Shown here one piece after another: positions 1-64,000 of a stretch of 64,000 nucleotides of DNA. The stretch is from positions 12,338,001 to 12,402,000 of the forward strand of contig NC_047025.1 in assembly GCF_902652985.1 (NCBI RefSeq), in the 5' to 3' direction. Numbering within the stretch: position 1 is the stretch's first letter; each line of letters begins with the position of its first letter. The notes beneath the pieces were generated by a model. It ran no database searches, was not told the DNA's origin, and saw only the letters and a list, made by a program, of their open reading frames with translations. This DNA is from Pecten maximus (lineage: Eukaryota). A program made the position numbers and the translations under genes.

Positions 1-652
1 AGTTGTCAAACTGCGAGATAATCAATAGCATATTATATGTGATTTTCCCTTTCTCTATATGTGGTTGATAACAGACAAAACGAGTAATCAAACAAATACA
101 AAAGAAGTTTTGGAAGCATTTATATATATATGATAATAAAATACATTGTATATAGTATTATTTGGAAATGATATATGTTTTTCAAACAATGAATTCTGCG
201 GTTCCCTCTATGCGTTTATGCATGGCAAGGTTATTTGATTAGAATAGATAAAGCAGAATATTTCTTTCCCAATCGTTTGTATTATTTACTTGATGATATT
301 ATTTTGTTGAAAAGCATTTTGTAATGCAAAGCCAGTAATAAATGAATACTCGTAAAATATTGTTGATTGTAATTTGTACTAAGAACAATGACATGTGGAT
401 TTGTCGACATAATGGAAAACGATTCGTACTCTAGCGAAATAATTATTTTATCGGCAAGTTTTCTGCTAGAATTTTGTTTACTTTTTCCATTTTTTTTACC
501 AAGGAAACAAAGCATACGACTTTAACTAATTTCAGAAATTATATAAATTCCATCTCCATGATCAAGGAAAGGGTTTTATTCCACTGGGATAAACAATTAA
601 TCAATAAAAGTTCTAGAGTATTTTAATTGTTTGTCTCATCTTTGATCTACCC

Positions 653-3600
653 CTAGAGTCGACTTTGTGCTCCACCCGACACCATAACAGTTTCATCTGT
701 GATATAGGAAGCCTCGTCTGACGCTAGAAAGGCCACAATCCCAGCACACTCTCGGGCCTCGCCGATTCTGCAATTATATCATTTTAAAATCAACATTAAA
801 CAATGATTTGGTACAAGTAGCGTAAAAGTGTTTGATAAAGAAAACAGAACTGTATTATCCATACTTTGTTGCCTTATTTGTATGTAATGGTAAACATTAC
901 CACGGTATGCGTTAAGGTGGAATATTAATTCATGAATTATCCAAAAATCTTACATATATCATATATTTTTAAAGAAACGCGATTCTTTATGAATACAGGA
1001 TTCATTAAATGGCACATCGTCCGGAATACCGAGAGTTTTATACACACTAGTCAGTTTTTACTTGCTGATCCAATGTTTAGCGTTAATTTATTCATCAATG
1101 TATATTATTATTATCATATAAAGTTTGGTCTATCGTATGTGATAACTAACCCTTACCAAACCTTAAGAATGCTATTAAATTCCGTTAAAATACAGAAAGA
1201 TTTGAATTTTGCCAATAATATGCAGAATGCTCAAACGTATGTAGAGTTGGAATACGTTAACAAGATATAAGACAAGGGGAGAAAACTTTACTTTATGTAA
1301 ACATCCTACACAATTAAGATTTGATAATTACCTTCCAAGCTTTATATTTTGTGTTGCAATCTTCAAGTTGTTCGAATCTTTCCACAGCTAAAGATATAAT
1401 ACAATGAAAAAAATTAATTGTTACCTGTACAGTAAAAATTTAATATTGATAGAAAATATACTATCAGAGAATTAAAGAAATATGCATCTACTGAATAGAA
1501 AAGGAAACTTATCTGAATTGATTATTTGTCGTTGTTAAATTATGTCAAACAAGTTTATTTATGCAGGGTTAAATTATTTTCAGCAATGTATATACAGAAT
1601 GTAGATCGATTGATGTACGTACAGCTTCGCTAAACCTCGTTTTGATTAGACCGGGAGCGAGGCAATTAACCCGGATGTTCATCGGCGACAGTTGATGCAC
1701 TAAGGCCTTTTTCAAACCAAGAACGGCTGTCTTACTGACACCATATGGTCCAATAATCTGACGACAAATCAAAATTGATATGTATAAACACATTAATTTT
1801 CTTTTATTTATCTCCTTTTTAATCTATTTATGCAGAAAACTCTTTCTTATCTTTCTTAACAATTCTTTTTAAAAATATCAAATATACTTATTGATACAGT
1901 GTGCATAATCAATATAGCTATATATTTAACAAAAGCAAATATCAATGAACGGATGTGCAATTCTGCTTATTAGAAATGATAAGGGGATACACCAGTATTG
2001 TTTTATTTTAAAGTACTTTAAATGTAATATTGGTCAATCTTACTGCATTTGGCTCATATCCTGAAGTTGAAGAAACGAGTATTATAGAACCTCCTCTAAA
2101 AGGTAAAATCCAACATTATATTAGATTATCTACCGACTACACAAAATATACTCATCCAGATGAGCTGGGCTGATATAAACCACCTAACCCTTCTCATCAG
2201 TAAATGGCTATGTGATTATATATTTAGGATAACCTGTTACATTTAAGCAAAGTGGTCGTGACAAAATATTTCGAAATTGAATAAGATATAGATATTCATG
2301 GTGTGATACTATGGAATGAATATCATTCAAATCATTACACAGACAGCTTATACACAATTATTTAAATTCAAAATGCTTAAATGTGACCTTTGGTCAATAA
2401 ATCACATTGATTGATGACCACAAAAAATGAAACAATAAATTGATCTTCTTGTCTTGATATCATGGAGTGAAAATGAAGTAATTCGAATGTGGGGTTGAAG
2501 AAATAACTTTTTCACATGTGTTTAATTTCAAAATAAGTTGTGACCTTTGACCATTATCATGCGACTACCATATTTAAACAGGTTATGAAATGATGCTGTG
2601 AATATTTGACCTCTCTTTTTACACAAGCTTTTGATTTCAGACGTGACCATGCCATGTGTGACCTTTGATCCTTGGCCGATGACCACAAATATGGACTGTG
2701 ATATGTGCTATAGCATGGATATTGATATCATCAATCTAGTTATATTTTGCATATACGCTTTGTGCTACGGAAGGACTTGCATTCCCAAACAATCACAGAC
2801 GTATAAAGTCATAATAGTATTGTTGCCTACATAACTAAGTGGAGTAAACAACATAATCATGTGCAATATGTTCGATATAAAATAATTTAACCTGAATATC
2901 GATAAAATATTCAAGATAAAGACAATAAACATGTTGTTATTAGCACACTCAGATTAAAGTGGAGTGAAGGCCGAAATAGCAAGACACAAACACAAAGTGA
3001 CAAACCTAAAACCTGCTTTATTATAGTTTGTCATCAATAGCAATGTGTGTTATAGGACCATAACAACATCTGATTAAAATTTTACTTGCTGAAATAATGG
3101 TACTTACCCTCGCTTTTGCATTTGAGGAACAATGGCCTTACAGAGTAAAAATGTTGTTTTCACATTAATGTCAAAAATCTGGGGAAAAAACAAACACGTG
3201 ACGAAATAGGTGGTTGGTTGATTTGTTTTTAAATACATGTAGTTCAGAATCACAGAATCACAGTCTTAATGTCATTGGAAGTTTGGTTTAGCTTATTGAT
3301 GTCACTTATTCGTCATTTCTTAAAGGAGTAATTGTTACATCTCTATGCATGGTTACAAACTGGTTGCGCATTGATTAATTTGTTTTTCCAGTTATTATTT
3401 CACAATATTAATATTACACCTCCTGGGTTTGGATAAATATAATCTTTCTAGTATTATGTACAGTTCATAAATAACAATAAATTAAAATGTGGATACATGT
3501 AGATAGAAAGGGATGGGCAGTAACCTCCGTAGCGAACAGATACAGTTCAGTCATGGAAGAAATGATGGTTGGACATTTCGTTCCATTATGCTTACAAAAA

Positions 3601-6600
3601 GTAAGTGAATAATCGAACATCCGTACCGCGGCCTTGGACTCGTCGGTGATGATAGAGACATTATATAGCTGTTTGGTCCTTCTCGGACTCGTCAGTGATG
3701 AAAGAGACATTACACAACTGTTTCGTCCTTTTAGGACTCGTCCGTAATACTAGGGACATCATACAATTTTTTCGTCCTTCTACCTAGGACATGTCAGTGA
3801 TGATAGAGACATCATACACCAGTTTCGTCCTTCTAGGACTCGTCAGTCATGTTGGGGACATCATACTCCTGGTTCGTCCTTCTAGGACTCGTCAGTCATG
3901 TTGGGGACATCATACCCCTGTTTCGTCCTTCTAGGACTCGTCAGTCATGTTGGGGACATCATACAGCTGTTTCGTCCTTTTAGGACTCGTCAGTCATGTT
4001 AGGGACTTCATACAGCTGTTTCGTCCTTTTAGGACTCGTCAGTCATGTTAGGGACTTCATACACCTGTTTCGGCCTTTTAGGACTCGTCAGTCATGTTTG
4101 GGACATCATACACCTGTTTCGCCCTTCTAGGACTCGTCAGTGATGATAAGAGCTAGTCCTAAAGTGTTGGCACCAAGGAGGCGGGGAAACTCAACATAGA
4201 CCGATATATATATGATCAATCTAGATAGGAATGCATTACCAGGATAATTCGTTAAACATAATTTTGAAAATAGGATTTCAACAGCACGTCAAGTACATGT
4301 GTATATTTTGAATCAAGTCACGATTCAAATTTATTCAAACATGACATATATGCAATGGTATGGTAAATAATCATGTAGGTAAAATAGATGTATGTATCAA
4401 TGCCTGTACTTACCTTGTCCCAAGCAGACTCTGGACACTATCAAAACAAAATTACTTATCATAAATATTTATATCATTATATATCAGTTTTTGTTATACA
4501 ACTGTACTTATAAAAAGAAAGAAAAATAATTAATCTAATACAAGGCATGCACATGGTAATCCACTTACATGTGCTAAACAACGTAATATGGTGATGATGA
4601 AAATGAGTCATATGGCTTTAGTTAACAACAAAAATTACAACTTTGATGATCATTCATCAATTGAGCTCATAACAATAATAAAAAAAGTTGTTTACACTAG
4701 CACAGCACTAAACCGCTAATTACATTGTATACACTATTACTGACATCATTTAATATACATGCAACGTTTTACTATATATTCTAAAGTACTATTTCAACTG
4801 TCGAAATCTGGCAAATGCATTTTTTTTCACATAAGGCTTATAGTTATTCTCAATTCCATACCATTGCAGACACTGTCTTTTATTCATTAATCCTGTATAC
4901 ACAAATTAAGAATACTTTTTAGAACGTGATAAATAACCTTTATACACCTGTACCAGTTTTAGAAATGTATGAACGTAATATACTCACATCTAGGATCGGA
5001 CCGAAGAAGGGATTAACGGCAGCGTTGGATACGAATATATCTATACCACCATACTTTTCTATAGCCTGTAAGGAAAACAATACCATAACATAAATAGTAA
5101 TTTAAGAAAGTAGATATGATTTATGGCATGTGAATGGGTTATGTATCTAAGTTATTATGTGATCAAGATTTCCAACGAATATTGTGAAAAAGATACATAT
5201 GTCCATGTTTTTGTTGATGTCCATTTCATTCATCTTTCTACAGACTCCTTTCACTGAACTACCAAAATCGCAAACAAATCTAGAAATCAGATCATTTGAT
5301 GACGTCACTATATCTCATTCGATAGATATCTATCTGACATTGTTGGCTGTTGCAAGGACTATAAACACCAGATTTAGCATAACTACATGCCCTTTCTTAC
5401 CGTAGTCACGAGTCGATCTCTATCTTCCGGTTTCCCCACATGACATACAACGCCTACGACATCCAGATTTTGAGATTTGAGCTTCTTAACGGCGGCGTCA
5501 ACATTAGCCTGCTTCCGGCTGCTTACTACCACTTTGGCGCCATCTTGGGCAAGTTTCTCCGCAATGGCGTACCCGATTCTAGACAATGGGAATAACAACA
5601 ATGAGTATTGAAACACAAAACAACATTTATTTGGGGTGCAGAAACCCTATACTTACACGTACAAAAAAATGTATTTACTCTATACTTAGTGTGTTAGTCT
5701 AAGGGATCGTGTAAATAAAGATCAATTTTGATTGCAATCATTTATTTATCTTCTCTATTTATTTATTTATTTATTTATTTATTGATTTACCTATCTTTTA
5801 TTATTTGTTAGTGTTATCTAATTATGAAAATGCAGCACACTAGTGTTAGGTTATCAAAGTTCAGGAAAGATAAATACCGTATGTTTTGCATGTTTACCTT
5901 TTCTGCAAAACATTCAGTTTCGTGATAGTTTTACTTCATGCCATATCAATACGGCAATATTATCTATGTCTGCCATACCTAATGTATCTACCTACTGTGT
6001 ACCTACCCTGTACCTACCTACCTACCTACCTACCTACCCACCCTGTACCTAGTATACCTACCTAGCTACCTACCTACCTACCCTGTACCTACCCTGTACC
6101 TACCTACCCTGTACCTACCTACACTGTATCTACCCTGTACCTACCTACCTACCCTGTACCTACCTACCCTGTACCTACCCTGTACCTTCCTACCCTGTAC
6201 CTACCCTGTACCTACCTACCCTGTACCTACCTACCTACCCTGTACCTACCTACCCTGTACCTACCTACCCTGTACCTACCTACCTACCCTGTACCTACCC
6301 TGTACTTACCTACCCTGTACCTACCTACCTACCCTGTACCTACCCTGTACCTACCTACCTACCCTGTACCTACCTACCCTGTACCTACCCTGTACCTACC
6401 TACCTACCCTGTACCTACCTACCTACCTACCCTGTACCTACCTACCTACCTACCCTGTACCTACCCTGTACCTACCCTGTACCTACCCTGTACCTACCTA
6501 CCAACCTACCCTGTACTTACCTACCTACCTACCTACCCTGCACCTACCCTGTACCTACCTACCTACCTACCCTGTACCTACACTAATATAATGGTATGGA

Positions 6601-7535
6601 TTATATTGATTCAAATAAGTACAGCATACTGTTAGTCTAAATTATTGTTAGAACTAGTATGCCATTCAAAATTAGCTTCTGTTAATCAAAACTATTTAAT
6701 ATTGTCTTGTTCAATGAACTGTTCGCCACAATTAGTGAATTATTAGTCTACGTTCAGATAGTCAACAAAATGAACTTCTGGTCTAAATTAATCAACTAGT
6801 CTGAATTAGTACAATGTTAGTCTGAATTGATTAACCGTTAGTCTGCACTAGTCAACTTCTGCAATATTGTCTAAATTCTTGAATTGCTAGCTTGTCTTAA
6901 ACTGAAAATGAGCCGTCTTAATTTAGACACTCTTACACTGCAACAATAACTTACCGGTCTAAACTGATGACCTATTACATTAAAATGTGTTTCTGGTGAC
7001 GACGACGATGTAATGACGGTGATGATCTAACTCGGTGAGGTGTTATACTGTGTCTAAGAGTTTGAAAATTTATCCAATATCGTCTACAACAACGAGCTGT
7101 CAGACACGATTAGTGAACTGTCAGTGTAAATTTATGATCTGCTTATATTATTAATTACCTGTACCTCAATTAGTAAACTGCTAGCCTCAAATTAGCAAAC
7201 ATTTTAGTCTAAGTTAATGGATATTTAGTGCCAATGCTTTACTGATCATAACTAGTGAACTTTTACTCTAAATCTTACTAGTGTAGTTATGTCCCAAATG
7301 AAATGCATCCTATATCATCATGTAATATGATATAAACTAAAGGTAATATAGGCCATGTAATTGTAATTACATGTACATACATACATGTACATGTAACTGC
7401 TATAAAAGTAGAGATTAGATATTTACATTGCAATTATGATTAGCTACTGATTTAAAGAATGGTTGTAATAAGTAATTGTTACCCGTCTGTCGATGCTGTT
7501 ACTATCGCGATTTTCCCTGCTAACTTCTGAGCCAT
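653..7535 (-). CDS. DHRS4: DHRS4-like peroxisomal short-chain dehydrogenase/reductase, copy A (9 coding exons, ~253 aa)
   Basis: Exons (minus): 7483-7535, 5401-5578, 4988-5065, 4414-4437, 3108-3178, 2044-2095, 1623-1757, 1332-1387, 653-767. All are GT-AG and in phase (762 nt total). Protein begins [24 protein letters not shown] and contains [15 protein letters not shown], catalytic YGVSK and NCLAPG. It ends QSRL* (PTS1). Confidence 0.93.
3636..4146 (-). ncRNA. Tandem array of ~10 x 49-bp monomers, each a minimal type I hammerhead ribozyme motif (retrozyme-like)
   Basis: Repeat starts at 3636, 3685, 3734, 3787, 3836, 3885, 3934, 3983, 4032, 4081, 4130. A minus-strand unit reads CAT(C/G)A-CTGACGA-GTCC-TAGAA-GGAC-GAAA-C-AGCT-GTA-TGATG, i.e. 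stem I, CUGANGA, stem II, GAAA, short stem III and a GUA cleavage triplet. Confidence 0.82.
5975..6580. repeat. Compound microsatellite of TACC and TACCCTG units in intron 1 of DHRS4 copy A
   Basis: ~600 bp of interleaved CCTA and CCCTGTA units read directly. Confidence 0.95.
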
Positions 7536-8344
7536 CTTGTGCGAGGATGAAAACGGGGTCAAAGAATAGGACTACCCCGAACCTGGACAACAGGTAACGA
7601 AGTAGGTCGCCGTGCTGTAAAGATAAAGATATGTCAATACATAGAACGATACACCAGGCTGTGCAGTAGTAGTGTAAGATTTTAAAAGGCATGCGCATAC
7701 ATGCTTGGGTATCGCCAGAGACATATATATGTATATGTCTCTGGTATCGCCTAACATTCTAATATATCGTAGCATAACTCTTGCATAAGATATTACTGAA
7801 GCCACACACACAAACTTACACAAAAATTATATATGTTAATATACGCTTAGTTTTATCAGATGTTTCTTATATTCTTAAAAAATATTTGTTTATTTTCTTT
7901 TCTTTTATTTAATTTCTTTGTTTCATTCAAAGATATTTCTTCTGCATTACTCGATACTTTTATCCGAAACCGTCAGTTTACGTGTACAGACCAACATCAA
8001 CATAAGTTTTCAAAGTTTGTTCACTGATCAATCTATGTATCACTTTTTCATTTTCAAATGAAATGGACATTTGCACCAACGACATAATTTAAATTTCAAG
8101 CGTTGAATTTCCAAATTATACGAAAGCATACAAAATACAATCGAAAAAAAATCAAGATTCCGGATTTTTTTTTTAATTCATCCGTGGTTCCGGAAACTTC
8201 AACCCTATTCCTCTTTCCTACTAGAAATAATTAAAATAAAAGTAGATCCTGAGTCGATCAAATGTTTGATTCGATAGTATTTTTTTATATCAGCGTCTAT
8301 AGATTGAGTTATTTACTAATGAAAGTGAACACAGACTTGACACG
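7536..8344. promoter_or_regulatory. Putative bidirectional promoter / 5' UTR region between the divergent DHRS4 paralogs
   Basis: Start codons at 7535 (-) and 8345 (+) are ~810 bp apart. A palindromic ETS-like TTCCGGAA lies at 8188-8195. A minus-strand acceptor (TCTTTATCTTTACAG, ~7616-7630) suggests a 5' UTR intron in copy A. Confidence 0.55.
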
Positions 8345-11300
8345 ATGTTGAAACGCCTTCTTTTCAGTAATAACATCAGACGACAACTTGGCATCAGGAT
8401 GGCATCAACTTCATCTCAGAAATTAGCAGGAAAAGTCGCCATTGTAACAGCGTCTACAGACGGGTAATATATTTATAATTGAGACAATGTCGGGACAATG
8501 ACATACTCACTGATACAACAGACTCATTAATACATTGTACATTATTAGAACTGATTATGTGTCCAGTATGTATAAACTGTGACTGTTTATAATGATATAC
8601 AAATGTAAATGTTCTAATGTACAAGGTAAATACAAATATAGCCGATAAAATTACACTTCAAATACTGTTGCAGTTCAATGATACATTGTACAAGTGTATG
8701 TGTGTGATGTATCGGATATTTCCTGCAGCCTTTTTTTTTTATCTCTGCAGTTGCAGTGTGCATGTGTACATTAATTGTAGGCTAATAGTTGAAAAGAAGC
8801 TGCATCCAGTGTCAAAAGAGGAGTTTCCTTAAAATGAAAGAATGGACATTTTCTGCGTGTGTACCCTAGAGAATCAGTAATTTTCTTCCATGTCTCCTAT
8901 TTAGGTAGCCTGAGTTTTCTCTGGCCCTGTCACCATGTCTGTATATGAAAACGTGTAATTATCTTTGTTTTGAGGGGTTTAACATCCTTGGAACAGCTAG
9001 GTGCATGTAAGGACAGGTGTCACGGGGACACCTTGAATCAGAAAACAAAGCACAGAAAGACATACTAGACAGGATACAAAGGAAATATTTGAGAAAATTT
9101 TGCAACGGGGGCAGAAGACCTACACTTGTATTTCGGTCTCTCCTATGTACCCTAAATAGTAGCCCGAGTTTTCTCTGGCCCTCAGTCACCCTGTCTGGTG
9201 TAGGGCCAGAGCGAACTACTATATGAAAACGTGGAAATTATCCGACACCGTTTGGTGTCGCTAAAAATTTGGTGCAAATACAATAAAATCGGGTGTGACA
9301 TAACACCTACCTTACATATATGGATAAATATTTACATTTTGGTGGCAAAGCCACGATATAAACTAAGTGAAAAGATTTGCAGTCTATGTGACCATAATTG
9401 ACACCCAAAACGTGACATCAATCCATGCCGCGCATGAATATATTCACCCACCGGAACTACTTGTATCTAACGTTAATCATTTTTTATGTTAATTAAAAAG
9501 TATCAAAAAGACATTTTATACAATATTGTTACACAAATAATAAAAAAAATTTGAACAGACTGTGTTTTTTCGGCATAGCCGTCTAATTTTGTTTTGGCCC
9601 TGGATATGACGCGACAGGTGGCGTTTCTGTCAAGATGAAGTACGTGATTGGTCAATGTAGCAGTCAATGCAAAATGCAGATATACAGTTTAAAACAAAAC
9701 AAAGTTAAAGGGACCTCACGGTAAACCAATGTTTATTTTGTATTTTCTATCATATTATTGGGTATATCTTTTAAAAAAATAACCTTCTGAACAATAACCA
9801 TTTGATGATGTATGTACATAAAAACATCAATTATCAATTATTAAAAGGCTATCACTCTGAATATGCAAATTTTGTGACATATACGATAAACGCATGCGCA
9901 CAACAAACTAAAACACATGGAAACAAAAATGGCTTCCATTGTGAATCGACTGCGGTTGGAAACGATAACAGCTTCCGCAATGAAGGGAATAATAGGGAAA
10001 TGGGTCAAACACAATCCTAGAATTAAACTTGGGAAGCAGTACAATAGATTGTAACAGTTCAAACATGAAAACAGCAGTAATACGGCCGCCGCTCGTATTC
10101 TGCTTGATTGTTTGATAGTAGGTCATGACAATCTCGGTAGGCTAGTATTTACACAAACTCTGTAATATTAACACAAACTCTGTAATAGTACCACAAGCTC
10201 GGTAATATTTACACAGTCTGTACCAGTACATCGCTACTGTCACTATACTATATGAACAGTGTTTACACTTATTTACACATAAATATATGTGCCGTAATAT
10301 ATACAGAACGTTTTATTTAACATTTAAACCACTGTATAATATCGTTATCCAACGAACCCAGACAGAATATAGATATCATATCGCCTTGTAAACTATCGTC
10401 TGTTTGTGTTGCCACGATTTCAAAACAGTCATGTAATAATTTAAAAATAATTTCCGCGCTAAATTAAGAGGGGGATTCCCAACTAAATCGAGTGGTCAAG
10501 CTGGACATAGGGATTGACTGTAAACATTGGGACAGCACAGAAACATAACTGGAAAGGAACAAAACGTGTACATTCAGTGAAAATTGCAACGTTTATCTTG
10601 ATGTCCCTTTTAAATTGAATGCAAGCTGAATAAGTGGATGCATCTATTCAAATGACACATTTGCAGTCCTATTATCACCAAAAATGATTCAAACTGATAT
10701 AATTTTGTTATCCGTGCTGAAACTGCGTATTTATTAATTAAAATGTAGTTCATTAATTTATTTCACCAGTAGTTTTACATTATAACCACCAGCATTAAAA
10801 CTATGCCGTTTATCTTTTTTAAAGATATTTCTTGTTTCGTATTATTTCAATGCACTTTTTTGTTTGCCAATCTGCGCGTGACAGATGAATTTTGAAAAAA
10901 TAGGCTGTTCTATTTGTCGAACCCCATTGACAAAATTGCTGAATATTGGCATTTTTTATGCTAACCCAATTTTAATTTTCAAAAATAACAAAACGAATAT
11001 GTCGAGAATGTAAATATTTATTTACCCCAGAACACCAATTTAGTCCCATCTAGATATTTTATTCCGTCCGTATAGACCCTTGCTTTACACTAGTCAAAAT
11101 TTCATACTTGACTCGACGCCATATTGCTAATTATGTAGGTCGCGGGCGGCCTAATTACCCTAATCAAAGCGCGATGGAGCGAAAAGGAAAAATTATACAA
11201 TATTTATTTTTATATATTTTACAACTTATAATTCATAAATAATGAATTTTTGAATTTAATATAACAGGTTTTGGGAAATAATAAGCTTAGTTTTCTTAAT

Positions 11301-14300
11301 TTAAACTATGCAAGAAGAAAAACACAATAAATCATATGTGGTCTTTTCGGTCCATTGCGTTCCGCTTCGGGTGGTTAGTCGTATTGTCACCTATAAAAAT
11401 GGCGGGTCAACAGTACGAAATTTTGACTAGCGTTAAGCGAGGGTCTATACGGACGGAATAAAACGATCTAGATGGTACTAAATTGGTGTTCTGGGGTAAA
11501 TATATTGTATTTGCACCAAATTCTTAGCGACACCAAACGGTGTTGGATAATTCCACGTTTTCATATAGTAGTTGACTCTGGCCCTACACCAGACAGGGTG
11601 ACTGAGGGCCAGAGAAAACTTGGGCTACTATTTAGGGTACATAGGAGAGACCGAAATACAAGTGTAGGTCTTCTGCCCTCGTTGCAAAACTTTCTCAAAT
11701 ATTTCCTTTGTATCCTGTCTAGTATGTCTTTCTGTGCTTTGTTTTCTGATTCAAGGTGTCCCCGTGACACCTGTCCTTACATGCTCCTAGCTGTTCCAAG
11801 GATGCTAAACCCCTCAAAACAAAGCAAACAACTAGCAGTTACCACATAGAGTAACTATTAGGCCTTATATATAATCACTATCACATATTTTATTTTCTAC
11901 ATAAAATGTACTTCAGGATAGGCTACGCCATCGCTGAAAGGCTTGGACAGGATGGAGCAAAAGTGGTGGTTAGCAGCAGGAAACAGAAAAATGTAGATAC
12001 AGCAATAGAAAAATTAAGGGCCAAAAATCTTGATGTGTATGGTACAGTATGCCATGTAGGGAAAAAGGAAGATAGAGCCAGTCTTATCAAACAGGTAATT
12101 ACTATCCTGGGTACGGAGACACCATATCTAGACTAAATGAAATTAATTACTTGATTCTCAGGCCAATTTTGGTAAAAAGAGCTGAGGAAGGGAATTATTT
12201 TTTTTTATAATTCTATTGTTGAAAATGCAGATAATTTTTTTCGTTTTGTTTTTTTTTTCAAAACAATCATTATCCATTTTCATATTCCAGGTAAACTTCT
12301 TCAAAATGTGGGAAACAATGATATATAACAGTACTTTGTCTTAGTTTCATATTAATGAACACGTTATATTGTTAAATGTAATGCATATTACAAGATTAAT
12401 GTTGGTGATGTTTTTTTCCACACATTCTTTTCCCAAATTTCCAACCAGGAAAATTATATGAGATGAGGGTCGTTTTCACTTCAGAGCAGATGAGGGAGAG
12501 TCTTAGAACCAAATTTTTTTTTTTTTTTTTTTTGCCTTATCCGCAAGTAAACCTTATAAAATCTTATATGGGTCTGTAAAATGGACAGGGATATCTTTGA
12601 ACCACAGTGTATAAATTTGGCTGTTCAGCACCAGACGAGCAATATGATATCTCTGTCCACAGAACATACAAATGTACACGTTTGATTTTTTTTTTCCCTT
12701 CACATAATCATCGAAAAACAAAATTCTAGACATATATATGTAAATATTTAATTTGTCTTCTAAAACACAGAAATCCTTGCGCTGAGAAGGAATTCCCAAT
12801 TCACAACGATACAATGAATTCATGTCACTATTTCATTATGACATGACGTCATAGTGTGTGTCACCTGTCTCACACCTGTCTTTACCTGCCCTGGTAGACA
12901 GATTTTTCTTCCCTAGCAACCAGGGGATCACATGTGAAGGGCGGGAGAAATTAAAAACTTTGTCTGTTTTATGGATCAAATCTCTTAAAGACTTTGGTAG
13001 GGATATGATAGTTTAATAAATGGTGCATGGTAGGAATGTGATATTTTTATAAATGGTGTAGACTAACATTTGATATATAAAACCTTGTGGTGTAATATAT
13101 TCTCTTTTTCCAGACCCTGGACCAGTACGGTGGAATTGATATTGTGGTGTCTAATGCAGCTGTAAACCCATTCTTCGGTCCAACGTTAGATGTAAATATC
13201 CTCTAGATTATAATATCTGAGCTTAAATTACCGATATAACATTCAATTAGCTTAACGATAGTTTTGAACAACCAAGTACAGCTCTGAAGTGTTAAGATTT
13301 CATTTTAGATTGCTTGAATTCATTTATGTTAATTCTAGACTTTTGTCTTTTTAAAAATCTGTGATATAAGTTAATATCTCTTTTTCTCAAAATAAAAATC
13401 TAAGAAAAAAATCTTCAGTTGTATTAAATTTTGACCTGAATCATATTATTTCAAATTATAAACAACATTATTATACAGTGAGAAGAATATCAAAATAAAT
13501 TTCATCATTAATTTTTCAGTGCTCAGAAGAACAATGGGATAAGGTAAGTCTAAAATTGGAGTTTATATAAAGGAATGAAATTGTTATCAGATGCAATATT
13601 GAATTGATTGAATATTTTATTGTGATAAGTTAATTTGTCATTATTTAGGTTTGTTTTTATTACAGATATTTGATTTGAATGTAAAGGCAACATTTATGAT
13701 GATCAAGGAGACAGTTCCCCATATACAAACCAGAGGGTATGTTGGCTTGACAAGAATACCAAAGTTGAATTTCATTTCATTTGAGTTTAGCAATGTTATG
13801 TTTAATTTCAAAAAAAATTAACCTAATATGCCTCATGCAGTAACAATACTTCACATTCCAACAATCACATATTTTATTTCACACATTCATCTTCTCATAG
13901 CAACATCTCTAATCTTATTTCACATATGTATCATCATATAGCGTACCCTACTTAACATAATTACTGTCACATTTAGATTTCACACACTGCTCTTCACATA
14001 ACTTAACTACTTGTGCCTTACTTTACAATGCAAACTTCCCATGTCAGATTTTACATATTATTCTTCACATATTGCTTCACATAGCAACCTTCAGCACATA
14101 TCAACCTTCACATATTTTCTATTTCACATAACTTACACATAGGTACTGTACACTGTAGTTCTTAACAACTTTCTTCTTCCTGATGTCTCCCTTGACAATG
14201 CCTCACTTTTGGTCTTTAGTTGAGCGTTCGCTGCTGTGAGGAAGGCTTTGGGTTCTGTCCCCTAGCCGAGACATACCAAAGTCTTTAAAAATGGTAGTTG

Positions 14301-17300
14301 CTACTCCTGCTTAGCGCTCAGCATACAAGGAGTGGGACGACTGGTTCGCCCGTTGTCAGTATAATGTGACCGGGTGGGGTGTGCTGCTGGGTGTCTTCGG
14401 CAGTATGCTTCAGTGAGGTAGCACTATAAATCGGCCAAAAGTCCCGGCCTATCACAAGGAGACTTAACACGAACATACCGCAGCCTCCCAAAACACACAT
14501 ACGCACTCACCACACGCATGCATGTCCAACGCACGGGAGGCCGTCCTTAAATGACCTTAGCTGTTAATAGGACGTTAAACAAAATAAACCAAACCAAACC
14601 AAACTGTAAGAGAATGACCTCCAGTGCTTATTATCCCCTGCTGAAAATGTTACAGTGGATGTTCTATCAAAAAAATATTTTGTATGTCAATATCTTTGAT
14701 TGGTTCAAAATTGAAACAAATTAATATTTTATGTACAATACATCCACATGCTGGTTATGCCTTCTCAACAGAACTGGAGAATAATTCCCAATTTTTATGT
14801 TTCCTCTTTTCAGTGGAGGGTCCATTGTGGTAGTGTCGTCCATTGCTGGTTTTAATCCTATTCCGGTACGTACATATATTTATACACATGTATAATTAAC
14901 TCTTTTCTGAAAATGTATTTATTTTGGCATAGTCAATTTTTAGCTCAAACAGAATATAAACAAATTAGCGCCATGTAAATTGATGCTACAACAATGCTAA
15001 CAATAGAAAGGAATGTACTATGAGACTACAATTAGTGTAATCATAATTTAGTGGAGTGATCTCAGCGAAGATAGCCTTAATATAGGATTGTCACGAAAAT
15101 AAGATCACCACTAAAATATGTATGTTTACGGTAATAATTCTGTCACAGTTTGATTTGCTCGGTTCTATATGCATTACATTATGTACCTGTATATAGTTCT
15201 CAAAACCGACACTAGTTTAAATAACCTGATGTGTTGGTGATATGTGTATAGTCCTTACCCTCCTCTTTATCTTTACGGGGACACGATAGCTCAGTCGTTT
15301 AGAGCGTCGGCCATGTAACCTCAGAAGATCTGAGGTGAGTGGTTCGACGCTCCTTACCAATGTCAGTTTGTGGTTTCTGGGAAGCTGAGAAAAAGACCGG
15401 TCTGTTCTGTCATTGTTGTATCCTTGGGCAAGACTCTTTACCTTGATTGCTCTGGATGGCATGTGATGGGCCTCCAGAATGTTGTTATTGAGGCAGTCAC
15501 CAACTACTACAACTCAAAATGACTGTGGCTGTTCACTGGTATGATAAACCCAGCAAAGAAACAAACAAATGTTATCTTGAAATGTTATTTTGAAGCTACT
15601 TCAACTATAGTTACCTGTAACACAGGGATTTGGCACATATTTCCAACCCATGGTCCATAATATTATGTATATACATATATGTACTGTATGTGTTCATCTA
15701 ATACATTATGTAATAACAGTCGGTTGGAAATTCATGTCATGTAGTTTACAACAGGCAGATTTGTCAACAGTCAATGGATGTGTTATCTTGGAATCAAGGT
15801 CCATCAAGATTTAAGCCTAAAATGTTACACAAAGAAAAAAGCAAACTGATTTGTCTGCATAAACAAGCAGATCCCTGTACAGTAAGGTGGCCCAGCCTCA
15901 GACTGGTGTTTGTATTCAGTATTGCTAATGTCTGTTGCAGATGCTGGGACCTTATTCCGTCAGTAAGACAGCTTTACTTGGACTGATCAAGGCACTGGTT
16001 CCTCAGCTGGCCTCCATGAATATCCGCATCAATGGACTTGCTCCTGGAATCATCGACACTAACTTCAGCCAAGCAGTATGTCTTCAAAAACAAATATCCT
16101 GATTTTAACTTCCATGATTATTATATTTTTAAATTTAATTTTGATTTCAGTTATTCAAATCAAATGCAATTTAATTGTCTTTGAATTGTGAACTTTTGAG
16201 GTCAGGATGCCAAGATTTAAACAATTGAAGTCACTCTTTGAATTTGGATAAAACATACTGTAGATAGACATACATGAATTGTAACAATAACAATATCCTG
16301 TTTTGTGTGGATATAACTGATAAAGTTTTGCTTTTTACTTCTTCCAGCTGACAAGCACTGAAGAAATTGCCAAACCTATTTTATCGAATGTACCTTTAAA
16401 TAGGTAAGGAGTATTATATATGGGATGACAATTTTGATATGATTCAGTGTGGAAATCAAACCACTTTTTACAGACATACAGTACAGCGTAGAGACTCAGC
16501 TTTCAGGGCTCTATACCAAAGTATAATGTCCAAAACGTGGGAAATGTACATCTGAATATTTTATTGTTGATATCACAGACTTCTTGTATGAAGGCATCAT
16601 AGAGTTTTGGTAAGCTTGCAGGATCGTGATGTATTCATTACTGAATTATGCACTAAGAAAGGAATTTCATACATACAAAAAGGGCAATATAGCTTTAAAT
16701 ATCCTTGGTGAAAACTTTGGTGGAAACACATTAATGTAACAAGTGCATGAAGTATGTTTTGGTTTGATTCTTATTGTTTAACATCCATCAACAGCTATGA
16801 GTTTGTTTTGACATATTAACAGTGTTGTTCTAACTTATAGATATTATCTATGTATCTATCATAAAACTTTCTTATATATAAATGTACATGTATACGAGAT
16901 ATGTATATAAAGCAAACACTTTTCTATTGTCATAATTTATATAAGTTATACAATGTTCCAAGGTATATAACCTTGATTTGACCTAGATTTGCATGGTTAT
17001 AGGGTTGTCAATGACTCAGAAGATGCTTACCCTTCCTGACCACCTGGTCTTTCCCTTCAATGGTCTCAATGTAAAGAAATAGTTTGTTCATATCTTGCCC
17101 TCATTTTTTCAATTTCATGTTAGAACTACATTTTTTTTTTGCAAATCAGTATTCTCAACAATGTGTGTTGAATACTATGTCGTTGAGATTCAAGTCATTT
17201 GATGATTCTGTGCCGATTTGATTTCCAGGTTTGGACAGCCCCATGAGTGTGCTGGTATTGTGTCATTTCTATCGTCCGATGATGCGGCTTATATAACAGG

Positions 17301-17343
17301 AGAGACTGTGATGGTCACTGGTGGAATTCCAGCTAGACTTTAG
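8345..17343 (+). CDS. DHRS4: DHRS4-like short-chain dehydrogenase/reductase, copy B (9 coding exons, ~275 aa, with N-terminal extension)
   Basis: Exons: 8345-8463, 11917-12094, 13114-13191, 13520-13543, 13666-13736, 14814-14865, 15941-16075, 16348-16403, 17229-17343. Exons 2-9 have the same sizes as in copy A (178/78/24/71/52/135/56/115). Motifs TASTDGIG and YSVSK are present and the protein ends PARL*. A second in-frame ATG lies at 8399. Confidence 0.93.
9326..11020. mobile_element. Non-autonomous Crypton-like element, same family as 30084-31223
   Basis: 14-bp perfect terminal inverted repeat TAAATATTTACATT...AATGTAAATATTTA. The left ~150 bp matches 30085-30260 and the right ~160 bp matches 31081-31220. 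Confidence 0.65.
9709..10609. mobile_element. Nested non-autonomous DNA transposon, Kolobok-like (TTAA target, AGGGAC termini)
   Basis: TTAA|AGGGACCTCACGGTAAAC ... GTTTATCTTGATGTCCCT(T)|TTAA: an ~18-bp imperfect TIR flanked by TTAA. Confidence 0.55.
11021..11500. mobile_element. ~480-bp MITE with ~100-bp TIRs (TTTACCCCAGAACACC...), flanked by TA
   Basis: 11021-11122 is the reverse complement of 11398-11500. TA is present at 11019-11020 and 11501-11502. Confidence 0.8.
14210..14604 (+). mobile_element. tRNA-derived SINE, Meta-domain type
   Basis: Degenerate tRNA head, central ATACCAAAGTCTTTAAAAATGGTAGTTGCTACTCCTGCTTAGCGCTCAGCAT, and 3' tail CGTCCTTAAATGACC...GGACGTTAAAC followed by (AAACC)n. 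Confidence 0.8.
15277..15569 (+). mobile_element. tRNA-derived SINE, CORE type
   Basis: A box TAGCTCAGTCG, B box GGTTCGACG, CORE-like TGTATCCTTGGGCAAGACTCTTTACC, and an (AAAC)n tail. Confidence 0.78.
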
Positions 17344-17379
17344 AGGAGCTGTGATAAAATTATCAAAACTCTTGAGTGA

Positions 17380-17868
17380 CTGTAAACAGAGACCTGTGAA
17401 AAGAGACATGTAAACAGAGACCTGTAAACAGAGACCTGTAAGCAGAGAACTGTATATAGAGACATGTATACAGAGACAGACCTGTAAACAGAGACCTGTA
17501 TACAGAGACCTGTAAACAGAGACCTGTATATAGAGACCTGTATACAGAGACCTGTAAACAGAGACCTGTAAGCAGAGAACTGTATATAGAGACATGTATA
17601 CAGAGACAGACCTGTAAACAGAGACCTGTAAACAGAGACCTGTATATAGAGACCTGTATACAGAGACCTGTAAACAGAGACCTGTAAACAAAGACCTGTA
17701 TATAGAGACCTGTATACAGAGACCTGTATATAGAGACCTGTAAACAGAGACCTGTAAACAAAGACCTGTATATAGAGACCTGTATACAGACACCTGTAGA
17801 GACCTGTATACAGACACCTGTAAACAGAGACCTGTATACAGAGACCTGTAAACAGAGATCTGTATATA
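17380..17868. repeat. 14-bp minisatellite (CCTGTAAACAGAGA)n immediately 3' of the DHRS4-B stop codon
   Basis: About 35 units. A 130-bp higher-order duplication is visible (variant block at 17441 repeated at 17571). Confidence 0.95.
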
Positions 17869-18820
17869 CTGTTATTTAGGAGTAATTATGAGAAAATTTG
17901 TTTTGGAATGAGAATATAATGACTGTTTGTTAAAGTGTTCACTCTAATGTAAAAACTATAGATTGAATTAGATACTAGTTTTATCGGTATTATTGATGTA
18001 TTGTAAATGCATGAGGTGTTTGGTAGATAACAGGAATTCGTGATATTTCTAACTCATATTCGTGTAATTTGTTCATTCATAATATATATTGAACAGTATG
18101 ATTTATATATAGATATAGATGATTATTGATTGTCAATTATGATATGTTTTTGATACTTGAAAATTGATAATTATGATGTTTTTATATTAAATATTTTGAT
18201 AGATCATATCAGAAATCCGTTGTTTTGTTACAAGACCCTAATTCTAGCGTTTTGAAGTTTCATTTTGTTGATTGAAACTAACATACTCGTATAATGTACA
18301 ATCTCCAAAGTCCTGACCAGTCTTTGTAGAAACAGGCAACTAAAGGTGAAATCCTGGATTTCACCGAAAGCCTACTATATATACGTCACACTGGCATTAA
18401 ATAACATAGCTTAACATACTTGGAAATAAACCACGATGATTAGAAGTTAAATAAACTACTTACTCACAAATGGGATCGCCTACTTCACATCCTCCACGGA
18501 AAGGTCAACTCGACAGGTCAGTCTGTTCTTACTTTATATTTACTTTTAATTTGTTACAGTACTTTGGAATTTATTTATATTCAGATCGATCCAATTATAG
18601 TAAAATTTATTTAAGAGATTTTGATCAAACACATAAGTTGTACCACAAATATGTTGCTACACATTTCTAGAATCAATTTGAACATCGTCACTATACTGGA
18701 GTATATTGTTATCTCTCCTAGATCATTTAGGAAAGGCCGTCTGAAAACTTTGTCTTATCTGTTCTATTACTGGGTTCGCTGTTGGACCGACCTCATTTTA
18801 CTTACTGTATACAGGTAAAC

Positions 18821-21256
18821 ATGGCATGGCGCCCTGTTATAACCTTATGTATCCTTATGTTAGGTGACTCCATGGTGATAGGGAGTCCCTCCACGGCTGT
18901 TGACGGGGGCTCTGATGTTGAGATGCGTGAAATAAGATTTCTGTTACAAAAACACCAGGTTCAAATAGGTAATATTAATTTTTATTTTACTCCAAAAACT
19001 TCTTTGTCGTATTCCTCTTTTCCACTTATTCTTTGAACAAATTCCTGTAAAATCATTTTAAATATTTTTAATACAATGCATAAATGTAAACTTTACTTAT
19101 TTTACAACAATTAAGAAAAAAACGCATACATTAGCTTAATGAATATTAATCACTGCAATTGACCAAGACCTTGAAAGTGCGCGAGGGGTCGAATTTCTAG
19201 TTATTGCGAGATAAAGAGTTTGATTCTGAACGTAATGATTTCTGCTGTAGGGTGGCGTTACGTTGGCATCGTATCGGATTAATGTTACCCCAATGATATA
19301 AGTCATACACCCAAGATATATCGATAAATCACAGGCGTCTGCGTCCAGTTAATGGTTAAGATAAAATAATATTGCTACTATACTATATCAACATCTTAAC
19401 CATTAACCGGACGCAGACGTCTGTGGATAAATGCAACCCTTTCATTCTCAATCCCTCACGTATGGCTAATACGTACGTTATCTCTGTAAAAATCCACTCC
19501 CTCTTAACAGAAGCACTTCAAAGGGAAAACACTCTGCTCGAAAAGAAATCTACGATTCTCCAGGAGAACGTCGTGTCACTACAAGACAAAAATACGGCGC
19601 TTGAAGAAAAATCGATGACACTTGAAGGGAAAGGTATGGCGCTAGAAGAGAAAGTTTTGACGCTTGAAGAGAAAGTTGTGACACTCGAAGAGAAAGTTGT
19701 GACACTCGAAGAAAAAGTTGTGACGCTCGAAGAGAAAGTTGTGACACTCGAAGAGAAAGTTGTGACGCTCGAAGAGAAAGGTATGACGCTCGAAGAGAAA
19801 GTCTTGACGCTTGAAGAGAAAATCATGACGTTGGAACAGAATGATCCTTATACTGATCAGAAAGAAAACATCAAAGCTGGCTATAACATAATTATAGCAC
19901 CACATCGTTCGTCGGCATCAAACAGTAAAATCAGATCATTGCCAAAATACGAAGGTACGTAAATTTTAAACTCATCAGTCCAACTTCACCTTCCATTGTG
20001 ATAGTTTCAACCAAGCTTTCTTCACATACAGCATTTATACATTTGTATATCAAAGTTGATTTGATATTCAGGAATTTCTTTTATCACAAATCCGTGTGCA
20101 GAAAGTCGACTGCTGATGGGTAATACTTTCCTCGCCGAAGAACACTGACGAAATCTTTATGGTCGCAATCACAGAACATATTTTCTAACGATAAAAGAAA
20201 TAATGTTTGCTTCATAAATGTCCCCTGCGGTTACATTGTAACTTCCATGGTTGTCCTATATGAACAATATTTTACTTAAATGACGTAAAAGCTAATTGAC
20301 CCTACTCGACCACCTGCATACATACTAGGTGAAATCAGTATTTAAATGTCTATTTCTTCGGCTAATTCAAACCATTGTTTACCCCAGGTGGTGCCATCAA
20401 GAAAATAAACGCACGTGTCGGTAAGGAATGATATCTTTATTCTATTGTTTTACATTCAATGTTTACAGTTCAAAACTAGTGTTTTTCCTATATACTGTCT
20501 CTGTATATTAATTATCGTATGAAATCATTAACTGCGGACATGTTAATTGTACAGACAGGTTCCTACTGGTCGTCTTAAAGCTAAATTTCAAATATTTGAA
20601 ATACTTACTGGAAGTTTTTTCCCATATAAATCTGAATGTAAACGCGGTCGCATGTCTATTTTGTTATCGTTTTCTCCATTGTGCTTACATGATAAACTTT
20701 TAACGTAACATTTGTGATTAATTAACTGATCTAGGTCACAACACCTGTGGAAGTAATTCATTATGTCTTGTTTCTTACTTAAGTCACACTCGATAACTGT
20801 ACTGTACAACTTTGGAAGGTTTCCTAGAAATCGAATCGTTATTTTTCAGACACTACAACCGACAGCATGATAGCTTTCCACGCCATTCTCACACATATCA
20901 TACCCGATCCTGCTACAGACCATATCATTCTGTTCGACAAAATCGTCACAAATATCGGTGGCCATTTCAGACCCAAATCTGGCGTGTTCACTTGTGTGGA
21001 AGTTGGCGTTTACCATTTCTCGTGGATGATCAAAGTTAACTATAACCAGTTCATGATTACAGAGCTGGTCCGTAACGGTGTCGTTATAGGGACAGGCACA
21101 AGTGGAGATGATGCCTATTGGACAACGGGCTCAGCGTCAGCAATCACCATGCTGGCACCAGGCGACGAGGTATGGGTACGAGTAACGGCCAATCATGCTG
21201 CAGGAGCAGACATTTACCCTACGTTTACCATGTTCAACGGTTTTCTTATACACTGA
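18821..21256 (+). CDS. Secreted coiled-coil C1q-domain-containing protein (C1qDC) 1, 4 coding exons, ~343 aa
   Basis: Exons 18821-18968 (signal peptide), 19511-19954 (LEEKVVT heptads), 20388-20420, 20850-21256 (gC1q: IAFHA..FDKIVTNIGGHF..SGVFTC..GVYHFSW..GDEVWVR..FNGFLIH). In phase, 1032 nt. Confidence 0.92.
19330..19425. mobile_element. 96-bp MITE, 33-bp TIR (CACAGGCGTC...), 7-bp TSD GATAAAT (P-element-like signature)
   Basis: TSD at 19323-19329 and 19426-19432. TIRs read directly. Confidence 0.8.
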
Positions 21257-21865
21257 CTTTAAAAATTGCATTTGTTTGTGCCTGTCAATGGACTTTAGAG
21301 CCTTTGAATGATTTATTGAATCGCTTTGAATTTAGTAAATAGATGTTGTTTGCGCTCAAACGCGAGGCGATACAATCGCGAAGACAAAGAAGTCACGATG
21401 AGATAAAGGAATTGTAAAATCAATTAATTAATGCCGGCATGTTCGTATTGTAACGGATTGTAAACAAGACAACCACAATAAAACATCTTTTGATATTTGA
21501 TTAGTTGTTTATATTGTCAAAAATATACTAGGGGAGTGATTCTGTTGTTTCAGGAACCGTTCTGTAAGTTGAGCAAAAAAAACTAAATATATCTTTCAAA
21601 CAGATATCTATATGCTCCAGACTACAACAGTAAAATTACGTTTTTCAAACACAAAATTAGAATATTAAGATTCTTTATCAAGTCAAGAAAAATCAAGAGA
21701 AATCATTTCAAAATCGCAACAGATTAGCGCACTGAAGAATTTGCCCATCCTAGTATTTTCTTTAGTAAAAGTACACTGAAATATATAATATATGTACAAT
21801 TCGTATCCATGTATGTAAATACATTGCGATCCAGGTATTCATATCATCTTATAGACGACTTCCAC

Positions 21866-22060
21866 AATGATCATGTCAGGGTATCGGGCCGACCATCACT
21901 ATGCCATTGAAACGTTCTTTTTTAAGAACGCCGATGTGGCGTAGCGGTATAAGCTGCGGGTATTTCTGGCTAGGCGATTGGATGCCGTAGATCGTGAGTT
22001 CGAGGCCCGGTCAGGGCACGAGTCAGAAAGTTGTCATCCTTCGTCATTTGTGTTGCCAAG
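21866..22060 (+). repeat. ~195-bp dispersed repeat with an internal tRNA-like segment (copy 1)
   Basis: Closely matches 29861-30055. A-box-like TGGCGTAGCGG and B-box-like GAGTTCGAGGCCC are preceded by ~65 bp of shared leader. Confidence 0.8.
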
Positions 22061-22690
22061 TTATATATATATTCATGCAATAAAAACTATTTATGTGCAA
22101 TAATTGTAAATATATGTGCAATAAAATTGTATTGCATATAAATATTTTTATTGCATGTTTATTTATTTTATTACACATACACCAATGTATGTTTAAAAGT
22201 ATTGCACATAAATATATTTTATTGCATATATATATATATATATTATTGCATATATATTTAGAATTATTGCACATAAATACTTTTTATTGCACATATATAT
22301 ATATTGTTGCACATACATTTAAGTTATTGAATATTGCAACGTTTGGCACGCCATAGCCGGTCAGAAGATTTGATTTTTCAATGATTGTCGTGTTTGAAGG
22401 GCTACGGATAAGGTCGTTTGATAGTTCTTTTTTTTTTAACCACACGTCGATAGATAGCAAAAATATTCTATTAGATCATCTGTGTGATTTATATTATTGA
22501 TCAAGAGCACAGTAACCTAATGATATTAAGTACAGGTTATTTTTAACTGTCTAGTCTAGTTTTCAGATGTCATTCATCAAGTCTTGTGTAATCTCGCTTA
22601 CTCCTTTGGAAATGCTAGAAACTGTCTTATCTGTTCTATAAATTAGGTGCGCTGTTGAACTTGCCTCATTTCATATAAACGAATGTAAAC

Positions 22691-25126
22691 ATGGCGTGGC
22701 GCTCAGTGTTTACCATATGTATCCTTATGCTGGGCATGTCCTTGGTGATAGGGAGTCCCTCCTCCACAGCCGATGATGGAGGCTCTGATGTGGACATGCG
22801 TGAAATCAGACTTCTCCTACAAAAACACGAGTCTCAAATAGGTAACATTAATTTTTATTTTATTTATCGTTTTCCTTTATGCAACTAATGTTTCCTTTAA
22901 TTTAGAATCATCGTTAATATTGCTATTTCCACCAATAACAGAATCACTCCAAAGGACGAACGTACTACTTGAAGAGAAATCTGCGATATTTGAAGAGAAA
23001 TCCGCGATACTTGAAGGGACCGTCCTTACACTTGAAGAGAAAGTCATGACGCTAGAAAAGAAAGTCAATACGTTTGAACAAAATGATCCTAATACTGATC
23101 AGAAAGAAAGTATCAAAGCAGACCCAGACGTCTTCAGTGCAGCAAATAGTTCGTCTTTATCTGACAGTAAAATAAGATCATCGCAAAAACACCAAGGTAC
23201 GTAATTTTTACACTCAATAATATAAAGGATTATGTTGAAATCCGTTGTCCGTCACATTCATTTTAAGTTTGATGGTAACATTATTGCTTTCCTCACATAT
23301 GGTATGTATGTGTCGCAGTTGATTTGCTATTTAAGAACTTGCCACACTCCACTGCTGATGGACAAAAGTTAAAACACAAGGTTTTAAGACATAGCACACT
23401 GCTACAAACTTTATCGCCATCATCACGGGAAAATGTTCACTTCTTTAAGATATAAAAAGTTGATATTAGATTATGCTCGTTTATTCACATGCCTTGTGAC
23501 CTGGTTGTCTAACACAGAACGCGACATTACTCAAGTTGAATTACATTGCGTTTAAATTTCTATGGATCGAAAGCCGTCTACTCTCTAATCACAGGCGTCC
23601 GCATCGGGTTAGTATTTATAGTAAAACAATATTCACCCCTACCCCTACTAGGAGTGGGACTATTGTTTTAGAAACACTTATCAGATACAGATGCCTGTGC
23701 TCTAACGCACGTTCTGTCAATATTGAGTAAGAATTCGGTTTTATTTGCTCGCCGTTTTGGGAAGTGGATGAGACGGTACTTCCCTCCAAGATCTAAATCT
23801 GTATTTTGATATCTATGACCGATATTGAACATCCATTGGTGTGTAACGCTTTAGTTTACAAGTTGGTATTTTCTTTAAGCATTAAAAGAGGCATTTTGTC
23901 ATTAAAACTGATAATCAATGGCTATAAAAACTGTCTCGAAATGATATATGTTATTAATTTGACTTGACGGGGCACGATTTTTTTTAAATTGTTTACTTCA
24001 ATATATAATGATCAGGAAGATAATATCTCATATTTCTGCATTTGAAATATGTTTTGCGATAAAACTAAGGTCTCAGTCGTCTGCCATTTCCTTATATGCA
24101 TAAAAGTGTGAGTCAGTGGTATGGTTGGTAATAATAAGGGTCCTTTTACTTTCTTTTTCCGGGTTGGAAAAGTAAAAAAAAAAAAAATTAGAAAAAATGT
24201 TTATCGCTAATTAACAGTCCGCTCAATCTGACTATTCGTGATACATGGTGGTACAGAAATGTCCATAACCAGCCATCAAACATTGGTGATATCACTTTCT
24301 ACTTTTGCTTATTTCAGGAAGCGCTATCAAGAAAATTAACAAACGTGTCGGTAAGCAAATTACACCTAATATTTAATTGATTTTTGTTCAGTTTATTCAA
24401 ATCGAAACTAATGTAATTTCTATAGCAATACCATAAAATTGAATTTGTGGTATAGCAAAGTGTTCTTGAAATATCTGAAAAGTCATGATATTGCAATCAT
24501 TTTCAATGCAGTCTGCAACCTTGTTGACACTACGATCTTGCCATGACTGGTAATATACCATTTTGTTACCTATTTTATGTTGTGGTTGTTTTGACTGGCA
24601 AGTTTAATATAGTCCATGTCAAAAAATGCTTTTCCCTGGAGGAATTAAATTTACCAGTGATAGTCTTAAATGTTAATGAAGGTTTTCATGTCTTAAAAAT
24701 AAAATTTGTTATTTTACAGACTCCACAACTGACAGCATAATAGCTTTCCACGCCATTCTTACACATACAATATCCAATCCAACAGGAGATCATATCGTTC
24801 AGTTTGACAAAATCGTCACAAATATCGGTGGTCATTTCAATTCTAAATCTGGCGTGTTCACTTGTGTGGAAGTTGGCGCTTACCAGTTTTCTTGGATGAT
24901 CAAAGTTTTTAATAACCAGTACATTGTTACAGAATTAGTTCGTAACGGCGTGGTTATAGGGACAGGCATGAGTGGAGACGATAACATGTGGACTACAGGC
25001 TCAGCATCATCAATCACGATGCTGGTTCCCGGTGATTCGGTCTGGGTACGTGTATCTGGTGACCACAGTCAGGGGGTGGATATCTACCCTACATTTACGA
25101 TGTTTAACGGGTTTCTTCTACATTAA
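22691..25126 (+). CDS. Secreted coiled-coil C1qDC protein 2 (tandem paralog), ~281 aa
   Basis: Exons 22691-22841, 22942-23196, 24318-24350, 24720-25126. Same phases as C1qDC-1, 846 nt. Confidence 0.92.
23590..23699. mobile_element. 110-bp MITE of the same CACAGGCGTC family, 7-bp TSD CTCTAA(T/C)
   Basis: CACAGGCGTC...GATGCCTGTG flanked by CTCTAAT (23583-23589) and CTCTAAC (23700-23706). Confidence 0.72.
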
Positions 25127-25685
25127 GTTGAAATTATACATCTTTCGATATTCTTTGTATGCCCATGCATATTTTATCAAATCACTTTAAATCTATTTTT
25201 AGACGTGTTTGTGCTCAAACGCAAGGCGATACAGTCGCGAAATAAGATGTGTCGACCATTTTAGCTCAGATACAATTAACATTACTACAGCAAATGTGAA
25301 ATGAAACAATAACCTTTAATATCCAACCAAAAATTGTCGTCACCAATCATATCATTTAATCGATAATGTATTAATATTCGTAACGTGGGAAATATGTAAA
25401 AACATTTTATCTCTGATTAAAAATAAACACAACAGTTAAAGTAATTCTGTTAGTGAAGTTAGCTGTTGTTATTTTTTTATCAGAGTTCTTCAAATGTAAA
25501 TGTCTGCATCTTTATCCCTCATGCTTCATAATTTTACGCGCTATACAGTGTGTAAAATCATGAATCTATTTATTGAGTGACCTTTCACGTCTTCACGTCA
25601 TGCATTCGTGGACAAAATACATTTTCGAATTTCAATGAAATCCCCCAATCAATTAGTATTTTTGCCGGAACCTTGTATTGGCAAA

Positions 25686-25914
25686 GGGGGCCGCGGTGGC
25701 CGAGTGGTTAAGGTGTCCGGACACTTTAACACTAGCCCTCCACCTATGGGTTGCGAGTTCGAAACCTACGTGGGGCAGTTGCCAGGTACTGACCGTAGGC
25801 CGGTGGTTTTTCTCCGGGCACTCCGGCTTTCCTCCACCTCCAAAACCTGGCACGTCCTTAAATGACCCTGGCTGTTAATAGGACGTTAAACAAAAACAAA
25901 CCAAACAAACCAAA
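25686..25914 (+). mobile_element. Full-length tRNA-derived V-type SINE with 12-13 bp TSD
   Basis: GGGGCCGCGGTGGCCGAGTGG head, GAGTTCGAAAC B box, V-like GTGGTTTTTCTCCGGGCACTCCGGCTTTCCTCCAC, (AAAC)n tail. TSD TGTATTGGCAAA at 25674-25685 and 25915-25926. Confidence 0.9.
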
Positions 25915-27519
25915 TGTATTGGCAAAGACGTATCATAATCACAAATTATATCAAAGCCTGTTTGTATAATACTAGTTGGAAAATTAGACATTTCTATCGA
26001 ACTTTTTAAAAATAAATTCTGTAGAATAATTCTTACACTTTATTCAATGTGCAGTAATAAGGAGGTAAATACAAAATATATAAATATCGAAAACAAAAAA
26101 CTTTTCAGCAATCAAAATTCATGATTACAGTTGGTTGCATAAATGTTCACATTGGATATGAAGACAGCTATGTGTATTTCATTTATTCAACATTATAGCA
26201 TCTAAAATAACATTGGGCCAGTTTTATTTAAATTAAAACAGAAAACAACATTGAAGTGAGATTGTGTTACATTTATTATCAATGTGCGTACGATAAGAAT
26301 CGCTTTGTGGGCCTTATCTACATATGTATCCAATAAACCGACTATGGGATTTAACTGACCTCATTTGATCCAATACTGGTAAACATGACACGGTTCCTAC
26401 CATATACTTAAATTTGCTGAACGTGACGTTTGAAGAGCGATTTTCTTCGCGTTTGGTGATGGGGAAATCTGCCGCGGATATGTACGACACTCGAATATGT
26501 AGCCTCATTTTTTTTTTGCTTGATTTGTCGTATTTCCTCAGTTATGTAATTCTTTGTTTAAACTGTAAATAAAATCTGAATATTTCTTATGTCGATATAT
26601 CTTATGCTATCAACAGACACCTTATTGCTTATTAATAAATAAACCCCATAATTTCTCATCTTGCATGCATGGCTAATACGTTCACCTGAAAATTTCATTC
26701 TCAACGGAGAAAACTACGACGTCAACAGTAATGTTTGACGCTCGAAGAGGGGAATTTCTAATTTTTAGGCAAACAGATAACTCTTACCCTGACCAGGTTG
26801 AAGACACCAAACGAGTACAAGACGCTAGCGGAGTACTTGATATGCTTTGGCATTTACTGACAAGAACTCTAGGTCATCCAGACAATTTTCTGGTATATGT
26901 TATAGCCCATGTCCTGTCATGTGTTTCATCCCGTATAGTAATTCCTGAATTATCATGAAGTATTAGTAATGGTATGCGACCGTTTAAATGCTTGAACCAA
27001 AGGTATCAATTATAATTAATGTGGTACGAATAGGCTAAGGCATTTAAGCAACTAGTTATGCATTTAGGCTGACAATTCAGGTGTCTGCATGCGCTTAAAT
27101 AAACAAAAGTACAACCCAGGTTCCAAAAATCAAAGGATCATCCAGATGTGACATACAGCCACACAGTAGTAAGAATATGTACAAATACAGCTTCAGCTTT
27201 TAACAATGTTCCACCATACTAACGTATACTGTTTGTTAAAGTAAATAAACTTAGATACTGCCAAAGTTTCCGAAAAGTAAAAGGTACTGAGTTTTAGGTC
27301 TCGTGTCCGAAAGTGGGTAGTGCTCGAACGGTGACGTCAGTAGAGCCGTCTGTTCGTAAAGATATTTGACCAATCTCTCTTCCAAATCGAATGAGTGCTG
27401 TTTAAATAGGGATTATGACGTAGATACCGCGACAGCGCCACGTCTCCCCATCACCTGACCAAAAGTTGACCCGTAGCTGGTAATCTGACCCGCGGTCGGG
27501 CTTCACCTCAACTCATGAT

Positions 27520-28516
27520 TGTAACAGAGCGCATGATTAATTAAATATAAATCACTGCCTCCGCTAGGGATCGAACCCGGGACCTCTGGCTTACTAGTCT
27601 TACGCTCAACCGATCAAGCTAAAGAGAAGATCTCTCTAGCCGAGCGGTATATTGCGGCTAGTGTTTACCAGGGTTACATACTCCCCCTCCAGGAAAGAAC
27701 TCGTCCTTGAGATTCCAGGGGTAACAGCGATGCTTTCGCAAGCAGCGATGAGTATCATTCCCGAGTCCCTACATGGGCGCCAATGTAACAGAGCGCATGA
27801 TTAATTAAATATAAATCACTGCCTCCGCTAGGGATCGAACCCGGGACCTCTGGCTTACTAGTCTTACGCTCAACCGATCAAGCTAAAGAGAAGATCTCTC
27901 TAGCCGAGCGGTATATTGCGGCTAGTATTTACCAGGGTTACATACTCCCCCTCCAGGAAAGAACTCGTCCTCGAGTTTCCAGGGGTAACAGCGATGCTTT
28001 CGCAAGCAGCGATGAGTATCATTCCCGAGGCCCCACGTTGGGCGCCATTTGTAACCCTTCTAGCTCGGCGATACAACTCGACACGAGTTTATGGTTTCAA
28101 TGTGTTTATTATCTATATATATATATGAACCTGCAATAAAAGATACGAAACTATCACTTAATATATATGTACAGGTGTAGTTTCGGTTTCTATTTATAGC
28201 ATGGTATATTTAAAAATGCATTTAGACGGAGCTACTGTTATACAGTTATATGATTAGTATACAGGTACTTACCAGCGACCGGAGAGGAAGGCAATACTGT
28301 GACCATATAGAATATATCTATGCAGGAGCTCCGTCCTGCTTCGCAGCGAAGTGCTAAGTGCTAAGTGAATGGGACATACAGGGTAGACAGGGTGGTGATG
28401 TGTGCAGGTGGAATCACGTGCAACTCGCTCACGACACGATATACCCGTGGTGACACGGGTACATCCAAAACAGCACAAACAAGTGTGACTTAGTGCAATG
28501 AGTACACCCTGTTACA
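27520..28516 (-). mobile_element. Tandem miniature LTR retrotransposon (TRIM): long LTR - PBS - PPT - short tRNA-containing LTR - PBS - PPT - short LTR, with 4-bp TSD TGAT
   Basis: LTRs bounded by TGTAAC...GTTACA at 27520-27678, 27784-27942 (159 bp each) and 28050-28516 (467 bp, different sequence). PBS TGGCGCCCAACGTGGGGC (tRNA-Lys type) at 28030-28047(-) and a degenerate PBS at ~27766-27782. PPT GGAGGGGGAGTA at 27679-27690 and 27943-27954. TGAT at 27516-27519 and 28517-28520. Confidence 0.9.
27556..27627 (-). other. tRNA-Thr(AGT)-like segment within the short LTR (second copy at 27820-27891); not a functional tRNA
   Basis: TCTCTTTAGCTTGATCGGTTGAGCGTAAGACTAGTAAGCCAGAGGTCCCGGGTTCGATCCCTAGCGGAGGCA has A and B boxes and a CTAGTAA anticodon loop, but the anticodon stem does not pair. 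Confidence 0.75.
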
Positions 28517-28660
28517 TGATAATTAATTGAAATGGGATATACGATCTAATAATGTTATTCTTTATAGTTAACAAAAGGTCTTGTCATTCCCCGGGACATT
28601 GTCCACTTAGACTAGTACACAATACAACCACTTGGCGTTAGATTGCCAGTTGATATGCCT

Positions 28661-29746
28661 AACTTCCATCGGGTCCGCGGTAGCGTGGTTACAATACTAC
28701 GGAATATGGTGACGCTCACCGTGCAGTTCTGACGTCACTTCTAGAGATGCTAGGAAGTTCGGATCTGTTTGGGCACCTCCAGTGGGATTACTCCAACAAT
28801 GTTAGAGGTTTTACACGGCGAGATACTTTTGACAGGCGCCGTGTAACCTCTAACTGCCCATAGCTGATTTTCCCGATGCTGACGATGAAATTTTCAAAGT
28901 TCGTATATTGAAAAAAACATAGCGTGTCAACTTACATTTAAATGATCCACAGGGTCCAATATATATTTCTTTCCATAATCGAATGATTAAATGAGAATAA
29001 TTTCGTAAAAAAACACAAATTATGAAGTTTTCTTCTTCCGAAGCGGAGCAGAGCTCAAGCAGACAATACTGTCGGTAGTGATAGTAGAAATACCACGTGA
29101 TTTGTCGGTTAATACAAAAATGGATTACAATCTCTGTCCTACAAGCGGAATACAACAAAGTCCGTATCATTTCGCTCTGTTTGAAATAACGACACCTATT
29201 TTGCATCAACCTTTAGGCAGCCATTTTTAAAAACGACTAGAAAAGTGCTACAACGACATGGGCATGTATTTTGTGTGTTATACACCGTATTATACTATAT
29301 ATTTGTGTCTGTGACATACATATGGGATAAATATTGCATACATGATACGTAGACATCGTTGTAATGACCTGTCAACCTCTTAAGATTTTTTTTCAAGCAT
29401 ATTTAGTTCCGCCCGGATTTCGGGCGGAAACTGCATCAAATAATTAGTGCTTCGGAAATAAGAGGTCGCAGTCGGCAAAATAATATCCGATAGAAAAAGA
29501 GCCGACCAGCGGCCTCTTATGTTATAGGAGTACAGTGGGATGTGATAAACAGGAAAACCTGCTCATTCCGGCCAAACTTCCATCGGTGAACAATACACCG
29601 CAGGTCCGCGGTAGCGTGGTGACAATACTACGGAATATGGTGACGCTCACCGTGAAGTTCTGACGTCATGTCTAGCGCTGCTAGGAGGTTCGGATCTTTT
29701 TGGGCACCTCCAGTGGGATTTGATAAACAGGAAAACCTGCTCATTC
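28661..29746 (+). repeat. Interrupted direct repeat (28661-28789 ~ 29575-29720; 29533-29568 ~ 29711-29746), remnant of ~178-bp tandem units
   Basis: Shared GGTCCGCGGTAGCGTGG..CTACGGAATATGGTGACGCTCACCGTG..GGGCACCTCCAGTGGGATT. Confidence 0.75.
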
Positions 29747-29860
29747 TATCAGTGCTCAATTGATATCAATTATAAACCTCCATCATTTCGACCCAATCAT
29801 ACTGACCATGACTATCTTTGTTTCGCAAGTGTAACCACCAATATTTAATTATATATATAT

Positions 29861-30055
29861 AATGATCATGTCAGGGTATCGGGCCGACCATCACTACGCC
29901 ATTGAAACGTTCTTTTTTAAGAACGCCGGTGTGGCGCAGCGGTATAGGCTGCGGGTATTTCTGGCTAGGCGATTGGGTGCCGTAGATAGTGAGTTCGAGG
30001 CCCGGTCAGGGCACGAGTCAAAAAGTTGTCTTCCTTCGTCATTTGTGTTTCTAAG
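29861..30055 (+). repeat. ~195-bp dispersed repeat with an internal tRNA-like segment (copy 2)
   Basis: Closely matches 21866-22060 and is flanked by (TA)n. Confidence 0.8.
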
Positions 30056-30083
30056 CTATATACAATGTATACAAATATATATA

Positions 30084-31223
30084 TATATTTACATTTGGAT
30101 GGCAAAGCTATGATATAAACAAACTAAACAAATTTGCAGTCTATGAGAGTATAACTGACACCCAAAGCGTGACACCATTCTATGCATAACTGACACCCAA
30201 ATCGTGCATTCGGGTGTTATTCATACGCGACCGGATCCCCCCGAACTACTTGCAACCAATGTAAACAAATGGCATATTATCGGATAGAGTACGAGACCAG
30301 AAAACAAATTCTTAAAATGTAAAACGAAAATAAAGGTAAGAATGGTTAACAATCACAAAAATAGAAATAAAAAGAAGATTTAATAAACACATATGTTGAC
30401 AGATATTTGTTCCGGGGCCAGAGTGGAAAATCATTACACACCACATTGTTTGCGCGCCACCGCCATCCAGTGTTTGAATGACAAAAATTTTGAAACCCGC
30501 CACATCATATTTATGTCAAATCATAAGAACGAGGCTTCTCTCCGGTCGTACAATAGAACGGTTTCTTCTTCACAAAAGAAAGCATCAAGTGGTGCATTAC
30601 CGTGTCTAACGCATCCTAAACTTGAAACAGCCATGGTACCCGTCACAAGCAACGTTGTCGCTGAAGCTCATCTAACTCCCTCGGCCACGGTCACTTCTCT
30701 CATTGGTCGTATCCCTGACACCGGTGCTGTTGTAGCTACTATAAACTGTAATCAGGTTTCCATGCAATCAAAGAACATGTTTACATCTGGTTTTTTGGCG
30801 AATTCCACTTTCTCCCACTGCACATTCAACTTTCATAGCTAAACTCTGTCAATGCTGTCAGCCGTTGCGTGCGCGTGGTGACGGGTGAAATTTCCATCCG
30901 CATAATTGTTCCGGATGGTAAATTTAAAAAAAAAAATCCGAAATCGTTAACAAACTGAATAATTCATCCGTATATTCTGAAATACTGACTACCAATATCA
31001 TTGATATTGTTATTAAAATATCTGATGATGTTTTCAGTATTTTTTTAATGATTTCCACGCACTATTTTTTTTATTTTTTTTTGCCAATCAGCACGTGAAT
31101 CACAATAGGCTGTTCAATTTGTTGACCTCTGACAGTGGAAACGTCGGTAAAAGTCAGATTTCAAATTATAATGAAAATTAAAGTTGAAATCGAAAAGAAA
31201 CTGATATAGAAAACGTAAATATA
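30084..31223 (+). mobile_element. Internally deleted Crypton-type DNA transposon retaining the C-terminal part of a tyrosine recombinase (ORF 30393-30842)
   Basis: The ORF contains YTPHCLRATAI...RHIIFMSNHKNEASLRSY, matching the tyrosine-recombinase HxxR...H...Y motifs of Crypton/DUF3504-type proteins. Termini are TATATTTACATTT...AAACGTAAATATA. Confidence 0.78.
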
Positions 31224-31387
31224 AGCATTAAACTGTCTTTTTATGGATTATATGGTCTATATAGATGCCAGAGCTTTGCAGACAATCATTTCATAATGCG
31301 CTAGCGCGCGCGCATTATGAAGATTGTCTGCAAAGCTCTGGCATCTATATAGACCATATAATCTATAAAAAGACAGTTTAATGCTTA
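31222..31387. repeat. 166-bp near-perfect palindrome (foldback element) abutting the Crypton right end
   Basis: TAAGCATTAAACTGTCTTTTTAT...GCGCTAGCGC...ATAAAAAGACAGTTTAATGCTTA, with AATA on both flanks. Confidence 0.9.
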
Positions 31388-32049
31388 AATATATCATATT
31401 TAAAGATAAAGAGTTACTCAATATAAATAAATACGATTACGCAATAATTACGTAATCAGGTCTATTATGTTAGATAGGTACTGCACTCCCCATCCTCTGT
31501 ATGTTATGTTATGTTTTACAGATTCTTCAAGCGACAACATCATTACATTCCATGCCATCCTTGCACATGCGGTAACAGATCCACCACCAGAACAATTAAT
31601 TTCGTTTGAAAAATCAATCGCAAATATTGGTGCCGATTTCAATACTAAAATCGGTGTATTTACCTGTGTTGAGAATGTTATTTACCGATTATTATGGATA
31701 ATATCAGTTAGATGGGGTCAATACATCAGCCAATCCGTTGTTTCACCTGAACCAAGTCACTGAGAAAAAATGTATTTTTAGGTTTGTAGCTGTTTTCCTG
31801 AGTAAATAACATTCGAAATTGGTACTTTCTATATACGAGAATAACGATTGGGGCCCTGAGATTTAAAAAAAAATCAAAAATAGACGAATGAAGGGACGGA
31901 GTCACTAGTTATAATTTATAGTGAAATATTCAGTTGAGAGAGCCCTACAGGTCTGTAATTGTGTGGTAATATGATCAGCTATTAGTGGAGACAGCGTGGA
32001 CTGACAACGATCACTGCATCAGCTATTACGATGTTGGCCTCAGGTGTTA

Positions 32050-32139
32050 CATCTTTGCTAGCCAAGGCTTCTGATTACGTTACACTACACGAACGTTCGT
32101 GTAGTGTAACGTAATCAGAAGCCTTGGCTAGCGAAGATG
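32050..32139. mobile_element. 90-bp loop-less palindromic MITE with 9-bp TSD CAGGTGTTA, inserted in the C1q pseudo-exon
   Basis: 45-bp arms with one mismatch and centre GAAC|GTTC. TSD at 32041-32049 and 32140-32148. Confidence 0.9.
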
Positions 32140-32419
32140 CAGGTGTTACGGTCTAGGTAAGGGTTGCCACAGAACACGGCAGTGGAGCAGATATCTCCCC
32201 CTTTTAAATGTGTTATGTATTTTAATACACCGAGTTAAAATGATACGATCGTTTGTGTTCATTATGATACTCAAGACGAAATTCCATGTGATCGCTTTTT
32301 GTTCATCTCCGTGCGTCCTATGCCGTCTGACTAATCTATTAAACAATCAAATTCATTACAGAATGATTTATTTTTATTTTAAAAGGATTATATAATAATT
32401 TCAAAAAATATTCAGATAA

Positions 32420-32640
32420 ACATGAGATATATTTTCTATTGTTAAGATATTTTCTTATATCAATATATAGATATTTATATATTTTCCATTATCGGTATAT
32501 TTTCTAATATTAATATATTTTCTATTATCAATATATTTTTGACTATCAATATATTTTTGATTATCAATATATTGTCTATCATCATATGTTCTATAACAAT
32601 ATATTTTCCAATATTAACCATCTTACTATTATCAATATAC
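32420..32640. repeat. Degenerate AT-rich ~20-bp minisatellite (TTTTCTATTATCAATATA-like)
   Basis: About 10 imperfect units read directly. Confidence 0.7.
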
Positions 32641-33317
32641 TTTTGGGAGGCTTGGCGGTGTTTAACCTCCTCACGACAGTTAAAGTAATATAGATATGAA
32701 GTGAGTACTCACGGAACGAATTCAAAGTGAATAATATATAGGGTGTTATAATTTATAACAAGGCATGATATAAAAGATAACGGGCAGGTATATAAATACC
32801 TTTATATCTATATTATATCATATCCATGATATTAAAAACTAGTGTAAATAAATAAAGTTTCAGTTAATACATAGTCAAATGTTTATTTCCCTATGGGCTG
32901 GGTATCTAGGTAAACCTCACACTCTCCTTTATTGTTGGTGAAATATGCCAAACATGAAAAAATATTCTAAACACCAAAAGGTCATGAACCATTTCAATTT
33001 CAAGCCATCATTTATTAAGTTTATGTGTACGAACCTGTTCACCTGGTCTTGAATGTTAATATTTGTCTTTAAGCGTCTATTCATTGTGTTTTATCTATAG
33101 CTTTGCGTCACGGTGAGTGGGCCTAGTCAGCATGGAGTTAATTCCCTTTAATATCTATTATAAATCGAAAGAAGGAAGTAAACAAAGATAGTGTACAGCT
33201 CATACTGCCTGTTTACAAGGAAGTTATTATCTGGAATTCCAGTTATTAGTAATGATCCCGTGAACAAAGAACATTTCAATTCTTCACTTCGAAGGGGGAA
33301 CGTCGATCGTGTTGAGA

Positions 33318-36300
33318 ATGGCTGCTAAGGCTGGAACGGTAGCTTTCGGTTTGGCTGTACTGTGTTGCCTAGGTATCGTGACATCTGTAAACCCAGGATT
33401 CCAGGCCAGAATCACATCGGCGGGGCTCAATTACGGTAAGTATATTGATGAATATTGAAATTGTATATAGATATTAGAAATCATTATCCGTCCTGTTTTA
33501 ATGGATCTTGTTATTGATTTTGCCGTTTCGAAGTGTAATGTATTCACCATAATATGTATAATCAGTAGGTTAGAATGTCATTATCCGTTCAGTTTCTATT
33601 TTTAAAATCATCAGTGGCTAAACTTCGTGATTATATATTACGTATTTATATATTGCGTAGTGATTGTATATACCTTCCTGTTTGATCACGTGATGGAGTG
33701 TTTATGTATAACTTATATGTATTACTAAAGTGCTTGTTAATAACTTTTATTTTACCTATATATTGTTTAATAAACTGATATTTTGTTGTCTGTTTTATTT
33801 CATAAATGTTTAGAATAAACCATATTTATTTCAAAATTTTTTACAATATATCATGCAAGCAATATAACAATACAATGAAATAGGATCCAGAAGCAAGCTG
33901 TTAAACTTATTTAAATATATTTCCTTAACAGAAATTATAGTGGATAACAGAGATTTGATTAGCAAAAATACAATACTCATAGAAAAATCTAACAGCATTA
34001 TTTGATTACCTGAAAAGGAGATTAGAAGAAGAAAGAGAAAAATGGATAGGGAGAGCATTTGCCCGAGTCTAAATTCGTGCATGAGCTATTTCAGTTAAAA
34101 AATTTTAAACATTTTTAAAGCTGTGAAACTGATGCTTGTTGATACAAACCAATAGCACGTGACATAGTTCGAGCGTAAAGAGAAATAAATCAGAATGATG
34201 AAATTTGGAAGCAGAAATTATTATATCGGTGAAAATGGCTAAGGAAAACGTTAGGAGTTGAAAATAAAGTTTTGTACACAAATACATATATCTTTATTTT
34301 TGTTTCTTTAACTGTTCAAATGTAAAGTTCATATTTGTCTCAAACATTAAAATCACAGTTGATATCTAAGTGTTAATAACATTTATGTTTTCAATTTCTG
34401 CTTACATAAGGCATAATTCCAATCCGTTTCAGCCAACCAAATGGCCATTTCGCAACTGTCTGAGACTGTGAGAGGTCAGGATATTAATATACCACCTGGA
34501 AAGGCTGGCCGTGTCTCCTACGCCATAAAAGAGTATGTGGCACGATCATTCACGTTTTCTTAAATCGAACATTAACATTATTTTACTTATTTCTTATTTT
34601 AATCTTGTTTACCGCATTGGATTTGTAGATATATCATAAATGTTCATCAGACATATATATATATAATAAATCCTTTCATTACACCTGAAGAGCTTGCTCT
34701 TAAAGCATGTTGAAAGCGCTAGTGTGAATTTCTGGTTTGTGTTTTTTATTATTATTACTATGTATATCCATCACAAGGACATTATACATTTTTAATTATA
34801 TATATATATATATATAGTTTGAAAAGAAATTAATTCACGTTTGTCACTTTCTCTTCCAGGGCCAAAATAACGGGGTTCTCGCCACCATCCCCAAGTTCAC
34901 TCAAGCCGATTCCCGGATCTGGACTGCAATGGTCGGGAGCAAACATAGGAATTAGCATGTCCGCGGAGTTTAAATACTCTTACAAGATGAAGTAGGTGAA
35001 ATGTTCTTTCTATTCATGTTTTAATTGTCGACCTGTAACACGATTACACTGAACGTAATCATAGGGAAATCAGTACAGGACGTTATCTGGCCATGGTAAA
35101 AATACGAACTGTCTCCTACCGACTGGCTAGGGAGACTTTCTTTTGAGCTTATTCAATTAAGCGTATATCAAGACGGGGGTCTCTGGTTCGATGCCTTATG
35201 GATTATCACAACTGTTATCATTAAGTAGAAAACACATTAGAATGACGGGATATGTGAATAGTCATTGAATTGTGTAATTTATTTTTTTCATTTTGAAATG
35301 CAATATTAACAGAAAAGTTGCATATGTGTAAATAAAGATAATTGAACATTTCTGATTAAAGTAAAGATTCACAAATTGCATTGATTAAACATAATATATA
35401 ATATAGTTGTTAAACTATTGCGTTGTGGGATGTCTTGGAAATTCTTTTTTTTTTTTTTTTTTTATGTATTAGAATGTATTTTTCATGACAATTGTGAAAC
35501 AAACTATCACGATATCTATATTTTGTTATTTTATCCTATTTTTAAACTAGGTTAAAACATAACTCCTTGAAAACTATATATTTACCATTCCCCAGGTTTA
35601 TCAAGATTTCTGATCATGGCAGCTTCGATGTATCAGTGTCTCGAGTTTCCTTCAGTGTGCAGGCCATTTTTGGTAAGTTTGTTTTTATTTTGATTTTAAA
35701 AAACATACCCGCTATAATTACCATATACATACATGTACGGTACAAATCTTTTTAGTTATTGCTGGCGCTGATCAGTTTTGATGTTATAAATTATGTTGAA
35801 GATGATACAAAAAAACAAGAGAATACCGACATAATAACGACACCGAAACTCTTAACTGATCAGTAAATCAAGGGCAATATACGAACAAACATGATTTATA
35901 TGGGGAGCTTAAAAAGAACAAAGGAGAATGAAACCAGGTGTTCGGAAAGGGTAAACGTCTTCTGCTTCATCGACGAAACACAGCATACAGATCTACGTCA
36001 AATCTGGGTTAAGTCACAAGAATTTACCTAATACATTATGTTTTATAATGTAAATTTCTTAAAAACAGCATGTTTTGCAGATCTTGTAGATATTTCCATG
36101 TTTGTGTTTTAGGAAAGGACACAAATGGACGACCGAGCATCAGAGCAGGACCGTGTACTAGCGATATAGGCAGTCTCACTCTCCATTTCAAAGGGAGAAT
36201 GGGTTGGTTATACAATCTTCTTCGAGGACCCATCGAGGGAAAACTTAAAGGTCTCCTCAAAAATAAGGTTGGTTTTCGAGGAAATCATATACGTGAATTT

Positions 36301-39300
36301 TACTTAGGGCAAAAGAAACCAATAATTGAGAAAAACTTTGACCCGTGTGGTACAAGCATTATCGAACACTCTACCTAAAAAATCAGTATTAACAAGTGAT
36401 GACTTATTATTTATAGTTGCGGTGAGTACAAAAATGATACCTTTATCAAGACACACACAAATATAACTAAACCTCAGATATCAATTGGGTGTTGATACAT
36501 GTTAGTGTGGAAATTTATAGGGGAAGTTAGGATAATGAAAGTAAGGAAAGGTTCATTAACTACATAGTGTTTTATATTTCCTATTTGTTTTGATAATGGA
36601 TGATTTTATATTCATCTGGTATTACCATTCACAAGACTTTAAACGTGGTTTGAATGACATGCTGCTCTTTTTCATACAATAAATTGATATTTATGCTACG
36701 ACATTTATGTATTACAAATCATTATCGAAAGGTAGACCTCATATCAAGAGCAGATGACAATGTTTTATTATAGTATATATTGTGTATATATTAGATAATT
36801 AATTAATGGAGTTGATATTCATGTATCAAAGAAATTGTGTTGTACTGCTTATTGATATTTTCCTTATTATTTTAAGCTGTGCGATCTCATTGGGCAGTCA
36901 ATCAATAAGGATGGCGAGAAGTCTTTGTCCAAGTTGAAAGGTAAAATAAACCTCGTTTTCTGTTTTAGATAGTGTGATATTCGAAATAGGTTCGATTTTA
37001 CATGCGTTTAAGGTAACCTAATGTGATTGTCTTTTGTCCGGCGTGGTCCATAGTCTGTCGTCCATCGTGCGTCGTAAACAACGTTTTCAACGCCTTATCA
37101 ATAACCAAGAGACCAAGGTTCATGATATTTAACCAGTAGTTGTTGTAGTAAATTGCTTCTAAGTTGCAAATGATTGATCTTGATTTACTTTAGGTGCTAC
37201 CTAATTGAAATGAATCACTTTGAACTACTTTCAACAGCACAAATAATTTCTGAAATATTCAAATGAGTTCTTATCAATAAAAAGGGGGCAAGATATTTGA
37301 TGTTTTGGCATGTAACATGTTGGGATGCAGGTGTAAATGAATGACCTTGACTTATATCCAGATCACTGGTGTGGAATTTCTTTAAAACAATTAAACAAAC
37401 AGTTTTGAAAACTTAAAAGGGTGATGGCATTTAGCTACAGGTATGCTGGGATAAATGGCTGCCAACCAAATGCACTGATGATCAAATAATTGACCTTGCT
37501 ACATTTTTCAATGTCATTGAAGTCAAAAGTGTTTGACTTCAAACCCACTTGCCGGGATGAAGGGTTAGAAAGTGGTATACTGTGGTCTACAAAGTTGTTA
37601 AAATGAATGACCTTGACCTGTTTCCAAGGTCAAGTAGGTCAAATAGGTTCGAATCTTTTAACGACTTCTTTATATTGAAGGGCTACCAAAGGTGTTTAAA
37701 TGAATGACCTTGATAAACTTTCACTGTCACAGGGGTCAAATGTGTGTGTAAACATTTAAAAACTTTTCAATGAATTAGAGACCTAGGAGCATGATACATC
37801 AATGACCTAGGGTCATGTTATTGGAACAAAGGAATGCTTTGAAGGACTGAAAAGTTTGGTTTGCTCATTTGAATGGCCTTGACCTACATTCAAGGTTACA
37901 TTTGGTCAAATTGGTTAAATCCTTGATTTAAAAACAAAACATCAATCATCAGTATATATTTAAGAACCGTCAGGGTCCACGGGCCTTTTGTTATTATTGT
38001 TACAGTCTGATATTCGAGGAAACAGGTTTATATGAAATTATAAAAAATAAATCTTTTGCTCAACGACTCTCCAATTTTTGAAGGAAACAATAGACGTAAC
38101 ATCATGTAATTATGAGTCAACCTGATAACAAAAGAAGTCTTTTTCATGTCGCAGATTCGGTCATATTAAAACAAAATGTCTCAATAAAATAGATTATGCC
38201 ACGGTGTCATGGTGTTAAGACACTGATAACAGAATAAATATAAGACACACATGAAACTAAGCCCTTCATGATCAGATAACTACAGTTCAACGTGAAATAT
38301 TTATATTCTAGTTACTGTGGGTATTGGGAAACTGTTCCAGCTGGACTACACTCTTACAGATCCACCGAAGTTTACTTCTAACTTCATGGAAACTTATCAC
38401 AAGGTAAATAGTCCTCTTCATCGGTTTCCTTTTTGTATGGTGCTGACAAATCTATGTAAAACCGTTACAACACCTATATACCTTCTGTTCACTTAGACTT
38501 GTTTTGAAAACGAAAACTGCCTTTCTGATACATAAGTCAGGGCACTCATGCGCTACCAAATACTCATTTTCTATCTCTGGCCGATCTGGTCGATCTGCAC
38601 TGTACATTTGCGCGATATCTGGCACAAAGTGGAGTTATGAATAATATGCCGCTAAATCTTAACATCTTTCAAATGCATAACCCGGAAGGGATGTAATCTA
38701 GCAAAATTGAAGTTATTTGTCAGAAAAATACATACATTCATTTCCCGAATGTAATATTTGCAGCATAAATTTCTCTCGTCTTGGTCTCAATTGATATCAG
38801 CAATTTTATCTTAAAAACGCGAACAGGTAACTCATAACATTGTACTTGTGGTTATTTTTCATACGGCGGGATCTTATTCCAAATACAACTTTACTTACTT
38901 TTAACAATATTACTTTCCATACAAAGGTTAAGATGGCAGCGTAATGACATAGTTGTCAGATAGAATATATTTCGAATTATGCCTTTTAAGGGTGAAATTG
39001 ACTGGAAGTCTGCGCCTGCCCCGCCCCCTTTCGAGGCCCCGCCCCTCCCTCCATGGGACGACACGAGCCGGATGATGTATGTTTGGGTGTCCGACTTTAT
39101 GATGAACAGTTTGTTGTATCAGGCCCAGCATCACAATTTCCTTGCATACAATCTCACAGCACAGGACGTATGTATATTCAATAATTACTATGTAATAACA
39201 TTGTCATGAACATTTGATAATCAAATACCTATGCTTCGTAACAAAAGTATATCGAAAAAGGACCTACCATAAAAATTAAGTCTAAACATTAATCATGTAT

Positions 39301-42300
39301 CAAAGATATTGATTCCTTCAGAATTTCGCCATTTTGGTTCCTGGCATCAATAAAGAATCTTACATCATTAAAGAAAAATTTATTTGAATATGCTATACAC
39401 TTGCTCGTCTTTAAAATCAATTACATCAATATGAATTTATAATTCAGCTTCCAGAAAGCCAACGGGGAGTTTTGAACACAACATGTACCAGCTCACTGTG
39501 TATTGGGAATTTCATCCCGGCGGTCTGTACCATCTACTAAAGTCTTATTCTTTATTATAGAGATATTTTGTTAAATTTCCTGATTTCATTGAAAGAACCA
39601 AAGCTATTTATCATCTCATATTTCCCAATACACACGCAATATATTAGCATGTTTTGACAGTTTATGATGAAATCAATTGTGTTTCGTCCAATTTGTCTCT
39701 ATAGTTTAACTACATAGATTTTTATAAAAAGCGTGTCCTTTGAGGATAAAACCCTTTACACTGCATTGCAATATATAAGTAGGATATTTCAGAATTAGCA
39801 TCCCGAGTGTTTTATCATTGCCTTGAAAAAAATCAATTTAACAAATTTGATAAATTCTGATTGGTATATTCAAAGTTTTTATTTTCCTTCTTAACGGGTT
39901 CAGTTTGCTTCAGACCGGATAGAAATCATAAAAATAATATATTGTTATTGCAGCTTCAGACAAAGTACCCTAACTGCCAATTAGAGCTACTAATGAGAAG
40001 TTCTAAGACTCCAGAGATTGCAGTTGTCAATAATTCCATAGAAACCAAGATGTTTGGATCAATTGCCCTATATGCCCAACCCGTAGGGACTTCGTCCACT
40101 CTCTATTTCAAATCGGGTGATCTGGATAAAAATCTGCGCAATGAACGGGGCTCTTCAAGTAGAACAGTGAATTCCAGAAACTACATACTCACAATGAATG
40201 CGGTGAGTATGCTATTCAGTTTTCATTGGTTAAGTTAATCAATTTTGGAACAATTAGAGAATCCAATTGTAAACCAAACCGTAATTATAGCTATACAAAG
40301 TTCAAAGGAAAATATAAAGATATGAATATTTGAAAACTTATGAATGAGACCGTTGAAAAAGTTAAATAAGAATTCGGACCAGACATTCCTGGAAGGCACG
40401 TGTCTTCCGTTTCGTTAAGGACACTGCAATTTAAATTCAAGTGAAATCCAGGACGTGCAATTTTCAATGAGACCTCAGTACGCAACAAATGAATTGGCAT
40501 GCATATCTTCGAGTATCGATCAATTCTAATTTCAGATTTTGTTTTAATTTCAAGAATAAATGTAGATCTTGTATTATCTACCATAAAACATTTAATTCTT
40601 TTTAAACACTATGGTGACAAAAATGACGCCATGTAGCCGTATTCAACCCCTGAACTGATTAGATTAGATATTACATTTATCAATTACGCAATTAAGATGT
40701 TCACTACAGTTCGAAGGCGAAGGCTCAACAAACTTAGCATGTGTCTATTGTATTTTTATGTTACATCTGTGCGACAATATTTCCTTTTGTAAAATGACTG
40801 AAATATCAGTGTACGAATATTGTTTAGATACGAATGTTTCATGCGTAGTTATACAGTAAATGCACTACGCAGACTAAACGCAATATACAGATGTGTGCAC
40901 GTGATCGTAAATAACGAACTCGTGATCTTCTCAAGCACTTCCTGTATACGATGATGATTATTGTGTAAGTGATTTAATAAACCAAACATTTCCTTGTGAC
41001 CTATTGACTTTGGTCTTATGATTTCTTTATACCGTTAACACACGACAAGGGTGTAAATGATTAAAGATGTTTCCTTATTGAATCATATACTTCCTTTATC
41101 GATTAAAAAGTCAGGTTTGACATCTGGTACACTAATTGTGAAAGATAAAAAGAAACGAATCTATCCTGAACTGAAACAATACTGACAACCATTAGTGAGT
41201 CATTCAGGAAGTTACGCCAGTAGTTAAGGAACGCCATTCAACTTGTTATATAAAGACAACCGGTTTCTTTTTTATCTCCCCAGCAAAAGGAAGAGTTATT
41301 GAGTAGTGTAGTCCAATGTCAAAGACGTCATTTGCTATAGCGGAAATGATTATATGATTTTTTTTAAATCAACAAAACAACCATTTTTGACTCAAGCCGC
41401 GAATATATAATCAATCGAAAAACATTATTTTTTAATTTTTCCTCGCTACCGAAATGTTAATTTGAATAGCAATTAAGCCTTATTTTTAAAGAAAAAAACT
41501 GCAGATATAGTTTACTTTCGATGAGCTACGATTAAAAAAAATGGGGGTTTTTTTTGGACAATTTTTAATGATGTAAATCTTTCTCTGTCAATTTCTCGTT
41601 CATTGTACATACTTTTCGCGAAATATGCAGGGTAATATAAAGGTTTATTTACATGAATGGAAATATGATACCTGAGGACAAGTGCTATCAACCGATTGAT
41701 AGCTTAGGTCCATATTGATTTCAGTTTCCTTTGGAAACTGTTTGAAGTAGTTTTTTGCTAACATTTTCGTGTTCTGTTTTGTTGGGTTTTTTTCGTGCAG
41801 ACTATGCATATTTTATTCCTATTTTCCACTCGCTTAATCGATATTGAGTCAGAATTATAACTCCATTTACACGATGGTATTGTCTTTTGTCTACGAAGAC
41901 GATTACTGTTTTGGACATTCCATAATAGACTTATGACATTGGTGTGATATTTGAATGACATTGATCTTAAAGTGGTAAAGCATTTGTATGATATTTGTAT
42001 TTTATACTTGTAGAACATGACTATGACAGGCCAGATAAGCGTTGATGAGCAGGTGATGCACTTCAAGGTCACCAACATGACGTGAGTTTCCCTGACAACA
42101 AATTTCGATCCCATTGTTATAACATTTCAATGATATACCTCTCCTATCCGATAAAATGTAATTTTAGATTGCAGCTTAACTAAATCAAGTGACACTGACA
42201 CTGGTATAGTGAATTATATTCGTCATCACTTTAGTATTTTTAAGCGCAATCAAAACTCAAGCTCTAATTATGCTTAACGATATGGCCGTTTATGATTTAC

Positions 42301-42981
42301 TTATGGTCGACTTTTCAGTATCACGGTTTCCATGCAAAACTCCGCTGTTCCCAATGTGTCTGTAAGTATCCTTGAGAATATATTGATGTTATTGTAAACT
42401 TTAGCGGCAGTTAAATTTTCTCACTTTTCGCGCTGTGCGCATTCGCTCATTACAAATTCGTCATACTGTTTTCTTCGGGTATGAATTATGAACCAATTCA
42501 TCATTGAGTTCATTCCTTTCCCACATCTACCCTAGTATAACTTGGGTCCTTTTGCTCAGTGCTGGTATTTTAATTTGAGACTCGAAAAGCTCATAATTTG
42601 TTTGACATTGTTTCGGCTTTGGGAAGGGGTGTTTTGTATCGAAAGGTAAATTCCCGGTTGATGCATGTGACCAATTGTTCCCGTAGTTCTGAAAGCACTT
42701 GGTCTTTGGTTGCGCCCCTTTAACAATGCCTGTCTCGGGACAGTTGGGGATCTTTAGAGCTGGTAAAATTCGTTGTCAAGCCTTCCTCGTGATTATTTTT
42801 TTTCTTTTTACATACCCTTAGGCCAGTTCAACATTCACTAGAGAAATGTTATGGGTATTACCCCATGGTCTCCTACCGTATTGTCCAAGAGGCAAGCCAT
42901 ATTCACATTTTCCCCATTTGTAATTTTTGATCGGATCTATTGGTGATCATCTATGAAATCATTCTCTACACTGACAATTGG

Positions 42982-43023
<42 letters not shown>

Positions 43024-44880
43024 CTAGGCATGCCTCGTTTCGATGGCTCCATTACTACACTTGCATCAGCATGCCCTGTATCCAGGTAGATATCTTACTC
43101 GTCCTAAACCTGCACTGCGTTCACGATATTTAAAGCAGTTATTAATAACATTATCAACGTTGTCGGTGCATGACGATTTTCTTAAGGAATTGCTCATTTG
43201 AAGACAAAGACGAATGCGTTTTGTGGTTATCATTGTATTTGCTTGTCTCTAGGAATATCTTATGTAATTTTGTAAAGAGAAAATGTTGCATTTCATTTAT
43301 GTCAGGACAAAGCATTAAACTTCCTCATCAAGTATGCTGTGAAAAAGTTCATCCAACCCAGTATTGATGGTATGGTGATTTTATAATACGCTTTCATAAT
43401 AAAGAGTACATGTATATATTTGTAATAAACAATCTATCTAACGAATTACCTGTTATTTTACAAAACATAATGATGATATGTAATTTAAATAAAATTGCAA
43501 GTTTTCATTTTATCATATATTGAATACCCTATTGTCATCATGAAAACAATCATTATATATATTGTGCTTGATAAAGCAATTGTTCGATCCTCCATTTTCA
43601 TTAGTTATAGTTTTATAAAAAAAAAAGAAAAAAGTATACGAATTTTTTGTAAGCATATTGTACATGATATGAACATGACATTATGAAAATAACTGAGGTT
43701 AACAATAGATGCTATATTCATACACTAATGCATCACTTTTTTAAACCGTTATAACGTACTAATCCCATTTACTTCCAATCAGGTCTCGGCAAGGCAGGAA
43801 TCCCTCTACCACTCGGAAAGGCGACTTTGACAAATGTCAAAGTAGTTCTTATGAAGGTATGTGTAATGAAAATTATCTAAATCTTTCAAAGTAACAATGT
43901 ATAGAGTAAGTAGTTTAAACCTGATGTGTTATGCATATATAGACGCATGATTATACTTTCAGTACACCCATCCCTTATACAGCAATATTAAAGATTTGCT
44001 TCTCTGATAAATCTCGTCTATTTAAGGGACATTGGAAGGCCGTAGAGTCAGGCATGCACTATACCGCAGAATGCTTATCGTATGAAGCATCTTTAAAGAG
44101 AATCCCATTTTGATCGGGGGTTTTCTTCTGTGTCTTCTATTTCGAAGACATTGCAGAGTCAAAATTTCATATTTGATCTGCTTCCCCAGTTGCAACACTT
44201 ACTGCCTTCATGTTTTTTTTTATTATTTTTCCTGTGTTCATTTTCCCTCCTTTTCTATCTTTCCCCTTTCCTTTCTTTTTCTTCCTTTTTCATTCTGTCC
44301 TATTTTGCTCTTTCTTTTCAGCTTTCGTGCCTTTCCTTCCTCTTCCTCTTTCTTTCTTATTTCTTGCTTTCTTCTTTTATTTCTTTATGACTCTTTTTAT
44401 TTCTCTCCTACCATTTCCTTTCAATTCATTTCCTTTCTTTTATATTTCCCGTTCTTACTTGTCTTTTTCCTACATTTTATTTTCTTCCATTGGTTTCTCC
44501 TTCACAACAGAAGACTGCTGTTTTCATGATGTTAAAATCCGCACAGACAGACATTATACCAGTTACATATGTGTCTCATTGTCCACAAATGTAATGTACA
44601 TTGTTATTTCACGTCAGTTATAAGATATTTTTCTGATAGCTATGTAGCTTTATTTACCTGGGCGTTTATACGTATTATACGTATAATTCTTATACTGTAT
44701 CCGTTCTATATTGTACAATGAAGAATTGGGGGTCTTCCTTTTGACTACATTTACTTTGAAGAAAATTTGCATTGATATGTTCTTTAGTATATGTAGCATG
44801 TATCATGTGTAATATAAGATGCGTTCTTTATGTTGTAGCATGCTTTCGTCATCGCAACGGACGTGATCTATCATCCCTGA
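33318..44880 (+). CDS. LBP/BPI family protein 1 (lipopolysaccharide-binding / bactericidal permeability-increasing), 15 coding exons, ~509 aa
   Basis: Exons 33318-33435, 34433-34532, 34860-34991, 35596-35672, 36113-36267, 36877-36940, 38312-38403, 38991-39167, 39448-39522, 39954-40202, 42014-42081, 42319-42361, 43306-43369, 43783-43856, 44839-44880 (1530 nt, in phase). Signal peptide, NPGFQARITSAGLNY, WLYNL, N-domain Cys pair, HKGEI, Pro-rich linker, RMMYVWVSDF, GIPLP and terminal IATDV are present. Confidence 0.9.
34600..34795 (+). mobile_element. Penelope-like terminal-repeat remnant with a degenerate minimal hammerhead motif (34681-34725)
   Basis: ACAC-CTGAAGA-GCTTGC..GCATGTT-GAAA-GCGC-TA-GTGT. 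Stem I is ACAC/GTGT and stem III is the palindrome AGCGCT, but stem II is out of register. Confidence 0.5.
37005..37992 (+). mobile_element. Degenerate Helentron-associated non-autonomous element (HINE-like) with internal tandem repeats
   Basis: 5' GTC-rich microsatellite (TGTCCGGCGTGGTCC..GTCGTCCATCGTGCGTCGT), repeated AATGAATGACCTTGAC..GGTCAAA units, and a 3' imperfect palindrome GGGTCCACGGGCC followed by TTTTGTT. Confidence 0.6.
42984..43023 (+). repeat. Poly-G tract (40 nt) in an LBP/BPI-1 intron
   Basis: Read directly. Confidence 0.9.
44210..44500. repeat. Low-complexity polypyrimidine tract in the last intron of LBP/BPI-1
   Basis: T/C-rich sequence that generates spurious Phe/Leu/Ser ORFs. 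Confidence 0.85.
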
Positions 44881-47800
44881 CGCCGAAAATTGAATCTGTG
44901 ATAGGATCGTTGATATCCATCCAAACTCACTTTTGATACAACATCTATGTATGATCTGTCGGTCCAAGTCCATCATCGATAGAAGAAAGAGAGAAAATGT
45001 CAAATGAATCTTTTTGACCATCATATATAATATTAAATTTTAATATACATTTATATATATGTAAAAATATACCTCCTCTCGGAGCCAGGGTCATATACTT
45101 AGGTTTCATTGCTTCTTGCACGTATCTTGTGTATCTCATTGTGCTTATAAACGGCATTTGTCGACATTTTTGTGTTAATGGTATATTTACCTTGTATATT
45201 TTCTTTGTTTTCCCAAACAATATCGTACCTAGCACGGTACGGAAAACGTTATTGTATAGTAGCTAACTATACTTTTTTTACTGTGGTACATTTTGGTATA
45301 TTGTTTTTCTTAATTTTCGATTATCTCTAGTTGTACGTTTTTCACATTTTATGAAATATATACTTTGTCCATATATATATATTTTTTTGGAAGTGTGTTT
45401 CTAATTTTAAATTTGTCGTATTCTATTAACATTCTTTTATATTTGATATCAATTCTTTTTTTGAAATCAATAATTCAAGATCCAAGCAATTTATTCATGA
45501 TAGTTTTGAGCTCGTCGACTTTGACGAAAATCACAGTTCTTTGCTTAATATGATGTACTAGCTGATTCATGTAGTACACAGTAACAGCAATAATAAATAT
45601 ATTTTAAGAAAATCACATGACTGTTTTAATTACTTGATAATTAAAGGACTGTCACTTGGGTCGCTATGTAATACCTGAGACAGATACAGGTTCTTTGACT
45701 TTATTCTCGTGGGAAAAATACAAATATAACAAACAAAACATTAACAAACTGAAACAAACTATAACACTACTGACGCACACTTAATCGTTTCACGCTTTTC
45801 GCTCCAATGTACACAAACGCATACTTGTAACTTACCAGACCTCCTACCGGCGGTATCCAGCGCCCATGACAGGGTTACAAGACAATCCCGACCTCTAGAT
45901 ACTTACTGGGATCATAGAGCAGCCGCTACTCATACACGTGCTCTCGCGAGCACGATCCGTCGAATGTCAAGGTCAAAGTCGACTGTTAACATACTGTCAG
46001 TCGTCCTCTGTCCGTTAGCCATTTTGTTTCGGAAATTTTCCCATGATCCAGAAGACCATATTTAACTTTCCAAAATCTTGCATGCTGATAATCTTTAGTA
46101 TGCAATAGTGATTTTAAAATAAAATAAAATTCGTAAGGTATCGTTCATTGTTAAAGGATGAAAGTCATACTAAAAAAGGCTCTCTACAAGATACCTCATA
46201 AACCCCTCATCCATTTAGTTACTATAGTTTCATAACATCTAATTTATGTAACCCTCAAGTAAGTTAAGATCAGAGACAGATACAAAGATTGCCCCTCTCT
46301 GACATGTCAGTAATCTAGTTTGCCCCAGGAAGGCGACAGTGTATTGCCTACACCGAGCATAATATTCAACACACTGATTTGATCTACTAACGTTTTTTAC
46401 CGAAAGTCATTAAGCGCTCGAGAGCCGCCAATAGACATATATTTACATGTACATTTTACTTGTATGCGCATAACGATGCGTGACACATATGCATATGATC
46501 CTTAGGGATAGAAATGTAAAGTGGTCTCGATAGATTTTTGTCTATTCACACACATACTCTGGTTGGATATGATTGTATACGGTTGGCTATAGCCATTACT
46601 TCACATTATATTCACTAAGACGCAGGTTACGTCCCTATGCAGTGTACCACTTGACAGACTGTATTACATTTAGTGGATGTATCATCACACTCGTCGGACA
46701 AGGTAAGTGTGCTTTTCCTTTCACAATGCGACTGTAATGTGGTGAGCTAGCAACTGCCTTTACCTCTCTGGTTGTATTGAACAGTCACATCCTAGGGTGG
46801 GGATGAGGGAAATGGCGTAAAGTCCATGAATTAATGATAGTGGTGATTACATCATAGTTTGCCTGCTGTCAAGTGCAAATGCACCGAGCTGGATAATAAT
46901 TCGATTTGAATTCTACTTAAATTTGAATTCAAAGTCAAGGTGAAATCTTTGTGATTGCATCATAGATTACCATCTGCCAAGTGCTAATTAATCGATCTCG
47001 GGAACAATGAAACTTCGGCAACAGCGAACTATATATTTCCTGTTTACCTGCAGACAGTTGCATTTTTTTAATTTAATTTTTCTTTCTTTTAAATGGATCT
47101 GCGGTTGAATAGGTAATTCCTATTTCTTACTCCGTTCATAGCAAATAAACGGATAAGAACAACAATAAGATCAATTTCTGTGATATTGGAGTTAATGTAG
47201 CCTTCATGAGGCAAACCAGTGAATATGTGTCAATCACGTAAGGTAGCGATAAGGCCCACACAGGAAATCAGTCGCCATAGCGTAGCGTATATACAGTGTT
47301 AAGTATCCTTAAACTGTTGGAATTTGAATACTCGTAGTCGTGAGATATCGGAATTGATTGAGAGGTTTAGTTTGAGCTTCCTCGTTCCTTGGACGTATCT
47401 TTTACAAACAATTATATATTACATAATGAACTTTCAATCGACCCAAAAGACACAAAAATAAAAGCTTTTTGAATACAAAATGAGAGCTAGATACAGATGG
47501 AATTACTCATGCTGTTTTCCATCCTTTATATATTCTATATATGCCTTAGACATGAGTTTGTGCTCATAATGTCGTTATTTTGAAATTAGATGTATGTATT
47601 GAATCCAGCAAGAAGCTATCATAAGTAATTAGAATTGAATAAAACAATACAGTTTAATTATGAATGTCATAATTGATGCTGTTTCTCGAAACGCTGCACC
47701 ACGATACAGCTCGGCACGTTAAGGGCATGAAGTGTTGGTAACATATTTTTTTTATTTTTTTTTTCCAATTTGTACTATAAATACATGATGCCTTTCTGAT

Positions 47801-48542
47801 GTATTATTTTGTACATTGCACTTTCGAATTGAAAGCTTTATTGGTCGATTTTTAGTGTCCTTGAGTTTTTTATAAAATTGATTTAATCTGGAGAAAATTA
47901 CTTCGTCCTTACATTATTTGAACATTATTTTTTTCATTTATCAACACTGTATGCTCATAACATCACTGACGAGTTCTAAAAGGACGCAACAGCAGCAGCA
48001 TCATACTCTCAATTTGAAAATAATAGTTTATGTGTTTTCAGAAAACCTATTGAAATAAATTAAGCTGACTGCTTTTAACATTATTATTTGTAATATACGT
48101 CACTAAAGTAAATGGATTACTTCTTATTCTGTGTCAGCAAAACAGAATCTTACTCTAGTTTAACACTACAATAATTATACACCATTGTTAACGTTTTATA
48201 GAAAGACCACGCCATCTAAGATATCATACTTACTTCTTATTGTATTATATGTCAACCCATGAATTAACCATTCGACTAAGGTAACTCTAAACTGCTGTTA
48301 GTATGTGTATCGCCTGGATAATTTTGAAATCCAATATTCAAAAATTTTAAAGGATACTTTTATTCAATTGTGAGGGTTTTACCTACCCATCCAGATGTTG
48401 ACATTATGCCTATTTTAAGTTTTGTCTATCACCTCCGGGGAGACTTCACACATTGCAGCTTTTTTATACCTGGCGTCTTGACAAAAATTGTTACCAAGAT
48501 TTTAATTGGTGTTTTCTTCGCACTTTTAGTCGTTGCGACAAA

Positions 48543-51500
48543 ATGGAAATTAGCTCAATCGCTAATACAGTTAAGGAGTCGGATGGAAGAGAAGATCCGA
48601 ATAATCGCAGGATTTCAATACCAGATGATTCATCCGAGATGGATGACACATTTGTTAACGTAGATAATTCCTTGGTAGAAGAATCTACACCTCCAGACAA
48701 ACACGAGTTATCTCCTCCTGACGGTGGTTGGGGATGGGTTATCGTTTTTAGCAGTTTGATGGTCCATATCATATTATGTAAGTAAAGTTAATTAAGTTTG
48801 AGAATATATTTCATTCTTTGAATGTGCAGATAAACTTTTGATACTGTCTTACTGGAGAAGAAAAATGATTATAAAAATTTTGCTATGAAGTTTGTTTCTG
48901 ATCCCTTTTGTATATTTGCAAATCAAATTTTCTTATTAAACCCGGGTGGTCGGGTGGCACAGTGGTAACACACTTGCCTTTCACCTAGGCGGCCGGGGTT
49001 CGATCTCCCGATCGGATATGAAAAGGTATGGGGTCACCTGCCCGACCGCGTGGGTTTTCCCCGGGTATTCCGGTTTCCTCCCACAGTAAGACCCCTCGCG
49101 CGCTTCTATCCGGGCCAACAAGCGTGATATTGCTTGTTTCGCAATTGTTAATAAATATAATTAAATTTTTTAAATATCATTAAACTATTAAACTGCATCA
49201 GAACCAAAATATCTATTTGATTTTTATAATTATATTGTTTTGTTTAATGCCGCCGCTTGAATACGATATTTTGACATTGCTGAATGACAGTGCTACATAA
49301 CATAGGCATGATCTGCTACAACTACTTGGTTTAAACTTTCTTTTATTCAGGCATTTCAAAACATGTATAGTTACAAAATTGAATGTACAGACTAGGAAAT
49401 AGAAACAAGTGTCTCAGACACTTATATAAATTTATCACCTTATCATAGACAGCAAATATATTGAGGATGGACAACATATTATTTGCCATATAAGACCATA
49501 TATTAACAATGAATAACAAAAGTTTAAGCAAGGAGAAGAAAAGGAAAATGGTGAATACTTGGTGTATTGTTCAGGTTGTTGATACAGACAACTTGACTTT
49601 AAATACAAAAACATGCTTTTGGGATAAATTAAACTTGATGAAAACCTGTTTGTTTTAAGTATATAATCTTGAACAGCTAAGACAATGACCTTATTTTCTT
49701 GAGGTGAAAGTGTTTGGTTCCCAAATAGTAAGATATCGGTTGTAATATTAAAAGTTAAGGAATATAAATACTGCCTTCTTATGTCGTCGTACCTGGCACA
49801 TTCTAAAAGGAAATGGGTAGCGTTTTCAACTTGGCCGCACAGACAAAGCGGAGATTGAACAATGTTTTATTATATAAATAACTGTTTAGGGAACTACATT
49901 CCATTCGTAGACGAGCATGATAAATTTGACCCTTTCGGGTTCTAAATGTGTAGTGGAAAGGTATTTTCCTGCTTAACTGTTGATCGAGGTAAGCTTTTAG
50001 AGCAGAAACAGATGGGTTTGATCGAACGTGAGGTGGAAGTTTATTCTATTGGTCTAGTGTAGAGGGTAAAAACGATTGGTTTATAAAAAGCAGTTTTGCA
50101 CAATATTGGAGTGACAAATGTTTGGTCCAAGTTTCTTGTATCATAGTTATGTCCCTCCGAAACTGTGTTAGGTATAGGACCATATAAATATTGAGGAGTA
50201 TATTGATAGAAATTGTTTATGAAATGGAGGAATTTTTCGATTTTGTCTACGATCAAATAAACTAGTCCATCCTACCTCATTGAACAATGTATCACTACTG
50301 GTTAGCTTTGTTGCGCCAGTTACTATACGTGCAGCTTCAATATTAAAATTTTCAAGTTTTCTTTCCAAATCTTTGGGAATATTTCCTCATACAATATCGG
50401 CATATTCAAGGAGTGGTCTTATAAAAGAGAAATAAATAGTTTGCAAAGTTTTTTCTGTCTAACTGAAATTTCAACGATCTCATTATATTGATTTTAGATG
50501 AAGTTTTGGCAATTAAGTAATTTACTTGATCTATCCAACGATCATCTCCTGAGAAGATCACACCCAGGTGCTTATGAGAAGATACATTATTTATAGGAAT
50601 ATCGTTCATATATATAGAGGGAACTACTTCACTGGAGGGTGGAGGCTCCAATGATATAAACATATACGACACTTGACATGTTCTCCAAAGTCAAACCCGG
50701 GTAATTCCACGTTTAAACAGCAAGAACCGGAGCGGTAGCAGTACAATCGTCATATCTAAGTTCAAATTATATATAAGGAAATATGTTTGTTGTTTTGATG
50801 TAATCGGGGGTCCAAGAGTTCTGTTAGGGTATGTGTATTTCAACTGTTCACATTACATTGATATTACTTATTGACATACTTAACAGTATTTGCGTGCATT
50901 TTCAACCTTGATCACACAGATAAAAAACTATAAAGAAATCATGTTCCTATTCAATTCAGTATATTTTATTTTATTATTACTTTTTTAAATATACGGAATA
51001 CCAAATATGTCTGCTATTACAGTGATTTCATTTTCAGACTACCTTAATTCGAAGTTTCGAGCCTTAATGTATCAAACTAACAATGTGAGATTATACAAAA
51101 ATTGTAAGCCTAATCCTGTCGAAACCATTTGTGAAATAAAGGTGTATGCTTGAAACTGTTTGCTTTAATAATTTTCTAGTTGGTATAGAAAAGTCTTCAG
51201 GAATATTCTACCTAAAATTTCAAGAAAAGTTCCACCAAACCGCCGCTGCAACAGCTTGGATGACTACAGTTCCAGGTGTGCTACGAACAATGCTAGGTAA
51301 TACTTCAAGTAATCTAAGATTGTATTTATTTTGTCACATTTAATATGTTACTGGTGTATAAGATTACTGATTGTTAGTTATTACAATGTAGTTCGTTCTT
51401 TCCTTATTCACTGTTGGTTCTGAGCCACACCATTGTGTGGTTAGTGTCCGATTGTGACGTCATATTCTGAATGATTTTCTATCTAGATGTTTATAAAATG

Positions 51501-54132
51501 ATATGAAACATTTGACTTTTAGGTAAAAACATTTCGTCGCAAAAAGAGTCCTAGCGCTTTGTCCGACAAAGGGTCGCTCTAATTATGTCATATAAATGTG
51601 AAATAAACGCAACGAAGAAAGCAACAATCTTACAGATGACTATGTGAACAAAAATCACCCTATCCCCGACACTCAGTATTTTCAATATATTTTACCCTGA
51701 CGAAATTTGTTTCTGCAGGCGACAAACTTAAGGCAGTAACTATGTGGATTTGCCTGAAGCTGGAAGGCGCTATTGTTTGATCCGGTATCGAACTTCTCTT
51801 ATTCTATTACAATAGCAACGTTTTTGTTATGCTTGAGTCTTCCATGAGTTGATGGTCAAGATGGAATTACCCATGTTGTTTTCCATCCTTCATATATTCT
51901 ATATATGCGTTAGACATGAGTTTGTGCTCATAATGTCGTTATTTTGAAATTACTCAAATTAGATGTATGTATTGAATCCAGCAAGAAGCTATCATAAGTA
52001 ATTAGAATTGAATAAAACATTACAGTTTAATCTCTATTATGAATGTCATAATTGATGCTGTTTCTCGAAACGCTGCACCACGATACTGCACGACAACCAC
52101 ATATGTTCATGTTCCCAAACAAAAATATCAGAACATTTTCCTCCACCCATCATTTTGAAATTGTGGTGATTCCTGTAAGTTCATAAGTAATAGAAAACTT
52201 TGAAAGCAGTAAATAATCTTTTCTTTTGCCAAATTGCTGTTTCAGGTCCCGTATGCAGCGTGCTCATCACCCGGTACTCATGTCGGTCTGTTACGATAGT
52301 AGGGGCTGTCCTATTTGGCCTAAGCCTTCTACTGACTTCGTTCGCCACTGAACTGATAATGTCAATTTGCAGCTTTTCTATATTAGGAGGTGAGACATGA
52401 TAAGTGACATCGTCTTTTAAAACCCTTTGCAATTAGTTTTAACCACTCTTCTGGTAGGAAGTAAAAGAATGACCGTCTCAATGCATGATTTGTGAGTGGC
52501 GACTAAATTTGGGATCTTTTCTTATCTTTCTATACACCAATTCTTTGATACCGCTTCTCTTTTTGATATGAGTTCGCCCCGTTGACGGAAAGCAATGGTT
52601 TCTGTTCTCCGACTGAAACAATATCTTATGTGTATCTGCTTGATATTCAGCTTTAAAAATGGCAGTATTTCAGTGTGATTGCTCTATAAAAGAGTCTCTT
52701 CTTAGCCCAATAACCAATTGACACCTTCCTAAAACGGCATTGATGTGATAATAAAAAGTATCATATTTTGTTAATTAGAAAACTTTGTAAATGAAAATAT
52801 TTTAATTTTAAAATCGAATGATAAGGACAATTATAATGAAACTATTCCTACTTTGATGTGATGTTTCGTGTTTAATAATTTCAACAATTCGTCATTTCGC
52901 TGATTTGTAGGAATAAGACAATTTTCGAGAGACTTTCCATTTCAGATGTCACACGTAATAAAATTGTTACGCTATGATAAATATAAAAGAGGATAACACC
53001 GATATTCTGCCATTTGGAGTTGACACGCAGTATTGATCACACGATCTGTATTTACACCCTGTATGTGTTACAATACACATATACTAATCTAACCGTTTGA
53101 TTTTTTTATCAAGCCCCTGTGCAACCCGTCACTATGAATGATCAATACTCAGAGGGATATCATGAAAGATTATTTCCAAAATACAAGAGATATAGGGGAA
53201 AATGTACAAACAAATGTTGTAAAAATACATATAACTTCATTACATATTAATCATAAAAAACATATATGATAATAATATATACTGAATATATATTATTGAA
53301 CTTTTACTTTCACAGGTATTGGCATGTGTCTAGTCTATTCCCCGGCTGTTATAGTCGTCAATCAGTACTTCACAACCAGACGAGGACTTGCATTGGGTAT
53401 AGCGACGTCCTGTATTGGATCTTTTCTATTTCCGAACATGATTGATTTTCTGTTCGAATTTTATGGATTTCTTGGTGCATTCCTTGTCCTAGCGGGAATA
53501 ACCTGGAATATCGTGGTTTGTGGAAGTTTATTCAGACCACTTATGACGGAGAACACTAATAAAAGGTACATGCAAACGTATTATCTTATGGGAATGATTA
53601 TCAATAATAAAAAGGGTTGTTTGAAGTGTAACCGCTGCGAATGAGTATCTAATACAGCCCGAACGGTACACAATGTTGCCGTTTTGAATATTAATAATAA
53701 AAAGGGTTGTTTAAAGTGTAACCGCTGCAAATGAGTATTTATACAGCCCGAACGGTACACAATGTTGCCGTTTTGAACTTAAGCTCCTGTTTCTCCGTCA
53801 CAATAAACCAGAAAAAGTATATATATATATGATATATATATCATTCTCTTTATAAGGAACGCATATTAAAAAGCATAAATCCCTAACGTTTGGTTTGAAG
53901 CAAACGTTACATTTTGATTAATACACTGTGTTCCGTGGTTAAATGGAAGACTTTCGGGCACACGTTCCATACATAAATAATCATGTTTAACTTATACTTG
54001 TATATGAGAAGAGAAGTGAATATGGATTTGGTCGATCTCAAAGGTTAATACAATATGTTGTTGGTTGTTGCTAAGAAAAATTATTTCATTTTTTTTCTTT
54101 TCTCTCTCTCTTTTTGTGTGTGTGTATGTGTG

Positions 54133-54184
<52 letters not shown>

Positions 54185-55226
54185 GTTGATTTCGCTAAGT
54201 TGAAATAAATATGTCCGATTCCAAACCTCGTTTAATGAACGAAAATGGATTCAAATATTGATTTCAACTAATTTAAAAACGAAAATTTTACACTTATTTT
54301 CAGAATTGGAGAAATAAATAAAGATTCTCAACCTTCAACCCAAAAGCAATCTATCCAATCCAGACAAAAGGAAATCGACGAGAAGGCAACATGCTGCAAA
54401 ACGCATAGGGGATTCATGTGTAATTCGCAATGCAAAATTAAACAGTTAGTAACCGACTCGCGATTCGTAACAACAGTTATAGCACTTTCATGTTTCTCTA
54501 TCAGTTTCCAATCGGCATTTGTGTTCATTCCCTTATATGCAAAACAAATCAACATTGAGGAATCAAAAACAGCTTATACCGTAAGCATAACAATTCTTTT
54601 TGATGGATTCGGACGAATATTTTTCGGTGCGGTTCTTGATATTAGATTCGTTAAAGAGTACAGGATCAGTCTGTACAATCTGCTGTTGCTGTTGGTTGGA
54701 ATAGCATCTTTGACATTTCCTTCCACCTCCACATTTGCTGAAATGTGTACAGTGTGTGCAATATATGGATTTATGATGGGAGGATTAATGTCGCAAAAAT
54801 CTGTCATCCTTGTTGATATTATTGGTCTTGAGGGTCTTCCTGGTGCTTTTGGAATATTGCTGTTATTTCAAGGAGTTGGAGGCTGCATCGGTCCAGTCAT
54901 TTCTGGTAAACAAAATAAATTGAAAATATAAACAGCTACCTTTGTATATGTCATAATGTGATATGGCAAATTATCTTTCGAAATTATAAGTAATGGCATT
55001 CACAATATTTTGTTTATATATATATATATTATACACCGAACAATACTCCTCCTTCGACATAGCGTTGCTAAATTCCTTATGCTTTTTATCTGCAGGTTTT
55101 CTGAAGGATATAAGCGGCAGTGCCACTGGTGGATTTTATTTCGGAGGAATTTGTACGATTAGTGGAGCAGCCATTTTTGCAACAGCAAATATAGTATATT
55201 ACATCAAACATAAACTTAGGAAATAA
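48543..55226 (+). CDS. Monocarboxylate transporter, SLC16/MCT family (MFS), 6 coding exons, ~492 aa
   Basis: Exons 48543-48777, 51180-51296, 52246-52389, 53316-53565, 54304-54905, 55096-55226 (1479 nt, in phase). Motifs PPDGGWGW, RYSCRSV, QYFTTRRGLALGIA, LFRPL, DGFGRIFFG and GPVISGFLKD. A probable non-coding exon ends at the donor at 46702. Confidence 0.9.
48944..49170 (+). mobile_element. tRNA-derived V-type SINE (second family)
   Basis: GGTGGCACAGTGG A box, GGTTCGATCTCC B box, and GCGTGGGTTTTCCCCGGGTATTCCGGTTTCCTCCCACAG. Confidence 0.82.
49335..50672 (-). mobile_element. 5'-truncated, frameshifted CR1-group LINE (ORF2 C-terminus and 3' UTR)
   Basis: Fragments HKHLGVIFS..W..QV, IRPLLEYA, EAARIVTGA..LFNEVGW.SL.DRR and HARLRMECSSLN..CGQVENATHFLLEC. 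Confidence 0.85.
53603..53777. repeat. Two-copy ~90-bp tandem duplication in MCT intron 4
   Basis: AATAATAAAAAGGGTTGTTT...GCCGTTTTGAA occurs twice. Confidence 0.9.
54116..54181. repeat. (GT)n microsatellite
   Basis: Read directly. Confidence 0.95.
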
Positions 55227-57615
55227 GATAACTACTCTTCTATGAAAAAAAAACGCATAAAAGCAATGGATCCCATGGTGACTCGCTTACGTGAAAGGTT
55301 GATACATTATTGACTTCGCCATCTCAACCCAGAGGTTGCTAAATGAACCACTCGGTCGTATTAATGTTATAAGCATACTCAGATAGAAGATTCAATAGCA
55401 ACAGAGTTCAAAATACACATGTACATAGCAACATTTTGATGTTAATCAAGCACAGAGCATAACATATATATATATATATATGCCTAGAAATGTGTTCAAT
55501 ATTTTCCAATGTCTTGGCCGTTGGTCACATAGCGTTCTATCATAGAACATGGGTTTGTACATGTCACGCTTGCCACCGCCTTCGGCCCACGCCAGCCGAA
55601 GAGTTCATGGATGTTATTTCAACTACTAACAAAAATACTACTCTTACTGTATCTTGTAGTATTTTCTAGTACTGTTTATATATCATGCGATTGTATTTGT
55701 ATTCTCTGTGTCTTGATAAAGGGGCGGATTGCATCGAAAATTGATATTTTTCATGTCCACACTGTTAGAATTACTTCTTTGCCCCGTATGCCTAGAAATG
55801 AATATCCTTGTATTACAGAGCTGTTTACTTTTTTTAAGAAAAAAAACCAGCGATATTGAGAGTGAGGAAGTTTTTGAAGAAAGGGATTTAACTCCCATGC
55901 TTTGATAACTATAAAATTTTGGATAAACTTATAAGGACATCAAATGTTGTATATTTTGACCTCTGCCACTGTTGATATAAGATAATAGCCATGTTAACGG
56001 CAATTGTATGAAATAATTGGTTTCTGTTCAATAAAACATTTATCCACTGATTTTTTATATTATATGTATCACAATGTCCAATTCATCCGTAATATGTAAT
56101 GTTAGAAATTTTACCCGGCGCAAGTTATTTTCCTTGGCCATCGTTCTGTTTAATGTTTGGTTAACTAAGATCATATAGCAATGGTTGTGTAAACAGTGAA
56201 GTCTTCAGCAAGTAGCGAATCACAGATACGAAACTAAGGCGATTTTCGCGTATTTCTTATATAAACTAATTGAAAAGCATGCTTCCGGTCCAAAAACCAG
56301 GCTGTTTTTTAGACATTATCTGGATGACACATCTACTACTTTATTTCACGGGAGGCTCGACAGACAGGAAAACGATTCATTTTTTCCATGTTTCACTTTC
56401 GCTGTCGGTGAGATCTAAAATTAGTTATTATCGTGATAGACAATTTTTTTTAAAAATATCTAATCCGTCAATTTTTTCAAAGGAAGAGAGGTAGAATTAC
56501 AGTTTCATTCAAATGTTATTATTTTTTTAATTTTATGTTTTTAATTTAAGAGATGATTTTTAAAACGTCACCTTTTCAATATATAGAAGTAAACCCGTCA
56601 AGCTATTTCCCGCTGACGAAGTTGGCGTTATATTCTTCCAGTTTTATGCATGTTTATCTATCATATGTTTGATTAATATTTTAAGTTTGAGTAATCGTCA
56701 TCTTTAAAATGGCATTCGATTCATAATTTTAATGTCTCAGGTTGTTTTCCATGATTGAAAAGGCATTGACACCTTTATACTGCTGTTGGTGGAATTTGAT
56801 TGAGATTATGTTATATTTCAAATCATATGAATTTTATTCTAACAAATCTTTCTTGAGAATAATGCACAAATAGTATTAGTGACATCATAATCGTTCAAAT
56901 ATCGGTTACTTAAGAGAGGAAAATAATGATAATGGAGGGAAAATCGAAATATTTGTGGAGAAAAATGATTGTACCTTAATATTCTTTCTATCATATATAT
57001 GTAATATTAACGTCAAAATATCTTATCCTTTGATATTTTATATACATGTACATCATCCTTTTTTTACAAGAGTTGTCACGTATCATATAAAGAGCGTGTT
57101 GTGCACATCTTAATAGCTACACTTTTAAATTAAGCCTCGATATTTCATTTAAGTAATTAAATAGTAGAAAATAGTATTTTGAGAGTTTCAGTAATGTTTG
57201 TCTTTATATAAATCTTTTGATAATTTCTAAGTAACAGGCGACTGTTATCAACGGTATTTTTAGTTTAATGTTGACTTGCAGTATAGGTTAAATATAGACA
57301 AATTAATTCAATAGCGACATTTTCAAAAGATATCCGACCCGGAATAAAGTAATATTCAATTGATATTTATTAAGAGTGAAACATGTATGTATGCCATATT
57401 TTTATTTAACAACCACATAAGCGGCTGCTAGTACAATGTCGACCTAGTTTTCTACTCTGTCACTCGAGCGTAACACAACTGAGTACACAAGAGTACTGTT
57501 CTATTTATAGTCGGCGATACAGTCGTATGTATATATTCACACACACATACGTAGCAATATCAGTATCTGTAATGTTTATCCCTAGTCAGGAAGTTATCTG
57601 AACTTGACCACAAAA

Positions 57616-60600
57616 ATGGCCAGTATATCAGCAATTTCAGTATTTCTTTTGCTGGTCAATTATCGCCTAAGCACAGCTTTGGTTAGTCCGGGCTTCAAGA
57701 CTAGAATCACCTCCGAGGGCTTGACCTATGGTAAGTATAAACACCGGGATAAACTGTACTTATATGCACGTTTACTAACTAAGGTATATATGTATAATAT
57801 GCTTATAAGTTCGTGTGTGGCACAGAAAAAGCTGATATATATACAAGACATGTATATGGTACTTATATATACTCATACCATTATTGTTAGCTGTTAACAA
57901 TGTTGTTAAAGCTATAAATGATACATAGTCCTATACCTTTGATTCAGACAACAACATGGGGTCTCCCTATGATCTCTATGTTTGGATATCGAACGTTTTA
58001 CTTCTCACCGCTGATATTGAAGCATGCGTCACGTGAACATCTTCACAGTTACATTTGCTAATGTGGCATGGGATATGTCAATAGTCAGTCATAGGTACAG
58101 CAACTAGAACAATAAAGGCAAGTTGATTTATTGATTGTTGATATTGATAATCTAGTACAACCCGTACAAGTTATAACATCTGGCTCAGTAATGCATATGT
58201 GCAGGGGTGGGGTAAACAACTGTTTATGTCGTAATGGTTGTTTATGTGAAAAACAGTTCATAAATAACTAACATGCCACAATGAAGTATCTGTATCTACA
58301 TCCATTAGATTTTACAATTGTATTATGCCTCTTATATTTAAAGTGAAACAAATATGTCATGCGACAGAAAAACAAAAGGAGTAAGCAAATATGTCAACAT
58401 GAAACCTGTATTGTAACGAAAAACCACCAAAGTATTTTGTTCAATGTTTCAATTTACCGATTAGTTGACTTACCATCTACAAATTCTATCAGGATCTCAA
58501 TAAAGGGATCAATAAAGGTGATAACCGTAGCCCTCCTTTTCAAGGCAATATACACAGCCTTTACCGAGAACAATTAAAGAAAAATCAATACAGATATTAA
58601 TTTATTTAAGAATATCTAGACAACTACATGCGTTGGTGTAGATAAGATAGAGACTGATGTCACTTTACCATTGATTCGTATTTATTTATTATTTATGTCC
58701 CCGCGCCATTTTAGTTTCGGATCTATAGGCATGGCTGTCATTCTATGATAACTTCGTTTCCACTCATGCACTATTTCTCTCTTTCACAGACACAGATATA
58801 GAACTGTATCTACATATGTCGTTGAAGAATGATAATATGCAGGTCATGTTCTGATTTGGTCATGGTATTATTTTTAGAGTATGGTAATTTAACTTTATAT
58901 GTGCTTTTAATCAAAATGTGCACAAAAATGAAAGGACCAAAATAGGGAGACCCTTGATTAACTCCAATGGGGATATGAAAATAAAACAGAAGCAAATGGT
59001 TATCAAGAATTGCAGAACTTTTAATATATTAATTTATTATTATTTGCCACTCGATGTCCTTTGAATTGACAATGTGAGTTAGTTTTACTAACTATAGATA
59101 AATCTACTTTCATAACATCTGATATCTGATACATATATAACAGTTAAACTTTAGAGTCAATAAGTGTTATCGTCAGTGATAGCATGCTTCCATTGTCCGT
59201 TAGAGTCAGAAAGTAAACATTAATTAGCTGAACAGGTCAAGGTATGTCTATTTACTATTACAGCAAACAGTGTCGCCCTGGATGTGTTATCTAAAGCTAT
59301 CATCGGTGTATCTGTCCCGGACCAATCCGGAACTGCAAGTATAGTCACATATCACCTCACAGGGTACGTTATACTTAGTTGCAGTGGTACAATTGGTTTA
59401 AATAAAAAGTAAAATCAAGCAATTTCGATTTTTTAATGAAATATTTTGTTGAACATGCTGCAAGATTAATCGAATAACCCTATTCTTTGTTGCCGAGGAA
59501 TACGAATATATAATATCAAAGTCAACATTTCCTAAATGCAAGCAAAGAAACAAAACTAATAACAACCCTTCATGCGGAACCACTGTTTTGGGTTCCTATC
59601 TTCTTGTTTTTCAATACACTAGGATATGTTAAATTCAATTAAGACATCAATCCGTAATTTAAACTTTTTGTACAATATAGTTTTTAGGCCTGTTATATTG
59701 CTTGCAGGATTCATATAACTGAATTTAACAAGCCAGCCAGTCAAGTTACATTGAACCCTAATGGAGTGTACTGGACTGGGAACAACGCTGTTATACAGAT
59801 GCATGGCAATTGGAGATACAACACACTGTAAGTCGTTTGTTTGTTTACTTTGATTAAATCAAGATTGGTGCTGGGTTTTTCCCCGTCTTAACTAAAGCGT
59901 CCATCCTTTTCGGCAAGGCTACTTGTAAATGATACCTGAGGTACAATTTCAATTGCCATTTGCAAGTTGAATTTGTTGTTAACACGTCAATGAATTTAGT
60001 CATGCCAATCAACTCTAGTGCATATTATCTTGATTTTGATAATTTTTACATTCTTGTTGTAGATTTATATCTGACAGTGGAAACTTCGATGTTTCTGCGA
60101 CTGGTGTGTCCTTTCATGAGAATGTCGCTCTAAGTAAGTTAGTTCACAATTCCTATTTTCATTGTTACATTTTTCAATTTTGCCTACTTTCAAACGTGTA
60201 CACCAGTCACAATCTTACAGAAAACGTAAAATCTAAATAAGAGTAATATGCTGAAAGATAAAGCAGAGCACATTTAAATGAATGAAACAGGAAAACATTG
60301 TTATTCTACTTCATTATGCATCTTATTTAAATATAAAAGCTAATTCATTTTTCAGCTATCTGGTAGACATTTCCGATACACATGGTTATCAATGTTGCTT
60401 TTCATACTCTATTGAAATGTTTATAATTTCTATTAACTTTTAATGTTTAAAAGGTAAAGACACCAACGGTCGTCCTCACATCAAAGCCTCTGGGTGTGGC
60501 GTCAGCATCGGCAGCGTGAGCTTGACGTTTCACGGTGGTGCTTCATGGCTCTACAACCTCTTCAGTAGTATAGTGGCGAACGATATCAAGTCGGCTCTTG

Positions 60601-63600
60601 TTGGCCAGGTGAATCATTAGGCGGTCGGGTGGCACAGTTGTAACACACTTGCCATTCACCCAGGCCGGGGTTCGATTCCCCGATCGAACGTGAAAAGTTT
60701 TAGGTGACCTGCACGGAAATGAGAGGGAAATTCTAATTACTAACATACAAAACAATATTTACCTATCAGTGTTAAATTGTATAATTCTATAGTGAATTTC
60801 CCGTAGTCATGTTTACATCGGGACACTTTAGTAAGCCCATAAGACTGTATCATACGATATTATCCCACTGAATTTGTCTTTGGACTGTGTAGTCTTCCAT
60901 CCTCTGTGACTGTTTGGTATAGACGAGTATTTCCTCGGGTTGAAAATTGCATAACAGTCTTCTTTATAAATGCTCCGTTTGTCATGATTTTATTTTATTT
61001 TCTCAAAGCAAATTAATATTGGCATTAGCTAACTCTCTTTATATTAACTTCCAGTATGTATCATTATGTATAGGTATGTGGGGCTGTGACCGATCTGATC
61101 AACACAAACGGAGAAAATGCTTTGTCAAAATTACCAGGTAAGTTCATTGACATTTTAACGAGGCTGTCTCTCTTTATTTCTCTGGTGATTCTGAGAAAAA
61201 AGTCTTTCTACATGGACCACCATTTATGATATGAAATATGCAACCTGCACTATATAATGAGTCAGAGATAACAAGCTGTAACCAGTATTCCTCATGTGTC
61301 ATATTATTTTGTTTAGTCAGCTTGAAGATAAATGTTATGCTAAGGTCCTTGATGCTGGCGTTCAGTTTCAAAATTTAGGTTTTAAATAACATAATCAACC
61401 ATTCAGTTACGTGACTCGGATTTCAATGCAATTTAATTATTATCTATTAAAACAAGTTACTAAATCTAGGCATCATATTAATGATTTTTTTTTTTTTTAT
61501 GTTAAAACTATCAAATAAAATACGAACTTTATGAGATAGTGATGTTACTTCAATAGTTTCATTTTGTGACGTCATGATTGCCTGTGGATGGAATTATGCA
61601 TGTTAGATTATTGTCTGTTAATATGATTCTTCTGGAGGAGAAGTTGTTATGAGAGAAAATAGTTATATACTATTTATTTGTACATCTTTTAAATGAAGTT
61701 ATTAAGATGTGACATAATAACATTTTATACTAATGATATAATATTTACCTAGTGAAGTATGATAAATAGTATCTCCGGATTTCTTTTTTTTAACAGTTAC
61801 TGTTGATATTGTGAATACATTTCTGCTGGACTACAGTATGGATGAACAGCCAATGTTTCAGAAGAATTTCATGGAATCATACCATAAGGTAATGAAAATG
61901 TTATCCCAAGGCTACGATTTCATTGTGTAGATAAATATGAAGTGGTATACAGAATATGTAAAAATCGAAACTTGAAATGATTGCAAACTGTTGTAATTTT
62001 TGGATTGGTATAGCACGTAATAATCGTGATTACTTATTATGTCATAACGGTTTTGGTGATGACTACCACTATTTATTTCAATGTAATAATGCTTTACTGA
62101 CAGAGTTAAGGCACAAATACATTCCCAATTATTACTATAAAATTCTAAGTTTAACTAAAATGGGAGGCATGTTTGAACTTTTTAGCGAATCATTATTATC
62201 TAGAGTGAGTAATTTCCTCAAAAATGTAGAAAAACTTTGTATTTCTTTTTATTGCTTATAAATACTTTAGTACAATGTTTATACATTCTCGTATTTTCAC
62301 GTTATTACCCTGTAAACTAAGTACATTGTTTTGTCATATTGACCTCTTTTTACAAACTTTGTGTGTCCTGAGTGAATAAAACATCTTGAATCTTGAATCT
62401 TAACTTTTATGATGAAAACAGTTTATTACATTAAATACAAATTGTTTATTTAGGGCGAGATCGACTGGAAATCTTCGCCTGCCCCGCCCCCATTCACGGC
62501 CCCGCCCCTCCCTCCACGGAACGACACCAGCCGGATGATGTATGTTTGGGTGTCAGACTTCATGTTAAACAGTATGCTCTATCAAGGCCAGCTGCACAAA
62601 TTCTTTGCATATAACCTCACAGCACAGGACGTGAGTTTTTTACCCAGAAAAACCGTTTATAATGAAAATGCTAAAAAAAGATGAACGATCCCAACCTTCT
62701 CTTAGTATTGTCATTATAAAAGATCAATATAGTCAAAGAGATATGTGTTAAAGGGATATATATTTTGTTCCGTGTATCACAGAACATAACTCCATCTAAT
62801 AGGATACATTATTTGTTTGTGTATAATGAAAGAATGACGATTTAGAAATATATATTTTCTCTTGATTTGTTTTTCTTTTTTTTTCACTATTTTCTATCCC
62901 TTAGGGATTTGCTTCAAAAAGAATATTGAAGAGTATAGTGAAAACAGATGGTAATACAGGGAGTAACATTCCAATAGGCAGTCTTCAAAACACTTTTACA
63001 GTCATACAGCTTTTATAGTATTTATTCTTCAACGTGGATATAACCAAAACGAATTAGCTGTGTATTACTTATGCGATTATAAAACATAAGTAGTGTTGAT
63101 ATGTTTCTATTGTGTTTCATCATCTAATTATATTTGCAGCTTCCTCTTGCCAACCGTTCGGCTTTAAATACGACGTGTCACACACTCTTGTGTATTGGCA
63201 ACCTAATACCACAGGTTCGTGTTCAATTGTTATTCCAATATCATGAACGTGTTAAAGATATAATGAAAATATGTGTTTAACAAAGTTGAAATTGCATGGT
63301 GACATATATTCTATATATATATAATTTATATGCCGGCCCTGGCAAGTTCATATTGCCGAATCTCAGTTGAAAGGGGATTGGATGACTTTATCTTTGAAAG
63401 CTAAAGATTATCTATTACACAGACAGACATATTGGCTGACGGACGGATAAAGAAGAAAACTATAACCTTTTACCAGGAAGGGATTGAAGTCATCTCTACT
63501 GTCATCCTTATTCATTTAACATTACTGGTTTACATTGAATTATATTATATGCATCACGACACAGAATTTCATTTATTGTACAGTTGCAGAAGAGTTATCC

Positions 63601-63793
63601 GAACTGCCAGGTTGATCTTCACATGCGCAGTGCGTCTGTTCCAAGTGTTGCTGCTACTCCAACGGATGTTCTTGGTAGCGCCAGCGGTATCATTGACTTT
63701 TATGCGCGTCCTGTGACGGGAAACAACCGTGGAAATAGATTATTTAGATACTCTATCAGAAATACACCAGCCTACCTCTTCACGCTCAATGTA
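57616..63793 (+). CDS. LBP/BPI family protein 2, exons 1-10 (3' part lies beyond the window)
   Basis: Exons 57616-57730, 59264-59363, 59708-59827, 60063-60133, 60454-60608, 61074-61137, 61797-61888, 62454-62630, 63140-63214, 63584-63793. Same phases as paralog 1. Motifs SPGFKTRITSEGLTY, FHGGASWLYNLF and HKGEIDW. Confidence 0.9.
60619..60715 (+). mobile_element. 3'-truncated SINE head of the 48944 family
   Basis: GGTCGGGTGGCACAGTTGTAACACACTTGCC..GGGGTTCGATTCCCCGATCG matches 48948-49015. Confidence 0.75.
61930..62401 (+). mobile_element. 3' end of an L2/CR1-group LINE
   Basis: LC..GFGDDYHYLFQC..LRHKYIP (ORF2 C-terminal motif), followed by AATAAA and a (TCTTGAA)n tail. Confidence 0.72.
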
Positions 63794-63867
63794 GTAAGTA
63801 CTCATATCTTAAGCCAATTAAACCAAACTGGAATGTTTGAACGCGTTGTCTATGCCTTTTACTTCTG

Positions 63868-64000
63868 TGTTTGTTTGTTGGATGAACAGCCAAGGTCTTT
63901 TGAGATAGGTTCAATTGTAGTAGTTTGTGATTACCTCATTGAACAACATTTGGGAGGCCCGTCGCATGCCATCAAGTGTAATAAGGGTGAAATGTCATGC
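63868..64000 (-). mobile_element. Degenerate 3' part of the CORE-type SINE family seen at 15277
   Basis: The reverse complement resembles 15440-15569 (GATGGCATG.GA.GGGCCTCC..AATGTTGTT..TGAGG.A.TCAC.AACTACTACAA). Confidence 0.65.

Follow-up and report, generated by a model that had tools for sequence, protein, structure and literature searches.

The window analysed here is a stretch of 64,000 nt of Pecten maximus contig NC_047025.1 (12,338,001-12,402,000; GCF_902652985.1), and all positions given refer to it. Re-reading the sequence, we confirmed an earlier claim, made from the letters alone, that a 997-bp unit is bounded by TGAT on both sides (27516-27519 and 28517-28520). On the minus strand, the order is ATCA, a 467-bp LTR, AA, an 18-nt PBS, C and a Helenus internal part with a PPT, and then, up to the closing ATCA, a short LTR (159 bp), the spacer T, another PBS and internal part, and another LTR of 159 bp. 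The features are as follows.

27516-27519, no strand: target-site duplication (TSD), left copy TGAT (ATCA in the sense of the element); one copy only in the empty site
27520-27678, minus strand: 3' short Helenus-1_PeMa LTR, 159 bp; three differences from the published LTR, by eye
27679-27783, minus strand: inner Helenus internal part, 105 bp (spacer T, PBS, PPT at 27681-27690); two differences from the published sequence
27765-27782, minus strand: inner PBS; exact 18-nt complement of the 3' end of host tRNA-Lys(TTT) plus CCA
27784-27942, minus strand: middle short Helenus LTR, 159 bp; one difference from the 3' LTR
27943-28028, minus strand: outer Helenus internal part downstream of the PBS, with PPT at 27945-27954; matches published Helenus
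28029-28049, minus strand: hybrid junction; AA spacer at 28048-28049, exact 18-nt complement of tRNA-Lys(CTT) at 28030-28047, extra C at 28029
28050-28516, minus strand: LTR of an autonomous Ty3/Gypsy family, 467 bp; 97-99% identical to the best other copies
28105-28110, minus strand: AATAAA, probable poly(A) signal of the Gypsy LTR, to judge from the sequence
28131-28272, minus strand: GT-AG intron inside the Gypsy LTR, 142 nt; precisely absent in L039 and L040
28517-28520, no strand: TSD, right copy TGAT; supported by the sequence and by the empty site

ATCA and TGAT each make up about 0.7% of the 4-mers in the window, which is the chance level for a TSD match. The sequence-only reading had called for an empty-site allele with a single TGAT, and public run X1 contains one: in a 127-nt contig (depth 15.7) with one TGAT, 31 letters of the left flank run directly into 28515-28610, and the whole 997 bp is absent. 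Among the contigs of four public runs at this site, the empty allele was seen in X1 alone; X4, X5 and X16 have no contig over 28515-28563, and are hence silent. No filled-junction contig was seen in the four runs, the filled allele being known from the assembly alone, and a comparison of the four runs with 26600-29400, which was swamped by repeat contigs, gave no joint spanning the insertion among the matches listed. Since the X1 allele lacks the 997 bp, the unit reflects one event and the insertion is polymorphic. We conclude that it is a real, single, polymorphic hybrid insertion, which joins a Gypsy LTR to a dimer of the Helenus-1 TRIM at the PBS. There was no indication of a host function for the unit. 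Elsewhere in the window, 8963-11824 is probably a DNA transposon or MITE: its inverted arms (274 bp, 97%) are accompanied by inner inverted pairs.

The Helenus-1 dimer

The right part of the unit is a two-unit Helenus-1_PeMa TRIM, a member of a published family (Kojima 2024, PMC10886601); compared by eye, its short LTRs and internal parts show 2-3 differences each from the published sequences. The internal parts are non-coding (105 and 107 bp) and carry a PBS and a PPT. Box A and box B motifs derived from tRNA are present in both short LTRs and absent from the long LTR. In the 3' short LTR, these tRNA-Thr-like boxes lie at about 27556-27628, and ARAGORN called no tRNA there. The inner PBS, described as degenerate in the sequence-only reading, is in fact exact, and the tRNA-Lys(TTT) that it complements belongs to a gene family of the P. 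maximus genome.

The two short LTRs have two rare variants in common, which co-occur in one of 82 other fetched copies (L052). Given these shared variants and the existence of Helenus trimers with TSDs (L044, L051), a tandem Helenus template is the best explanation for the dimer. The unit has the 4-bp TSD of animal Helenus. However, it does not have the same LTR at both ends, its 5' end being an unrelated 467-bp LTR, and it is therefore a hybrid rather than a regular Helenus member.

Other Helenus loci showed further arrangements. Three ordinary Helenus-1 copies (L211, L212 and L213) have a PBS of the tRNA-Lys(CTT) type, which may represent primer switching under way. L114, L147, L162 and L107 combine Helenus with Helenus pieces in inverted orientation; the joint often lies at the PBS or LTR, which suggests that aberrant strand transfers are frequent in this family. 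At five loci (L153, L154, L155, L159 and L165), the DNA beyond a Helenus LTR and PBS is unrelated and, over 9.9 kb, matches no Gypsy protein; these loci are possibly strong-stop DNA inserted without integrase. We also observed tRNA genes in clusters: tRNA-Lys(TTT) genes stand in tandem with those for tRNA-Gln and tRNA-Arg, and matches to tRNA-Lys(CTT) are grouped as well (L080, L090, L095 and L101; L075-L079 and L084-L086).

The long LTR and its Gypsy family

The long LTR had been described as unlike the 159-bp LTRs beyond its termini, and we agree: the two have nothing in common past 8-9 terminal nt (best blastn E value 0.36). A search for its association with gag-pol and a Lys PBS, as the sequence-only reading had advised, identified it as the LTR of an autonomous Gypsy family. 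We obtained at least 47 matches to the 467-bp LTR (40 of 62 candidates scored), and all 11 stretches fetched around neighbouring matches hold two same-strand LTR matches, 4.2-8.2 kb apart. The Gypsy element that owns the LTR is about 8.7 kb long. One copy, L031, encodes in order ORF0, gag-like pieces, RT, RNase H and integrase, with Pfam matches to RVT_1, RT_RNaseH, Integrase_H2C2 and rve; the order RT, RNase H, integrase assigns the element to Ty3/Gypsy. ORF0 (L031:7025-7738, minus strand) is a conserved ORF of 237 aa upstream of gag, with 65 database relatives, the best of which is named as SGNH hydrolase-type. It also occurs in other donor families (L137, L175, L177). In Pfam, neither ORF0 nor the gag pieces had a credible family match. 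The donor resembles Ty3/Gypsy elements in its pol order, its PBS after the 5' LTR, its PPT before the 3' LTR and its 4-bp TSDs (exact in 7 of 10 paired copies), but differs in having the extra upstream ORF and an intron inside the LTR. LTR pairs have 0 differences in four of the seven elements compared, and several copies keep long open pol frames; judged by these two features of the sequence, the family is recently active.

All 15 distinct 5' junctions of this family are directly preceded by its own LTR. Thirteen consist of AA and only 12 nt complementary to tRNA-Lys(CTT); the other two are an 18-nt-like copy with one mismatch (L128) and a diverged sequence. The L128 copy indicates that the RT of this family does copy 18 nt.

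The GT-AG segment within the long LTR, noted earlier as intron-like, is a real intron, since it is missing exactly from both LTRs of two full elements (L039 and L040), and hence spliced copies exist. The AATAAA noted alongside it is also present. Introns of this kind are found in the LTRs of at least four Gypsy families (109-357 nt; two introns in one family), and precisely spliced LTR versions occur as genomic copies (L039, L040, L107, L105/L115 and L054, against L167-L177, L194-L201 and L179). Our literature search found no report of introns within Gypsy LTRs. Two further Gypsy sequences were observed. At 45834-45959 in the window, a 72% match to part of the LTR family of hybrid L107 represents an old LTR fragment. 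At G000:C17:21162675-21163616 (L009/L010), a Gypsy 3' LTR with AA and an 18-nt tRNA copy stands head-to-head with an inverted LTR of the same family, through the PBS copies; this is likely to reflect two plus-strand ends annealed to each other.

The junction

Between the long LTR and Helenus lie the spacer AA, which is of the Gypsy type (the Helenus spacer is T), 18 nt that match tRNA-Lys(CTT) at 18 of 18 positions, and one extra C. The perfect Lys-type PBS reported by the sequence-only reading is thus the exact complement of tRNA-Lys(CTT), whereas the usual Helenus PBS is of the tRNA-Lys(TTT) type, and neither usual parent has these junction letters. In retroviruses, as described in a study of HIV-1 (PMC5651808), the plus-strand strong-stop DNA finishes with 18 nt copied from the 3' end of the primer tRNA, after which it anneals at the PBS. 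Were such DNA of Gypsy origin to anneal to the minus strand of Helenus, it would yield Gypsy LTR, spacer, tRNA copy, Helenus internal part and Helenus LTR, the order observed in the unit. A breakpoint at the PBS, with the spacer of the donor and 18 tRNA-templated nt, is the pattern expected of plus-strand transfer, and is the pattern found here.

Hybrids elsewhere in the genome

We searched for further hybrids by pattern and by similarity; these searches are only partly sensitive, and the resulting 10 of 206 is hence a floor. The pattern of a PBS followed by the start of the Helenus internal part has 206 matches, 8 of them of the CTT type. In total, we identified 12 PBS junctions at which a foreign LTR is followed by a spacer, a PBS and the Helenus internal part; 10 of these fall within the 206 matches, such that at least 10 of 206 Helenus junctions are hybrid. 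The upstream LTRs belong to 10 mutually unrelated types; for 7 of these, the link to Gypsy genes is a PPT that follows integrase, or a PBS that precedes ORF0 or gag. The L116 unit itself contains an integrase piece farther on; L043 and L103 are not among the traced LTR types. The sequence-only reading had suggested that the long LTR in the window may identify the autonomous partner of the TRIM. This is not supported: LTRs of 10 unrelated families are joined to Helenus in the same way, two donor families use Helenus's own Lys-TTT PBS, and the window's long LTR marks one helper among several. Because the same accident occurred with many Gypsy families, our data suggest that several helpers package Helenus-1.

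Hybrids with one long and one short LTR and their own TSDs, which the sequence-only reading had proposed as a check, do occur. An exact 4-bp TSD flanks six of the seven units that are free of coding sequence and end in a foreign LTR on one side and a Helenus LTR on the other; L043 has no matching TSD. The hybrid TSDs are ATCA, TTTC, TTTG, TATA, TACA and CATA, of which TATA (L107) sits in low-complexity DNA. A second hybrid with the LTR family of the window's unit, L030/L104, has a different PBS, a different Helenus subtype and its own TSD (TTTC), and its LTR differs from the window's by 31 mismatches and 16 gaps. These differences indicate that it is independent of the hybrid in the window.

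A CTT-type PBS is carried by 5 of 10 hybrids and by 3 of 196 other junctions (Fisher p 4.5e-6; among the 206 junctions). Seven of the 12 hybrid junctions carry a Helenus-type PBS, and on their own these do not show tRNA copying. The spacers are those of the donor family where checked (AA, AA, TT, AAA and A), with the single exception of L105 (spacer A, donor family TT). GT-AG introns retained by most of the copies examined are missing from the hybrid LTR in three families; this loss points to an RNA stage. We make no claim that spliced LTRs are enriched among hybrids: they are spliced in these three families but apparently unspliced in the window's family, as they are, judged by eye, in several others. 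At L010, L048 and L102, a spacer and a tRNA copy follow a Gypsy 3' LTR; nothing but reverse transcription produces this order.

Other joins are more complex. At L003 (1501-2353), the window's Gypsy LTR with a 16-nt PBS copy is joined to an inverted Helenus at the tRNA-like box B; this hybrid, whose TSD is CATA, entered an older Helenus copy at its end and is counted apart from the 12 junctions. Larger co-integrates consist of Gypsy coding sequence, PPT, LTR, PBS and Helenus, with the far-5' Helenus LTR joined by 3-6 nt into gag (L102, L048); L102 has TAAA at both ends. Another shape is LTR, Helenus, Gypsy coding sequence, LTR (L111, L115). We detected no clean reciprocal (Helenus LTR, PBS, Gypsy internal part, Gypsy LTR) among 20 matches to a partly sensitive pattern. 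These 20 candidates were mostly Helenus variants or inversions, and six with unrelated downstream DNA gave no Gypsy protein match when extended to 9.9 kb.

Several candidates were dropped from the hybrid count: L106, L108, L109 and L112 are ordinary Helenus with spacer A; L113 has no LTR upstream; L114 is the Helenus-inverted Helenus join noted above; L211-L213 are ordinary Helenus with a CTT-type PBS; and L047, L049, L045, L046 and L053 are truncated or not joined at the PBS.

Origin of the hybrid

The exact TSD, the empty site, the Gypsy spacer and the 18/18 tRNA match support a reading in which the unit probably arose by intermolecular plus-strand (second) strong-stop transfer between RNAs co-packaged in a Gypsy particle. 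One particle would have reverse-transcribed both a Gypsy RNA, primed by tRNA-Lys(CTT), and a Helenus RNA, primed by tRNA-Lys(TTT). As established for retroviruses in passages of PMC5651808, plus-strand synthesis from the PPT would run through the LTR and spacer and on into 18 nt of the primer tRNA. The Gypsy plus-strand DNA may then have paired with the Helenus PBS copy instead of its own minus strand. The first 9 nt are common to both, and further pairing with a one-base shift would leave the extra C; alternatively, in-register pairing on a CTT-adapted variant like L212 or L213 could account for it. Both strands would then be completed, and integrase would take two unrelated ends, both of which read TGTAAC..GTTACA, producing the 4-bp TSD that we observe. 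The Helenus internal sequence showed no significant similarity to the Gypsy element (best E value 1.2), and no shared packaging sequence was found. The sequence-only reading had proposed a chimera made by template switching between co-packaged RNAs, or by later recombination. An origin by co-packaging and reverse transcription is still the best reading, with plus-strand transfer at the PBS likelier than copy-choice switching; later recombination is unlikely, given the exact TSD and the empty site.

A different reverse-transcription route also deserves weighing: RT on Helenus RNA could jump, at the 9 shared PBS bases, to Gypsy RNA and copy U5-R, after which the normal jump to U3 would follow and the Gypsy PPT would set the left end. 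Co-packaging would still be needed. This minus-strand jump fits the 7 of 12 junctions that have a Helenus-type PBS, and the units in which the foreign LTR is preceded by Gypsy coding sequence (L102/L135/L145 and L048/L138). CTT-adapted templates, moreover, are available: the PBS of L212 and L213 is one base off the window's junction, such that a jump between RNA templates plus one mutation could yield the same junction letters. However, the PBS letters would then come from RNA alone, and the 18th base in the window matches the tRNA and no fetched template; L052, the sole other copy with both rare short-LTR variants, has a TTT-type PBS; and a clean left end would require trimming of a minus-strand overhang. 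We therefore regard the jump as improbable for the window's unit, though the most serious competitor to plus-strand transfer. Taking the two routes together, co-packaging of the Gypsy and Helenus RNAs is very likely.

The other explanations fare worse. A composite element (Gypsy LTR, Helenus, short LTR, PBS, Gypsy, Gypsy LTR) could be transcribed and primed at its inner PBS, such that the stretch from Gypsy LTR to short LTR becomes its "LTR", and solo-LTR recombination would then leave a hybrid with a TSD. Shapes suited to be progenitors are known in other families (L111/L137, L103), but the 5' junctions of the window's Gypsy family follow its own LTR in 15 of 15 cases, PBS, Helenus subtype and LTR all differ between the two hybrids of this family, no junction is common to two hybrids, and the progenitor would itself require a PBS join; we consider this origin very doubtful. 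Equally little weight attaches to recombination or gene conversion after integration, by which a Gypsy LTR replaced the 5' LTR of a Helenus trimer or two neighbouring insertions became joined. Helenus trimers with TSDs do exist, and complex elements in plants usually stem from recombination between neighbouring elements (PMC1950507), but joined insertions leave no flanking TSD (PMC1950507), and this explanation is largely refuted by the X1 empty site. In addition, the homology available for conversion is just 6 and about 15 bp, conversion cannot make a tRNA copy absent from the donors, and neither process predicts the CTT enrichment. An assembly artefact, which the absence of the filled junction from the contig sets of four short-read runs might suggest, is least credible of all: an exact TSD stands at an exact empty site, the junction sequence is in neither parent, and 12 analogous junctions lie on several contigs.

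The hybrid tells us whose RNA was present, not whose proteins or enzymes acted. As a unit it is probably a dead end, because its two ends have no R region in common.

Discussion

The hybrid shares with Helenus-1_PeMa, as described in passages of PMC10886601, the 4-bp TSD, the Lys PBS, the tRNA-Thr-like LTR and near-identical parts, but differs in that one end is an unrelated Gypsy LTR. In that paper, dependence of Helenus on Gypsy is inferred from PBS similarity, how TRIMs depend on helpers is stated as not known, and the words "chimer" and "hybrid" are absent. Chimeras produced by template switching between co-packaged RNAs are known (PMC1950507, and passages of PMC13570524 and PMC6894440). 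Among them are the Triticeae complexes of Sabot and Schulman (2007, PMC1950507), three-LTR insertions with a single TSD that were ascribed to such switching; the same paper names VejuL and BARE2 as products of heterologous packaging. In their model, switching acts at R and the outer LTRs are identical, whereas the scallop hybrid has a single flanking TSD but outer LTRs that are unrelated rather than nearly identical, and is joined at the PBS. Intermolecular second-strand transfer in HIV-1 is similar in occurring at the PBS after 18 nt of tRNA-Lys, with a breakpoint that adjoins U5; it differs in that, according to passages of PMC5651808, transfer is generally intramolecular and the intermolecular route was inferred indirectly, between related genomes. 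By comparison, the scallop hybrids are first-generation products of unrelated elements and appear fixed in the germ line. Passages on chimeric TRIMs of sugar beet (PMC13570524) likewise describe exchange of LTRs between families and invoke template switching. However, those are TRIM-TRIM exchanges (two TRIM-08 elements with LTRs from TRIM-01 or TRIM-05), and the passages contain neither a tRNA-copied junction nor a helper assignment. Our own literature search, with subscription journals and Repbase notes outside its scope, found no report of TRIM-helper hybrids with unrelated terminal LTRs. LTR swapping between related elements was reportedly described in soybean by Du et al. in 2010. As far as our literature search goes, what is new relative to known template-switch chimeras is the PBS-joined type of TRIM-Gypsy hybrid and its use to name helpers.

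The helpers of Pol III-type TRIMs are an open question, since their LTRs share nothing with any helper (passages of PMC10886601). By sequence similarity, helpers were proposed for 11 of 289 plant TRIM subfamilies (passages of PMC4717578), and none was proposed for biv-TRIM (passages of PMC6934838); the partners of Cassandra are called unknown (PMC7215508). The value of our observations lies in the hybrid class, which names several helper families of a TRIM without shared sequence. Hybrids link a TRIM physically to specific Gypsy families, and a simple pattern search can find them in any assembly; such insertions would escape LTR finders that depend on similarity between the two ends. Recombination between unrelated, cross-packaged elements has been viewed as necessarily rare (passages of PMC6894440), and the hybrids suggest that packaging is far less selective than this view. 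They also suggest that a shared tRNA type suffices to fuse elements, and that integrase tolerates a pair of ends that are unrelated apart from short common termini.

On balance, we lean towards the view that Helenus-1 is a generalist parasite packaged by at least 7-10 unrelated Lys-primed Gypsy families, and that its PBS-joined hybrids, at least 5% of its PBS junctions, are a fossil record of co-packaging that names helpers without sequence homology. If so, transfer of this kind would also account for the tandem arrays of TRIMs and their primer switching, and a like screen would reveal which helpers serve Cassandra, Ajax and other orphan TRIMs.
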